Origin: a virus
Strand: one strand, 5' to 3'
Virus record (IMG/VR): IMGVR_UViG_3300037851_000831
Location: 32,783-96,782 of that record
DNA length: 64,000 bases
The position numbers were made by a program, and so were the translations under genes. The notes beneath the pieces were generated by a model. That model saw only the letters and a program-made list of their open reading frames with translations. It was not told the DNA's origin and searched no databases. The stretch's first letter is position 1. Every line of letters begins with the position of its first letter. Shown here one piece after another: positions 1 through 64,000 of this stretch.

Positions 1-384
1 GATGTTGAGGAAAGGCTCGCCCATGCGGGTGTAGTTGATCTTGAATTCCTTCGACTTGCGAGGATCGAAGCCCGGATTCTTGGCAACCACGAACATCACT
101 TGCGCGACGATTTCCTCAGCGGTCATGTTTCTCCACTTGCGGAGTTTCGCCGTCGCACAGAACTTGCAGCGCACGGGGCACCCACTCATGACCGACACAC
201 CGACCATCCAACGCTCGTTGCGGTCGCCGAGTTCGTAGGAGTCGAGGCAGTTCTGCTTGCGACCAATGGCATCCTTCGTGTAGAAGGGAAGGAACGTGTC
301 GGTCGTCTCGATGGGATAGCCGTCTTCGGTGTGGAGAAGATAGACACTCCCGTTGGCGAACGTCTTGTGAAGTTTCTCAATCAT
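1..384 (-). CDS. RlmN/Cfr-family radical SAM RNA methyltransferase-like protein (runs off window edge)
   Basis: Not in ORF track. Manual translation MIEKLHKTF...VSVMSGCPVRCKFCATAKLRKWRNMTAEEIVAQV...TRMGEPFLNI shows CxxxCxxC plus the RlmN-like MGEP motif; promoter at 392-420. Confidence 0.8.
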   Translation of the reverse strand, partial: MIEKLHKTFANGSVYLLHTEDGYPIETTDTFLPFYTKDAIGRKQNCLDSYELGDRNERWMVGVSVMSGCPVRCKFCATAKLRKWRNMTAEEIVAQVMFVVAKNPGFDPRKSKEFKINYTRMGEPFLNI

Positions 385-441
385 GGGATGGATTGAATCA
401 GGAAATTAAAAGAAAGTCAAGCCTTTCCGATGACTTTTTTC

Positions 442-747
442 TTAATAGTGCTGCCCACGATAGACGAACACCCACGCACCGTCGATTTCCTCCAACCCGA
501 AGGCAGCGGTTTTATTGCCTCCCTCAAGGTCGAGAATCAATCCGACTTCATACATCAGTTCGGTCGGAGAGTGATAACCGGGTTGCATCTCGAACCGCAA
601 TTGCGATTCGCGAAGGTCGCTCGGCTCGTATTCCTTCTTTCCTCGAAGGGTGTAGAAGACCTTCGCGAGATACGTCGGCGTACCGGCGTACTCGCTCTTC
701 GAAATCGGGTCGGTGTAGAGGATGACTTTCTTGACTGTTTTGTTCAT
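442..747 (-). CDS. hypothetical protein
   Basis: ORF in minus-strand gene run, ATGA overlap with upstream 39-aa ORF (744-863). Confidence 0.65.
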   Translation of the reverse strand: MNKTVKKVILYTDPISKSEYAGTPTYLAKVFYTLRGKKEYEPSDLRESQLRFEMQPGYHSPTELMYEVGLILDLEGGNKTAAFGLEEIDGAWVFVYRGQHY

Positions 748-1072
748 CGCTTTTTAGTTTGTCTGCGTTTCCTGTAGAGAGCCTTCTTGAATACCTTTTC
801 CCATCGGATGAGAAACGCATCAGTCATCCAGATGGAGTTCTGAGTTGGTCCTTTAGTTTTCATCGTGACTCCCATGGCGCGTCTCGGAAATCTCCTGACG
901 GGCGCGGTGTTCTTGGTCCTGGATTGTCGATTGTGGCGAGAGAAACCTCGTTGGCAAACTCTCTCAACTTCCGCGCATCATCAGCGAAGGGGCGACTCTC
1001 ACCCATCGGACCGTTGTCGATGGAGAAGTTCTCCAAACGCTGCGCGAGTTGAAAGAGGTAGAGAATATTCAT

Positions 1073-1318
1073 TTACCAACTGATTGTGGTCCAACTCTTA
1101 CCCTCACGCTGGTCGGATTCGCACTTGACGGTGTAGCCAAGGTCGCGAAGAACCTGAATGAGTTTCGGATTGTCTCCGAGGTACTCGATGTTTATGGCGT
1201 AGTTTCCTGCGGTGATCGCCTGCTTGATCTTGACTTCAATGCGCTTGAGAACGCCATGAATCGTCAGACGCTCATTCTCGGAAGACTGTTTGCGTGCCTC
1301 TTCTGCTTTGATCATCAT
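1073..1318 (-). CDS. hypothetical phage protein (paralog of 56099-56377 and 60963-61253)
   Basis: Own promoter; shared pattern A.EAR...I..A...G...L..LGY.V...SW. Confidence 0.7.
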   Translation of the reverse strand: MMIKAEEARKQSSENERLTIHGVLKRIEVKIKQAITAGNYAINIEYLGDNPKLIQVLRDLGYTVKCESDQREGKSWTTISW

Positions 1319-1362
1319 GGCGAGAATTAGATCAGGAGTTAGAAAAAAGTCAAGCCCTTGTT

Positions 1363-1644
1363 TTAGATACTCTCGGCGTTTGCCTTGAACATCACAGCGG
1401 AACGACCACGGCGCGACTTGTTCTTTCCACGGCTGGTGCCATCCTTGATGAGTAGACCCTGCTTGATCGCACGCTGCACGCGCATGTAGATCGTGATATA
1501 CTCGATGCCACGATTCTTCTGCTGAATCTGCTTGAAGGAGAAACGCTTCTCCAGCGACGGCACCTTGATCGGCGTGTTGCGAACCAGACGTGCCTTGGCG
1601 ACGACCGGTGTTTCAGTGATGACGGGAGCGGTTGCGGTATCCAT
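1363..1644 (-). CDS. small basic winged-helix-like DNA-binding protein (paralog of 22118-22378)
   Basis: Start reassigned to MDTATAP; FSFKQIQQKNRGIEYITIYMRVQ aligns with FTMKQIGAANRGVKYITLYVRVQ. Confidence 0.6.
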   Translation of the reverse strand: MDTATAPVITETPVVAKARLVRNTPIKVPSLEKRFSFKQIQQKNRGIEYITIYMRVQRAIKQGLLIKDGTSRGKNKSRRGRSAVMFKANAESI

Positions 1645-1649
1645 GAGGA

Positions 1650-1853
1650 TTATTTTGATTTGAGTGTGATCTTGAACCAAGGAGTGAGAGTGACGGGCCA
1701 TGCCAACGTTAGAGCGACGGCGACGACGGTAACGATGAATACTGCGAGGAACGGCCAGATGAGGAACACGATGGGGCGAGCCCAAAGGGGAATCGCCACC
1801 TTGCTTTCGGGGCGGCGAATCTTGAGATGTTCGAGGCGGGTCTTTTCTTTCAT
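1650..1853 (-). CDS. small membrane protein
   Basis: Long hydrophobic stretch; in gene run. Confidence 0.6.
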   Translation of the reverse strand: MKEKTRLEHLKIRRPESKVAIPLWARPIVFLIWPFLAVFIVTVVAVALTLAWPVTLTPWFKITLKSK

Positions 1854-2266
1854 GGGAATAGTTTCTTGATGATTCGGCGGATGAAACTCGGCTCTTCGAG
1901 TTCTTCTTGTATCTGCACTTCGGCGGAAGGAAAGTGGTAGACGGGAGAAACGTTCTCTGCCGCAGTGTTTTCGGGAAGGTGGAACAGACTCGCGACACGA
2001 TATACTACACCATCCTGCTCATAGTGGAACCGCAGGGTGATCATATCGTTGGCGGCGAGTTCCCCGAGAATGATGGCAAGACTGCACTTCGCCTCATTAT
2101 CCTCAACACGCAGCATTTTTGCAAGCGTGTCGAATGAATATTCGGCGGGATTCAGAAGAGACTCGTCGAAGATGAGTTTGATGCGGTCAACCATCCACGC
2201 GTCTTTCGAGTGGCGCACGGATATGCCTGCAAACAGCAAATCCTTAATCTTGAGAAGTTTGTTCAC
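1850..2266 (-). CDS. hypothetical protein
   Basis: GTGA overlap with upstream stop; ORF track 1850-2353. Confidence 0.55.
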   Translation of the reverse strand: MNKLLKIKDLLFAGISVRHSKDAWMVDRIKLIFDESLLNPAEYSFDTLAKMLRVEDNEAKCSLAIILGELAANDMITLRFHYEQDGVVYRVASLFHLPENTAAENVSPVYHFPSAEVQIQEELEEPSFIRRIIKKLFP

Positions 2267-2604
2267 TGAAAGCGAGGATTGTGTGAACCGAGCGCGAAGT
2301 TCGTGATCGCCCAGCGCCCGAGCGTATCGCACGCTTCGAGGTAGGCACCCCAATTTTCGATAGCAGCCTTCGCCTCGTGAAGACCCATGCGGGTCGCCGT
2401 GCGAAGAGCCTTGATGGCACCGATCTTGTTGTGCCCGTTGAGGTTGCCCTCGATTTCGGCGATGCGACTCGAATAGGTCGTGCGAAACTGCTTGGTGAGG
2501 TCGCTCTCGGAGAGGATTTTCACATCCACATCCACACCCATGCGTTCGCGCATGGCATCCTGAATCATCTTCGTGGCTTCCGCCATGGTGAGAGTCATAA
2601 TCAT
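2263..2604 (-). CDS. protein with ribosomal bL12 (L7/L12) C-terminal-domain-like motif
   Basis: NKIGAIKALRTATRMGLHEAKAAIE matches the bL12 CTD pattern KI.VIK.VR..TGLGLKEAK..VE; own promoter. Confidence 0.7.
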   Translation of the reverse strand: MIMTLTMAEATKMIQDAMRERMGVDVDVKILSESDLTKQFRTTYSSRIAEIEGNLNGHNKIGAIKALRTATRMGLHEAKAAIENWGAYLEACDTLGRWAITNFALGSHNPRFQ

Positions 2605-2658
2605 GTGTATGAGTAGATCAGGTTTCTAAAAGAAGTCAAGCCTTTCAGACGAATTTCT

Positions 2659-3120
2659 TCAAGAAAGTTTGTAGAGGGTCGGCTTCTTGCCCTTACCCGA
2701 GGTCTCGGCAACGCCACACGCCACACAGTTCGCCTCGACCCACTTCAGAGCGTAGGGATAGGGAACGTTGGAATGTTCAGCAACCTCCCGAGCGGTGAAC
2801 TTCTCCTTGGCTGGCGCAGAGATGGGCTTGGAAGAGAGGGAGCCACGCTTGGCACGAACCTTCACCTCCACAATCGGATTGGCTGTATTGCCTCCGGATG
2901 GCGCGGCAACAGCCTTCCACGGCTTCGCCGGGGATGCTCCAGAAACCACGTAGGAAGGTCCGAGCGGAGTTCCATCCGCAAACGTTCCCACGATGGTCAC
3001 GCCGCAGTCAGAAACGTGCACGACCTTGGCGTAGGAGATGGCACCAACGCCCTTGAACACAACCTCGGAACCCTCCGGAAAGGTATTCAGCGGGCGAACC
3101 TCTTCAATGGTCTTAATCAT
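2659..3120 (-). CDS. hypothetical protein with C-terminal HTH-like segment
   Basis: FTAREVAEHSNVPYPYA...GKGKKPTLYK; own promoter. Confidence 0.6.
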   Translation of the reverse strand: MIKTIEEVRPLNTFPEGSEVVFKGVGAISYAKVVHVSDCGVTIVGTFADGTPLGPSYVVSGASPAKPWKAVAAPSGGNTANPIVEVKVRAKRGSLSSKPISAPAKEKFTAREVAEHSNVPYPYALKWVEANCVACGVAETSGKGKKPTLYKLS

Positions 3121-3152
3121 GGGAATGAGTATGGAGAGTTCTTTTAAGAAAG

Positions 3153-3524
3153 TCAAGCCTTCTGCATCAACTTTCTGACATTATTCAGGCGATTGTTGAG
3201 AGCGTTGATGTACAAGGCGAAATACTTGTTGAGGAACGCATCGTCAACCTTTCCCAAATGAGCCGCGTCAAGTTGAACCCATGTGCGGTCGTCAAACGTA
3301 TCTTCAATCGCATCGACCAGAACAAGATCGTTGACGCGGGTATGGAGGCGCGGAGAAAAATCCTTGACGGCAACATCGAGGTGTCGCCCGGTACGACTAT
3401 CCCGGAAACGCTTGTCGGCGCACCGCACGCGACCGAAAGTGTCGTAGAGTTTCACGAAGACGATTTCGCCTTCAGAGAATTCCTCACCCGTAGGCTGCGG
3501 CGGAATCTTTTTGGTCTTTGCCAT
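3153..3524 (-). CDS. hypothetical protein
   Basis: ORF; stop TGA lies inside the next -35 box. Confidence 0.65.
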   Translation of the reverse strand: MAKTKKIPPQPTGEEFSEGEIVFVKLYDTFGRVRCADKRFRDSRTGRHLDVAVKDFSPRLHTRVNDLVLVDAIEDTFDDRTWVQLDAAHLGKVDDAFLNKYFALYINALNNRLNNVRKLMQKA

Positions 3525-3532
3525 GGTGGTAT

Positions 3533-3925
3533 TTACGGCTTCTTAACCTCTTCAACCTTCGTGATGTAGGGGTAGTACTGAATGAACCACCAGACGGTCT
3601 TCTCACCCTCGACCGTAAGGTTGTAGGTCTTGCCAACCTCCATGACTCCGTAAATCTCATCAGCATTCCAGATGCCGAGAAGAAAGCCGTTGTCAACCTC
3701 GTAGGTGCCCTTGTCGGTCGTCACCATGTAGGAAGACGAGTTCTTACCAGCATCAACGTGCTTGGTAATGACCGTGGCTTCCTTCACAGAAGCCTCGGGA
3801 CCGAATCCACCCGCCCGATTGCACGCACGCAATCCGAACGCGAAGAAGAGAATGACGAAGAGAACAAAGAGCCCACCAAGGATGGAAGCCCAACTATCAT
3901 CAGAACGAGAGCGGTAGTATGACAT
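3533..3925 (-). CDS. membrane-anchored phage protein
   Basis: N-terminal TM helix; own promoter. Confidence 0.7.
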   Translation of the reverse strand: MSYYRSRSDDSWASILGGLFVLFVILFFAFGLRACNRAGGFGPEASVKEATVITKHVDAGKNSSSYMVTTDKGTYEVDNGFLLGIWNADEIYGVMEVGKTYNLTVEGEKTVWWFIQYYPYITKVEEVKKP

Positions 3926-3965
3926 AGTGATATGAGTTAAACAGGTTTCTAAAAGAAGTCAAGCC

Positions 3966-4262
3966 TTAGTCGATCTTTTCTTTGTAGATTTCGACATCCA
4001 CACCGTTGAACTTCGAGAGTTCCATGATGCGGTTATACATGCGAACCCGAGCGGGACCGGTGGAAACCATCTTGATAACCTTCTCCAGCACGACGTTGAC
4101 GGGGAAGAAGTAAACCTCCTGCTCAACCTCGTAGGGCGTGAAAACTTCCCACAGGGCATTACCACCGCCCCCGGAGTCGATGAGGTTGCCGAGTTCGTTG
4201 AAACGGATGCAGACGTAGCGCACGACAGCCGGGCGCGTCTTGGATTTGAATAGTGTGAACAT
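3966..4262 (-). CDS. hypothetical protein
   Basis: ORF in gene run. Confidence 0.6.
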   Translation of the reverse strand: MFTLFKSKTRPAVVRYVCIRFNELGNLIDSGGGGNALWEVFTPYEVEQEVYFFPVNVVLEKVIKMVSTGPARVRMYNRIMELSKFNGVDVEIYKEKID

Positions 4263-4554
4263 ATGAAAAGGTGCAGAGCACCGGGGATTGGAGCCCCCGG
4301 TGCCCCACGGTTGTCAGTCGATGATTTCGATCCGACCGTGAACTTCGTTGAAGTCGCCGTCGAGCACAACTTCGATTCCGAGTGCGGGGCTACCCTGACC
4401 TTCGCCCTCGACCCAAGTGGCACCGCCATCGGTGGAATACTCAATGGAATACGAGTTCCACTGACCAGCCTTCAGCGTTTCCCACTTCTGAACGTTGCGA
4501 ACAAGAATGGTGTTGTTTGACATGCCGATCACTATACCAGCATTTTTTTATTTG

Positions 4555-4857
4555 TCAATGGGTCGAGGCTTTTTTCTTCGACTTTTTTTCGAGCATCCTA
4601 ACCTGATGGTAGTAGCCACTTACCCAACGTTGCCACTCCGTCTTGTCAAACTCTTCGTTCAACTTGGCAAGTTCGATTCTCTCTTCCTCGGTAAGAGGTC
4701 GGGCGATGCAAGCAATTTGCGCACGACGAGCGCAAACCTCTTGAGGAAACACGTAAGGGCATTCATCCCGCGTGTTGGATGAAAAGCCCTCACGGTAGAC
4801 AGGATCGAGCATATCCCGCATGTGGAGTTCCTGCTCAACCTGTTCGAGCGATTTCAT
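4555..4857 (-). CDS. hypothetical protein
   Basis: TAATG coupling to upstream gene. Confidence 0.65.
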   Translation of the reverse strand: MKSLEQVEQELHMRDMLDPVYREGFSSNTRDECPYVFPQEVCARRAQIACIARPLTEEERIELAKLNEEFDKTEWQRWVSGYYHQVRMLEKKSKKKASTH

Positions 4858-5267
4858 TACTCTTCCTCCGGAAACGCGTCGGCTTGGTCTTCCTTCTTAC
4901 CGTAGGCGGGAGGCTCGGGATTGAAAATTTCCTTACCACCATCGGAGGAAAGTTCCGTAGACGGAAGGATATCCCGCACAGCCTTGTAGATGGCAACCAC
5001 AACGGAGTCGTAAGGCTTGCGAGCGGTCTTGCAAAACTCAAACTCCATCTCGTCACGGTCAACGCAGCAGGTTTCGTATGAGTCGTCACCAACGCCGTTG
5101 AACATGATGCGGGAAGCGCCAAACATGGGTTTGGAACCCTCATCACCACAACCATTGCCGAGCGGCACGGGAGAGTTCTTGAAAATCTCGCGAGCCTTGG
5201 CTCTGAACTGCTTCCACTCAGCATCGGTGAAAGCAGGCTTGTTCTTCATGTAATGCGTGTATCCCAT
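4857..5267 (-). CDS. hypothetical phage protein (MGYTHY...FCKTARKPYD)
   Basis: Own promoter, leaderless start. Confidence 0.7.
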   Translation of the reverse strand: MGYTHYMKNKPAFTDAEWKQFRAKAREIFKNSPVPLGNGCGDEGSKPMFGASRIMFNGVGDDSYETCCVDRDEMEFEFCKTARKPYDSVVVAIYKAVRDILPSTELSSDGGKEIFNPEPPAYGKKEDQADAFPEEE

Positions 5268-5298
5268 GGAAGGAATGCTGACAGGTTTTTTTAGAAAG

Positions 5299-5661
5299 TC
5301 AAGCCTTACGCGCAGATTGTTTCACTTTTTCGAGGTCGGCTTTGATGCGCTTCAACTCATCAACGTTGATGTCAATGATTTGAGCCATCATAGGGTCGAG
5401 ACGCTCCCTGAGTGCAAGTTTGCCACGGATGGTGTTGTCGAGGTTGGCAATCACATCGTCAACGGTCCACTTGGGAATATCCGCGACCGGTCGAACGTTA
5501 GAGGCAACGATGAGACCACGCGCCAAGTCGGAAGGGCTGAGTTTCGCCTTGACCGCCTTGATCGCATACTCCACGCTCGAAGCACGCACGGTGTATTCCG
5601 TCACTTGATCGGCACACGGACCAGTCTCGACGGGCACGACATACTCTTGAATTCTCTTCAT
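5299..5661 (-). CDS. hypothetical protein
   Basis: Own promoter; stop within next -35. Confidence 0.7.
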   Translation of the reverse strand: MKRIQEYVVPVETGPCADQVTEYTVRASSVEYAIKAVKAKLSPSDLARGLIVASNVRPVADIPKWTVDDVIANLDNTIRGKLALRERLDPMMAQIIDINVDELKRIKADLEKVKQSARKA

Positions 5662-5701
5662 GACGAAACGTTGACGGATTTCTTTTAACTTGTCAAGCCT
5701 C

Positions 5702-5995
5702 TCAGTGGATTTTTCTTAGAAGGTCGAGACCCCGGTCAATCTCTGCACGCTGCTTCTCCAGTTCCTTGATCTTTCGATCCACCCAGCGAATTTCAAATTC
5801 CGCAATGGAGTAAACGTACTTGAGAGGCAAGCCATCAGACAACCATATGCCGCCGATCTGCTGATCGCCGTTAAGATCGAAAAAACCGGTAAACTGAAAC
5901 GCTTCCCAAATGATGCGTTTCGCATTTATGTATCGGCGACCCATGTAGTACTCGCCGATACGCAGTGTGTCGCGGTCTATTTCTTTGAAGGTCAT
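5702..5995 (-). CDS. hypothetical protein
   Basis: Overlaps RNA ligase stop. Confidence 0.6.
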   Translation of the reverse strand: MTFKEIDRDTLRIGEYYMGRRYINAKRIIWEAFQFTGFFDLNGDQQIGGIWLSDGLPLKYVYSIAEFEIRWVDRKIKELEKQRAEIDRGLDLLRKIH

Positions 5996-7095
5996 TTTAG
6001 AATCTGGAAGACGAGTTTCTTGGTGTCATCCTCCGCGAGCGGCTTGCCGTCGAGAAGTTTGAACGCCATGCCCGAGCGGTTGGTGTTGCCCCACGCCTGA
6101 ATGATCGCCAACGCCGCATCCTTGCGCGGCTTGCCCTTCAACGGCTCCACGAAGGAACGCATTGACGAAAGAATCTTCTCAACCTCCTTGATGGAGTCGC
6201 AAATCTTGGAGATATGCGGAACCGCCATCGTCGCAATCTCGAAGTCGAAGGTATCCGTCAGGAAGTTGAAGAAATCCATGTACGAGAGGTAGCCACCCCG
6301 CTGCTTTGACTCACCGAGGTAAACGTCAAGAACTTTCTCGAACGAAGAAATCTCCGACTTCGCACGGTGGAGATAAAGATACTCCGCGCCCTTCACCTTG
6401 CGAACGTGCTGGTCGTGGTCGAAATAAACGCACAGACCCTCCTTACCCGCGAACGCCTCAACCGACGCCTTCATCTCTTCGATGGAGTTGTAGTTATAAC
6501 GCTGCGGGCGACGGAGACCAAACTCCGCTGCAATCTTGTCGAGTTCACGCTGCGACGTATAAGAATAGTCGTCGTGGTTGATGATGTTCGTGAGAACGAT
6601 ATCAACATCCGGACCGTAGTCGATAACGATACGGTTGGTCGGAGACAACCACTCGAAGACGAGCGTCGCCTTGCCCGCAAAACGCTGCTGGAGACGAAAG
6701 AGTGCGTACGAATACTTCTTCTCGATCAGGTCAATCTCCTGACCGTTCGCCTGCTCACGCGCATTGGTCGTGCCACGGGTACGCCAAATCCAAAAATCCA
6801 AGAGCCACGACAAAAGAAGGGTTGAACCGTCGAGTTTCTCCATCAGAGAAGAACCGTTCAGGTTGGTCGGGATCGGATCAATGTCAGGCTGCTCTTCCCA
6901 ATTGAAGAACTTCTTGTAGGAAAGGGAAACCGGCTCACCATCCTTCGTCCAGACGGATGAGCGGAAGATCAGGTTGTGCTTGTTCCACTTCGCGCCGATG
7001 TGGATCGGCTGAACCAAATAGCACTCAACACCCGCAATCGTATGCGGATGAATCATAAATGACTCACGGTCAATCGTGTCGAGGTTGATTTTCAT
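5992..7095 (-). CDS. T4 Rnl1-like RNA ligase
   Basis: KFFNW, motif I EKLDGS, RTRG, VFEW, EGLCV, RKVK...Y; start reassigned to MKINLD after promoter at 7126. Confidence 0.85.
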   Translation of the reverse strand: MKINLDTIDRESFMIHPHTIAGVECYLVQPIHIGAKWNKHNLIFRSSVWTKDGEPVSLSYKKFFNWEEQPDIDPIPTNLNGSSLMEKLDGSTLLLSWLLDFWIWRTRGTTNAREQANGQEIDLIEKKYSYALFRLQQRFAGKATLVFEWLSPTNRIVIDYGPDVDIVLTNIINHDDYSYTSQRELDKIAAEFGLRRPQRYNYNSIEEMKASVEAFAGKEGLCVYFDHDQHVRKVKGAEYLYLHRAKSEISSFEKVLDVYLGESKQRGGYLSYMDFFNFLTDTFDFEIATMAVPHISKICDSIKEVEKILSSMRSFVEPLKGKPRKDAALAIIQAWGNTNRSGMAFKLLDGKPLAEDDTKKLVFQILK

Positions 7096-7134
7096 GTGGA
7101 AGGAGTGTGGGGATTTTTTTGAACTTGTCAAGCC

Positions 7135-7422
7135 CTACACATCATAAACATCAACTTCGCGATGTTCGATGTGGAGTTCCATCAGACAGCCGTAGGTCTT
7201 GTCACGGGTGCCAGCGAGTTCGAGTCGCTTGGCGATTTCCTGCGAAGCCTTCTCGGGCGTCAGTTCGTAGTAGTAGCAACCCTGTGTCAGACTGCCCCGA
7301 CCATGAAGGAAGCACTTACCGTCAGCCCGAACTTCAATCGTTCCGATGGAGTGGAAGTAGCGATATCCACCCTCGAAGTATTCACCGCCGAGACCCACGA
7401 AGAGCGACTTCATCTTTTTCAT
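7135..7422 (-). CDS. hypothetical protein
   Basis: Own promoter. Confidence 0.65.
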   Translation of the reverse strand: MKKMKSLFVGLGGEYFEGGYRYFHSIGTIEVRADGKCFLHGRGSLTQGCYYYELTPEKASQEIAKRLELAGTRDKTYGCLMELHIEHREVDVYDV

Positions 7423-7479
7423 GGCGCAGAGTATGGCACCATAATAAAAGAAGTCAAGCCTTCCCGTGTAAAAAATCTG

Positions 7480-7719
7480 TCAATTCGTCTTCTTGATTAC
7501 CGATTCCGGAAGCGTCAAGAAAGTAGCCTTCCATGGCGTACCGTCGGGAGTGGTGTGCATCCGATAACAGGTCTCGCCCGGCTTCATCTTGCCCCAAGCA
7601 AGGCGCACGTTCTTCGGCGTGAAGTCGATGATCTACCCCAGCACGAGATTGCGATAACCCGGTTCCTCGAAAGCAACCGTGTCGCCGATGTTCAGGTCTT
7701 GACCGAAGAAATCTTTCAT
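7480..7719 (-). pseudogene. 79-codon gene interrupted by one in-frame TAG (7633-7635)
   Basis: MKDFFGQDLNIGDTVAFEEPGYRNLVLG*IIDFTPKNVRLAW...; fills an otherwise empty slot in the gene run. Confidence 0.65.
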
Positions 7720-7728
7720 ATCATCCTT

Positions 7729-8596
7729 TCAAAAGCCGGGTTTCAAAAGCCTTGCGATGGCTTTCGCGTCGTCGGGATGGGATTTCAGGTTGAGGCTCAC
7801 ACTCTCGCCCCATACATTTACATCCCAATCACATTTCTCCTCGTTCCAAGAAAAGGCGCAGAACCCCGCTGACGTTGGCTCACCGCGATACTTCAATCGT
7901 ACATCGGAGTGCTGGGCGTAATCGCCCACAAGCACGGGTTGATTGACATCGAATATGACGTACTTGATTTTCATACGCGAATTATAGTTCCGTCAAGGGA
8001 AACGTCAGTTCCCCACTTTTCTTTTGCGAACTTGATGGAGTCGAGGATTGCTTCCTCCTGCGTGTCTCCACAACCACGGGCACCGATGGTACCTTGCCAC
8101 TGAACCGAAGCCGTCCAGCCCCTTTTACTTAACGTCAGGGTTAGACGCTTGAACGGGCAAGGGTTGTGGCGATGCGCAATTGTGCGCTCAACCATTTCTG
8201 GAGTCATGCCTTTCATGCGACCATGCGACAGCGATTAACGTGCTGCCAAACCCGGTCAATGGTGTCGTAAACATCACCCGTGCGATTCCACGTCGGAATG
8301 AGATACACGTCAAAACTCGTCGCGAACATCAGCGGAGCATTGCGGCGAAGGTAATCCCGATGATACGTGCCGGGCAAGCCATTCCAATCCCGGTACGGAT
8401 AAATCTCTCCCTTGGGATTCATACGCACCTTGCCGAGAAGGGCTTGACGATCAGCGAGGCGACCCTTGAGAACCGCACGGAACCCGGTGCCACGAACGGC
8501 GCGGCGGATGATCGGGATCATATCCCGGTCGGTCGGGTTGTTCTCCAGCGTGCAAAGATAACGATCGGAGGTGTGGGTGTCGAGATTGCGTTGCAT
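7729..8596 (-). other. three coupled small hypothetical genes (7729-7974, 7971-8216, 8213-8596)
   Basis: ATGA overlaps; one promoter at 8626. Confidence 0.65.
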
Positions 8597-8627
8597 GACG
8601 ACGATTAGATCAGGATTCTAAAAAAAG

Positions 8628-8966
8628 TCAAGATGCGTCAACCGATTTTGTTGCGAGAGTTCCAACTTTCTTTCCATCGGAGAGGAACACGTAATGGTCG
8701 TTGTGGAGTTCAACCGTCCAATTCTTTTTCCACGACGCTGCTTCTCCTAGTTGCTTCTCATGTGGAACCGCACCCGGATCAACGGCTGGCGGGCGACCGC
8801 GACGCTTTGCGGCGACCATCGTCGGCGCATGGGCATCGCGCACGATGGAAGAAGCCTTGGCGATCTGCGCGTCAGGATCAAGTTCCTTTGGCTTGTTCTT
8901 CGAGCCCGGAGGGCGACCCTTCCGCTTGGGCTTTACTTCCTCTTCAAGTAGTTCATCAAGTTGCAC
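8628..8966 (-). CDS. AT-hook-containing putative DNA-binding protein
   Basis: KRKGRPPGSKNK and KRRGRPPA motifs; GTG start inferred. Confidence 0.55.
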   Translation of the reverse strand: MQLDELLEEEVKPKRKGRPPGSKNKPKELDPDAQIAKASSIVRDAHAPTMVAAKRRGRPPAVDPGAVPHEKQLGEAASWKKNWTVELHNDHYVFLSDGKKVGTLATKSVDAS

Positions 8967-17936: not shown

Positions 17937-20900
17937 TTAGAGAAGTTCTTTGATGCTGGCAGGAATGCCGTATTTGGCGATAAAGGGAGCGGTGATGATG
18001 AACTCGTCGGAGGTCATCGGATCATAGATGCTGGAGTCATTCTCGGCATCCCGATAATACAGGGGGCGGGGTGCCTTCGACATGTCGAGCGTGAATTTAC
18101 CATCGTCGTAAATCCATATCGTGATGAACTCCTGCACGATATACGTCAGCGAGAGTTTTCCCGCAGCCGTAATCTCGGCTTCGATGTTCTTCATGCTCTC
18201 ATCGAAGTCGTCTTCGTTCGAGTCGTGCTTGTTCATGGAAGACACTCTACCACGATTTCAAAAAAAGTCAAGGGGTTGGGCGAAGATTTTTCATCACCCA
18301 ACCCCTAAAAGTGCCACTACGGATGTATCAGGCAAACATCAACAGCCACGTAACGCCAGACATCACGAGGAAGGCGAAGCCGTAGAGAATGAGATACTCC
18401 GACTGCTCGGAGGTCGTCTCATATTCCCTCGAAACCACGGTCTTTCCATCGGCTGCAAAATTCTCCCGGCGAAGGCGCTTGAAGTTGATCGCATTGCGCC
18501 AAAGGGTAACGGCGAAGAGAGGAACCCACACAATCGCCAGCCCAACACCAAGGATGACGCGAATGAGGTCTTTTCCAATCACCTTGTAGCCGATGATTGC
18601 CATCGTGAACATACCAACCTTCGTGTCAGCGATGGAGTCGGCGTGCTTCTCGACAGCGGTCAGCGCAGCATCAGCAGCCTTACCGAACTCTTCACCCATA
18701 CCGACCCACTTGCCGTAGGTCTCGATCTTGGCTTGAGTACGTTTGGCTTCCAACTCCAAACGCTGCTCCTGTGTGAGCATGTTCTCCGGAATCGTGACCG
18801 TTTGGGTCTGCTGGGCGAATGCCGAGACCGCGAGGATCAGGGCGAGGAACAACGATGTGATGTATTTCATAGGATTGTTAGCGAGGAGGTTTGGGGTTGG
18901 CTGGAAGGTATGTCTGCCCCGGAAGTGCTTCGTGGATAATTACCGGTTTCCTGTTGGTATGGTGCTTGTTCCACAGGGTCATAATAAAGGCACGCGCCTC
19001 TTCCAACTTCAGATACTTTCGGTCGGAAAAACCCTTACCTACGTTGTACCACATTCCAAAAACCCTGTGTTCGGGGTAGAACCAACCATCAAACTCACGG
19101 ACACGATGGCGTTCAAAGAATTTCTGTTTTGGTGTGAGAGGCATCTTATTTGGTATTTGAAGGTGGAAGTAAAAGTTTTCCGCTTGGAAACACTTCGTAA
19201 ATGTGAACCTTTTCCGAAATGGCTTCCGATTCTTCCAATCGGTATTTCGCGATGAGGTACTCCCGAGCCCCTTCGAGGGAGAGATAGAATATCACTTCGC
19301 GATGATCGAGAAGGTATATCCAGAACAACCCGAGAATTTTCTTCTGCGGGTAATACTTGCCCTTCTCGCAGCGAATGCGGTGCCGACGATTGAACTGCTC
19401 CTGAAATGTGAGTTTACTTCTGCTCATTGCGTGGGTCTTTCCCGGTGTGGAAACCGGTCTCATCCTCGTAGCCTTCCGGCGTGTTGTTCTTCCACCACGA
19501 CTTGACGGAGGGCCAAACCGCCCACACCGACGAGAGGAAAATGAAGGCGATGATGAGATAGAGAGGTGCGTTGGAACTGTTCATGAAACCGAGTAGATCA
19601 GGTTTTGAAGAAAAGTCAAGCCTCACCACACATTTTTATAGCGTTCCTTCAGGATGTGAAGAATGACGCACGACACCTGCCAAGAGATATGCCGCTGAGT
19701 GATCAGGATGTTCTCAAGGTGATTCGTATCCAACTGGATGAGCGGTTTGTCAACCCGAGGCTGGTCGCCGTTCGGACCGAAGGTGCCCCACTTGGTTGTC
19801 ATGGCAAGAGCACCAAGATCATCCTCCGACAGCGACGCACGGAACGATTGGATGTTCTTTGCCAACTTGTCGAGACCGGTTGTGTCAACCTCCTGCTTGG
19901 GCAAATTAATCACCGGCTTGCTTGTGGCATGAGGAACCGGCGAACGATAGACGGGCTTGCCGTCTTCGATTTTTTCAATCTCCAGACGAACAGCACTCAT
20001 CTTGACGATAACGGGTCCATCGATCTTTGCCTTCTCAAACTGCACGGAACCGAACTTGTTGATGTTGTAGTTCCAGTCGTTGTGAAGGTCGTGCTGGCTC
20101 ACCCGGTCGGGTAGACTGAACTCCACATACTCGAAGTCAACGCCCTTGCGCGCATCCGATGGAAAGCCAGCCTTCAGATAGTCGAAGCCGCCGTCGATGT
20201 AGTATTGCTGCGTTCGGTCATAATGGAAATCATGACGGTCGCGAGAATAAATCAATTCTCCCGTGGAGTAGACAAGAAGACCGAAGTGACGGAGACGGTT
20301 AATCGACATAGACATGTACCTCACGTTGATGTTCACTCAAGGCAATCACTCGCCCGCCAAAATTGTTGGGACCACCATCACACCAGTTGACTAAGGTCTG
20401 CTCGCCCGGCCATTCCGTTCCCGGCACGAGTCGCGTCACAAGATACTTGTGCGTCGCGCCGCGATTGGAGGTCATGTCTTTACGGAAAGACTTAGACACT
20501 TCTGGATTGTAGTCGCCGAGCATTTTAGCAACCGGTGAAAAGAGAGAGGCACTCGCACTCTTTGCCATGGATGGAGATATGTTTACGAAGATCAGTGAGG
20601 AGATCATCTTTGGTGTATTTCATACTGCGACAGAGGTCAACGAGAGATTCACCCTGAGGTCCGGGGAATCCCATAACGAAATCGCCGTCGTCGGTTTGCT
20701 CGCCGTTCTCGACAGCGGTGCCGATGTCAGCAAGAGTCAGAGCACCATCCTCCATAGAGAAGGCGAGTGCGACATAAAGGAAGGGAGTCTTCTTGAGTTT
20801 CTTTGCCATGATGATTACTTGAGGTGAGTGCAAACGGTCTGCACGATCCAGATGATGCCGGTGATGCCTGCGCCGAGCCCCATGAGCCACGCGAACACAC

Positions 20901-21036
20901 CACCGAACAGATGACCCATGAAGAATCCTTCAATGGAATTGGATCGACCGGTCGCTCCTCGTGCGAAGTTGATGATTACGAAAACCACACCCACAACGAA
21001 TAGGGCGAGGAAGATGAAGAATAGCGTTGGAATCAT
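17937..21036 (-). other. about nine hypothetical genes, including membrane proteins (18328-18870, 20815-21036), tandem paralogs (18878-19144, 19146-19427) and 19623-20336
   Basis: Contiguous minus-strand ORFs; promoters at 18266, 19614, 21066. Confidence 0.6.
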
Positions 21037-21083
21037 GCCGCGAACAATACCAGACGTTTTGAATTTGTCAAGCCCCGGAAGTA

Positions 21084-21113
21084 AAAAAGGGCACCGATTT
21101 CTCGATGCCCTTG
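21084..21113 (-). terminator. intrinsic terminator, identical to 22068-22097
   Basis: CAAGGGCATCGAGAAATCGGTGCCCTTTTT stem-loop plus U tract. Confidence 0.85.
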
Positions 21114-21126
21114 AGGGTCAATCAGA

Positions 21127-21993
21127 TTAACGCCTGAAGCCGTTGTTATAGTTTCCCCGTGCCTTGCCGTTCAATTCCAGCGAATGACCATAACCATTGC
21201 CATTCCCGGTGCAAGTATGATGCGCTGGACCCTTTCCCTTGTTATGACGTTCACAACCACAGGAAGTCGAAGGTGACGAAACAACCACGACAGGTTCAGA
21301 CGCAACGACCACAGGTTCAACCACGGCAGGTTCAACCACTGGATTCACAACCACCGGAACAATCTGTGAAACAATCACATCATCGATTGTGGAGTTGACA
21401 TTTCCAACGTAGCGAGACTCACGAGAATAGAAGGCGACACGACCGTTGCTGGTAAGAGATACCGAGTCGTAGGAATATGCGAGACCGGGAATCTCCACAC
21501 CATCCTTGAACACACTCACCACGCCATTCTGATCGACGATATCGAAATCCATCCACGTATCAAGAGGAATCGGAAGGAAAACCTGCGTGTAGGTCGTACC
21601 TCCGGAACGGCAGACGACGAGTGATTGAGACTCGTTGTAGATACCGAGCACAAGACCATCGGGGCAATGACCGCTATCACCTGTGGTTAGACCGCTCGTC
21701 TTCCACACGAGGTTGGCAGAGTTCCCACCACCGGTCAACTTGACACGGAACGAAATCTCAAGGTTGCCGTCGAACTGACCGACCGTAGTGATATGACCGC
21801 GATTGTACGATACGCCCGTCTCCGCAACCTGACTCACCGCCGAGTCAGCGTAAGGGAGATTGGCATTCCAGAGAGCACCCAGCGTCGGGGTGGAGAAGTC
21901 GTCAGCCATCAGAACAACCTTTTGGGTCGTCTGAGCGAACAGACTGTTGATGGAGATGAGAAGGAGAACGAGCAGATAGTGAATGCTTTTCAT
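21127..21993 (-). CDS. secreted beta-sandwich (lectin/LamG-like) protein with Pro/Val linker and His/Gly-rich tail
   Basis: Signal peptide MKSIHYLLVLLLISINSLFA; DDFS...W, W..FDIV...V.VF.DG, G.VAF, IDDV pattern. Confidence 0.6.
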   Translation of the reverse strand: MKSIHYLLVLLLISINSLFAQTTQKVVLMADDFSTPTLGALWNANLPYADSAVSQVAETGVSYNRGHITTVGQFDGNLEISFRVKLTGGGNSANLVWKTSGLTTGDSGHCPDGLVLGIYNESQSLVVCRSGGTTYTQVFLPIPLDTWMDFDIVDQNGVVSVFKDGVEIPGLAYSYDSVSLTSNGRVAFYSRESRYVGNVNSTIDDVIVSQIVPVVVNPVVEPAVVEPVVVASEPVVVVSSPSTSCGCERHNKGKGPAHHTCTGNGNGYGHSLELNGKARGNYNNGFRR

Positions 21994-22067
21994 GACACCA
22001 TGATACCATTCACAAACAAAAATACAATAGGGTTGATTCCTTATAAAAAGGCAACACGTGCAAAAAC

Positions 22068-22097
22068 AAAAAGGGCACCGATTTCTCGATGCCCTTG
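22068..22097 (-). terminator. intrinsic terminator, identical to 21084-21113
   Basis: 30-bp exact duplicate. Confidence 0.85.
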
Positions 22098-22117
22098 GTT
22101 GGGAGTAGGATTGGCGA

Positions 22118-22378
22118 TTACAGCGCGGCGACCTTCGCACCCTCGACGCGAGCGAACTGCTTCGCACTCGCGCCCCGGCGCTTCTTGATGCGACCACGGG
22201 TCTCACCGACCACCTGAAGACCGCCCGCCGCGATGAGTTTCTGCACCCGAACGTAGAGGGTGATGTACTTCACACCGCGATTCGCGGCACCGATCTGCTT
22301 CATGGTGAAAGCCGAGCGCGTGGGGAGCGTGAGCGGCTTACCGTATTCGAGGCGGGACTGACTGTTCGTGTTTGACAT
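22118..22378 (-). CDS. small basic winged-helix-like protein (paralog of 1363-1644)
   Basis: Sequence similarity to 1363-1644; own promoter and terminator. Confidence 0.65.
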   Translation of the reverse strand: MSNTNSQSRLEYGKPLTLPTRSAFTMKQIGAANRGVKYITLYVRVQKLIAAGGLQVVGETRGRIKKRRGASAKQFARVEGAKVAAL

Positions 22379-22452
22379 ATAGTGTTTGTTTGAGTTGGTT
22401 ATCAACCTTTGATGTGATTCACTATACATCCTTTCTGAAAAAAGTCAAGGGG

Positions 22453-23463
22453 TCAACCGAAGAATTCTGAAAGTTTTTCTTCCTTTTTCTCTAAATGCTT
22501 CGCGATGAGTTCTTTCAAAAGGGCACGCGCAGCAGTCTCATCCTGCGTCAGATAGTTTCGCAGGGCATCACAATGCTCCTTGTCAGCCAGCGTATCCGAG
22601 ATTCTCCTCTTGGAGATATCAACATACTCCTGCTCAATCTCCGTGCCAATGTAATGACGACCAAATACTTTGGCAACGATAGCGGTTGTTCCACTACCCA
22701 TGAAAGGATCAAGAACGATACCACCCGGAGGGCAGCAAGCCGTAACCGGCGTAATGACCAACTCTTCAGGGAACACGGCGAAGTGACCGTAGCCACGAAG
22801 AGACTTGGTGGGAATATCCCACACCGTTCGCATTGGTGTGGTGGGAAGGTATCCTTCCTCCACAACCTTCTTGCGGAGACGTTCGTAGGTCTTGTCTTGG
22901 TTCTCACTGGAAATGGAGTAGCCTGACTTGTTTCCAATGTTCGTGACATCCTTCCGCTTCTCCATATTGTTCTTGCTGAAGATGCGACGGAGGGAGGATT
23001 CCTTCTGAATCGTGCGGGGTTGCTCAAACCAATACTTCTCGTTCTTCGTAAAGAAAAAGAACTTCTCGTGAGAGACGTTGAAGCGATCCTTCGCAGATGA
23101 CGGCTGGGGATTGACCTTGCTCCAGATGACTTCATTGCGGAGCAGCCAGCCCGCACCAGTCATAGCAATCTCAAACCGGCTGGGTACCTGTAGAAGAGAC
23201 TTGCCACTGTGGGTGTCTCCAATGTTGACCCAGCAACTTCCGCCCGGCTTCAGGGCACGTTTGATTTCGTCGAAGATGGCGACGAGGTTCTTGATGTAAT
23301 CCTCAACCGACTTCTCCGTGCCGATCTGGTTCTCAACGTAGCCGTAGTCGCGCAGATTGTAATAGGGCGGCGACGTAACGCACATGTCGATAGACTCGTC
23401 AGGGAATTGACGAATCGTGTCGAGGTTGTTTCCGACGTAGGTGTGGTCTAACTGAAGTTCCAT
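22453..23463 (-). CDS. N4-C/N6-A DNA methyltransferase (beta class)
   Basis: TSPPY catalytic motif preceding DPFMGSGTT SAM-binding motif; HFAVFP. Confidence 0.93.
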   Translation of the reverse strand: MELQLDHTYVGNNLDTIRQFPDESIDMCVTSPPYYNLRDYGYVENQIGTEKSVEDYIKNLVAIFDEIKRALKPGGSCWVNIGDTHSGKSLLQVPSRFEIAMTGAGWLLRNEVIWSKVNPQPSSAKDRFNVSHEKFFFFTKNEKYWFEQPRTIQKESSLRRIFSKNNMEKRKDVTNIGNKSGYSISSENQDKTYERLRKKVVEEGYLPTTPMRTVWDIPTKSLRGYGHFAVFPEELVITPVTACCPPGGIVLDPFMGSGTTAIVAKVFGRHYIGTEIEQEYVDISKRRISDTLADKEHCDALRNYLTQDETAARALLKELIAKHLEKKEEKLSEFFG

Positions 23464-23466
23464 AGT

Positions 23467-24210
23467 TTACAAAAAGTTTGCGTTCTTCTCCAGTGACCGG
23501 GCGCGGATGCGCTCGATGTGCTGGTCAAGTGTGGGATAATTCAACACATTTCCGGAAACATCAAGATGAAAAAATTCATGTGGGAACAAATCGTCAAACG
23601 ACGGGCGAAATAAAGAAATGTCGCATGTCATGATGAAGTCGCGGAGGGAACCCATCTTTCGGTTGTAAGACCCACGCGCAAACCCTCTCGGTCGTGCACG
23701 CTTCGTGTTCGGGTAAACACTGAAGGTTTCGTTATGCACGCTTCCGTTGAGAATCAACTTCATGTCGTAGAGTTCCTTGACGCGGCTTGTGGGGATGCCG
23801 TACACAAGCGGAAGAGTTGCAGCCTTCGACGCCATCCACGGAAGGAAGTTCACGACCACGAACGCGTCATTGCCCGCGAGTTTGGTGAGGAGGTTCGCTT
23901 CGGAGAAGGGGCGATTCTTTCCAATGTCGGTGGAGGGACCGAAGAAGAGATTGTCAACGATGTTTCGCACCTCACACTTCTTAAAGGGGGAGTTAGTGCA
24001 GCCCTCGATATCGAACACTTCCTGTGAGTCATTCGTCTTGCCACCGAGTTTGCGTGCGACCCAAATCTCAGCATCCTTCGACCAGTTCGCGGCATTGAAG
24101 TTCGCTTGGAACATGGAAACGTCTCCATTGTAGTTTTCGTCAACGAACAGGCGAAGCCAACTGCCGGGGGTCAATCTGAACAGGTCGAATGTGAGTGGAG
24201 TCATAGTCAT
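23467..24210 (-). CDS. putative restriction-type endonuclease paired with the MTase
   Basis: 3 nt upstream of the MTase on the same strand; E...FDI...CEVR resembles a PD-(D/E)xK site. Confidence 0.45.
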   Translation of the reverse strand: MTMTPLTFDLFRLTPGSWLRLFVDENYNGDVSMFQANFNAANWSKDAEIWVARKLGGKTNDSQEVFDIEGCTNSPFKKCEVRNIVDNLFFGPSTDIGKNRPFSEANLLTKLAGNDAFVVVNFLPWMASKAATLPLVYGIPTSRVKELYDMKLILNGSVHNETFSVYPNTKRARPRGFARGSYNRKMGSLRDFIMTCDISLFRPSFDDLFPHEFFHLDVSGNVLNYPTLDQHIERIRARSLEKNANFL

Positions 24211-24280
24211 ATCCTAGTTTACGCTATTTTTGGCGGTTGTCAAGAAGCCAAAGATTTTTCGACTTTTTTCTGTGGTACGC

Positions 24281-24358
24281 TTGACAAAATGAAGAAAGGT
24301 GTTATGGTCTTGTTCAACGGCTGGTGAAACAGCTAGGGTGGGGGACCGGAGGCTGGAC
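24281..24358 (+). ncRNA. promoter plus short G-rich element, copy 1
   Basis: TTGACA promoter then GGGGACCGGAGGCTGGAC at 24341-58; at the strand-divergence point. Confidence 0.55.
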
Positions 24359-24458
24359 TGGTGTGTAAAAAAGATGTAAAGGAAAACATTTACATCTTTC
24401 TTCGGAAATCTTTCAAATGCCTATTGACTTTTTTCAATCAACCTGTATGGTGATGGGC

Positions 24459-25040
24459 ATGACGCACAACCTATTTGTCAAGACCGTGAAGGCACGGCAC
24501 GACGCCACCATTATTGGTGTCAACAAGGTGCAGCAGGCTATCGCCCGTGTGACGGGTGGTACCATGCTTGTCGGAGGTGCATACGGTATGCTTTACGAGT
24601 CGGTGTTTGTTCACCAGACCAACCTCGCCGGGGATCATGCTATCTCCTCACCGGGAGGTGCCGTAACCGACCTCTTCTTTCCCGATTTCAACGCCCTCGT
24701 GCAGTTGAAGGCTCATGGTGGCAGTCAACTCGCCGCAGCCTACTATAACGGCGGGAAGACCGTCAAGAAGACCCGTGGCGAGGCAGTCAAGGATTATTGC
24801 CGCAAGGTCGCGGAGCAGTTCGAGGTTCACCCCGACGCTCGATACTTTTACCTTTCGAGTTACAACTCCAAGGCGAACTCTCTCGCCATCTACTACCTCG
24901 CCGAGCGCAAGGGTCGCAAGATCACTTACATCGACGATTACATCCACTACGCTCCGAACGGTTGGAACCCGAAGGCGAAGATCACCCGTGAGATTCATTT
25001 TCACATCAGCGGTCTCCGTCTGGTCGCGAGATATCCCTAA
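24459..25040 (+). CDS. hypothetical protein, possible PD-(D/E)xK nuclease fold
   Basis: YE...TDLFF...VQLKA pattern; own promoter. Confidence 0.5.
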   Translation: MTHNLFVKTVKARHDATIIGVNKVQQAIARVTGGTMLVGGAYGMLYESVFVHQTNLAGDHAISSPGGAVTDLFFPDFNALVQLKAHGGSQLAAAYYNGGKTVKKTRGEAVKDYCRKVAEQFEVHPDARYFYLSSYNSKANSLAIYYLAERKGRKITYIDDYIHYAPNGWNPKAKITREIHFHISGLRLVARYP

Positions 25041-25087
25041 CTTTCTTCAGTGGAAGGCTTGACTTTTCTATAAATCCTGATCTACTC

Positions 25088-26307
25088 ATGCACATGAAGA
25101 CGATCCCGACATTTGCAGACGCGCACGAGTGCGTTGAATGGATTGCTCAGAACACGGTTGCCGACGCCGACGCCGAGGCGAAGGCAACTGCCCGCTCCCG
25201 TCAGGCTGCGACGAACAAGGAGGAATCCTTCGAGCGTTGCGACACTGACGGGTTCCTGTCGCAGTGGGCAGAGGGTCTCGCTTCCGACAAGTATCGGATG
25301 GAGGCTGAGATTGCCCGCAATGGTGGTCTCGCCTGCTTCGAGGTGCTCGTCAATGCGGCGACGGGTGAACTCGTGAGCACCAAACTCTTCCGGTTCCCGA
25401 ATCGCTTCGCACACTGGAAGACCACATCGACGTGGCTCGTTTCCAACATGCCCGGAGTTAAGTGGGTGACGAATTTCGTCAACCGCAACCAGTTCTCCAA
25501 GAAGGGGTTGGAACTGCGTTTTGCCCCACTTCCCGCATTTGTCTCTTACTCCGATCCGCTCAACCGGTGCCCCGAGCCGAAGGGTCTCGGCATGGCGCAC
25601 GCCGTTCGCCCGATGATACTCGTTGATCATCACAAACTTGAGAAGGAAGGCGTGACGGTCTGAGTAATCTCCTCTAAGGGGTGTCATGAGTATGACACCC
25701 CAAGGGGCTTGACTTTTTGTAAAAACCAACCATCATCCAACACATGTCAAATTTCCGAATCGAATCCAATACCGAACATTCAATCGTCATGGTGGCACGT
25801 AATGCGCGCATCCTCGTGTCTTACGGCGATATCGTGGCTGTGCATTACTTTGCGCAGCGGTGTGCATGTGGAAGCATGAAGGAACCGAAAACGTGCATCA
25901 AAGAGAATACTTCCAAGACGACCACGAAATACATCAACCGGTTTCTCGCCGATATCGGATTGACCCGTCGGGACGCAGAATTTCATACCGATGATTTCTT
26001 CACGACCTTGGATTTGATTCTCGACCGTTCGCCCAACTGAAAAATCTCATTTTCAAAAAGTCGGTAAAAAAAGTCGGTAAAATTTCACCTTATGGCAAAG
26101 AAGAGCAAACCTACTCCCATCACACCAACTGAGGAGAATCTATTTCAGATTCCCGTCGTTCTCAATGTGCAAGCCGCTACCCGAGAACAGGCTGTGGCAA
26201 TGGCTGAAATGGCGTTGAAGGATATTCACGCCGACTTCGGTCGCTACATCAAGGGTGAGTTTGACAACCTGTGGGATCACTACGAGAGGTTGACGCGAAA
26301 AAAGTAA
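25088..26307 (+). other. three hypothetical genes (25088-25663, 25744-26040, 26092-26307)
   Basis: ORFs with promoters at 25059 and 25709. Confidence 0.65.
25661..25707 (+). repeat. tandem 21-bp TGAGTA...C(C/T)AAGGG motif, pair 1
   Basis: 25661-81 and 25687-707; second pair at 33425-45 and 33454-74. Confidence 0.65.
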
Positions 26308-26349
26308 GAAACCTCTTGACTTTTGGGAAAAGCGGTACATACTTATCCC

Positions 26350-26668
26350 TTCACTCAAGTAAGTGTTCTTTTCAATTTCCATCCGGATAGGAAAGGTGCA
26401 GTAGCACCCTCTGGTAGATCGGTCCCGAAAGGATGACTGCCAGTGGCTCCCCTCGGGGTTCAGGTCATGCATGACCACTACTGCTGGTAGTGCCTTGGAA
26501 ACTATAGGGCTACCTTGGTAAGATTCATCGCGAATCCTCAAGAAGATAAGAAGACAGAGCCGCTCAGTTGATGAAGTTAATGAGGATAAGCGGAATAGGA
26601 ACGACAACAACGACCCCCATCGAAATCGTTCGCCCTCGAAAAAGGGAAAGCGGTGAATCCCTTACCAA
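26350..26668 (+). ncRNA. candidate structured RNA (about 320 nt)
   Basis: Promoter TTGACT 26316 / CATACT 26338, boxA-like TGTTCTTTTC 26364; hairpins GGTGC/GCACC, CTGGTAG/CTGCCAG; 17-bp long-range stem 26515-31 with 26650-68. Confidence 0.7.
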
Positions 26669-26732
26669 AATAAAAAAACAAAATCTATCTGAAATGGCTT
26701 GACTTTCTGTTTCGAGTATCCGATACTCAACA

Positions 26733-27205
26733 CGTTCTTTGATCACTTTCACTTTACGACGCCTCACAGCAATAGTAAAAACTATAAATGCAAACTGCCG
26801 CAAGGCATGGTTGCCCCGAACCATAAGAGGGGATAGGGGATATGGCTCCCGACGAACTGCCTAGCGTCGTGTAATTTCAATTTCTCCATTACGCCGCGAA
26901 ATGGCAAATGGATTGTGGGTCAGTTCGGCTTTCATCCGATTTTACCTCCGAGTCAGGTCTGTTGTCGCGCTAACATCCCCGCTAAGGGCGATACTTGCGA
27001 GAACCGTTAACCTTCGGAGCGACCCCGTGTTAGACACACTGATAGCACCCTGCATGACCCGTGTGATTGGTCTGTAAGTCGGGCGGGGTTCTGATTCCCC
27101 GTAAGGCGTTGGCTGAAAAGGCTATATGATAAATGAGATAGATTCAAGTCGGGTAGGTGTGGAACGGTAACCAGTCCGGTCCAAATTCGAATCGCCTATT
27201 CGCCA
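26733..27205 (+). ncRNA. candidate structured RNA (about 470 nt)
   Basis: Promoter TTGACT 26699 / GATACT 26722, boxA-like CGTTCTTTGA 26733; no plus-strand ORF; many stems; ends TTCGAATCGCCTATTCGCCA before a terminator. Confidence 0.7.
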
Positions 27206-27237
27206 AAGACCCCGAAGGGACGCCTTCGGGGTTTTTT
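27206..27237 (+). terminator. intrinsic terminator
   Basis: GACCCCGAAGG-GACG-CCTTCGGGGTT plus T run. Confidence 0.9.
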
Positions 27238-27286
27238 GTTGTCCGGGTATTGACTTTTTTCAGAAACCCGTCAACCTGTTCCGACC

Positions 27287-27709
27287 ATGGCACGCATCCG
27301 CAACAAAGACCTCTGCGACCACATTCCGGAGGCAGTAGATATCATCAAGGATATCCGCAAGGCAATTGACTCTGCTCACGTGACGAGTGAGGATTCCAAT
27401 GACTTCATGGGCGACTACCTTGCCCCGCTCGGATTCCGTGAGCATATCTATGCTTCCGGGGTGCCTATCTGGATCAACACCAAGCGTGGTCTGATCGTCA
27501 AGAATCCTTTCTTCGTATCCGACTATGCTCCTGAGTTTCGTACGCCTACCATCTTCTATCGCGACTACGTTATCCAGCGCAAGGTCGGGCGTCTCGACCT
27601 TCGCAATGCCCTACGCCTGCTTCGCAACATGCTGAATCCCACCGTCTACGACCTTCATCGGGGTAACGTTGGCTGGCTTTCAGGTCAGCCAGTTCTTCAT
27701 GATTGGTAA
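27287..27709 (+). CDS. minimal protein-kinase-like fold protein
   Basis: LIVK, DLHRGNVG catalytic-loop-like motif and terminal VLHDW. Confidence 0.5.
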   Translation: MARIRNKDLCDHIPEAVDIIKDIRKAIDSAHVTSEDSNDFMGDYLAPLGFREHIYASGVPIWINTKRGLIVKNPFFVSDYAPEFRTPTIFYRDYVIQRKVGRLDLRNALRLLRNMLNPTVYDLHRGNVGWLSGQPVLHDW

Positions 27710-27760
27710 AAGAATTCAACAGGGCTTGACAATTTACAAAAACCTGCCACACTACATCAC

Positions 27761-28783
27761 ATGAATCCACAAGACATCGTTCTAGTTCCTCTGGTTCCCG
27801 TCGTCTCCATCAAGCGTTCCGATATGATCAAGAACATTCTTGAGTCGGGCAAGAACCTCATCGTCGATTCCCTTCTTGACCGAGACGTTACGCGGGTGCA
27901 CAACCAAGTGACCGGTATGCTCGAAGCCGTCGTGACGAACGATGACACCGCCATCCGTGCGGAACTCCGTGGGGGCTCCACCGCTCTCATGCTGGGCGAC
28001 AAGATGGATCACCTCGACAAACTCGCGAAAGCCGAGGTTGACTTCATCCTCACCATCGAACCGGAGGATGGCGAGCATTGCTCCCACCGCATTCTCATTT
28101 CCGGAAAGGAAATCGCTTGGTAATGGCTGACGAACGCACAGTTGAAGTTCCGGAGAACCTCGTGCACGAAATCCGTGCCGGGTTGATTATGCGCCTTCAC
28201 GACCTTGAGCGTCGTATTCACGCGTATCATCCAGACGACCCTCTCCGAGAACTTCTTGTCGTTCGCAGAAACGAAATCGAAGCATTCCTTAAAACAATTC
28301 CACAATGAATGTTGGAGATACGGTAGAAACCGTCACTGTTCACGACAATGGTTTTCGTCAGCCCGGAAAGGCTGTCGTCGCTGACATCGTTGGCGATAAG
28401 ATCATCGTCGAGGACAAAACCGGTGACCTTCTTGAAGGCAAGGTCATTACTTTCAAAGGAAAGCCGGTCGTTGAGATTGCCTTCGGATAAAACGTACCAT
28501 GGCAAAGAAAAAGCCTCTGTATATTCGCAACCTCGTCAAGAAACTCAAACCTCAAGTCAAACGACTCCAAGCAGAAATCGAAACACTCAAGGAAGAGAAG
28601 GTAACCTCGACAAAGGCTACCTATAGCCCCGAATTCATTCGGTACACGGAACGACGTAAGAGTTTCATGCTATACACCTTCGTCATCTTCGTACTAGTAG
28701 TTATTCTCCTCTCAAGCGTCGAAGTCACGACAACCGTAGAGACAACGACGACAACCACCACATGGACGACACCAGCCAATTAA
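27761..28783 (+). other. four small hypothetical genes (27761-28123, 28123-28308, 28305-28490, 28499-28783)
   Basis: Coupled plus-strand ORFs after promoter at 27726. Confidence 0.6.
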
Positions 28784-29325
28784 CGCCCCGAAAAGAACCA
28801 AACGCAATCTTCCTCGACCTCGACGAAACCATTCTGAACACTGCGTTCGGTCCTGGAAATAGTAAGAGCCGAACGTACGTGAAGATCGGTGATGGACGCT
28901 ACGGCGCTATTCAGCGACCGGGAACCAAGGAGTTTCTTGCAGATATTAGGTCTGCTGGATTGCCTCTTTACGCGCTCACATACGCAACACTCGACTATGC
29001 GCTGATGTGGAACTCTGTGTTCGAATGGGGTTTCAATGAAAGCGACATGTTCGCACGCGAACACTTGCATGAATCGCGGTTGGAAAAACCGCCTGAGTGC
29101 ATTCCTCTTCTCATTGATGACCTACCTGATACCGAGCCTGCGATCCAATTAAAACGGAGTTGGTTGATGACCCGTGGTGGCATTGTCTATCACTGGCAAC
29201 CCACCCCGTTCTACGGTCATGCGAACACTCATCCGTTAACTTTCGCTGAACTGAAGGATAAGATGGGCTCATTACAGGAGATGCCGTATCATGAACAGAG
29301 GCGCTCTAGTATGTGGGGTTGGTAA
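28762..29325 (+). CDS. HAD-superfamily (FCP1/NIF-like) phosphatase
   Basis: FLDLDETI motif I, RPG..EFL, LIDD motif IV. Confidence 0.8.
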   Translation: MDDTSQLTPRKEPNAIFLDLDETILNTAFGPGNSKSRTYVKIGDGRYGAIQRPGTKEFLADIRSAGLPLYALTYATLDYALMWNSVFEWGFNESDMFAREHLHESRLEKPPECIPLLIDDLPDTEPAIQLKRSWLMTRGGIVYHWQPTPFYGHANTHPLTFAELKDKMGSLQEMPYHEQRRSSMWGW

Positions 29326-29394
29326 ATAAAAAAACACCCTACAGCAAATCTTTGATGGGGAGAGATATATTTATTCGCGTAAGCCCGCCCCACA

Positions 29395-30275
29395 ATGTTC
29401 AAGCGAATCCGTCAGATACTATTCTCATTCAATATCCGTTCGCAATACCGATCATTCATTCAACAACTTGATGAGATGAAGGAGCGAGCACTGGAACTCC
29501 GCAGTACTAGAGACCTCGACGACCTAAAGCACAAGGCAGAAAACGTCATTCAACGGTATAAAAATCAACCCAACATCCCGGAATACAAACTGGCATGTTG
29601 GGTTTATTCTGAATGCCAATCGACCATTGATGTAATCGAATCGGGTTCCTCCCACTCTTACAAAGAAACTTTCCTGAGAACGCTTGACAACTCTCCTGCA
29701 CACGGTTAATGTGTGGGAATGCAATCAGGAGACCAATTCGATCCGTGGGGTAAGCCAGCCTTCAGACAAGGCACTTACACGATGCACTATGTCTCTGCAA
29801 CGGGTGAATATACGCCCGTAACCAAACTGTATCATGCACAGCGAGTAGGTAAGCGCAATACGCCGTTGAGCAAGAGCACGTTGATGAGCATGGCTCTTAC
29901 CCGTGGCGATCATGACATGATGACACGTTCGGCACTCATCATCGTCGAATACAGAAAGAACTTCCACGTGATCAAGAGTCGCTATGAGCGTGACCGCATC
30001 AGTGGCGCGGTTGAATTCCTCAAACCCTATCTCTCCTACTACATTCGCCGCTACATCAACAATCCTCAGCCATGAGCGTGATCCGACATATTCTGAAGGG
30101 TTTCTGGAATCCAGTGGGTGCTGTGGCAGACGTTACCCGCGACCCTGAGATGGGAACTGTGGGAAAGGTTGCGACTAGCGCCTTCATCGTTGGCTGTCAC
30201 CAAGAAGAAGACCCATACCCCGAGGAAGGAACTCCAATGGAACGCCTTCAGTGGGCGATCCGAAACCGGCCTTAA
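29395..30275 (+). other. three hypothetical genes (29395-29709, 29719-30075, 30072-30275)
   Basis: Plus-strand ORFs. Confidence 0.6.
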
Positions 30276-30438
30276 GTACTCTGTACTCGATCCCGCCCCG
30301 ACCTCCTACGGTCGGGCGGGCTCGTTTGTTTTTGAATAGGCTCGCTCACTGCGTTCGCTCGGAAGTACAGATAAGTACAAAAGTACAGGACGAAAAATCC
30401 GGATAAAAGAATTCTTTCGTTTTCTTTATCAGCAGGGC

Positions 30439-30530
30439 TTGACATTTTCAGAGAAGTTGTTATCACTGAATTCAACATCGTGATACAGTTCACAACTGGT
30501 GGCGAGAGGGTAGGGGACCGGAGGCTGGAC
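30439..30530 (+). ncRNA. promoter plus short G-rich element, copy 2
   Basis: 18-mer at 30513-30; upstream 33 nt similar to copy 3. Confidence 0.55.
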
Positions 30531-30615
30531 ATATTCATTCAACCATCCAATTTGTAAATCTTTCAGTGGGCTATTGACTTTTTCTTAATCAGTGTCATGA
30601 TTCACCTAATCTTTT

Positions 30616-32151
30616 ATGGGCACCACCTACATTCCTGTCGCATACCAACTTCCTCTCCCGAATCCAATTCGTGATGGTGTGGACTTCAGTGGTCTTTTAA
30701 CTCCTCAGTGGAACCACGCGAAGAAGTTGCTGGACTCAATCTTCCTTAATGGTTGGGCAAGTGACTTCAGTACAACTGGTACTGGTAAGACGTACGTCGC
30801 CGCATGGGTGGCGAAGTTCGTCAATGCCCCGACCTTCATCGTCGCTCCGAAGGCAGTCATCCCGTCGTGGAACAAGGTTCTCACAGCCTTCGGTATTAAA
30901 GCAATTGTGATCAATTATGAGAAGTTGGTGCGAGGGAACACCAAGTTCGTCAAGCGCAAGCATGTGAAAGACCCGCGCAATCACAACACGAAGGAAGCCG
31001 AGAAGATCAAGAAAATCCTTCGGTGGCGTCTGCCTGCCAATGCATTCATCATCTTTGATGAATCGCATAAGTGCAAGGGCTTCAAGTCTCTCAATTCAGA
31101 AATGCTCATGTCTGCGAAGGATCAGGGATACCGCTTCCTGACCGTCTCAGCGACCCAAGCGTTCAGCCCCATCGACATGTTCGTGTATGGCTGGATCATC
31201 GGTCAACACAAGTTCTACGACTACTTCGACTGGTGCAAGTCTCAGTTCGGTGCCGAGTGGAAGTTCGGTCGTGGTTTGTTTATCACGTGCGACATGTCAA
31301 CCAACCAAGCCATGAAGGGCATGGGGTTGCTGCATGACCATCTGTCGAAGTTGAAGGCTATGAGCCGATTGACCCTTGACGACATGACCGGCTACTTCCC
31401 GACGAATCACGTGATTCCGGAGGTGCTCGACATGGGTGGCAACGGTGCCAAGATCGCCCACGCTTATGAAGAGATGGAGAAGGAAATCGCCGACCTCGAA
31501 GAGAAGGGGTACAGCGAGCATATCTTCGCCGTCATCATGAAGGCACGCCGTCAGGCTGAAATCCTCAAGGTTCCCTCCATTGAAGAAAAGGTGGTTGACC
31601 TCGTGGAAGAAGGCAAGAGCGTTGCCGTGTTCCTCAACTTCACCGACACCCTCAAGTCTCTTGCTGCGCGGCTCGCTAAGAACCGTTGCATCAACGAGGA
31701 AGACATTGTTTACATCCGTGGTGGTCAGACGGCACAGGCTCGTCAGGATGCCATTGAAGCCTTCCAGAAGAACAAAGCCAAGGTGATCATCTGCAACATC
31801 GGTGCAGGCGGTGTTGGCGTGTCTCTTCACGACCTTGAGGGTGGGCATGAGCGTGTTTCCATTATCACCCTTCCCCAGCAGCCCGCGCAGTTCGTGCAGG
31901 CTCTTGGTCGAATCCACCGTGCCGATGCCAAGACCCCGTGCGTTCAGTACGTGATCTTCTGCGCTGGCACGATTGAAGAAAGTATCGCCCAGCGTCTTCG
32001 CCTCAAGATCGGTTGCCTCGAATCTCTCAATGAAGGAGACCTTGCAGTTTCCTCCTTCGAGAAGTATGGGCTCAACTATACCCTTCCCCCAAAGGATGAA
32101 GACCTTGACGCCGAGGAAGACGTGCTGCGGCGCGAGGAACAGCACTCCTAA
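30616..32151 (+). CDS. SF2 (SNF2-like) helicase/ATPase
   Basis: TGTGKT, DESH, SAT, GGVGVSL, QALGRIHR motifs. Confidence 0.92.
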   Translation: MGTTYIPVAYQLPLPNPIRDGVDFSGLLTPQWNHAKKLLDSIFLNGWASDFSTTGTGKTYVAAWVAKFVNAPTFIVAPKAVIPSWNKVLTAFGIKAIVINYEKLVRGNTKFVKRKHVKDPRNHNTKEAEKIKKILRWRLPANAFIIFDESHKCKGFKSLNSEMLMSAKDQGYRFLTVSATQAFSPIDMFVYGWIIGQHKFYDYFDWCKSQFGAEWKFGRGLFITCDMSTNQAMKGMGLLHDHLSKLKAMSRLTLDDMTGYFPTNHVIPEVLDMGGNGAKIAHAYEEMEKEIADLEEKGYSEHIFAVIMKARRQAEILKVPSIEEKVVDLVEEGKSVAVFLNFTDTLKSLAARLAKNRCINEEDIVYIRGGQTAQARQDAIEAFQKNKAKVIICNIGAGGVGVSLHDLEGGHERVSIITLPQQPAQFVQALGRIHRADAKTPCVQYVIFCAGTIEESIAQRLRLKIGCLESLNEGDLAVSSFEKYGLNYTLPPKDEDLDAEEDVLRREEQHS

Positions 32152-32167
32152 TTAAAAACTATCCAAT

Positions 32168-32764
32168 ATGAACACATCCACCAAGTACGTAGTTTCTTTT
32201 CCCATTTGGGGCTATTCCGGTCAGGGATACGAAGGCATCCACCGACTTGAACAGAAGTTCAATACCTTCGAGGGGGCACGCAAACACAAGAAGAAAGTCG
32301 ATTTCGTTTACAGCCTTCGGAACCATCCGCTCGGTGCCCTTCGCGACGGGTGGAGGTTCAAGGAGTTCTACGATGCCATGACCGATATGCACGCGTATGC
32401 CATCAAGGGCAAGGCTACCATCTCCAAGCGTACCATCGTGGTTGAGGAGGAAATCCTCGTCAAAGATAATTAAAACAATCATATGAAACAACCATCCGAC
32501 GAAATATACAAAGAAGGAGATTACGTCTTCTTCACCGATACCAACACAGCATACATCGTTGACTCCGTTAAGCCCACCATCACCGGAAGGGGTCAACTTC
32601 TCAACCTGAACCCAATGTGGCCCATCAATGCTCCCACCAAATCAATTTGGTCGGGGCACGTGAGTCGCATTACCGCCGACCTCTATCGCGAGTTGAAGAA
32701 TGAATGGACCCGCGAGGCATATCTCAGAGATAAGATATGGTCAGAAATGCTCGAAAATAATTGA
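32168..32764 (+). other. two hypothetical genes (32168-32473, 32483-32764)
   Basis: ORFs following the helicase. Confidence 0.6.
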
Positions 32765-32783
32765 GAAAAGTTGAGCCAAGGGC

Positions 32784-32876
32784 TTGACTTTTTTTAGAAA
32801 GGTGTCATTGTCAGCACCAGTCAGGGTGATACGGTGCACAGCCGGTGGCCCGGGGGTAGGGGACCGGAGGCTGGAC
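32784..32876 (+). ncRNA. promoter plus short G-rich element, copy 3
   Basis: 18-mer at 32859-76. Confidence 0.55.
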
Positions 32877-32967
32877 GGATGCCAAGACCTTCGCCGTTCC
32901 CGTCGTAAAAGTAAAAAATCAATCCTATATATTTGACACTGCGTCTCAATCTGGTATGCTGTCTGCC

Positions 32968-34441
32968 ATGAATCTAACAGAAGTTGGTCAGGTCCGGGCA
33001 GGCCACATCACGGTGGCTGTCTACTGTGAATCCCAGCGTCCTCGAATGCAGGCCGTTCACTTCGTTATTGCTACGGAGGATATGGCACCAGAGCAGACGA
33101 ATCCCGACACCTATCAGGAGAACATCCTGCCCGACGAACTTCCCGAGTTCTATAAGAATCAGCAGGCATGGATCGGAGGTTTCTTTGACCGTGCCTTCAA
33201 GCGTTTCGCTTCGAACACCGGCACGGGCGACCCTTCGAAGGATCGCATTGAGGTGATCGAGCACACCGACCCGGAGATTCTACCCAAGCCAGCACCCCGA
33301 CCCATGGTGGTGGAGGTTACTCGTAAAGAGCCGGGTAAACCCTTCATGAAGTGGATCATCCAAGGGCAAACCCTAGAGCAAGCAGTTCAGAACTTTACAG
33401 TACTACACCCTAATGAGATGGGAGTGAGTAATCCACCCCAAGGGGCGACCCCCTGAGTAATTTCCTCCAAGGGCACGAATTGTGAAATTTTTACATCTCC
33501 TCGGGGAGACCCTTAGAGGAAACCAACCAAGACCTCGCGTCAAACGACCTCACCCGATCATGAGCAAACTCCGCACCTTCTTCACAAGCAGATTCTTCCT
33601 CGCCCTTCTCACCGGTATGCCCATCGGGTACCTCTTCATCCAGTTCTTCGAGGAAGGTCGCCCGTGGGCAGTCGTCTACATCGCTTCAATGTTCGCGGGT
33701 GCGGGTATCCTTCTCATCGTCGATTCCATAGTATGGCCCATTCTGTGGATTTGGAGCTTGAAAGTAAAACAATACGCGACCTTGCTTTCAGATTGGCTGA
33801 AATCAAAAAGTCGGTAAAATCGATTTCCGAAAAGTCGGTAAAAATGGAACCTCCGGTCATCAACGCTCCTGAGCAACGATATACCATTACACTGGTCTCG
33901 GTGCTCTACCCTATCACCCTTATTGGAGGGTTCCTCCTATTCTTTTATTTCAAATCCAAGTTTGACATCCTGTGGGCTCACCTGACGATCTGGCGGGCTC
34001 GAAGGTATGTAAAGAAAAAGTCGGTAAAATGACCTACCTACATTCACTCCTTCTGCATCTATACCAGATGCCTCTATACCTGTTCGCCACCTGTATTGTG
34101 ATGGCGGGAGCACTAGGGGTACTCGCGGTCTTCATCCTGTGGGGCGTCGTGGAATTCCTCATCGAGTTCTACAAGGCGTTCTTCGCGTAAGCCCATCTTA
34201 TGACATACTCCAAACTCCTAATGCTGATCGTATTGTGCTCCGCTCTAGGGCAAAGTGCCTTGGAACTTCTCATCACCTACCTCATGCTATGTTAACCATC
34301 CTCATCACGCTCAACCTTCTCATCTTTCCCGGCATACCATTGGCGTACGCCTTCCTAGGATGGAAGGATGGTGCGAAAGATCGCTTTCTGTATCGTATGC
34401 GAAAGAAGGAAGCGTTGATGAACTGGTGGTACCTAAGGTAA
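32968..34441 (+). other. hypothetical gene (32968-33456) followed by four small membrane-protein genes
   Basis: Hydrophobic short ORFs; junctions carry AAAAGTCGGTAAAA motifs. Confidence 0.55.
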
Positions 34442-34509
34442 TAGCCTCCAGTCTTTTCGGGGTTACGCCGTATTGTCAAGAGGAAGGATACCTGCTAGAC
34501 TATTCGCAT

Positions 34510-34848
34510 ATGACAAAGACCAAATACTTCCTTACCATTCTCTTCTCCGCTGTTCTTGCGGTTTCTGCCTTCGCAGCAGATACACAGGAGCGCCCCATGC
34601 CCGTCAAGACGCCTCCTCCCCGCATTGAGGATGCCGCACTCAAGCAGATTGCCGCACGCGTCTCCGTCGTCGTTACCGTCGATGAGACCGGTTCCGTCAC
34701 CGAAATCTCTATCTCGAAGTCTTCCGACGAACGCTTCAATCAACCGGCGTTGGATGCCGTCAAGCAATGGAAGTTCCGCCCGGCTACGGTGGAAGGAAAC
34801 CCGGTTCCCTGCAAGGTGACGATTCCGATCAACTTCAATCCGAGTTAA
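34510..34848 (+). CDS. TonB C-terminal domain protein with signal peptide
   Basis: V.VVVTVDETGSV...SS...F...ALDAVKQWKFRPA..EG.PV...VTIPINF. Confidence 0.9.
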   Translation: MTKTKYFLTILFSAVLAVSAFAADTQERPMPVKTPPPRIEDAALKQIAARVSVVVTVDETGSVTEISISKSSDERFNQPALDAVKQWKFRPATVEGNPVPCKVTIPINFNPS

Positions 34849-34870
34849 CACTCCACCCGTATTTATAACA

Positions 34871-34903
34871 AAAAACCCGCTCCGTAATTGGGGCGGGTTT
34901 CTT
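34871..34903. terminator. bidirectional terminator between convergent genes
   Basis: AAAAACCCGCTCC...GGGGCGGGTTTCTTT. Confidence 0.75.
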
Positions 34904-34907
34904 TATT

Positions 34908-35393
34908 TTACATGAAGATTGGTTTTGGTGGAGGAGGCTCGTTAGAAGTCGGCGGGTACACCTTCTTCAAAGCATCATCCCAAACAATCTTTCCTTCCTG
35001 TGCAAGTAAACCAATGAACATGAAAACCTCACTGTTCTTCCATTCATCAGCAGGAAGGTAAAGCCAGCCATCACTTACAGGAACGATCCAACCCGCAATT
35101 GTATCCCTAACACGCGGAGTAGCCATTGGAGAGAAATACAATACCTTCTTCGCGAAGGGCACACCATCCATCGTCAACTCCGCTTCGCCCCTCACCCAAT
35201 CCGAAACTTCTTCCGGCGCGGATTCCTTCACATCATCAGGAAGGATTTCCTCCACTCTCGGCTCGCCAATATATACAATTGGTTGGGATTCCTTCGTATC
35301 ATATATACGATTTGCTACAAAGTAGCCAACCAAATTTCCTCCAACTAACGCAAGCACGATGAGTGCGACCTTCCACCATTTGAAGAATTTCAT
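34908..35393 (-). CDS. membrane-anchored hypothetical protein
   Basis: N-terminal TM; ATATTTAT just upstream. Confidence 0.6.
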   Translation of the reverse strand: MKFFKWWKVALIVLALVGGNLVGYFVANRIYDTKESQPIVYIGEPRVEEILPDDVKESAPEEVSDWVRGEAELTMDGVPFAKKVLYFSPMATPRVRDTIAGWIVPVSDGWLYLPADEWKNSEVFMFIGLLAQEGKIVWDDALKKVYPPTSNEPPPPKPIFM

Positions 35394-35643
35394 ATTGCAT
35401 AAATATGGGGGATTCACCCCAATCGTATATATCTAAATGAAAAACTTGCAGAGGTAATTTTCCCAGCGAAATTTTTTCCTTCTTGTCGTACGAGCGGAGC
35501 AACACCCAATCCGTCGCTGGCTCACACAACTATAATAACTCTCCATATATGTGCAATCACGGTGATATCACTTTCTTTAACCGTGGTCGGTGGGTTGTTG
35601 TGGGTCAAAATGGGGCGAAGTGGAGGAATCCACTCCCCCATAT

Positions 35644-36260
35644 TTATGAAGTCTTGAACACCCGTCCAGCGTTCGTGAGTGCCATCAACATAGCACTTGG
35701 TATCTGTCTCGCTGCCAGATCATCGACTAAATGAAGAAGGCAATCATACTGCTCTTCCCAATCCATATGATAGTTTTTATCACACTCCATCATGTGAATA
35801 TGAGCAAGGAAGGATTGCCACAGATATTTGATTTGTCGCTTCGACATATACCCTCGCCGAAACAGAGTTTCGTGTAATGCCTTCTTCGCATTTTGTTTGC
35901 TCCACCTACGATTAAAATAAAGAACATTCCATTCTTCAAGAAGGGCGGCAAGCAGACGGCGATACTTTGATGTGAATATGTGTGTCGATGGTTTGATCAT
36001 AGAAATACGTCGTCAGGAAGGGTGATGTTGAATACGATGAAGAGGCGCTTGCGCCACTTGTTTCTTGACTTCTCTGTTCTTGCTCTGAATGCCTTATCCA
36101 TGAATTCGTTCATCATGGCGATGGTTCGGTCAAGCTCTGCCATGCGCTTGGGTGTTTGATTCATCTTCATCTGTTTGAAAAAGCCCACGGTGAGATGATG
36201 TATGTAGGTTCCATACAGGTTCTTCACTTCATTGCATTTCTTCTCTTGCTGCTTTGTCAT
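35644..36260 (-). other. two hypothetical genes (35644-36000, 35997-36260)
   Basis: ATGA-coupled ORFs. Confidence 0.6.
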
Positions 36261-36386
36261 TTATTGGTTGTACCCGCGAGGTTTTGAAGCGTCAAGAAAT
36301 TCCGAGTTATAATAAGTAAAGGGTGTGTCGTATATACGACAAATCCCCTTGACACCATCCGCCTGCCTTCTCCATACTATTCGTCT

Positions 36387-36724
36387 ATGGATAACTACGA
36401 CATTATCGTTTTCGGTCTTTACGTGGCATTGGCTGGTCACCTCGTTCTGTTATACTTTCAGGTCGTTCGATGCGTTCAGTATTACCGACTGCCGAAGGAA
36501 GAGCGAAGAAAGTATCTGAACGGAGAGCGTCAGCTTCCATAACACCCTTTACCTATCCTCTTATGGAAATTCTATCCACCCTTTCTGATGCCAAGGAAAT
36601 CTTTTTGCCCGCCTTGATTGTTGTCTTGGTCGGCAGTGTTGTTCTTTTGATTGTTCAGATTACCCGCCTCGTTCGATTCTATCGTATGCCGAAGGAAGAA
36701 CGAAAGAAGTATATTTGGATGTGA
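36387..36724 (+). other. two tandem paralogous small membrane proteins (36387-36542, 36563-36724)
   Basis: Both have a TM followed by (Y/F)YR(L/M)PKEER(R/K)KY. Confidence 0.7.
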
Positions 36725-36734
36725 GGTTGTATAT

Positions 36735-37328
36735 ATGATTGGTGTCTACGGAATCAAGCATCATACCACCGGCGATTATTACCTTCTCTCGGTTGATGGT
36801 GAGAAGCAGGAGATGAGGGTTGATCAGCACGACCGTCATCGAAAAATGAGCATCGATGAGTTGAGGAAGGAAATCTATCTGACCGAGATGGGTATCATGA
36901 GCATGATATATGATCTTCCATCCGTGGAGACAAAGAGAAGATTGGCGGCATATGAGAGCGTTCATCGATACCAGAATACATTGCTGAAGTATAGGATGAA
37001 CCCGCAGGATTTGTCATACCGGGGAGATTTGTGGTACAGTGCGCCCGAAAGTCGTTTTAAGTATGTTGTGGCACCCCACATCGTCATGCTCCTTCCGACA
37101 GAGTTCCATGAACAATCGATTACGGATATGAGCGAGGCAAAACTTCAGAGCGCAATTGCCGACTTCTACGATAAGATAAAACATAAACATGAGAATGAAC
37201 TATCCGACGAACACATTTTCTGTTATAGAGCAATGATTGAGTATCACAAGTATGCAATCGCTCTTAAAAGAGATATGAAGCAGACCCAAGGAGAATCGAC
37301 TCTGGATTCAATTTCGGAGGTGTGGTGA
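36735..37328 (+). CDS. hypothetical protein with C-terminal TLDSISEVW (paralog of next gene)
   Basis: MIGVYGIK...LSVDG...GDLWY. Confidence 0.75.
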   Translation: MIGVYGIKHHTTGDYYLLSVDGEKQEMRVDQHDRHRKMSIDELRKEIYLTEMGIMSMIYDLPSVETKRRLAAYESVHRYQNTLLKYRMNPQDLSYRGDLWYSAPESRFKYVVAPHIVMLLPTEFHEQSITDMSEAKLQSAIADFYDKIKHKHENELSDEHIFCYRAMIEYHKYAIALKRDMKQTQGESTLDSISEVW

Positions 37329-37329
37329 T

Positions 37330-37899
37330 ATGATAGGTGTCACCGGCATCAAATTAAAACAAGGCTTGCCCCATTATTGCCTTTCGGTGAATGGATCGCC
37401 GTTTGAACTTTCAACCGCGTCTCACGATTTCAATCGGCTCTCCGATGTGCATACGATTCGTGGTGCGATACAAGAATTTGAAAAGTTGGCAAAACGTTAT
37501 AGCGACGAGGTACACTACAGAAAGTTTGTCGTATATTTACGACAGTTGCTTCGTGAGAAGATGCACCCGGAGGAACGCCCGGTGAAGGGTGATATTTGGT
37601 ACGATACTATGGGTCGCCTGTGCTTCCTTTCGAAGCCAAATTCAACTCGTTTCCGTGTTATCTTATCGGTTGAAGGATATCAAAGACGCGTCAACGAACC
37701 AATCGGAGAACTATACAAAGGCATTCGGTATTGCACTTCCATCATCGAGAACCCGAAAGGTGTTTACGGCGAATTTGAGGGAAGGGTGGAAATGGAAACC
37801 ACTTTGCGCGAGTTTTTGCGCTACATCCTTACCGTGAGGAAAGAAATGAGAGAAGAACCCGGCGAGTTTACGCTGGATTCTATTGCAGAGGTTTGGTGA
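37330..37899 (+). CDS. hypothetical protein with C-terminal TLDSIAEVW
   Basis: MIGVTGIK...LSVNG...GDIWY. Confidence 0.75.
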   Translation: MIGVTGIKLKQGLPHYCLSVNGSPFELSTASHDFNRLSDVHTIRGAIQEFEKLAKRYSDEVHYRKFVVYLRQLLREKMHPEERPVKGDIWYDTMGRLCFLSKPNSTRFRVILSVEGYQRRVNEPIGELYKGIRYCTSIIENPKGVYGEFEGRVEMETTLREFLRYILTVRKEMREEPGEFTLDSIAEVW

Positions 37900-39106
37900 T
37901 CAGATTCCCCAAGGCTTCTCCAAACCTTCCCACTTGTCGAAGGTCATAAGGATTGCCTTGGCACGAACGAATGCTGGGGCACTCGCCATTTCATAACATG
38001 TCGAGCCATATCGATGGGAACCATCGGCATTTCGGTCGTATAGTTCACGTAGGTTGCCGTAAAACTTCTGTTCCAGAACGATGTTGCCACGAATGCGTAG
38101 GTCGTATATCGATTGAACAGCGTTCAGGTCGTGCAAATAATCGAAGACGAATGCAACGGCACCGTGAATCTTGGAAAGGGCGATGTTTTGTTCGAGTGGC
38201 GTCATGACGTTGTGCGAGGAAAGTTCTTTTTGCACTCAGCAAGATGAATCTTTCGCCAGAGTGGTGATGTGGTTTTGTCGTGAATGAAATTGCCTACATA
38301 GCAAATGCAGAATGCCATGCCAAAGAGAATCCAACTTACCGCCCAAAATGGTGCGGTCGGAATATACGAGAGCCAGTATAGGAGTTTCATGATGATTTCT
38401 TTTTTTCAATTGGGCGTACAAAGTGCCTGCCCGATTTGTTTGCTTGAATTTCTGCGTGATGCATGGCAATGGTAGAGCCATACTCTCTGATGTTGGCAAT
38501 GCGTGCACGATCTTCTCGTGACGCAGCCTGCAATGCGCGTTCGTGCTTTCCGTCGTAGCGGCTCATATTTAGGAAGCCATCGCCAGTTTGAGAGCCTTGA
38601 TTTCTTCTTGTGCCTCGGCGAGAGCACGCTTCAGGCGGTACTCACCCTCACACACCACACATTCGACTTTATTTGCCATCTTCTCGGATTTGATCTTTTT
38701 GGTTGTTTCAATTCCAATATCAACGCCTTCACGCGTCTCCGGAAGATAGAAGTTTCCTCTAACACTTCCGTTTACCAACGCACATTGTTTGAGAAGATAC
38801 TCCAATCGCTCCGAGTCGCTGTAGCCAGATTTGCCTTCGATGATATTACGCACACGACTTGCTGCTTCAGGCTGTGCCGGGTTCCATTTGTTTCCGATGG
38901 AAGCACGAATGTCTCCAACGATCATGACAGCATCCGTAAGTGCGATAGATGCACCAGCCTTTTCAATCTTTTCCATGGCGAGACCGAGAGCCTCGAATAG
39001 TTCGTCTTGTGATAGGTTCATTGCTTTCTTTATGAAGTGTGGCTCTTGATTTGTCAATGACATTTTCCGAGCATGGAGACTTGACAACCATCGGTTAATC
39101 TCTATT

Positions 39107-40084
39107 ATGAACGGGATGAATGAGATGGAAATTTACAATGGCGATTGTATAGACGTGAACAAACGTATTGCTGATGAATCAGTTACGCTTGGAATCTACG
39201 ATCCTCCATTTGGAATCGGTGAAGCCGGGTTCGACCGACACTACAAGCGAGATAGTAAAAATGTGATCGAAGGATATCAGGAGGCACCACAAGACTATCG
39301 CCAATGGACTCTTGATTGGATGCGAGAGGCAAAGCGAGTGCTTCACCCCAACGGTTCGATGTTCGTTATCATCGGACATACCAACTTAATTCACGTGCTC
39401 AATGCTGCTGTAGAACTTGATCTTCCGATGATCAATCACATCATTTGGAAGTATAATTTTGGTGTGAACACCAAGAAGAAGTTCGTAACATCACATTATC
39501 ACGTTCTTTATTTTGCCAAAAGCCTGACAGCCAACAGAATTTTCAACGTCAATTGTCGCTTCGGAAATCAGGAGATTGCGGCGGATGGTGGCAAGGCTCT
39601 TTATGATGATCTGGAGGATGTCTTTGTCATAAACAAAGAGTATGCCCCCGACGAAAAGAAGAACCAAAACAAACTTCCAGAGGAACTTATCCAGAAACTA
39701 ATTCTTTACACATCGAATGAGGGTGATGTTGTGTGTGACTTTTTCATGGGGAATTTCACCACTGCCAAAGTTGCACGAAAGTTGGGAAGAAAGGTTTGTG
39801 GATATGAAATAAATCCCGAATCCTTCGCATACCACATGGATCGCGTTGCCGCAATCGAGTTCGGATGTGAATTGAAAAATTTGAAGAGCGTTGTGAACAT
39901 CGTGCCTAAGAATCAAGGTAAGAAAATCACACCAGAAGAAGCGAAGTCGATTCGCGATGATTATACCGCAATGCTGGCAACGGGTATGAAGAAGAAAGAC
40001 GCATCTACCAAACTTCAAGAAAAGTATGGCAGAGGAAAGTTTGCCATCAAGAACATTTTGGATAAGCAGGAGAATGCACAATGA
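39107..40084 (+). CDS. N6-adenine/N4-cytosine DNA methyltransferase (beta class)
   Basis: DPPF catalytic motif, IIWKY, DFFMGNFTT SAM motif. Confidence 0.9.
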   Translation: MNGMNEMEIYNGDCIDVNKRIADESVTLGIYDPPFGIGEAGFDRHYKRDSKNVIEGYQEAPQDYRQWTLDWMREAKRVLHPNGSMFVIIGHTNLIHVLNAAVELDLPMINHIIWKYNFGVNTKKKFVTSHYHVLYFAKSLTANRIFNVNCRFGNQEIAADGGKALYDDLEDVFVINKEYAPDEKKNQNKLPEELIQKLILYTSNEGDVVCDFFMGNFTTAKVARKLGRKVCGYEINPESFAYHMDRVAAIEFGCELKNLKSVVNIVPKNQGKKITPEEAKSIRDDYTAMLATGMKKKDASTKLQEKYGRGKFAIKNILDKQENAQ

Positions 40085-40752
40085 ACCAATCACATACATG
40101 TCTACTGGAATTTCTCAAACGAGACGGCAACCATAACAAGATGATGGAAGTATTGAAGTTGGTGACGAAACAAGTGCCCACAGACATGAACGGTCCGGAG
40201 TTTAGATCGAATATCAGTCATCTCTACTGTCACGCATTCTCGAAGGCATTTCCGGGTGTGATTCGTACGATATACGACAAAGAGCACGATATGGAATATA
40301 TCGATGAGGCGACGGGCGTACGGGAGACGATATCGCTGAAGAGCATGATATCAGTGTTTCAGAAACGTAATAAAAAATGCCCGAGTAAACTGACACAGCC
40401 CGGAAAAATCATGTTCATCAACGTGATGGGTGACAACAAGCAAGAGAAGATAGAGAAGACGCTCGACAGTGTAAACTGGATTTTGGTAATCCAACGAGGA
40501 GGAAACTCTGCTGTGGGATATGCTCTGATTAGTGGAAAAAACCTCAAAGAGTTGATCCACAAAAAGCCGTCGTGCATTTCGGCAAGTTCTGATCAAATAA
40601 AACTCAACATTACCAACAGTGATTATGATCATTTTGGTGGTCTCGAAACGATATCCATAAACGAATCAGCAGAGGTTTGCACCAAAAGAAATCAAAACTT
40701 CCAGCGAGAAGTATATCGATTGTTTGACTCTGTGCTGGAATTTTCTGCTTGA
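40081..40752 (+). CDS. putative restriction-type endonuclease coupled to the MTase
   Basis: ATGA overlap with MTase; HDMEY...ISLKS resembles PD-(D/E)xK. Confidence 0.45.
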   Translation: MNQSHTCLLEFLKRDGNHNKMMEVLKLVTKQVPTDMNGPEFRSNISHLYCHAFSKAFPGVIRTIYDKEHDMEYIDEATGVRETISLKSMISVFQKRNKKCPSKLTQPGKIMFINVMGDNKQEKIEKTLDSVNWILVIQRGGNSAVGYALISGKNLKELIHKKPSCISASSDQIKLNITNSDYDHFGGLETISINESAEVCTKRNQNFQREVYRLFDSVLEFSA

Positions 40753-40782
40753 CCTTTCTTCAAGCCTCACACAACCTCACAT

Positions 40783-41704
40783 CATGAACTACTTTCTCAT
40801 TGCCACACTGGTCGCCATCTTCGCACAATTGTTTGCTGCGATATACGTTGCCAGAAAGTTCGTCGATTGGTGGTACACGACAAAGTTTGGAATGACACAT
40901 CGCGTTCTCAACGCAGTAGCGTATCCGTTTCTCTTGGTAGGAATGTCGGTACTTCTGAGTGTTGTGTTCCATTATGAGATTGGATTCATGGCTCCCCTCT
41001 TTCGTTAATCATGCCTCCTGATAACTCAGTCGTCGGTCTCTTGCTCGCATCACTCGTTCTTGTAGTGTTGTGGGAACTCATGGTGTACGGTGTTTTTGTA
41101 TATGAGTGGTTTCGTAGCGTCGTTGACGTTGCCAAAACAGAAATTGCACACGGCAGAAGTATGGTAATGGTTTATGCCCGTGTTCTTGGTACGATTTTAA
41201 TGATCGCCATCTCAGCAGTTCTTTTCGTCGGGTTGGTATTTTTTGAAACAGCATTCGTGGGGTATTTACTCAAATGACATTCGACGTACTCGGCATAATG
41301 GCAACTTTCTGTGGCATCATCCTGCTAATCTATAGCATTGCCACATACGGAATATTCTTCAAGCGGAATGAATGGTTTCCAACGGCGCGGCCGAACGCTC
41401 GAATTGCATTCACACTCATGACACTTTCACTCGCCGTAACCGAATACATGCTCATCGTCTCAGCAATGCGCCTCGCACCATGAATTCATATCACGCAGAA
41501 CCCGGAAAGACTCCCAAGCAACAAGAAACCGATCTTCCGTTGCGATTGATGGTAAGCCGCCGCCCAGCACCACCGAAACCCAAGATCGGTCCGGCTGTCT
41601 ATAGGAGAGAGGGTGGTGAGGGAGTGGCTTGGATATTCATAGCAATGATGATTATCATTGGGGTGGCATCGATCTTGGATCATTTTGGTTTAATTCCTCA
41701 ATGA
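40783..41704 (+). other. four small membrane-protein genes
   Basis: Coupled hydrophobic ORFs after promoter at 40749. Confidence 0.6.
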
Positions 41705-42009
41705 CTCATAAACAAAAAGCCGTAAAGAAAATCATCGATGATGTAATCAACAATTCGATGTTGACTGATGCCGATAAGATAGCATCTCTCAAGCCATGCG
41801 TTCCTATGATCAGGCGCAAGATGAAGGTTGCCTATAGCAACCTCAATAAAGGAAATCTCAAGCAAGACGAGTTCAACGGGAAGATAATACATTACACCTT
41901 CATGTTAGAAACTCTGTTCGATGCTATCACCCAACTTGAGGGTAAGGAAATAAAGAAAACTCAACACGCGAATGTTGAGTTTCTGGATAGTATCGCCGAG
42001 TTGATGTAA
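41701..42009 (+). CDS. hypothetical protein with C-terminal FLDSIAELM
   Basis: ATGA-coupled start at 41701. Confidence 0.7.
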   Translation: MTHKQKAVKKIIDDVINNSMLTDADKIASLKPCVPMIRRKMKVAYSNLNKGNLKQDEFNGKIIHYTFMLETLFDAITQLEGKEIKKTQHANVEFLDSIAELM

Positions 42010-43259
42010 TTACACTTCGATTGAATTTGGCTCGTGTGTGTCTTCGGGTTTGAAGCCAACTTGGTCGGCAACCTTCTGAAGAAGTGGCGTCATGTCGTGC
42101 CCACTGCAATACCAACCGAGTGTTTTACGCAACTCTGGTAGGTCGAACGCACTGATTGGGGATGAGCGACCGTTTCTCACAATACGCATCAGAGCGTCGC
42201 GAAGAGCGGAAACGTTGGCGCAGCACACAGGCAATTCACTATCATCAGAATTGCCGTCGATGAGTTTGACCCACTCGGAGTCAGTTAGATTGAGGGATGG
42301 TCGTTCGCTCATAGTTCAACAACTTTCGTTCCGATGCAGTCAATAAGAAGATATTGCCGTAGAGGTGTTTGAATGTTCAATTGCCGTTTTGCATCTCTCG
42401 CAGCATCGAATAGCATACGAATTACTTCGGCGTCTTGTCGTTCGAGGATTTGCTTCGTTACGGTCGCGAAAGCCTCGTCGCAGTCTAAATACTTGCGGGG
42501 ATTTATGTCAACGTGTGTTTCTTCCATAGAGCCAGTTTGGATATGTCATATATCAAGTCAAGCAGAAACGTTTTTATAGTTTGACACAGTTCGTGGAGGA
42601 ATGTAGACATGGAGTAATGAACACATCAGCACCATCCAGCACAAACAAGCCCGGTAGATCGCCGATTCCTTTTCCTCAAGCCTTCACAGTTTCTTCAAAG
42701 GTGACGATTCAAGGTTGTGTGAGCGCAATCGAGAGATATTTCAAGGATACTGTCGAGACATTCTTGATGGGTGCCCCGCTTGGATTCAACACGATTGACC
42801 AAGTGTTGAGTGTTCTCTCAAAATCAACTTACCTAAAAACTGAGGAAACAATGGTTCCCGATCGCGCCGCGTGGAAACACCTTTTCACGTGCAAGGAGAT
42901 GGAGTTTGAAAATCCATGGTTGAATGTGGAGGCGGATAGAATCAAATACGTTTTCCCCAACACTCGCGTTGTTGACTTCTGTATCGTCATCGACCCGACG
43001 ATGCCCCCGAACGAATTGAAAAGAAACTTTCTCACGCTTCGAGTGCCGAAGAGAGTTTTCGTCATCAAGGTCGGGCGCAGCGGATATGTTGGTGAAAGGT
43101 TTTCGATAATGGCTGTGGAGCCGCATAGAGGTTCGGCAAAAGAGTTTCCAACATTCGACGAAGCCCGAACGTACATCGACGGACTGGTGAAGCGGGATTA
43201 TTCGATACAGCGTGAAATTCAAATTTGTGGCGGGTGTGAAATTGTCGAGGATGATACGC

Positions 43260-43880
43260 ATGAGAAAACCCCCGAGAATACGCCCCGACTATAATTACTA
43301 CCGGAATCGGCAGGTTCCATTGACGGTTAGAATGACGAAGATTGACGAAAATCTTCGCATGTGTGATTTCGTAAGATCGAATCCGCCGATGATTATGCTC
43401 GCTCCATGTGAAGCATATGTGGAACTTCAAAAAATGTATATCCACCTTCGCAAAGAACTGTTGATTGGTGAATACTTATCAGTAGTGTTAAAGAGAAACA
43501 ACAAATCATTGCGAGAGATTGAAAAAACGTTGGATGTACCCACGTTGATCCTTGCCATCAAAATGTGCGAGGAATACGTCAAGAAACTTGATGAAGAAAT
43601 CAAAATGTTGAAGCGGGTCAAACAAGACGAAGACGATCCTGTTATAGACGTTGATGCCACCGTTGACAACATACGAAAAGACAAACCCGTTGTGTATAAG
43701 AGAATCCGAGAACTATCAAAGATGCTCAAAGACAAGTTCGGAAAAGAGTACAACTCCGAAGAATATGCATCCGAGACTGTTGATAGTCTAGCACGCAAAC
43801 TCTCGGGTGGCGTGGATGCAACGACCACGGTCGTCAATGATAATGAATCATTTCTCAATAGCATATCGGAGGAAATGTGA
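43260..43880 (+). CDS. hypothetical helical protein with C-terminal FLNSISEEM
   Basis: ORF track 43212-43880, start reassigned. Confidence 0.7.
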   Translation: MRKPPRIRPDYNYYRNRQVPLTVRMTKIDENLRMCDFVRSNPPMIMLAPCEAYVELQKMYIHLRKELLIGEYLSVVLKRNNKSLREIEKTLDVPTLILAIKMCEEYVKKLDEEIKMLKRVKQDEDDPVIDVDATVDNIRKDKPVVYKRIRELSKMLKDKFGKEYNSEEYASETVDSLARKLSGGVDATTTVVNDNESFLNSISEEM

Positions 43881-44236
43881 TGAGCGATCCACTTGAAAAT
43901 ATTCCACCAAGATTAGGAAAGACTATCGTATGGCTGTTGGTATTCTACGTTGACATGTACAAAGGCTCCACATGCCCCGTCACCGTACTGAAGAGAACGA
44001 TGCTGCACACATTCAAGGGTGAGGGAATTCTCGAATTGGATTTGAACCTCACCATTCAGTTGATGGTCAAAAACGGAAAACTCAAGCCCAGCGTTGTTGA
44101 TGGAACGGAAATGTTGGAACTTGTTGATTACAATGCCATTTCCGAAGCCAGAAAGAAGTTCATATCACAAATCGATAATGTGGTATAGCCATTTTCCGAT
44201 TGACATTACATTGGTGTGTGGTTGAATGGGAGTTCG

Positions 44237-44830
44237 ATGAACTATCCTCCAACACTAATCGCAGAAATTCGACAACGAACTGGTTTGGGCATTCTTGAAA
44301 TCAAGAAGGCTCTCGACGAAAAGAACGGCGTCGTCGAAGACGTTATCGAACTATTGAAGAAGCGCAGCGCATCCAAAGTCGTTGACCTTGGAAAGCGAGA
44401 AGCCAACGAGGGAGTCATCCACGCATACGTGCATCAGGGTGCAAAGACTGGTTGCATCATTGAGGTAAATTGCGAGACTGACTTCGTTGCTCGTAATGAA
44501 GAGTTCCGGGCATTTGTCTCCGATCTGTGTCTTCAGATTGTGGCAGCAAGCCCAAAGTATGTTTCACGCAACGATGTTCCTGCCGACGAAATCGCAGCCA
44601 TCAGAGACCAAGCACTTTCAAACGAATCCCTCAAGAACAAGCCTCAACACGTTCGCGAGAAGATTGCGGATGGTAAGGTCAATCAGCACTTGGAAACCAT
44701 TTGCTTGCTTGACCAACCGTTTGTTAAAGATACGAATCGGAAAGTAAGCGACCTTTTGACTGAAATCGGTGGCAAGTTCAAGGAAAAGATCGTCGTTCGT
44801 CGCTTCACTCGCTACGAGATTGGAAAGTAA
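44237..44830 (+). CDS. tsf: translation elongation factor Ts (short type)
   Basis: EIRQRTGLGILEIKKAL, REANEG, EVNCETDFVARN, LLDQPFVKD, VRRFTRYEIG. Confidence 0.95.
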   Translation: MNYPPTLIAEIRQRTGLGILEIKKALDEKNGVVEDVIELLKKRSASKVVDLGKREANEGVIHAYVHQGAKTGCIIEVNCETDFVARNEEFRAFVSDLCLQIVAASPKYVSRNDVPADEIAAIRDQALSNESLKNKPQHVREKIADGKVNQHLETICLLDQPFVKDTNRKVSDLLTEIGGKFKEKIVVRRFTRYEIGK

Positions 44831-46806
44831 TCACCATGAATGTTCCTGACGCAAAAGTATCAACGAAAGAATTGTTTGAGTTTTGCAGAGACATGCAGAC
44901 TCAACTAACCCTCGCCGTGCTTCTGAAGGAGTTCTTCATTCAGAAGCAGGCATTTGAGCACGCCTCCGGATTTCGAGAGATTGAGAAGTCGTTTCGCGAT
45001 CCCGCCAAAAATCCTCTATTGATCCCCAAGAAAATCAGGTTTCTCATTGTGTTCACTGATGGAAAGTATGACGGGGGTCGGGGTATTGCAGTCAAAAATA
45101 TCGACGATGCTCGTAAGTATCCTGATTTTGAATCGGCATGTTCCCATGCCACACGACTCAATGGTGTTGCTCGCATCGATCCTCATATAGAGGAATACAC
45201 AGAACCGGAAGACGACTCCGACGATGACTCTTAAACAATTGAGACAAAGATTGGATGGTAAGGAAATCGTTGGGGTTTCCAAGACCAAGAGTGATGCTCT
45301 CTGGCATGTGTCTTACATAAGCGGAAAGCATCTTCTTTACGTGAGAGTTCCCCGTCGCACCGCATTGGCAATTTCAAAAGAAATATGAGAGTCATCGACT
45401 ACATAAAAACCATTCCGTCCCCGAACAACCGGGTCTATCCTCCGGATGTGATCGAAAAGATTTACGAGAAACTCAAGGAGTTCGCTGCACGGCAACCGTT
45501 CCAGATGGAAGTTCGCCACAACACAAAGGAAGGGCAACTTGAGGCGGATGTATTTGCCAGCGATGCTCTCATGTTCATACCGAACATGAATTACGTCAAC
45601 ATTGACCCGGAACTTCTCAAAGAGAATCCCAAGTTGACCTTCATTGTACTAAAATCACGAGACCTTCAAAATGACAGCCAAAGAACAAGCCAAGAGAGAG
45701 AAACTTCTACTTGAAGCGGCAGCAATCTTTCAAACGTATCTGATGGATCACCCCAATCCTCAGCCCGTTCACGAAGCCATGCAAGCGGTGCGCGACGCCA
45801 ATCCCGACATGCGAGAGTATTCCCTCCGTGGAGCACTTTGGTATTTGATCGGTATGGGAAAGATGCGCATGGATAAGGATTACAATCTCACCCTGAAGAT
45901 ATGAAAGACTCATACGTTCAATTTGGTTTGTACCATCCGGTCACATCGACCATGCAAAAAGGCTATATCGATGAGAACGGAAATATGGCGTATGGAGAAC
46001 ACGAAATCGTTCTATCGAACGAGGAATACGATCCTAAGCGATGGGAAGTTCCCTCGTTGGAACCTGTTCAACTTGAATTGGGAATTCCCGACCCCGAGCC
46101 GAAGATCGCCAACATTCCGACAAAACCTTTGTCGGAGAAGCAGCAATGGTCAAATGAACAAATTACAAGTCGTGGGAGCCTTCGACTTCCCCGATGGGCG
46201 GGCGGCTATCGATTCTTGAAAAATTTGGAAAACCAATTCGTCGTAGACGTATCAATCGAAGAGCGTAAAGGGTTTATATACGCCGATTATTACTTTGTCA
46301 TTACCGGTCGTCGCGAGTTTGTCGAAGAAGCGATGGTGTATATCGAAGAGTCTTACTATGCATACACAAATCGCTATTGATTGGCGACTTCATATTGATT
46401 GATAGCGTGGTCGAGACAAAGCCATCCGCCGCCGACGAAGTTAACCATGTACATTGGCATTCCGAAGTCGTCTCTAACGACGTTTCTCACGGTTGCCTTA
46501 TGACCATTCAATCGGTCTTTCAGTTTCAACCCTCTGTATAGCGAAGGGTATTCAGGATCGGGCCAGCCACCATCACGGATGGCTTGATTTAGATCAAATG
46601 CATCACCGACATACTTGACGATCTTGGGATAGGTTTTCTTTTTCACCAGACTTCTCCAATTTCATCCAATGTAATGGGCTCGGGCTTCGTATTTTTTTTC
46701 TTGTTCAGCACAAGTTCGGCGGTCCATTTCGCTTTGAGTTTTCTCTTCTTTCCCCGTACAACTATAGGAATTGAGGTGAGGGTTATTGATATGGTTTTTT
46801 TCTTCA

Positions 46807-47157
46807 TCACCATTCCCCCGGAGGTTGCTTGTATTTTCCCTTCGGTGGCTCTGGAAGGGGCATCCAGTGTGTTGGATACATGACAAGTGATCGGGCTTCA
46901 TATGACAGAACTCCATCACACCTATCTCCGTGATTTTGCATGATGCCGTCATATGTTCCCGCCCAATGTGGGTGAACGGGCGCTTTTGGAATAGGAGTAC
47001 CGTCGAGCAGGCATTTGTGAACTTCGTTGGAGTGTGGGATATCAATCCAGCGACCTTGCATCACAACCCACGGATATTCACCATAGTTGTGCGGAGGTTG
47101 AGCCAATAGAATCAACTTGTCTTTCGGTGCGGTTTTGATAGGTCGCCATTTACTCAT
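46807..47157 (-). CDS. DUF551-like phage protein
   Basis: WRPIKTAPKD...PTHWMPLPEPP. Confidence 0.75.
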   Translation of the reverse strand: MSKWRPIKTAPKDKLILLAQPPHNYGEYPWVVMQGRWIDIPHSNEVHKCLLDGTPIPKAPVHPHWAGTYDGIMQNHGDRCDGVLSYEARSLVMYPTHWMPLPEPPKGKYKQPPGEW

Positions 47158-47321
47158 GATTCCAGTGTGCATAAGGAACATTCGGTGTCAATCTTTTACT
47201 TGGGATAGGGTATCCACCCCACGATAAAATGAGGTATCTTCTTAACGCCGAGATACTTGACATTTTTGAAATAAGGTGCATGATGATGTGCAGTTCAAGA
47301 AACAATCAATCCAAATATCAC

Positions 47322-48152
47322 ATGAAGACACTCCGTTATCTCTCCGTTGGTTTGCTCGCTCTCACCCTGTCTCTTTCCACCTTTGCTGCTCCGGGCAAGT
47401 CGGTTGACTCGACAACCGGAGTTCGTTCCGGCACGAACGGCAAGACGACAACCACGACCACAACCGATCCGGTTGCTATGTCAACGTCTTCCGATGTGGT
47501 TCTCAGTGATGTGAACCTGAAGGCTCGCCTTGGATCGCGATACACGATCAACACGAGCACGAATGCGGTTCCGAACTACACGTTCACCGGCTTCCTTCTC
47601 CCCGATGGTCGTGTTGCTGGCAACTGCTGGCGGTTGGAGATGAATCCCATCACCAAGATGAGTCAGGGCACGTATCAGTGGATCAGCACGAATGGTGTCA
47701 ATACGATTCGCCAGAACTTCAATCTTTACGTGGCGACTGATACTACGGCACCTGATGTGTCTTTGACTTCCGAACTTACCTCAGCGGTTTCCGAGTTCAG
47801 TTTCTCCGTGTCGGGTCGTTCTACCACGGCGGTTGTCATTACGGTGCAGGGCACCAATGGCTTGACCGATCCGTTCATCACGGTTGTTGACGCTGCGGGA
47901 AATGCGGTTGGTGGTTCCTTCACTCTCGGCGAGTCTCGCTGGGCGCTTCCCGACACTGCGGCGTGGGGTTATGTCTGGAACGAGGAAGTTGTTCGTTGGC
48001 AGTGGGCGCAGGCTTTCAACGGTGAATGCCCTCTCGTCAATGGCGATGGAATCTTGGTTATGAACCTTCCTGCCGGTGACTACACCGTTGCCGTGTCGAG
48101 CAAGACCGGGCAAGTCGGCACGTTCACCCTGAACATGGCTGACTATCGGTAA
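47322..48152 (+). CDS. secreted Thr-rich protein with Opitutae-type C-terminal domain
   Basis: Signal peptide; VNLKAR, LTDPFITV, LVMNLPAGDYTVAVS; followed by terminator. Confidence 0.6.
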   Translation: MKTLRYLSVGLLALTLSLSTFAAPGKSVDSTTGVRSGTNGKTTTTTTTDPVAMSTSSDVVLSDVNLKARLGSRYTINTSTNAVPNYTFTGFLLPDGRVAGNCWRLEMNPITKMSQGTYQWISTNGVNTIRQNFNLYVATDTTAPDVSLTSELTSAVSEFSFSVSGRSTTAVVITVQGTNGLTDPFITVVDAAGNAVGGSFTLGESRWALPDTAAWGYVWNEEVVRWQWAQAFNGECPLVNGDGILVMNLPAGDYTVAVSSKTGQVGTFTLNMADYR

Positions 48153-48170
48153 GCCACTTATTTCAATCTG

Positions 48171-48204
48171 AAAGGCTCTCGTCGAAAGGCGAGAGCCTTT
48201 TTTT
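48171..48204 (+). terminator. intrinsic terminator
   Basis: AAAGGCTCTCGTC-GAAA-GGCGAGAGCCTTTTTTT. Confidence 0.9.
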
Positions 48205-49009
48205 ATGTTGACTTGGGGTAAATTTGGAGGATGATTGAGTCGATGAACAACACCTATTCAGTTCAAGAAACTATCGACAGAAACGTTGGGTGCCCCAACC
48301 CTTCGGTTGAGCGTAAAAAGAAATTGGAAGCCGAGCAGAATCGCTCCCTGAAGGGATATACCGGAGCATCGTTCTTCGATCTGAGCATGGTCAACTCCCC
48401 TTACATCCCCGCGTCATCGCTCCAAACCCCACTTCAAGAATGAAAGACATTTTTCAACGCCGTCAATTTGAAACAAAGATGCTGATTGTAATCGTGGCTC
48501 TTTATGCCATGTTTACGTGTGGTGTCATCACAGCGATGTGTGTCAGTGCACCAATGTCGATCTTTGTGCCGCTCGTCTGTGCCAAGACGACCTGTTTCAT
48601 TGGTGCTATCTACATCATGTGTAAGAAATGAGCAAACGTCGAGCCAGTTTCATTTCTCCATACATACCACTCGACGGTGGAGAAATCGACGAGTTGACTA
48701 TCTATCAACAAGTCGAGGATGCTCAAAAAATCGAGGAAAGCAAGAAAATGTTTTATGAACAGGTTCTTCCCAAGATTCTTCCGGAAAAGATGCCCACACT
48801 GACGGAGATTGCAAATGCGCAGCCCGTTGTTCCCAATGGAATTTCTGAAAAGACGTTTCCTTGGTGGAGAAAAGATCGCCTCGGTTATCCAATAGAATAC
48901 ATCAAGGGAAAACCGATCCGTAACTTCATCAGAATCATCTGTTTGAACATTCGAAAAATCTTGCTGCCGTAGGGCTTGACTTTTTTCAGGGTGCCGTCAT
49001 AGTGTAGGC

Positions 49010-49882
49010 ATGGAATCAGTAAACGCAACACTTTTCAGCAAGGGTCTCTACAGTTCTTGGTGCCACCTTCCGCAACTCGAAATTCTCTTCGATGCAGGTG
49101 AGGGTGCGGCTACGCATCTTGGTAATGAACTTTTCAACGTGACCCGCATTTTCATCGGTCACCATCACGGAGACCACACCCTCGGTCTTCCGTCTATTAT
49201 CGGTTGTCGAAACATGGTGCACGGCATGTCTCGCAATCCGGAGACTCGCGATGCCAACAAGCCTCTCACGGTTTACTACCCGAAGGGTTCCGGTCGCGAG
49301 TCGATGCAAAACCTCTTCGGGTTCATTTGGGAGCGAAACCGCAACTGGCTTCGTTACGAACTCGAATTCATTGAAATCGAGCACGGAATGGAGATTGAGG
49401 TTGCCAAGGATACTTTCGTGCAGGCATTCACCATGCTTCACGACAAGAACTACGAGTGTCTCGGTTATCGAGTAATCGAGCGTCGTAAGCGTCTCAAGAA
49501 GGAATTCATCGGAGAGGATATCCGCGCACTCAAGAAGAGTGGATTCGTTGGTGATGTGATGGAGAATTACAGCGCCAACCTCTTCGCTTACTGCCTTGAT
49601 GCATACAAGATTCCGGAGGCGTCTCGCCTTTCCAACTGTGAGTGTGCCATTATGGATTGCACGTTTGTCAACCCTGACGACCGTGATGATCCTACACACT
49701 TCACTCTTCAGGAATCGATTGAACTCTGTGCGGAATGGAACGTAAAGAAAATGGTGGTTGGTCACCTTTCTCCTCGTTACGACAGTCGATATGTTCGCAA
49801 GGCTATCGACCGTCTCAAGGGCGGAATTGATGATCCGACCATCGTTTGGTACGAGGGTTCTCCCTACCTCGCCAGTTGGTAA
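49010..49882 (+). CDS. rnz: RNase Z, Thermotoga (TM)-type metallo-beta-lactamase fold
   Basis: FSKGLYSSW, ILFDAGEG, HHHGDH (HxHxDH), short flexible arm RKRLKKEF.G, DCTF, HLSPRY. Confidence 0.85.
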   Translation: MESVNATLFSKGLYSSWCHLPQLEILFDAGEGAATHLGNELFNVTRIFIGHHHGDHTLGLPSIIGCRNMVHGMSRNPETRDANKPLTVYYPKGSGRESMQNLFGFIWERNRNWLRYELEFIEIEHGMEIEVAKDTFVQAFTMLHDKNYECLGYRVIERRKRLKKEFIGEDIRALKKSGFVGDVMENYSANLFAYCLDAYKIPEASRLSNCECAIMDCTFVNPDDRDDPTHFTLQESIELCAEWNVKKMVVGHLSPRYDSRYVRKAIDRLKGGIDDPTIVWYEGSPYLASW

Positions 49883-49886
49883 TAAC

Positions 49887-49916
49887 AAACCCCGGTTTCA
49901 CGACCGGGGTTTTTTG
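49887..49916. terminator. bidirectional terminator
   Basis: AAACCCCGGT-TTCACG-ACCGGGGTTTTTT between convergent genes. Confidence 0.85.
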
Positions 49917-49917
49917 T

Positions 49918-50256
49918 TTACTCGAACCAAGTTTCTGCCGAGCCTGTTGGAGCCTGTTTAGGCTCGTCTGGCTTTTTGTTTTTCTGTTCCCTTAGCCAGA
50001 CAATGAACGGCTTTTCAATTGCTCCTAATCGAACGGCATGTGCTCTGCGCGTGGGCACAAGGTCATAATGGGAGGCGAGACGGTGTGGCTGAAACCACTC
50101 TCGCTTCATCCCGATCTTTCGAGCCATTTCATGTAATACATCCTCTTCGCCGGGATCGCACCACATATGACTCCATTGGTGATTATGTTTCGCACCGACA
50201 CGCTTTGCTTGTGCGTCTCGCTCAACTCCAGTGAAGGGAGGATCGACGTAAATCAT
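49918..50256 (-). CDS. DUF4031 family protein
   Basis: IYVD...WSHM..D...LH..A..IG..R.WFQ...HYDL. Confidence 0.8.
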   Translation of the reverse strand: MIYVDPPFTGVERDAQAKRVGAKHNHQWSHMWCDPGEEDVLHEMARKIGMKREWFQPHRLASHYDLVPTRRAHAVRLGAIEKPFIVWLREQKNKKPDEPKQAPTGSAETWFE

Positions 50257-50370
50257 TACTTGGAGCCATCCTCTGTCCATTGCTTTCCGCAATCAAGACA
50301 GACAAAGTTGGTGATGTAGTGTGAGCCAGCCTTCCCGACGCTCCAACCGTCGCCAATGTCTTTGTGCGTC

Positions 50371-50808
50371 TTAATCAGTCGCTCGTGGTGATGTGGACAC
50401 GCTTCCTGAAGTTTCTTCAGTTCGTGGTGAAGCCGTTCCATTTTTATCTGGATGTTGTGGCGTTTCATGTGGATTTTCTTCCCACTGGAATATCTCGGGC
50501 AAAGGTCTCTGTGCATATGACAACTTTTCGATTGATGGCTCATTATTGGCTATTTGAAGGAGAATATCTCCGTGGCATCGCTTTGGTGCACAGAAGCATA
50601 CGAGGTCTTTCCCCCGAAGTTCCCGCCTCACCTCATCGATGAACTGGGGTGAATTCTCTACCATCTCTCGGTATTTGTCAACAGAATTATCTCGGGTATT
50701 CTCACCACTTATGGGGAAGGGGTTGCCCCATTTGCTCGGGCGACCTATGTAAACCGCTCCATTAGGAATCCTTCCGCCTAATCGATGAAGGTTGAGAACT
50801 CTTGGCAT
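50371..50808 (-). CDS. DUF4326 family protein
   Basis: VYIGRPSKWGNPF...LRGKDLVCFCAPKRCHGD. Confidence 0.85.
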   Translation of the reverse strand: MPRVLNLHRLGGRIPNGAVYIGRPSKWGNPFPISGENTRDNSVDKYREMVENSPQFIDEVRRELRGKDLVCFCAPKRCHGDILLQIANNEPSIEKLSYAQRPLPEIFQWEENPHETPQHPDKNGTASPRTEETSGSVSTSPRATD

Positions 50809-51094
50809 TTTGTTTCGGTGACGGGTTTCTTTGTCTCCCGGTTTTTTGTCCACTTGACCGTGATGTATGTTCCCAGCCACGCACCGGCAATTAGAAAAAA
50901 GACATATCGCCAATCATGCGAATACGAAACTACTCCGTATGCATTGATGGCATACATGATTGAGCCGATGGTTGCTGCGCGTGCTGGAAGGTTTTTCTCA
51001 ACCGATTTGAAGTATAGCACGTATAGACCATCAAAGAAGAAGTAGAAGACAAACACCACAATCCCCACCCACACATTCATGCCTTCAAATAGTG

Positions 51095-51640
51095 TCATGG
51101 CTTTCGATCCGCGACGCAGAACACCGAGTACATGTCGGCAAGGTGTACCGCCCAAGCCTCGGGTGTTCTTGGTTCTTCTAAAGAGCCATAGTCAATGCGC
51201 CCATGATGAGCACGAATGCAATGGCTGATGTGTTTGGCAGTGTCGGAGTCAAACAAGTGAGCAAACGTATTCCAGAAATACTCGTCGCTCTTTTGGATAT
51301 GAAGGCTCTTTGTATAATCGGGCGTTTTCACCCACACGTTCGGTTCGACTTGTGTGTAAACGTGTATTTTTCCGTAGTCATGGAGAAGTGCCGATACGAA
51401 TAGAACGTCACCATCCATAGTTTTATTTGACTGTCTATCCACAAGATTGATGCCATCCATCGACCGATATATGACCTCGTAAGTATGTTCAGTCAACCCA
51501 CCATCGAATGAATGGTGTTTATCAGACGAACCGGGCCACAGACAAAACTTTGGATCGGCTGCTACGATATCGGCGATTTTGCAGGCAACATCGGATATCA
51601 ATATCGTAGAACTTGCGAAATTGACAATCTTGTTATACAT
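51095..51640 (-). CDS. HD-domain protein, YhaM-like 3'-5' exoribonuclease HD module
   Basis: HH...GGL.EHT, LLHDYGK, HHG..YGS...P.TPEA..VHLAD. Confidence 0.8.
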   Translation of the reverse strand: MYNKIVNFASSTILISDVACKIADIVAADPKFCLWPGSSDKHHSFDGGLTEHTYEVIYRSMDGINLVDRQSNKTMDGDVLFVSALLHDYGKIHVYTQVEPNVWVKTPDYTKSLHIQKSDEYFWNTFAHLFDSDTAKHISHCIRAHHGRIDYGSLEEPRTPEAWAVHLADMYSVFCVADRKP

Positions 51641-52097
51641 TGTGAAATGGAAGCATAGCCTTACGAATAGCATACTGCACCGTAGCCGTAAGGTCGTAGA
51701 AGTTTGGGATATTGTATCGTTGTGCAAGAGCATCCAAATATCCACATTTGGGTGCGCCGATGGGGTGACCCAACACACACTTACCTGAAGCGCACATCAT
51801 GCCATACTCAACGTTTGTGGTAAACGCTGGCATCGTCTGCATCTCACGAGGTACCCAAAAGAGAACGATTGTTGCGGTGTTCAAACCTTCCCATTCCCAT
51901 AACACTTGATTTTCATATTCCCATTTCGACCACTCACCTCCACGTGGTTCGGGAACGAGAACATTGCCATCAAAGCCATAATCCTCAATCAACTTGATTG
52001 CCTCGGGTCGCCAGCTTGCAACCGACTTGTCTCTTGGTGTTGGACCGGCAAGAAAAATTGACTTTGGTATCGGGTCGTGTGCGTATAGTACGTTCAT
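51633..52097 (-). CDS. nucleoside 2-deoxyribosyltransferase-like protein
   Basis: IFLAGPTPR...SWR...QV.WE...FWVPR...PAFTTNVEYG. Confidence 0.8.
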   Translation of the reverse strand: MNVLYAHDPIPKSIFLAGPTPRDKSVASWRPEAIKLIEDYGFDGNVLVPEPRGGEWSKWEYENQVLWEWEGLNTATIVLFWVPREMQTMPAFTTNVEYGMMCASGKCVLGHPIGAPKCGYLDALAQRYNIPNFYDLTATVQYAIRKAMLPFHNV

Positions 52098-52498
52098 AGA
52101 TTTTGGATAGTTCCGGTTAGGATAAGGTCGTGGGTGACGGGTGCCCAATCGGCAATGTCATTGGAATGCTTGGGCTTTCCCCCGTTCGGATTGACGGCGA
52201 CGGTCACGTGTGGAAAGGCATTGTTGGTCTTACCCTCAAATCCACTCAGGATGTTCACTTTCACGGCACATGCCATGTCTGAACGACCAAAGTATGTAAT
52301 CTCCATCTTGACGGGTTTGCCAATCAGTTTGTCGGCAATGAGACCAAACGGATTGATGGTCATGTGATGGGCGTAGAGTTTCCAGCCCGGAGGAATGTCA
52401 TTCTTGCACGCTCTCAGTAGAGCGTCATGTGATTCTTCATCCAGAAGCACGGCACTATACGTGGGCTTCTTCATCATGTCTTTGAGTTTGATTGCCAT
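52094..52498 (-). CDS. 2H phosphoesterase, tRNA-ligase CPDase-like
   Basis: Two HxT motifs (HHMTI, PHVTV) and KPKHSN. Confidence 0.8.
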   Translation of the reverse strand: MAIKLKDMMKKPTYSAVLLDEESHDALLRACKNDIPPGWKLYAHHMTINPFGLIADKLIGKPVKMEITYFGRSDMACAVKVNILSGFEGKTNNAFPHVTVAVNPNGGKPKHSNDIADWAPVTHDLILTGTIQNL

Positions 52499-53495
52499 AC
52501 TTCGATGTTGGATGACTGGTTGTAGTGGGTCAATACTTTTTTCACTATAATAAGTTGACACTTGAAAAAACGATGTGCAGCATGAAGGCATGAAATTTAC
52601 CAAGCAACCATTTGTCGTGGCAAAAGTGATGGCACTGTCTCTATGGCGGGATATCGTCGATTTCGCGCCGAGAGTAGGATTCTTCATTGTTGACACTCTA
52701 CACTATCTGTTTCTACCGGTGATTGTTTTACTGGTGGTTGTAGGTCTATTCGGCAAAATTTGCCATTCCATTTTTTCTCGACTTGGTGTTCGGGAGGATA
52801 TGTTTCCCGCCGATGTGATTGAGAGAATCCACGAGACTTGTGGTTTGTATCCGGAAATGTGGAGCGTCTATGTGTCAGTTGGATTATTCACTCTGGCAGG
52901 TGGAATCATCCTTGGCGCAATCTTCTTTCTACTCTATGGCATCTACGCCAATCTGCGCAAGAATTATCAAAACGCATTGAAAGAAGTTGCCAACAAGAAA
53001 GACTGATGATTACCGTCAAACAAATCTACAATTCCGGTGGTGCCTGCCCTTATCAACTTGAGGGATTGACCGATTCTGGAGAATACTTCTACCTTCGCTA
53101 TCGCGGCGGCAGACTTCGCTGCGGAACATGGAAGTCGATGGAATACTTCTTGACAGACGGCAACTACGAATACAATATCTTCGATCAAGTAATTGGAGAC
53201 CGCTATGACGGTTTCCCGGATCATGAACGCTTCATGAAACTCCTCAAAGACAAAGTAATCTTCCCCAAGTGGTTCAGATTTGAATCGGGATTGAAAGGCT
53301 CACCATGAAAACAATACAGACTATTTGGAACTGGATCAGAATTGTCAGCGGCGTCATTGCCGTGGTCGTTGCGTTTCTTCCCTATCCGGAAGGCGTGAAA
53401 GTTGAAAATCCAGTGATGGGAAATGTATTCTTGTTCCTCTTCGGAGCATTGCTTCTTCTTGCGGGTCTTGCCGATCACATCAAACAGAAAAACGC

Positions 53496-53957
53496 ATGAA
53501 ACACACACGATACGTCGCAGGCTTCATGTTCAGCGATGACCTTGAGAACGTCGTGCTTGTTATGAAGAATCGCCCGTCATGGCAAGCCGGTAAATACAAC
53601 GGCGTTGGTGGAAAGATCGAACCCGGTGAGTGGCATTACGATGCTATGATTCGAGAATTTCGAGAAGAGACGGGGTTTGAGACCAATCCCGGTGATTGGC
53701 ACGAGTATGCATGTTTGACTGGAACGGTGGATGGACCGGATGACCAATTCACAGTCGGTTTCTATTGGTGCAAAAAGTCGATGAAGGAAATGGTCGAGAA
53801 GATTTCAACCAAGACGGATGAAAACATTTACATCGTCGATGTGAAATACGTGCACCAAGACCCGTCGAAGTTCATTGAGAATCTTCCATGGCTCATTCCA
53901 CTTGCCTTTGACAATATGGTTGACGGCAGACCGAAGTTTGTTCACGCTGAATATTGA
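53496..53957 (+). CDS. Nudix hydrolase
   Basis: Nudix box GGKIEPGE...AMIREFREETG. Confidence 0.92.
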   Translation: MKHTRYVAGFMFSDDLENVVLVMKNRPSWQAGKYNGVGGKIEPGEWHYDAMIREFREETGFETNPGDWHEYACLTGTVDGPDDQFTVGFYWCKKSMKEMVEKISTKTDENIYIVDVKYVHQDPSKFIENLPWLIPLAFDNMVDGRPKFVHAEY

Positions 53958-54499
53958 TGAACAATCGAATGTCATTTTATCGCGTCGAACATGCGTTCAT
54001 GACGTATGAAGACTACAACATCAAAATCGGCGTGGGTCCATACAACTATGTGCGAACATACGATGGTATCCATTCGGAATACAGAACCGTGAGAAACCTT
54101 GCTGGAAGACTATTCATGAACGAGGATCGCCCGAAGCGATTCAAGAATCCCGGTTTTCTTTCCAACATACCTCTTCCAGCAACTTTCATTTCAAATCGCC
54201 CGGGACCGAGAGAAGACCCCGAAATGCGCCACGAGTTTGTGAATCGATATCTCGGAGGAAACGTGCGCCATGCACGCCCGAATTGGGCGATCATGTTTGG
54301 ATTCGACAGCAAGGATCAGTTGAGACGATGGTTCGACGATCCGGTTGAATGGGATTTGCTTGAAAAGTGCCGCTTCACTATCAATCGATACGTCGTTCCT
54401 ACCAAGGATGTAATGATCGGTCGTTGTCAGTGCGTATGGGATGTTTCCGAGCACAAAAAACACAAGGCAGAACAGTTGGAATTTCACCTAACTGATTGA
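53954..54499 (+). CDS. hypothetical phage protein
   Basis: FYRVEH...GPY...FGFDSKDQLRRWF. Confidence 0.65.
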   Translation: MMNNRMSFYRVEHAFMTYEDYNIKIGVGPYNYVRTYDGIHSEYRTVRNLAGRLFMNEDRPKRFKNPGFLSNIPLPATFISNRPGPREDPEMRHEFVNRYLGGNVRHARPNWAIMFGFDSKDQLRRWFDDPVEWDLLEKCRFTINRYVVPTKDVMIGRCQCVWDVSEHKKHKAEQLEFHLTD

Positions 54500-54512
54500 T
54501 ATTTATCGTTCG

Positions 54513-55004
54513 ATGAAATACGACGATGATGAAAAAGGCGATGTACGTGCGTCGGGGAAATCCTATAAAAATGTCGATGACTTGTTAGAGGAAATCTTCG
54601 GCAAAGACGCCGAATTAAAAAAACCAAATCCTTGGGTCGTTTGGTTTGAGGATATGACATATGAGCGTAAGGAAGCATCCATGCTCGGTCATGTCTTGAA
54701 AGTCGATGGGCACGAATATGCCGACTGGCGAGACTTCTGGAAGAACACACTTGCGGTAAGAGCCACCGTCAGAGATTATCCAAACCGAGATTGGTTTGAG
54801 GATGACTATCACAAGCCAATGCTTGAATTCTACTTTACCAAGAAGGAAGTAGATGGGCAAATTCTTTGGGATGCCGTGCTTCCATTTCGAGATGCCACCC
54901 TTGTCATCACCAACATGAAAATCAAGAGCGGTGAGAAGTATATGGCAACCGATGCCGCTGAGAGAAACCAAAATTTCCTTGACGACGTTAGTGAGGTATG
55001 GTAG
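54513..55004 (+). CDS. hypothetical protein with C-terminal FLDDVSEVW
   Basis: ORF preceded by GATATTTAT. Confidence 0.7.
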   Translation: MKYDDDEKGDVRASGKSYKNVDDLLEEIFGKDAELKKPNPWVVWFEDMTYERKEASMLGHVLKVDGHEYADWRDFWKNTLAVRATVRDYPNRDWFEDDYHKPMLEFYFTKKEVDGQILWDAVLPFRDATLVITNMKIKSGEKYMATDAAERNQNFLDDVSEVW

Positions 55005-55498
55005 GTGTTGAGTAATGAACATCGACGAATTTTCTCCCGAAGAACAAGCCACCATCAAAGATTTGGCTGACAGACAGAATTTAAGTGTGCTTGCACTCTT
55101 TAAGCAGGCACTTCGGGTGTATCAACTTCACATCGCAACGGGTCGAGGAAACGAAGAACTCTCCCGCAAATTTCCAAAAATGCTTCCCGAACACCAAGAG
55201 GTTAAAATGGATGTTTGGGGATGCTGCACATCATCGGATTGCCCGATAAAAGGTCAGTGTGCTCAACATGCCAGTGCAGGGGATTTCCGCGCCGAAGGCG
55301 GCGTACAACCTATGCTGATTCGTCTCCGTCGCGAAGGCTTCTATACGATGGGTTGCTGTACATATAAGAATTCCGAGCGATACATGGATTCGGGTATGAT
55401 CGCCAGAAAGTTTCTGGAACGTACCGATGTTGGGCATATCGTACGCCCAAACACCTAAAAAATCGCGACTTATTACAATTCCCGTGATACTTATTATC

Positions 55499-56005
55499 AT
55501 GGGAAAATTCATAGGCGAACTCGACACACGGCAAACGATTGAGAAGCACAAGGTTTATTGGCAACTTCTCACAGAACTCTCGTACGTCACCGACAAGGGT
55601 GAAACATACACGGTTCCTGCCGGATTCAAATCTGACTTAGCCTCCATTCCCCGTCTATTTTGGGCAATTCTTCCTCCCTTTGGAAGATACAGCAAGGCTG
55701 CTGTAATTCACGATTACCTATTGGCAAATAACAAAGTCATTCCAGACAATGAAAAGTTGACCATCGACAGAATCAACTACATTTTCAAAGAATCAATGAG
55801 AGAACTCAACGTTAACAAAGTTCAAATTGCAGTCATTCACTTCGCAGTTCAATTGTGGCTCAAATCAAAGACAAGAATTCTCAAAGCATGGAAAGCAATT
55901 TCACTATTGCGCACTATCATTGGCAGCACAGCATTTTCGTGGTGGACGGCAGCGGTAACTGCATGGAAAGCATACGATCTGTTCAAATTGTTCAGAAAGA
56001 AATAA
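55499..56005 (+). CDS. DUF1353 family protein
   Basis: VPAGF.SDLASIPR...AAVIHDYL. Confidence 0.85.
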   Translation: MGKFIGELDTRQTIEKHKVYWQLLTELSYVTDKGETYTVPAGFKSDLASIPRLFWAILPPFGRYSKAAVIHDYLLANNKVIPDNEKLTIDRINYIFKESMRELNVNKVQIAVIHFAVQLWLKSKTRILKAWKAISLLRTIIGSTAFSWWTAAVTAWKAYDLFKLFRKK

Positions 56006-56031
56006 CCAAATAACCATTGGATTGTTTTATG

Positions 56032-56063
56032 AGACCCGGCGAAATCGCCGGGTTTCTTTTTTT
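56032..56063 (+). terminator. intrinsic terminator
   Basis: AGACCCGGCG-AAAT-CGCCGGGTTT plus T run. Confidence 0.85.
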
Positions 56064-56826
56064 GTTGACACCGTGAGTTTCTATAGTATCGTTGGGTCAT
56101 GAACGCAAAAGAAGCACGCGCACTCACCAACAAAAACCTGATGGGACCAGCCATAAAAGAATACATGGATGTTATTCACGATCACATTTCCATGGCGGCA
56201 CAACGGGGCGAATCCAACATCACCAATCCATTGTATGTGGGTCGCAAGAGTGTTCCATTTCACCTTCATGAAGCCGTTCTTGATGCGCTTCGTTCCGAAG
56301 GATTTAAGATAGTCGATCATCCAGACCCCGACCCCGGCCATCCGGCTTCCGGACCATACACAACCCTGTCTTGGTGATGAAAAAGAAAGACAGACAGTGG
56401 AGTAAGTATGCCACTCCAAATTTGCCGAGACGCCGTGTCAAATGTAAGACGACGGTTGAACAGGTTGTTGAGAGAGTGACAGAACGTATCTCTACGCTCG
56501 GCTTGAATCAGATTACTCGTGAAGGGTTTACCGACAGTCGTACGCCGATCCACATCGTCGATCAGGCATTCAAAGTGTTGGCACAGAAAGGCTGGATTTA
56601 CGGTCGTCCGGCATCCCGTTTCTTTGTTCACGAATACTCTCCGAAGGTTTTCAACGTTCGTTATAACAAAGTTCCCGAACTCGTTGAAACACGAAAACTT
56701 CGTGAGGAAATGATAAGAGAGAAGCGGGAAGCCCTTCGCGCTCAATACGAAGCAGAAGGTAAAGAATGGCCGTATTCTGAGTAAGTGAGGCTTGACATTT
56801 TTCAATGAACCGTCAAACTTGCTGCC

Positions 56827-57537
56827 ATGCCTGAGAAGCCACTATACGACAATTGGAAGTTCCTCCACCCCAACGGAGAATTCATGTTTTGGGGTAGTGA
56901 GCGACTTGGACAGTGGTATCTGAAGAAGAACCTCGCCGTCATTGTTGAAGACACGTCGGGTCACGAGGGGGCTAAGTTTGTTGTACAGTTGAAATTCCAG
57001 CCGAAGGGTATGGGAGCACGCGACAACACCGCTCTCCGCAAGGCGAAGGATAATCTCTGCAAGCGTTGTGGATCGTCACTCGACCTGACTCGCCATCACA
57101 TCATCCCATATCGCTTTCGTAAAGCATTTCCGATTGACATGAAGTCGCACCGTTCGGAGCACGTGGCGGCATTGTGCGAATCCTGTCACCGTGTTTACGA
57201 AACGGAGGAAGCACCGAAGTTGCACAACGAACTTTTCGTTCTAAGTGAGAAGAGAATCTACACTCCGGAAGAGCGTCGGCAGATTTACATCCAGCAGAGC
57301 GCATGGTCGGCTCTGAAGAAGTGGCGTACGCTGCCGCCCCAGCGCATTGAAGAAATCATCTCCATTCTGAACCTTGAAGAGATTCCGAATGACGATCAGA
57401 TTCATGACAAGGTGTGTGAGTTTAAGCACATCATGTCAACGTTCGAAGCCGTACCGGCTTTGAGTGCGGAGATTGCATCTCGTATGGAAACCCATTGTTT
57501 GAAGAACTTCGAGGCGTGGGTCACACAAACACCATGA
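56827..57537 (+). CDS. HNH-like protein resembling the EXD2 C-terminal domain
   Basis: LYDN...P.G...QWYL.K; C..CG...HHIIP..FRK.FPI.MK.H.S..V..LC..CH. Confidence 0.75.
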   Translation: MPEKPLYDNWKFLHPNGEFMFWGSERLGQWYLKKNLAVIVEDTSGHEGAKFVVQLKFQPKGMGARDNTALRKAKDNLCKRCGSSLDLTRHHIIPYRFRKAFPIDMKSHRSEHVAALCESCHRVYETEEAPKLHNELFVLSEKRIYTPEERRQIYIQQSAWSALKKWRTLPPQRIEEIISILNLEEIPNDDQIHDKVCEFKHIMSTFEAVPALSAEIASRMETHCLKNFEAWVTQTP

Positions 57538-57868
57538 AAGTAAGCATCCAATTCATTCTTTTCAATCTGAGCATCTTCGACAACATCCCGGTGCAGAAGT
57601 TTTACATCGAGGCTGAAGGTGAGGATGTAAAGAAAATCCCCGCCTTCATCCAGAAAGTGCTCGACGATGACGCAAAAACACACGTGTTGAAGAGGCATTG
57701 GGTGACACCCTACTTGCTCGTAAAGCAGGGTGATAAATTCTGGACGATCTTTCCCAAGCGAGGTGAAACGACCAACGAACCGGAGCCGGGATTCGTCAAG
57801 AATGAAATCACCTATCATCCTTTCATCGGTCATTTTGAGGATGTGGAAAAGTTTGAAAAGAGAGTCGT

Positions 57869-58294
57869 ATGACAACTGCCATCTATCCAAACAGAGTAGC
57901 CGACAAACAGAAAGTCGAAATGCTGCTCTCTCTGATGGAAGAGGGCAATGGCTCCACACGCTTTTTCACCAAGAAGGGAACACTCTTCGCTACGGGATAT
58001 ACGCGGGTTGTCTATGGCGACCACGGTCCTTATGTTGAATTTGACCGTGTACACATCAAATCCGAATTGGTACATAAGTTCGGCAATCGCGTTCCGCCCA
58101 AGGATGCATTCTACATTTGGCTCGTTCCCACCGATGGTAGCGGACTGAAGGTCTATGACCAAAAGCGTGACGTAAAACATTTGAAGAATCCTCCCAAGGG
58201 AGGATTCATGGGAAATCGGTCTGAAGGATACGCCGACTACAAGGTTGGTATGATCTATGTCAGCCCATATGACTTTGGAGAAATCACATCATGA
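57869..58294 (+). CDS. hypothetical protein
   Basis: GYTRVVYGDHGPYVEF...YADYK; coupled to the coaD fusion. Confidence 0.7.
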   Translation: MTTAIYPNRVADKQKVEMLLSLMEEGNGSTRFFTKKGTLFATGYTRVVYGDHGPYVEFDRVHIKSELVHKFGNRVPPKDAFYIWLVPTDGSGLKVYDQKRDVKHLKNPPKGGFMGNRSEGYADYKVGMIYVSPYDFGEITS

Positions 58295-59373
58295 AGAAAA
58301 TCGCACTATACGCAGGCAGTTTCGATCCTGTCACCAACGGGCACCTTGATATCATCAAGCGTGCACTTCAGTTGTTCGACAAGGTTGTTGTCGGCATCGG
58401 CGTCAACCCAAACAAGACCGGCACGTTCAAGCCATTTCAGCGTCGTGGATTCATTCTGACGACATTGCACGAATACTACGCCACTGGTAGACTTGCGGTT
58501 GAGGAATATAAAGGATTGACCATCGATTATGCCAAGATGATCGGTGCCAAATACATCATCAAAGGTCTCCGCACCACACAGGATTTCGATTACGAGAGGC
58601 TTATCAACGACTTGAGTCTCACACAGCAGCGGGACATCGAAACGGTTCTTCTATTCTCCGATCAGAAGTTGGGTCATGTCAGTTCTAGTGCAGTCAAGGA
58701 ACTTGCCAAGCACGTTGGTTTGATTTCTGATATGGTTCCTCCGATTGTTCGGCGTGCACTTGAAAATTACGAAGGTCGCTCTATCGTTGGTGTAACCGGA
58801 ACGATTGGCTCCGGCAAGACCACGCTATGCAAGCGTCTGCAAACCACGACGAATGCACACTATCTCAACCTCGACGAAATTGCACATGAACTTCGTGAAG
58901 GTGAAGGTGGGTTGTGCGATGAAGTTCGTGACAAGGTGTATCTGGAATTCGGCATCCTTGACAAAAAGGCTATCGGCGAGGCGGTCTTCGGCAATCCCGA
59001 AAGGATGCAGAGGCTAAATGATATTTACCGGGAGCCTATGATGACCCTACTTCGCAATAAACTTTCTTCCTTGCGCGGAACAATCCTTCTGGAAGGTGCA
59101 TTGCTCTTGGAGTTTGGGTGGGAATTTCTCTGCTCAAGTGGTAATCTCATTCTGTTGACTACTCCAAACGATGAAGAGCACACTGCACGCTTAAAGAAAC
59201 GTGGGTACACCGATGAACAGATTGAAAAAAGGAAGGGCTCACAACTTTCCTTTGAAGCCAAAGACAGGCTCGCAACTGCTGCGCTCAAAAAAGGAGACTT
59301 GACACGGGTTATCTACTACGACAGTTTACGTGGTAACGCCGATATGCTCGCCGAAACAATCCGATCACTATGA
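58291..59373 (+). CDS. coaD: phosphopantetheine adenylyltransferase fused to dephospho-CoA kinase (CoaD-CoaE)
   Basis: YAGSFDPVTNGHLDII, GLR..DFDYE, SSSAVKE; then GVTGTIGSGKT P-loop, D.IAH, VFGN, EGALLLE. Confidence 0.9.
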   Translation: MKKIALYAGSFDPVTNGHLDIIKRALQLFDKVVVGIGVNPNKTGTFKPFQRRGFILTTLHEYYATGRLAVEEYKGLTIDYAKMIGAKYIIKGLRTTQDFDYERLINDLSLTQQRDIETVLLFSDQKLGHVSSSAVKELAKHVGLISDMVPPIVRRALENYEGRSIVGVTGTIGSGKTTLCKRLQTTTNAHYLNLDEIAHELREGEGGLCDEVRDKVYLEFGILDKKAIGEAVFGNPERMQRLNDIYREPMMTLLRNKLSSLRGTILLEGALLLEFGWEFLCSSGNLILLTTPNDEEHTARLKKRGYTDEQIEKRKGSQLSFEAKDRLATAALKKGDLTRVIYYDSLRGNADMLAETIRSL

Positions 59374-60131
59374 GCCTTTACTACAATCCATCACCAGAAG
59401 AAATCGAACTACGTGCCGAAATCAACCGTTTGCGCGGTGTGATTGACTCTCTTGCGGGCGTATCCGAGACCGCCAACCGGGTGACATTCTACGAACGAGA
59501 ATTCTATCCGCTCTCGAATTTCTCTTCGTTTCAAGTTTACTACGACCTGCGACTTTGGCCAACCTCGGAGCACGCTTATCAGGCGATGAAGTTTTCTTCG
59601 CAGACATTTTCTGTGTGGAAGTCGGTTCGTGATAACGAATACATTCGTCAGGAAGAAATCCGCAATCAGAAGTCGGCACATGATGCCTACAAACTTGCCA
59701 ATTCAATGAATGATGTGCGCCGACCCGACTGGAATGATGTGCGTGTCAAGTTCATGATCGACATTTGCCGTCACAAACTCCATCAGCACAAATACGTTCA
59801 GAAGAAACTCGTTCAGACCGGCAATCGAGAAATCATTGAATCTTCTCCCACTGACAACTTTTGGGGATGGGGACCAAATCGTGATGGGCAGAACATGCTC
59901 GGAAAGATTTGGATGACCCTGCGCATGGAATGGAATGCCGGAACACATGCGACTGGTATCGAATGGCTGCGCCGACACAATGAGGCAAATCCAGATCAAC
60001 CGGTTGAAATCATCGACCCGGACGGATGGCGACGCAATGATGGTGTGTATTTCGAAACACCAATCACCAAGGAAGATTTCGAAGAGAGGCTGTGCCATTG
60101 CACAGTTTCGGGTCTTCAGAGAAAATTCTGA
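59370..60131 (+). CDS. NADAR (YbiA) family protein
   Basis: LSNF, WPTSEHAYQAMKF, D.FWG, GQNMLGKIWM.LR. Confidence 0.9.
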   Translation: MSLYYNPSPEEIELRAEINRLRGVIDSLAGVSETANRVTFYEREFYPLSNFSSFQVYYDLRLWPTSEHAYQAMKFSSQTFSVWKSVRDNEYIRQEEIRNQKSAHDAYKLANSMNDVRRPDWNDVRVKFMIDICRHKLHQHKYVQKKLVQTGNREIIESSPTDNFWGWGPNRDGQNMLGKIWMTLRMEWNAGTHATGIEWLRRHNEANPDQPVEIIDPDGWRRNDGVYFETPITKEDFEERLCHCTVSGLQRKF

Positions 60132-60491
60132 TATGACAAACATCAAACGTATTAGGCGAAAGATCAAAGCCGAACGGCGGGCTCAAGTCAAAACTTGGGA
60201 CGATATTCTGGAACAAAAACGATCTTTCGACGATTACGTTGCTTCCATGGATAAGAAGCAATTGCTCCGTCATGTGTACTTCATGGTAAAGTATCTTGGC
60301 GATCAAGCACGATTGCGCTCAAATGATCTTCTGAAGAAAGAAGACGATCCGTATCAAAGCGGTAAAGATGCCGGTGCAGCCGATGCTTACGAGTCGATTG
60401 TATTTCATCTTCAGCGCCCGGAACTTTTGATCGGACTGGATTACAACAAAATCAATAAGGCTGGAATCACGCCTCCACACTGGCTTCAGTA

Positions 60492-60707
60492 ATGAACTTC
60501 ACCTATGACAAGAAGGCGGATGCCGGTTACGTCACGATCATTCCGAAGAGTGAAGTGATGGAAGCCATCGAAACTATTCCGATGGGTGAAGGCGTTTTGC
60601 TTGACCGTGAAATGCACTCAAAGAAGATCGTTGGTGTCGAAATCCTTTTTCTAAAACAAAAGATGGGGCTTTCTCCCAAATCGGCTGCGGAAGAATTCTT
60701 CGGCTGA
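60492..60707 (+). CDS. DUF2283 family protein
   Basis: YDKKADAGYV...VLLD...IVGVEIL. Confidence 0.75.
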   Translation: MNFTYDKKADAGYVTIIPKSEVMEAIETIPMGEGVLLDREMHSKKIVGVEILFLKQKMGLSPKSAAEEFFG

Positions 60708-61313
60708 TCTAAAAGAATTCATTCCTTTCATAAAAGAAACGGAAATGGGTAGTTGGGTTGTATATATGATATGTGGAAGCAACAACCCAAGATATCGCAA
60801 CGAACGAATCTCTGCTTGAAATGTGGAGAGACGGTCTTTTTATAGACGTAGCCGACGCACTCAAGGAGAAATCACCAGAATTTGTGGTTTCGTTCTGCAA
60901 CTACCTCGTTCGATTTCAAGGTGTAAATGAACTTTCCGTTCTCACCAAACTACTCACATAATATGGCACAAGACGTTACAGCAAAGGCAATCATTTCCGT
61001 CGAATCTGAAACATTTAAGCGCATTTCTTACACAGCAGAAGTCGCTCGAAAAACCGCATCGGGAGCAAAGATCATTCTCGAAATGAAAAAAGTGTTCGAT
61101 GCAATCCGCGCAGCAGCCGAGGACGGCTCGTTTGCCATGGAATTTCCTGCGGGTGTATTGGCAGATGATCACAAGACAATTCTTGAGCATTTGGGATACA
61201 AACTTTCCACCGTGCCTTCCGAGACGGGTCATAGAGACGTTGTTGGTTGGTAAATTTGGAAAAACCGGGCGGGATAAACGGAGCATCCTATATTTATAGG
61301 TGTTCCGTTTACC

Positions 61314-61910
61314 ATGCAATATTCCAGTACAAAACTTTCTGACCTTCTTCAAGAAGTCTTTGGCTCCAGAGTCAAACTTCTTGTCATGAAAAATGGTGCA
61401 GAGTATGAGGCATTCCCCGCACTTCTGTCAAAGAACGTTCGCGTTGGGGAGAGACCATACCGCATTACCATTTTTGAATTGAGAAATGGCTTTCTTCATC
61501 CGCTGGGTCACTGGGACGTGACGAAGGAAGAGTATGACTTCATGGAACAGCAGCAGCGAATCCCTGAAGATATTGAGGCAGACATTCTCCACGACCTTAG
61601 TCTTCCATATGGAGCAAATTTGACTATCGATAAGTCGAAGAAGCCAGTAAATGAATCCTCCATTCACAAAGCATACAAGGAAAGTTTGCTCCGTGAACTT
61701 GAAGGTAAATGCGACTGTGCCGTTCGCCCGGAGGATAGCGGATTTGTGAAGATCATTCTCAAGAAAGACAAAGAGGAACTTGGTAAGTATGAACGGTTCA
61801 TTACACACAACCAGTTCAAGACGACCGACAATTCCGACAGCCCATTCTCCGAAATCATTCAACATCACGATGCCAAGTTCGCCAAGAAGCATCGCCTCCA
61901 ATACAGATAA
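61314..61910 (+). CDS. hypothetical protein with KLSDLLQE N-terminal motif
   Basis: Preceded by TATATTTATA; TAATG-coupled to next gene. Confidence 0.7.
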   Translation: MQYSSTKLSDLLQEVFGSRVKLLVMKNGAEYEAFPALLSKNVRVGERPYRITIFELRNGFLHPLGHWDVTKEEYDFMEQQQRIPEDIEADILHDLSLPYGANLTIDKSKKPVNESSIHKAYKESLLRELEGKCDCAVRPEDSGFVKIILKKDKEELGKYERFITHNQFKTTDNSDSPFSEIIQHHDAKFAKKHRLQYR

Positions 61911-62560
61911 TGATCCGTTTGAAATCACTTCTCTTGGAAAACTTTGCGGGAAGTTTGGCAAAAAATCATGACTTCTTCATGAGTGCTCCGTCGCCTGTTT
62001 TTTGGGCAATGGTTCCGTTCATGAACAAGCAAGACACGGGTGCCGACTGCTCTCTACTGTCTTCAGTTATTGTTCTGAATGCCATTCGACACTTGGAAGA
62101 AAGCGAAGGCGAACTATTGACTCCAGAATCTCTTCTATCCGAGACCGAACTTGATGAATGGAAGAAAGCAACCGAGCCGGGTGGTGATGGAGTCAACTTG
62201 GATGAACTCAAAGGCTACCTTGAAAAATCTGTGCAAAAACTGTGCGGAAAAGGCTGGAAGGTATTGGTTGAAAGAGACCTTACGAAATTGACGCCACGCT
62301 TGGAATCTGTGCAAAAAGCGGGAAATCAGTTTGTCATCGGAAACTTCAACGCTGCCATGGTCTATGATAAAGGAAGTGGTGGGCACTATTCGCCATTTGC
62401 AGCATACGATGTTGACAACGACCTAATTTTAGTGTTCGATGTTGACAGAACCCGTTATGTGCCCTCTTGGGTGCCTATGGATGACATGCTAAAGGCTATG
62501 GAATCCATTGATTCTGACGCGGAAGATCACAGAGGATACATCGTTGTAGAAAAATCATGA
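61910..62560 (+). CDS. phytochelatin-synthase-like papain-fold peptidase
   Basis: Q....DC...S...VLNA, GGHYSP..AYD...D..LVFDV, RGYIVV (Cys-His-Asp triad). Confidence 0.85.
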   Translation: MIRLKSLLLENFAGSLAKNHDFFMSAPSPVFWAMVPFMNKQDTGADCSLLSSVIVLNAIRHLEESEGELLTPESLLSETELDEWKKATEPGGDGVNLDELKGYLEKSVQKLCGKGWKVLVERDLTKLTPRLESVQKAGNQFVIGNFNAAMVYDKGSGGHYSPFAAYDVDNDLILVFDVDRTRYVPSWVPMDDMLKAMESIDSDAEDHRGYIVVEKS

Positions 62561-64000
62561 AGTTAAAGACAATACTAATGGAAGGAGTCAAGGAGAAGGC
62601 TGCGGTTGACTATCTCAAGCAGGCTATTCAAGGAACTGAATGGCAGGGCAAGGTATTGCAGGCTGGTGGTTCCGTGCGCGACGAGTTGATGGGTATCGAT
62701 CCAAAGGATATCGACCTCGTTGTGAATGCACCCGATGGTGGTATCAAATTTGCCGAGTGGATTACAAAGAAAATGGGCAACTACAAGGAAGGTAGCAACC
62801 CTGTCATTTTCCCTCGCTTCGGAACTGCAAAGTTCAACATGGAAGGCGTAACGCACAATGGTCAAGACCTCAGCGGTATTGACATTGAAGCCGTAATGCC
62901 ACGTAAAGAGAAGTACACAGATGGTTCGAGAAAGCCCGAAGTTACTGGTGGAGAACTTGCTGACGATGTTATGCGTCGCGACTTCACCGTGAACAGCCTT
63001 CTCAAAGATTTGACAAGCGGAGAAATCCTCGACCTCACCGGTATGGGAAGAGAAGACATCAAGAAGGGTATCGTAAGAACCCCACTCGATCCTGATGTGA
63101 TTTTCTCGGATGATCCTCTCCGTATGCTTCGTGCAATTCGCTTTGCTGTAAAGTATAGTTGGGATTTGCCGATGTTCATGTTGAAGGGCATCAAACGCAA
63201 CGCATCCAAGTTGCAAAATATTTCAGCCGAGCGCATCAGTGAAGAGTTGAACAAGATGCTCATGACAAAGACACCTGAAAAGGCTATCAAACTTATGAAG
63301 GTTGTCGGATTGCTTGAGTATGTTATTCCAGAACTGAAGAGTGCAATCGGCATGGGTCAAAACAAGTATCACCAAGACGATGTGTTCAAGCACACCCTTG
63401 CCGTGTTGAGCAAGACACAGCCTGTTCTCGTACAGAGATTGATGGGCTTGTTCCACGATATTGGAAAGACCGTAACCAAGAGCGTGACACCGACAGGTGT
63501 TCACTTCTATGGTCATGAGATGGCGGGTGAGAAGATGGTATATGATATCATGGGTCGCTTGCGCTATCCGAAGGAACTCATCGATGCCGTTGCGCTGGGT
63601 GTTCGTCAGCACATGCGATTGAAGAGTGCCGGTGATGATGCTGTGGGCTTGTCTGACAAGGCGCTTCGCAAATTCAAGGTTGATATGGGCGACCAACTTG
63701 AGAACGTACTCGGATTGATGCACGCCGACAACATCAGCCATGCCACAACGGCAACCATGCCAAACCAAATTGCCAACATTCGTAAGAGGCTTGAAAACCT
63801 CAACATGGATGTAAACGCAGGAAAGCCAAAACTTCCATTGAACGGCAAAGACCTTCAGGCGATGGGAATCCCACCCGGACCGATTTACAAGGATATCCTC
63901 GAAAAAGTAACTGATGCGTGGTACGAAAACCCCAAACTCACCAAAGAGGAAGCACAAGAGATTGCCAAAAAAGTGGCATCCCAAGATTCCGGGAAAATCG
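62557..64000 (+). CDS. cca: CCA-adding tRNA nucleotidyltransferase with HD domain (runs off window edge)
   Basis: Not in ORF track. MKLKTILMEG...GGSVRDELMGIDPKDIDLVV, RFGT, RRDFTVN, DDPLRMLRAIRF, SAERI, HDIGK. Confidence 0.92.
   Translation, partial: MKLKTILMEGVKEKAAVDYLKQAIQGTEWQGKVLQAGGSVRDELMGIDPKDIDLVVNAPDGGIKFAEWITKKMGNYKEGSNPVIFPRFGTAKFNMEGVTHNGQDLSGIDIEAVMPRKEKYTDGSRKPEVTGGELADDVMRRDFTVNSLLKDLTSGEILDLTGMGREDIKKGIVRTPLDPDVIFSDDPLRMLRAIRFAVKYSWDLPMFMLKGIKRNASKLQNISAERISEELNKMLMTKTPEKAIKLMKVVGLLEYVIPELKSAIGMGQNKYHQDDVFKHTLAVLSKTQPVLVQRLMGLFHDIGKTVTKSVTPTGVHFYGHEMAGEKMVYDIMGRLRYPKELIDAVALGVRQHMRLKSAGDDAVGLSDKALRKFKVDMGDQLENVLGLMHADNISHATTATMPNQIANIRKRLENLNMDVNAGKPKLPLNGKDLQAMGIPPGPIYKDILEKVTDAWYENPKLTKEEAQEIAKKVASQDSGKI

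What the first reader, a model, noticed from the sequence alone, without database searches (positions are those of the whole stretch)
26316..27237. Second ncRNA locus: two tandem promoter-boxA units without ORFs ending in a strong terminator
Seen: promoters at 26316 and 26699, each followed by a boxA-like GTTCTTT, then about 320 and 470 nt of stem-rich sequence with no credible plus-strand ORF, then an intrinsic terminator at 27206-37. The first unit has a 17-bp stem (26515-31 with 26650-68) with a plus-strand G-U pair. The second begins with TTACGACGC...GCGTCGTGTAA and ends in a hairpin followed by GCCA. Among the promoters I checked, boxA-like elements followed only those of the two ncRNA loci. 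Inference: two or more novel structured RNAs.
Basis: partly seen in the sequence, partly recalled or inferred. Interest (0 to 1): 0.82.

Follow-up and report, generated by a model that had tools for sequence, protein, structure and literature searches.

The report
Two phage non-coding RNAs with boxA-like leaders
A 0.9-kb gene-free stretch of a large uncultured contractile-tailed phage most likely encodes two structured RNAs of no known family, each behind a phage promoter and an rRNA-operon-like "boxA" word, and near-identical copies of both occur in root RNA-sequencing libraries.

Summary
This includes both promoters, both GTTCTTT words, the 17-bp stem with one G-U pair, the leader hairpin, the 3' hairpin followed by GCCA, and the terminator.

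The interpretation as novel structured RNAs is supported:
- Both promoters belong to the phage's own CTTGAC family. That family normally puts a leaderless ATG at offset 36. Here there is no start codon and no conserved ORF.
- Rfam, ARAGORN, Pfam and PHROGs give nothing.
- Two root metatranscriptome runs from one study hold short, deep contigs on exactly two segments: RNA A (26368-26614) and RNA B (26902-27124 onward).
- Natural variants preserve structure. There is one compensatory pair and three wobble-type changes. A 109-nt insertion sits in a hairpin loop.
- Indels break the only sizeable ORF.

GTTCTT(T/A) follows only the four promoters of the phage's two ORF-free loci, and none of 47 leaderless gene promoters. 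In three of the four it sits at the predicted +1.

Still inferred: that this word acts as a Nus-factor boxA, where the mature RNA ends lie, and what the RNAs do.

The scan had noted this same stretch before, in an overlapping window of the same genome, but not on other DNA.

The parts
26316..26343 (+). Promoter P1: -35 TTGACT, 16-nt spacer, -10 CATACT
   Evidence: It is a member of the phage-wide CTTGAC(T/A) promoter family, but no ATG follows it.
26352..26365 (+). Small 4-bp hairpin (CACU/AGUG) at the 5' end, just before the first boxA-like word
   Evidence: MFE fold. The same layout (5' hairpin, then boxA) is described for B. subtilis rrn leaders in PMC13753749.
26365..26379 (+). boxA-like element 1 (GTTCTTT followed by TCAATTTC)
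   Evidence: With one gap it matches 12 of 15 positions of my own extension of the E. coli rrn boxA word, GCUCUUUAACAAUUU. PMC13753749 prints only UGCUCUUUAACA; the trailing AUUU is from memory. It lies at offset 50 from the C of CTTGAC.
26368..26614 (+). RNA A core, about 250 nt
   Evidence: RNA-library contigs of 247 nt (26368-26614) and 229 nt (26376-26604) at 95-99% identity, with k-mer depth 168 and 195. There is no Rfam hit.
26408..26446 (+). Hairpin in RNA A with natural covariation
   Evidence: G26414-C26440 becomes A-U. U26415-G26439 becomes C-G. U26419-A26436 becomes U-G. The 7-substitution variant keeps -74.1 kcal/mol on the reference structure, against -64.7 +/- 4.4 for random sets of 7 substitutions (p = 0.012).
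26515..26668 (+). 17-bp long-range stem (26515-31 with 26650-68) enclosing 118 nt
   Evidence: It has one G-U pair on the plus strand (U26528-G26653).
26699..26727 (+). Promoter P2: -35 TTGACT, 17-nt spacer, -10 GATACT, preceded by an A-rich tract
   Evidence: The GGCTTGACTTTCT context recurs at five other promoter sites in the record as an exact 13-mer, and in shorter form at several more. The -35 box is also present in a DNA-run relative (loose end at 26718).
26734..26745 (+). boxA-like element 2 (GTTCTTTGATCA) at the predicted +1 of P2
   Evidence: It lies at offset 36 from CTTGAC, the same offset as the ATG of 27 leaderless genes. It resembles the B. subtilis boxA consensus AUGAUCUUUGAAA.
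26756..26875 (+). Leader hairpin, with a 7-bp perfect core ACGACGC/GCGTCGT, enclosing about 100 nt
   Evidence: A DNA-run contig covers 26718-26837 with 2 differences.
26875..26884 (+). Second copy of TTTCAATTTC (a degenerate boxA-like word) at the start of RNA B
   Evidence: The 9-mer TTCAATTTC occurs only 4 times in the record, at 26371 and 26876 among them. In both RNAs a 5-bp hairpin with a 9-nt loop follows it.
26902..27205 (+). RNA B, at least 300 nt
   Evidence: RNA-library contigs of 400-403 nt cover 26902/26917-27034 and 27044-27124, then run on for 76-84 diverged nt. Their k-mer depth is 33-61. There is no Rfam hit apart from terminator look-alikes.
27027..27048 (+). Variable hairpin of RNA B
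   Evidence: In the RNA-library relatives, 109 nt replace 27035-43. These positions are essentially the loop of this predicted hairpin; 27043 is its closing pair.
27151..27205 (+). 3' domain: 9-bp stem (27151-59 with 27193-201) followed by GCCA
   Evidence: It has three plus-strand G-U pairs. The soil-run variant 27200 U>C turns G27152-U27200 into G-C.
27206..27237 (+). Intrinsic terminator
   Evidence: (I3: 14-nt arms, 93% complementary, 4-nt loop) followed by T6.

Best explanation
The locus is a self-contained non-coding transcription unit of a large contractile-tailed phage.

Host sigma-70-type RNA polymerase starts at two promoters of the phage's own CTTGAC family. At other promoters of this family the transcript begins with the ATG of a leaderless gene. 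Here it begins with, or shortly reaches, a GUUCUUU word and has no reading frame.

Two stable structured RNAs result: A (about 26365-26620) and B (about 26900-27205). The unit ends at one strong intrinsic terminator.

Inferred steps:
- The GUUCUUU(N)CAAUUU words act like rRNA-operon boxA sites. They would load NusB-S10 on the elongating polymerase, so that these long untranslated transcripts escape Rho. The same logic applies to rRNA operons and CRISPR arrays.
- The leader is trimmed away, including the 26756-26875 hairpin.
- RNA B is matured to the acceptor-like stem plus CCA at 27202-05. The phage's own CCA-adding enzyme could maintain this end.

What the RNAs do in trans is unknown. My best guess is that they are abundant scaffolds or decoys in host take-over, acting on RNA or translation machinery. 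This is suggested, not shown, by the phage's RNA tool-kit (Rnl1, Rnl2, CCA-adding enzyme, tRNA).
For: - Promoter family and missing start codon.
- No known RNA family, tRNA or tmRNA.
- No protein family for any ORF in the region.
- Contigs from RNA libraries lie on A and B. They are only 229-403 nt long but have k-mer depth 168-195 (A) and 33-61 (B), in libraries of 0.42-0.46 Gbase. Contaminating DNA of a phage of roughly 200 kb at that depth would make up several percent of the library and would assemble into long contigs.
- Structure-preserving natural variation: one compensatory double change and two wobble changes in hairpin 26408-46 (p = 0.012 against random substitutions); a G-U to G-C change in the 3' stem; and a 109-nt insertion placed in a hairpin loop.
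- Coding is contradicted. Only 2 of the 7 substitutions fall on third positions of the minus-strand ORF. A 1-nt insertion at 26916 and a net +100 nt break the 58-aa plus-strand ORF.
- Strand: the G-U pairs in the 17-bp stem and the 3' stem would be A-C mismatches on the other strand.
- boxA-like word: it follows only the 4 promoters of the ORF-free loci and 0 of 47 gene promoters. Three copies lie at the exact +1 offset. It resembles the published E. coli and B. subtilis consensus.
- Independent unit: terminator, and the next gene has its own promoter.
- Phage context: tail sheath; Rnl1, Rnl2 and CCA-adding enzyme.
Against: - There is no alignment of independent homologues. Covariation rests on one or two near-identical natural variants.
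- Folding energies are only modestly better than shuffles, and for RNA A alone they are not significant (z = -1.2).
- The RNA evidence comes from Logan contigs of one study. Contigs cannot give strand, ends or expression level.
- A boxA starting at +1 is unusual compared with rrn leaders. Binding to NusB-S10 is untested and the host is unknown.
- The two fragmentary relatives found through the helicase share the promoter style but show no boxA-led unit and no match to these RNAs.
Confidence: 0.75

Rival explanations
1. The transcripts are real, but the GUUCUUU word is not a Nus-factor boxA. It would instead be a phage-specific 5'-terminal signal, such as an initial-transcribed sequence that tunes promoter escape, or a tag read by a phage protein or processing enzyme. 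The RNAs would then be made without antitermination.
For: - Three of the four copies start at the predicted +1. That is closer to the start site than boxA in the rrn leaders described in PMC13753749.
- The word is followed by a second shared word, TCAATTTC. That second word recurs at the start of RNA B without a full GTTCTTT.
- The related phage fragments lack it.
Against: - The extended word resembles the published boxA consensus.
- Copy 1 follows a small 5' hairpin, as in B. subtilis rrn leaders.
- Untranslated transcripts of 0.5-0.9 kb are natural Rho targets, so an antitermination signal is expected.
Confidence: 0.3
2. The region encodes one or more small proteins, or is a decayed gene. 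The RNA-library contigs would then be fragments of mRNA.
For: - Mechanical ORFs exist: 58 aa on the plus strand at 26901, and 156 aa on the minus strand at 26140-26610.
- The contig of RNA B starts next to the ATG at 26901.
Against: - No family promoter precedes either ORF, and no leaderless ATG follows P1 or P2.
- Pfam and PHROGs find nothing.
- Natural indels of 1 nt and +100 nt break the 58-aa ORF.
- Seven substitutions are clustered in 40 nt with none in the next 160 nt. Only 2 of the 7 fall at third positions of the minus-strand frame.
- The minus-strand ORF overlaps a plausible plus-strand gene.
Confidence: 0.05
3. The stretch is a replication origin or other DNA-level control region. 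Its promoters would make primer or R-loop transcripts rather than functional stable RNAs.
For: - It is ORF-free.
- It lies about 2 kb from the point where transcription diverges (about 24.25 kb).
- It has slightly lower GC (0.467) and two promoters.
Against: - It has no iterons, and the only direct repeats are short two-copy matches.
- There is no break in GC skew at the locus.
- Natural variants preserve RNA helices, including G-U to G-C changes.
- A strong terminator closes the unit.
- Deep short contigs occur in RNA libraries.
Confidence: 0.05

Closest known systems
rRNA-operon leaders, and boxA-led CRISPR arrays or suhB, with Nus-factor antitermination
   Same: - A strong promoter is followed closely by a (G)YUCUUU...CAA word, and once by a 5' hairpin and then that word.
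- The transcripts are long, untranslated and highly structured.
- There are tandem promoters.
- A second, degenerate copy of the word lies before the downstream RNA, much like the spacer boxA before 23S.
- Long stems flank or enclose the RNAs.
   Different: - The products are not rRNA, tRNA or crRNA.
- The word sits at +1 in three of four cases.
- No binding or antitermination was tested, and the host is unknown.
- The element is carried by a phage.
Lambda nut / HK022 put antitermination sites (from my own knowledge of these systems)
   Same: A phage RNA element placed just after a promoter that would make the polymerase resistant to termination. Lambda nut contains a boxA.
   Different: - No boxB-like hairpin or N-like protein was identified.
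- The element precedes non-coding RNAs rather than gene operons.
- It resembles the rrn-type (boxA-only) arrangement more.
T4 stable RNAs species 1 and 2 (rnaC, rnaD) in the tRNA cluster (from memory, not tested here)
   Same: Phage-encoded, abundant, structured RNAs of 100-plus nt with unknown function. They are made from multi-RNA precursors in a phage that also carries tRNAs and RNA-repair enzymes.
   Different: No sequence or structure comparison was possible. The RNAs here are larger, sit apart from the tRNA, and have their own promoters.
Large phage-associated structured RNAs in Rfam (GOLLD, ROOL, HEARO and others)
   Same: Hundreds of nucleotides long, multi-helix, and phage-borne.
   Different: cmscan against all 4227 Rfam 15 families gave no match, even at E <= 10, apart from terminator look-alikes.

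Membership tests
boxA (NusB-S10 antitermination site of rrn type) | Sequence match to the consensus (E. coli UGCUCUUUAACA; B. subtilis AUGAUCUUUGAAA) | tested here: inconclusive
   The four copies read (U/C)GUUCUU(U/A). Copy 1 matches 7 of 12 positions of GCUCUUUAACAA ungapped, or 12 of 15 with one gap against my extended word GCUCUUUAACAAUUU, whose last four letters are from memory. Copy 2 reads GUUCUUUGAUCA, against GAUCUUUGAAA. The resemblance is good, but the word is short.
boxA (NusB-S10 antitermination site of rrn type) | Located in the promoter-proximal leader of a long untranslated transcript, and not after ordinary gene promoters | tested here: met
   It follows 4 of 4 promoters of the two ORF-free loci and 0 of 47 leaderless gene promoters.
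boxA (NusB-S10 antitermination site of rrn type) | Binds NusB-S10 and suppresses Rho-dependent termination | not testable with these tools
   This needs biochemistry or reporter assays. The host is unknown.
boxA (NusB-S10 antitermination site of rrn type) | The same word occurs in the host's own rrn leaders | not tested
   The host is not identified. The only hint is that one neighbouring protein hits only actinobacteriophages.
Any Rfam 15 family (tmRNA, RNase P, 6S, SRP, group I/II introns, GOLLD, ROOL, riboswitches and others) | Covariance-model score at or above the family's gathering threshold | tested here: not met
   The best hits are at 22 bits against a cut-off of 49, and all lie on the terminator hairpin.
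tRNA / tmRNA | Cloverleaf or tRNA-like domain recognised by ARAGORN | tested here: not met
   There are none at default settings. At 80% thresholds only mismatch-ridden models appear, plus a 'permuted tmRNA' with an implausible 26-aa tag.
Sigma-70-type promoter of the phage's CTTGAC family | -35 CTTGAC(T/A), a 16-17-nt spacer, and a -10 box with A2 and T6 | tested here: met
   The start sites themselves were not mapped.
Intrinsic (Rho-independent) terminator | GC-rich hairpin followed directly by a U-run | tested here: met
   14-nt arms, a 4-nt loop, then T6.
Structured non-coding RNA (generic) | Base pairs maintained through compensatory change across homologues | tested here: inconclusive
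   There is one compensatory pair, three wobble-type changes, and a loop-located insertion. p = 0.012 for structure retention. All of this comes from near-identical variants, and no deep alignment was available.

The most novel reading that the evidence does not exclude
A phage has copied the design of an rRNA operon to mass-produce its own non-ribosomal structured RNAs. That design includes tandem strong promoters, boxA at the very 5' end, processing leaders and stems, and a shared terminator. The products would be two new RNA classes. One would end in an acceptor-like helix plus CCA, serviced by the phage's CCA-adding and ligase enzymes. Both would act in trans on the host's RNA or translation machinery, or on its tRNA-directed defences.
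Probability: 0.3. Interest if true: 0.8.

Novelty: new variant of a known kind. Interest (0 to 1): 0.62.

Why it matters
Phage-encoded structured RNAs of several hundred nucleotides are few, and almost none has a known function. This locus offers two such RNAs with clear transcription signals. Near-identical copies lie in environmental RNA libraries from plant roots. Small shares of the stretch's words also turned up in soil, freshwater and other runs, and only two of those DNA runs were laid (an outdoor and a soil metagenome). If the GUUCUUU word works as boxA, this would be a phage using the host's ribosomal antitermination machinery to make non-coding RNAs rather than to read through genes. 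That claim can be tested directly with NusB-S10 binding and Rho-termination assays. The same phage also shows a very regular leaderless promoter-plus-ATG architecture, so predicted transcript starts can be read from the sequence.

Tried and rejected
**Known families**
- Rfam at gathering and at E <= 10: only terminator look-alikes.
- ARAGORN at default: nothing. At relaxed thresholds the hits were judged spurious.

**Homologue hunting**
- blastn and tblastn against GenBank phages: no DNA match. The helicase is at most 25% identical over most of its length to any cultured phage.
- Neighbouring proteins in IMG/VR: no relatives.
- The 140-aa neighbour is an orphan among 5.8 billion proteins.
- Exact 20-21-mers from RNA A and RNA B: three scans of viral contigs and one scan of 185,579 genomes found nothing.
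- The single metagenome scan returned only a chance 21-mer hit, L003, with no flanking similarity.
- The helicase alignment in genome contigs found nothing.
- More distant relatives G002 and G003 (43-44% helicase identity) share the leaderless CTTGAC promoter style. They have no match to the RNAs and no promoter-boxA unit. They are 9% and 13% fragments, so this says little.
- Streptomyces phage Satis: no promoter-boxA pattern.
- The earlier-findings index holds no look-alike in other genomes.

**Internal comparisons**
- No paralogy between RNA A, RNA B and the other ORF-free locus beyond the short shared words.
- Origin reading: no iterons and no skew break.

**Read laying**
- In the RNA runs, the flanking protein genes (25900-26355, 27268-27600) and the P2 leader (26641-26900) had no cover. 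I therefore do not use it for 'only the RNAs are expressed' or for leader removal.
- Contig ends near 26368, 26614, 26902 and about 27205 are noted only as hints. Both RNA runs belong to one study.

Full report
**Context**

The window is bases 32783-96782 of a 96.8-kb IMG/VR virus record. CheckV rates it 47% complete, so the genome is probably near 200 kb. The phage has a tail sheath, so its tail is contractile. It also encodes Rnl1- and Rnl2-type RNA ligases, a CCA-adding enzyme with an HD domain, two DNA methylases and a tRNA-Gly.

It is an orphan lineage:
- The region has no DNA match in GenBank phages.
- The gene just downstream has no relative among 5.8 billion proteins.
- The best IMG/VR relatives share only 43-44% helicase identity.

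**Observation**

The promoters are more than generic consensus hits. The record holds 91 CTTGAC(T/A) sites. Of these, 54 have an ATG 33-44 nt downstream, with a sharp peak of 27 at offset 36. Most genes therefore have their own promoter and a leaderless mRNA. P1 (26315) and P2 (26698) carry this family's -35 box and a CATACT/GATACT -10 box, but no start codon follows either.

**The boxA-like word**

GTTCTT(T/A) occurs 40 times in the record, so the word alone means little. Its position does carry weight:
- Only five CTTGAC sites have it at offset 28-68.
- Four of these are the four promoters of the two ORF-free loci: 26315, 26698, 16185(-) and 17058(-).
- Three carry it at exactly offset 36, the predicted +1.
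- None of the 47 promoter + leaderless-ORF pairs has it.
- At P1 it lies 14 nt further on, right after a 4-bp 5' hairpin. This is the layout reported for B. subtilis rrn leaders (PMC13753749).

The word extends to GUUCUUU-UCAAUUU, GUUCUUUGAUCA and, in the other locus, GUUCUUUACAUCAAUU. These resemble the published consensus UGCUCUUUAACA (E. coli) and AUGAUCUUUGAAA (B. subtilis). A degenerate copy, ending in the same TTTCAATTTC, precedes RNA B.

Function as a NusB-S10 site remains an inference.

**Not coding, not a known RNA**

- Rfam 15 gives nothing at gathering score. At E <= 10 the only hits near the RNAs are look-alikes of the terminator hairpin.
- ARAGORN finds nothing at default settings. 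Its relaxed hits are poor.
- The ORFs in the region (58 aa plus strand; 156 and 86 aa minus strand) match no Pfam or PHROG family, and no family promoter precedes them.

**RNA-library and variant evidence**

Ten public runs hold parts of the stretch. In two root metatranscriptome runs of one study:
- Contigs of 247 and 229 nt lie on 26368-26614 and 26376-26604, at k-mer depth 168 and 195.
- Contigs of 403 and 400 nt lie on 26917/26902-27034 and 27044-27124, then continue for 84 and 76 diverged nt, at depth 61 and 33.

Such short but deep contigs are not what contaminating DNA of a large phage would give. I take this as good though indirect support for abundant RNA species A and B. It is one study, and contigs give neither strand nor ends.

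The variants are informative:
- In RNA A, seven substitutions cluster in 26414-26453, and none is listed in the remaining roughly 160 nt of the contig.
- G26414-C26440 becomes A-U. U26415-G26439 becomes C-G. U26419-A26436 becomes U-G.
- One substitution lies in a hairpin loop, one in a junction, and one opens a terminal pair.
- Scored on the reference MFE structure, the variant keeps -74.1 kcal/mol (reference -78.0). Random sets of seven substitutions in the same span give -64.7 +/- 4.4, so p = 0.012.
- In RNA B, 109 nt replace 27035-43, essentially the loop of the predicted hairpin 27027-48.
- A soil-run variant turns G27152-U27200 into G-C in the 3' stem.
- A 1-nt insertion at 26916 and the net +100 nt destroy the 58-aa ORF.
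- Only 2 of the 7 RNA A substitutions fall on third positions of the minus-strand frame.

G-U pairs in the 17-bp stem and the 3' stem fit the plus strand only.

DNA runs (an outdoor and a soil metagenome) hold near-identical pieces. These include P2's -35 box and the start of the downstream gene, so the phage context is conserved.

**Anatomy and proposed mechanism**

The unit reads, in order:
1. P1
2. 5' hairpin
3. boxA-like word 1
4. RNA A, followed by a 17-bp stem and an A-rich tract
5. P2
6. boxA-like word 2, at +1
7. Leader hairpin
8. Degenerate boxA-like word
9. RNA B, with a variable hairpin and a 9-bp 3' stem plus GCCA
10. Terminator

RNA A has no terminator of its own, so P1 transcripts should read through to 27237. 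The next gene has its own promoter at 27249, so the unit is not that gene's leader.

- Shown: the signals, the absence of coding, and copies in RNA libraries with structure-preserving variation.
- Inferred: Nus-type protection from Rho, leader removal, and maturation of RNA B to a CCA end that the phage's CCA-adding enzyme could maintain.
- Unknown: the trans function. I guess at scaffolds or decoys acting on host RNA or translation machinery, or on tRNA-directed defence. I give that specific guess low odds.

**Limits**

- No diverged homologues could be obtained. Three pattern scans of viral contigs, one of genomes and one of metagenomes found nothing useful.
- The distant relatives are small fragments without a match.
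- Folding z-scores are modest.
- The host is unknown. A neighbouring protein hits only actinobacteriophages, and leaderless genes would fit Actinobacteria, but this is only a hint.

**Verdict**

It comprises two new phage non-coding RNA families in an rRNA-operon-like unit with a boxA-like 5' word. It is a new variant of known kinds (phage stable RNAs; boxA-led untranslated operons). Interest is moderate to high, limited by the unknown function and the thin comparative data.

Noticed in passing
whole record; examples at window 25058, 25708, 27725, 48975 (+) and 421, 1354, 2640, 19620 (-): Nearly every gene has its own promoter, (GG)CTTGAC(T/A)-N16/17-(-10 box), with the ATG at offset 36 (27 sites; 54 sites at offsets 33-44). 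These are leaderless mRNAs with no Shine-Dalgarno sequence. The related fragments G002 and G003 share this style.
   Followed up: partly
same promoters, for example -10 TCTACT/TCTAAT (25058, 1354), TCAACC (12327-, 27249+), CATAGT/CATACT (13548-, 48975+, 26315+, 16185-): The promoters fall into at least three classes by spacer and -10 sequence. These may be temporal classes. The RNA promoters belong to the class closest to sigma-70 (CATAGT/CATACT/GATACT).
   Followed up: no
window 15587-15691 (-): Near-threshold match to the wcaG RNA motif (38.2 bits against gathering 42, E = 4.5e-5). It lies just upstream of the promoter of the Rnl2-type ligase gene.
   Followed up: no
window 24341, 30513 and 32859 (+); G002:C1 about 20377-20440 (L092): A G-rich element (GGGTAGGGGACCGGAGGCTGGAC-like) lies 60-75 nt after three promoters that lack an ATG. 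A similar word (GGATAGGGGACCAGGGG) follows an ATG-less promoter in the distant relative G002, so it is conserved across phages.
   Followed up: partly
window 15500-17100 (-): The other ORF-free locus has two family promoters (17058, 16185) and three boxA-like words (17022, 16919, 16149). It also holds tRNA-Gly, a weak second tRNA-like hit (15848-15919) and several hundred nt of stem-rich sequence.
   Followed up: partly
window 26603-26618 and 27228-27243: A 16-nt complementarity (81%) links the end of the RNA A contig with the 3' side of the terminator and the bases after it. In read-through P1 transcripts it could enclose the whole P2-RNA B unit, like an rRNA processing stalk. It may be chance.
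   Followed up: no
window 26055-26080: An exact tandem AAAAAGTCGGTAA x2 lies between two small genes just upstream of the locus.
   Followed up: no
window 5995-7131 (-), 14436-15509 (-), 62557-63999 (+), 58291-59373 (+): RNA and cofactor tool-kit: an Rnl1-type ligase, an Rnl2-type ligase, a CCA-adding enzyme with an HD domain, and a fused cytidylyltransferase-like / dephospho-CoA-kinase protein.
   Followed up: no
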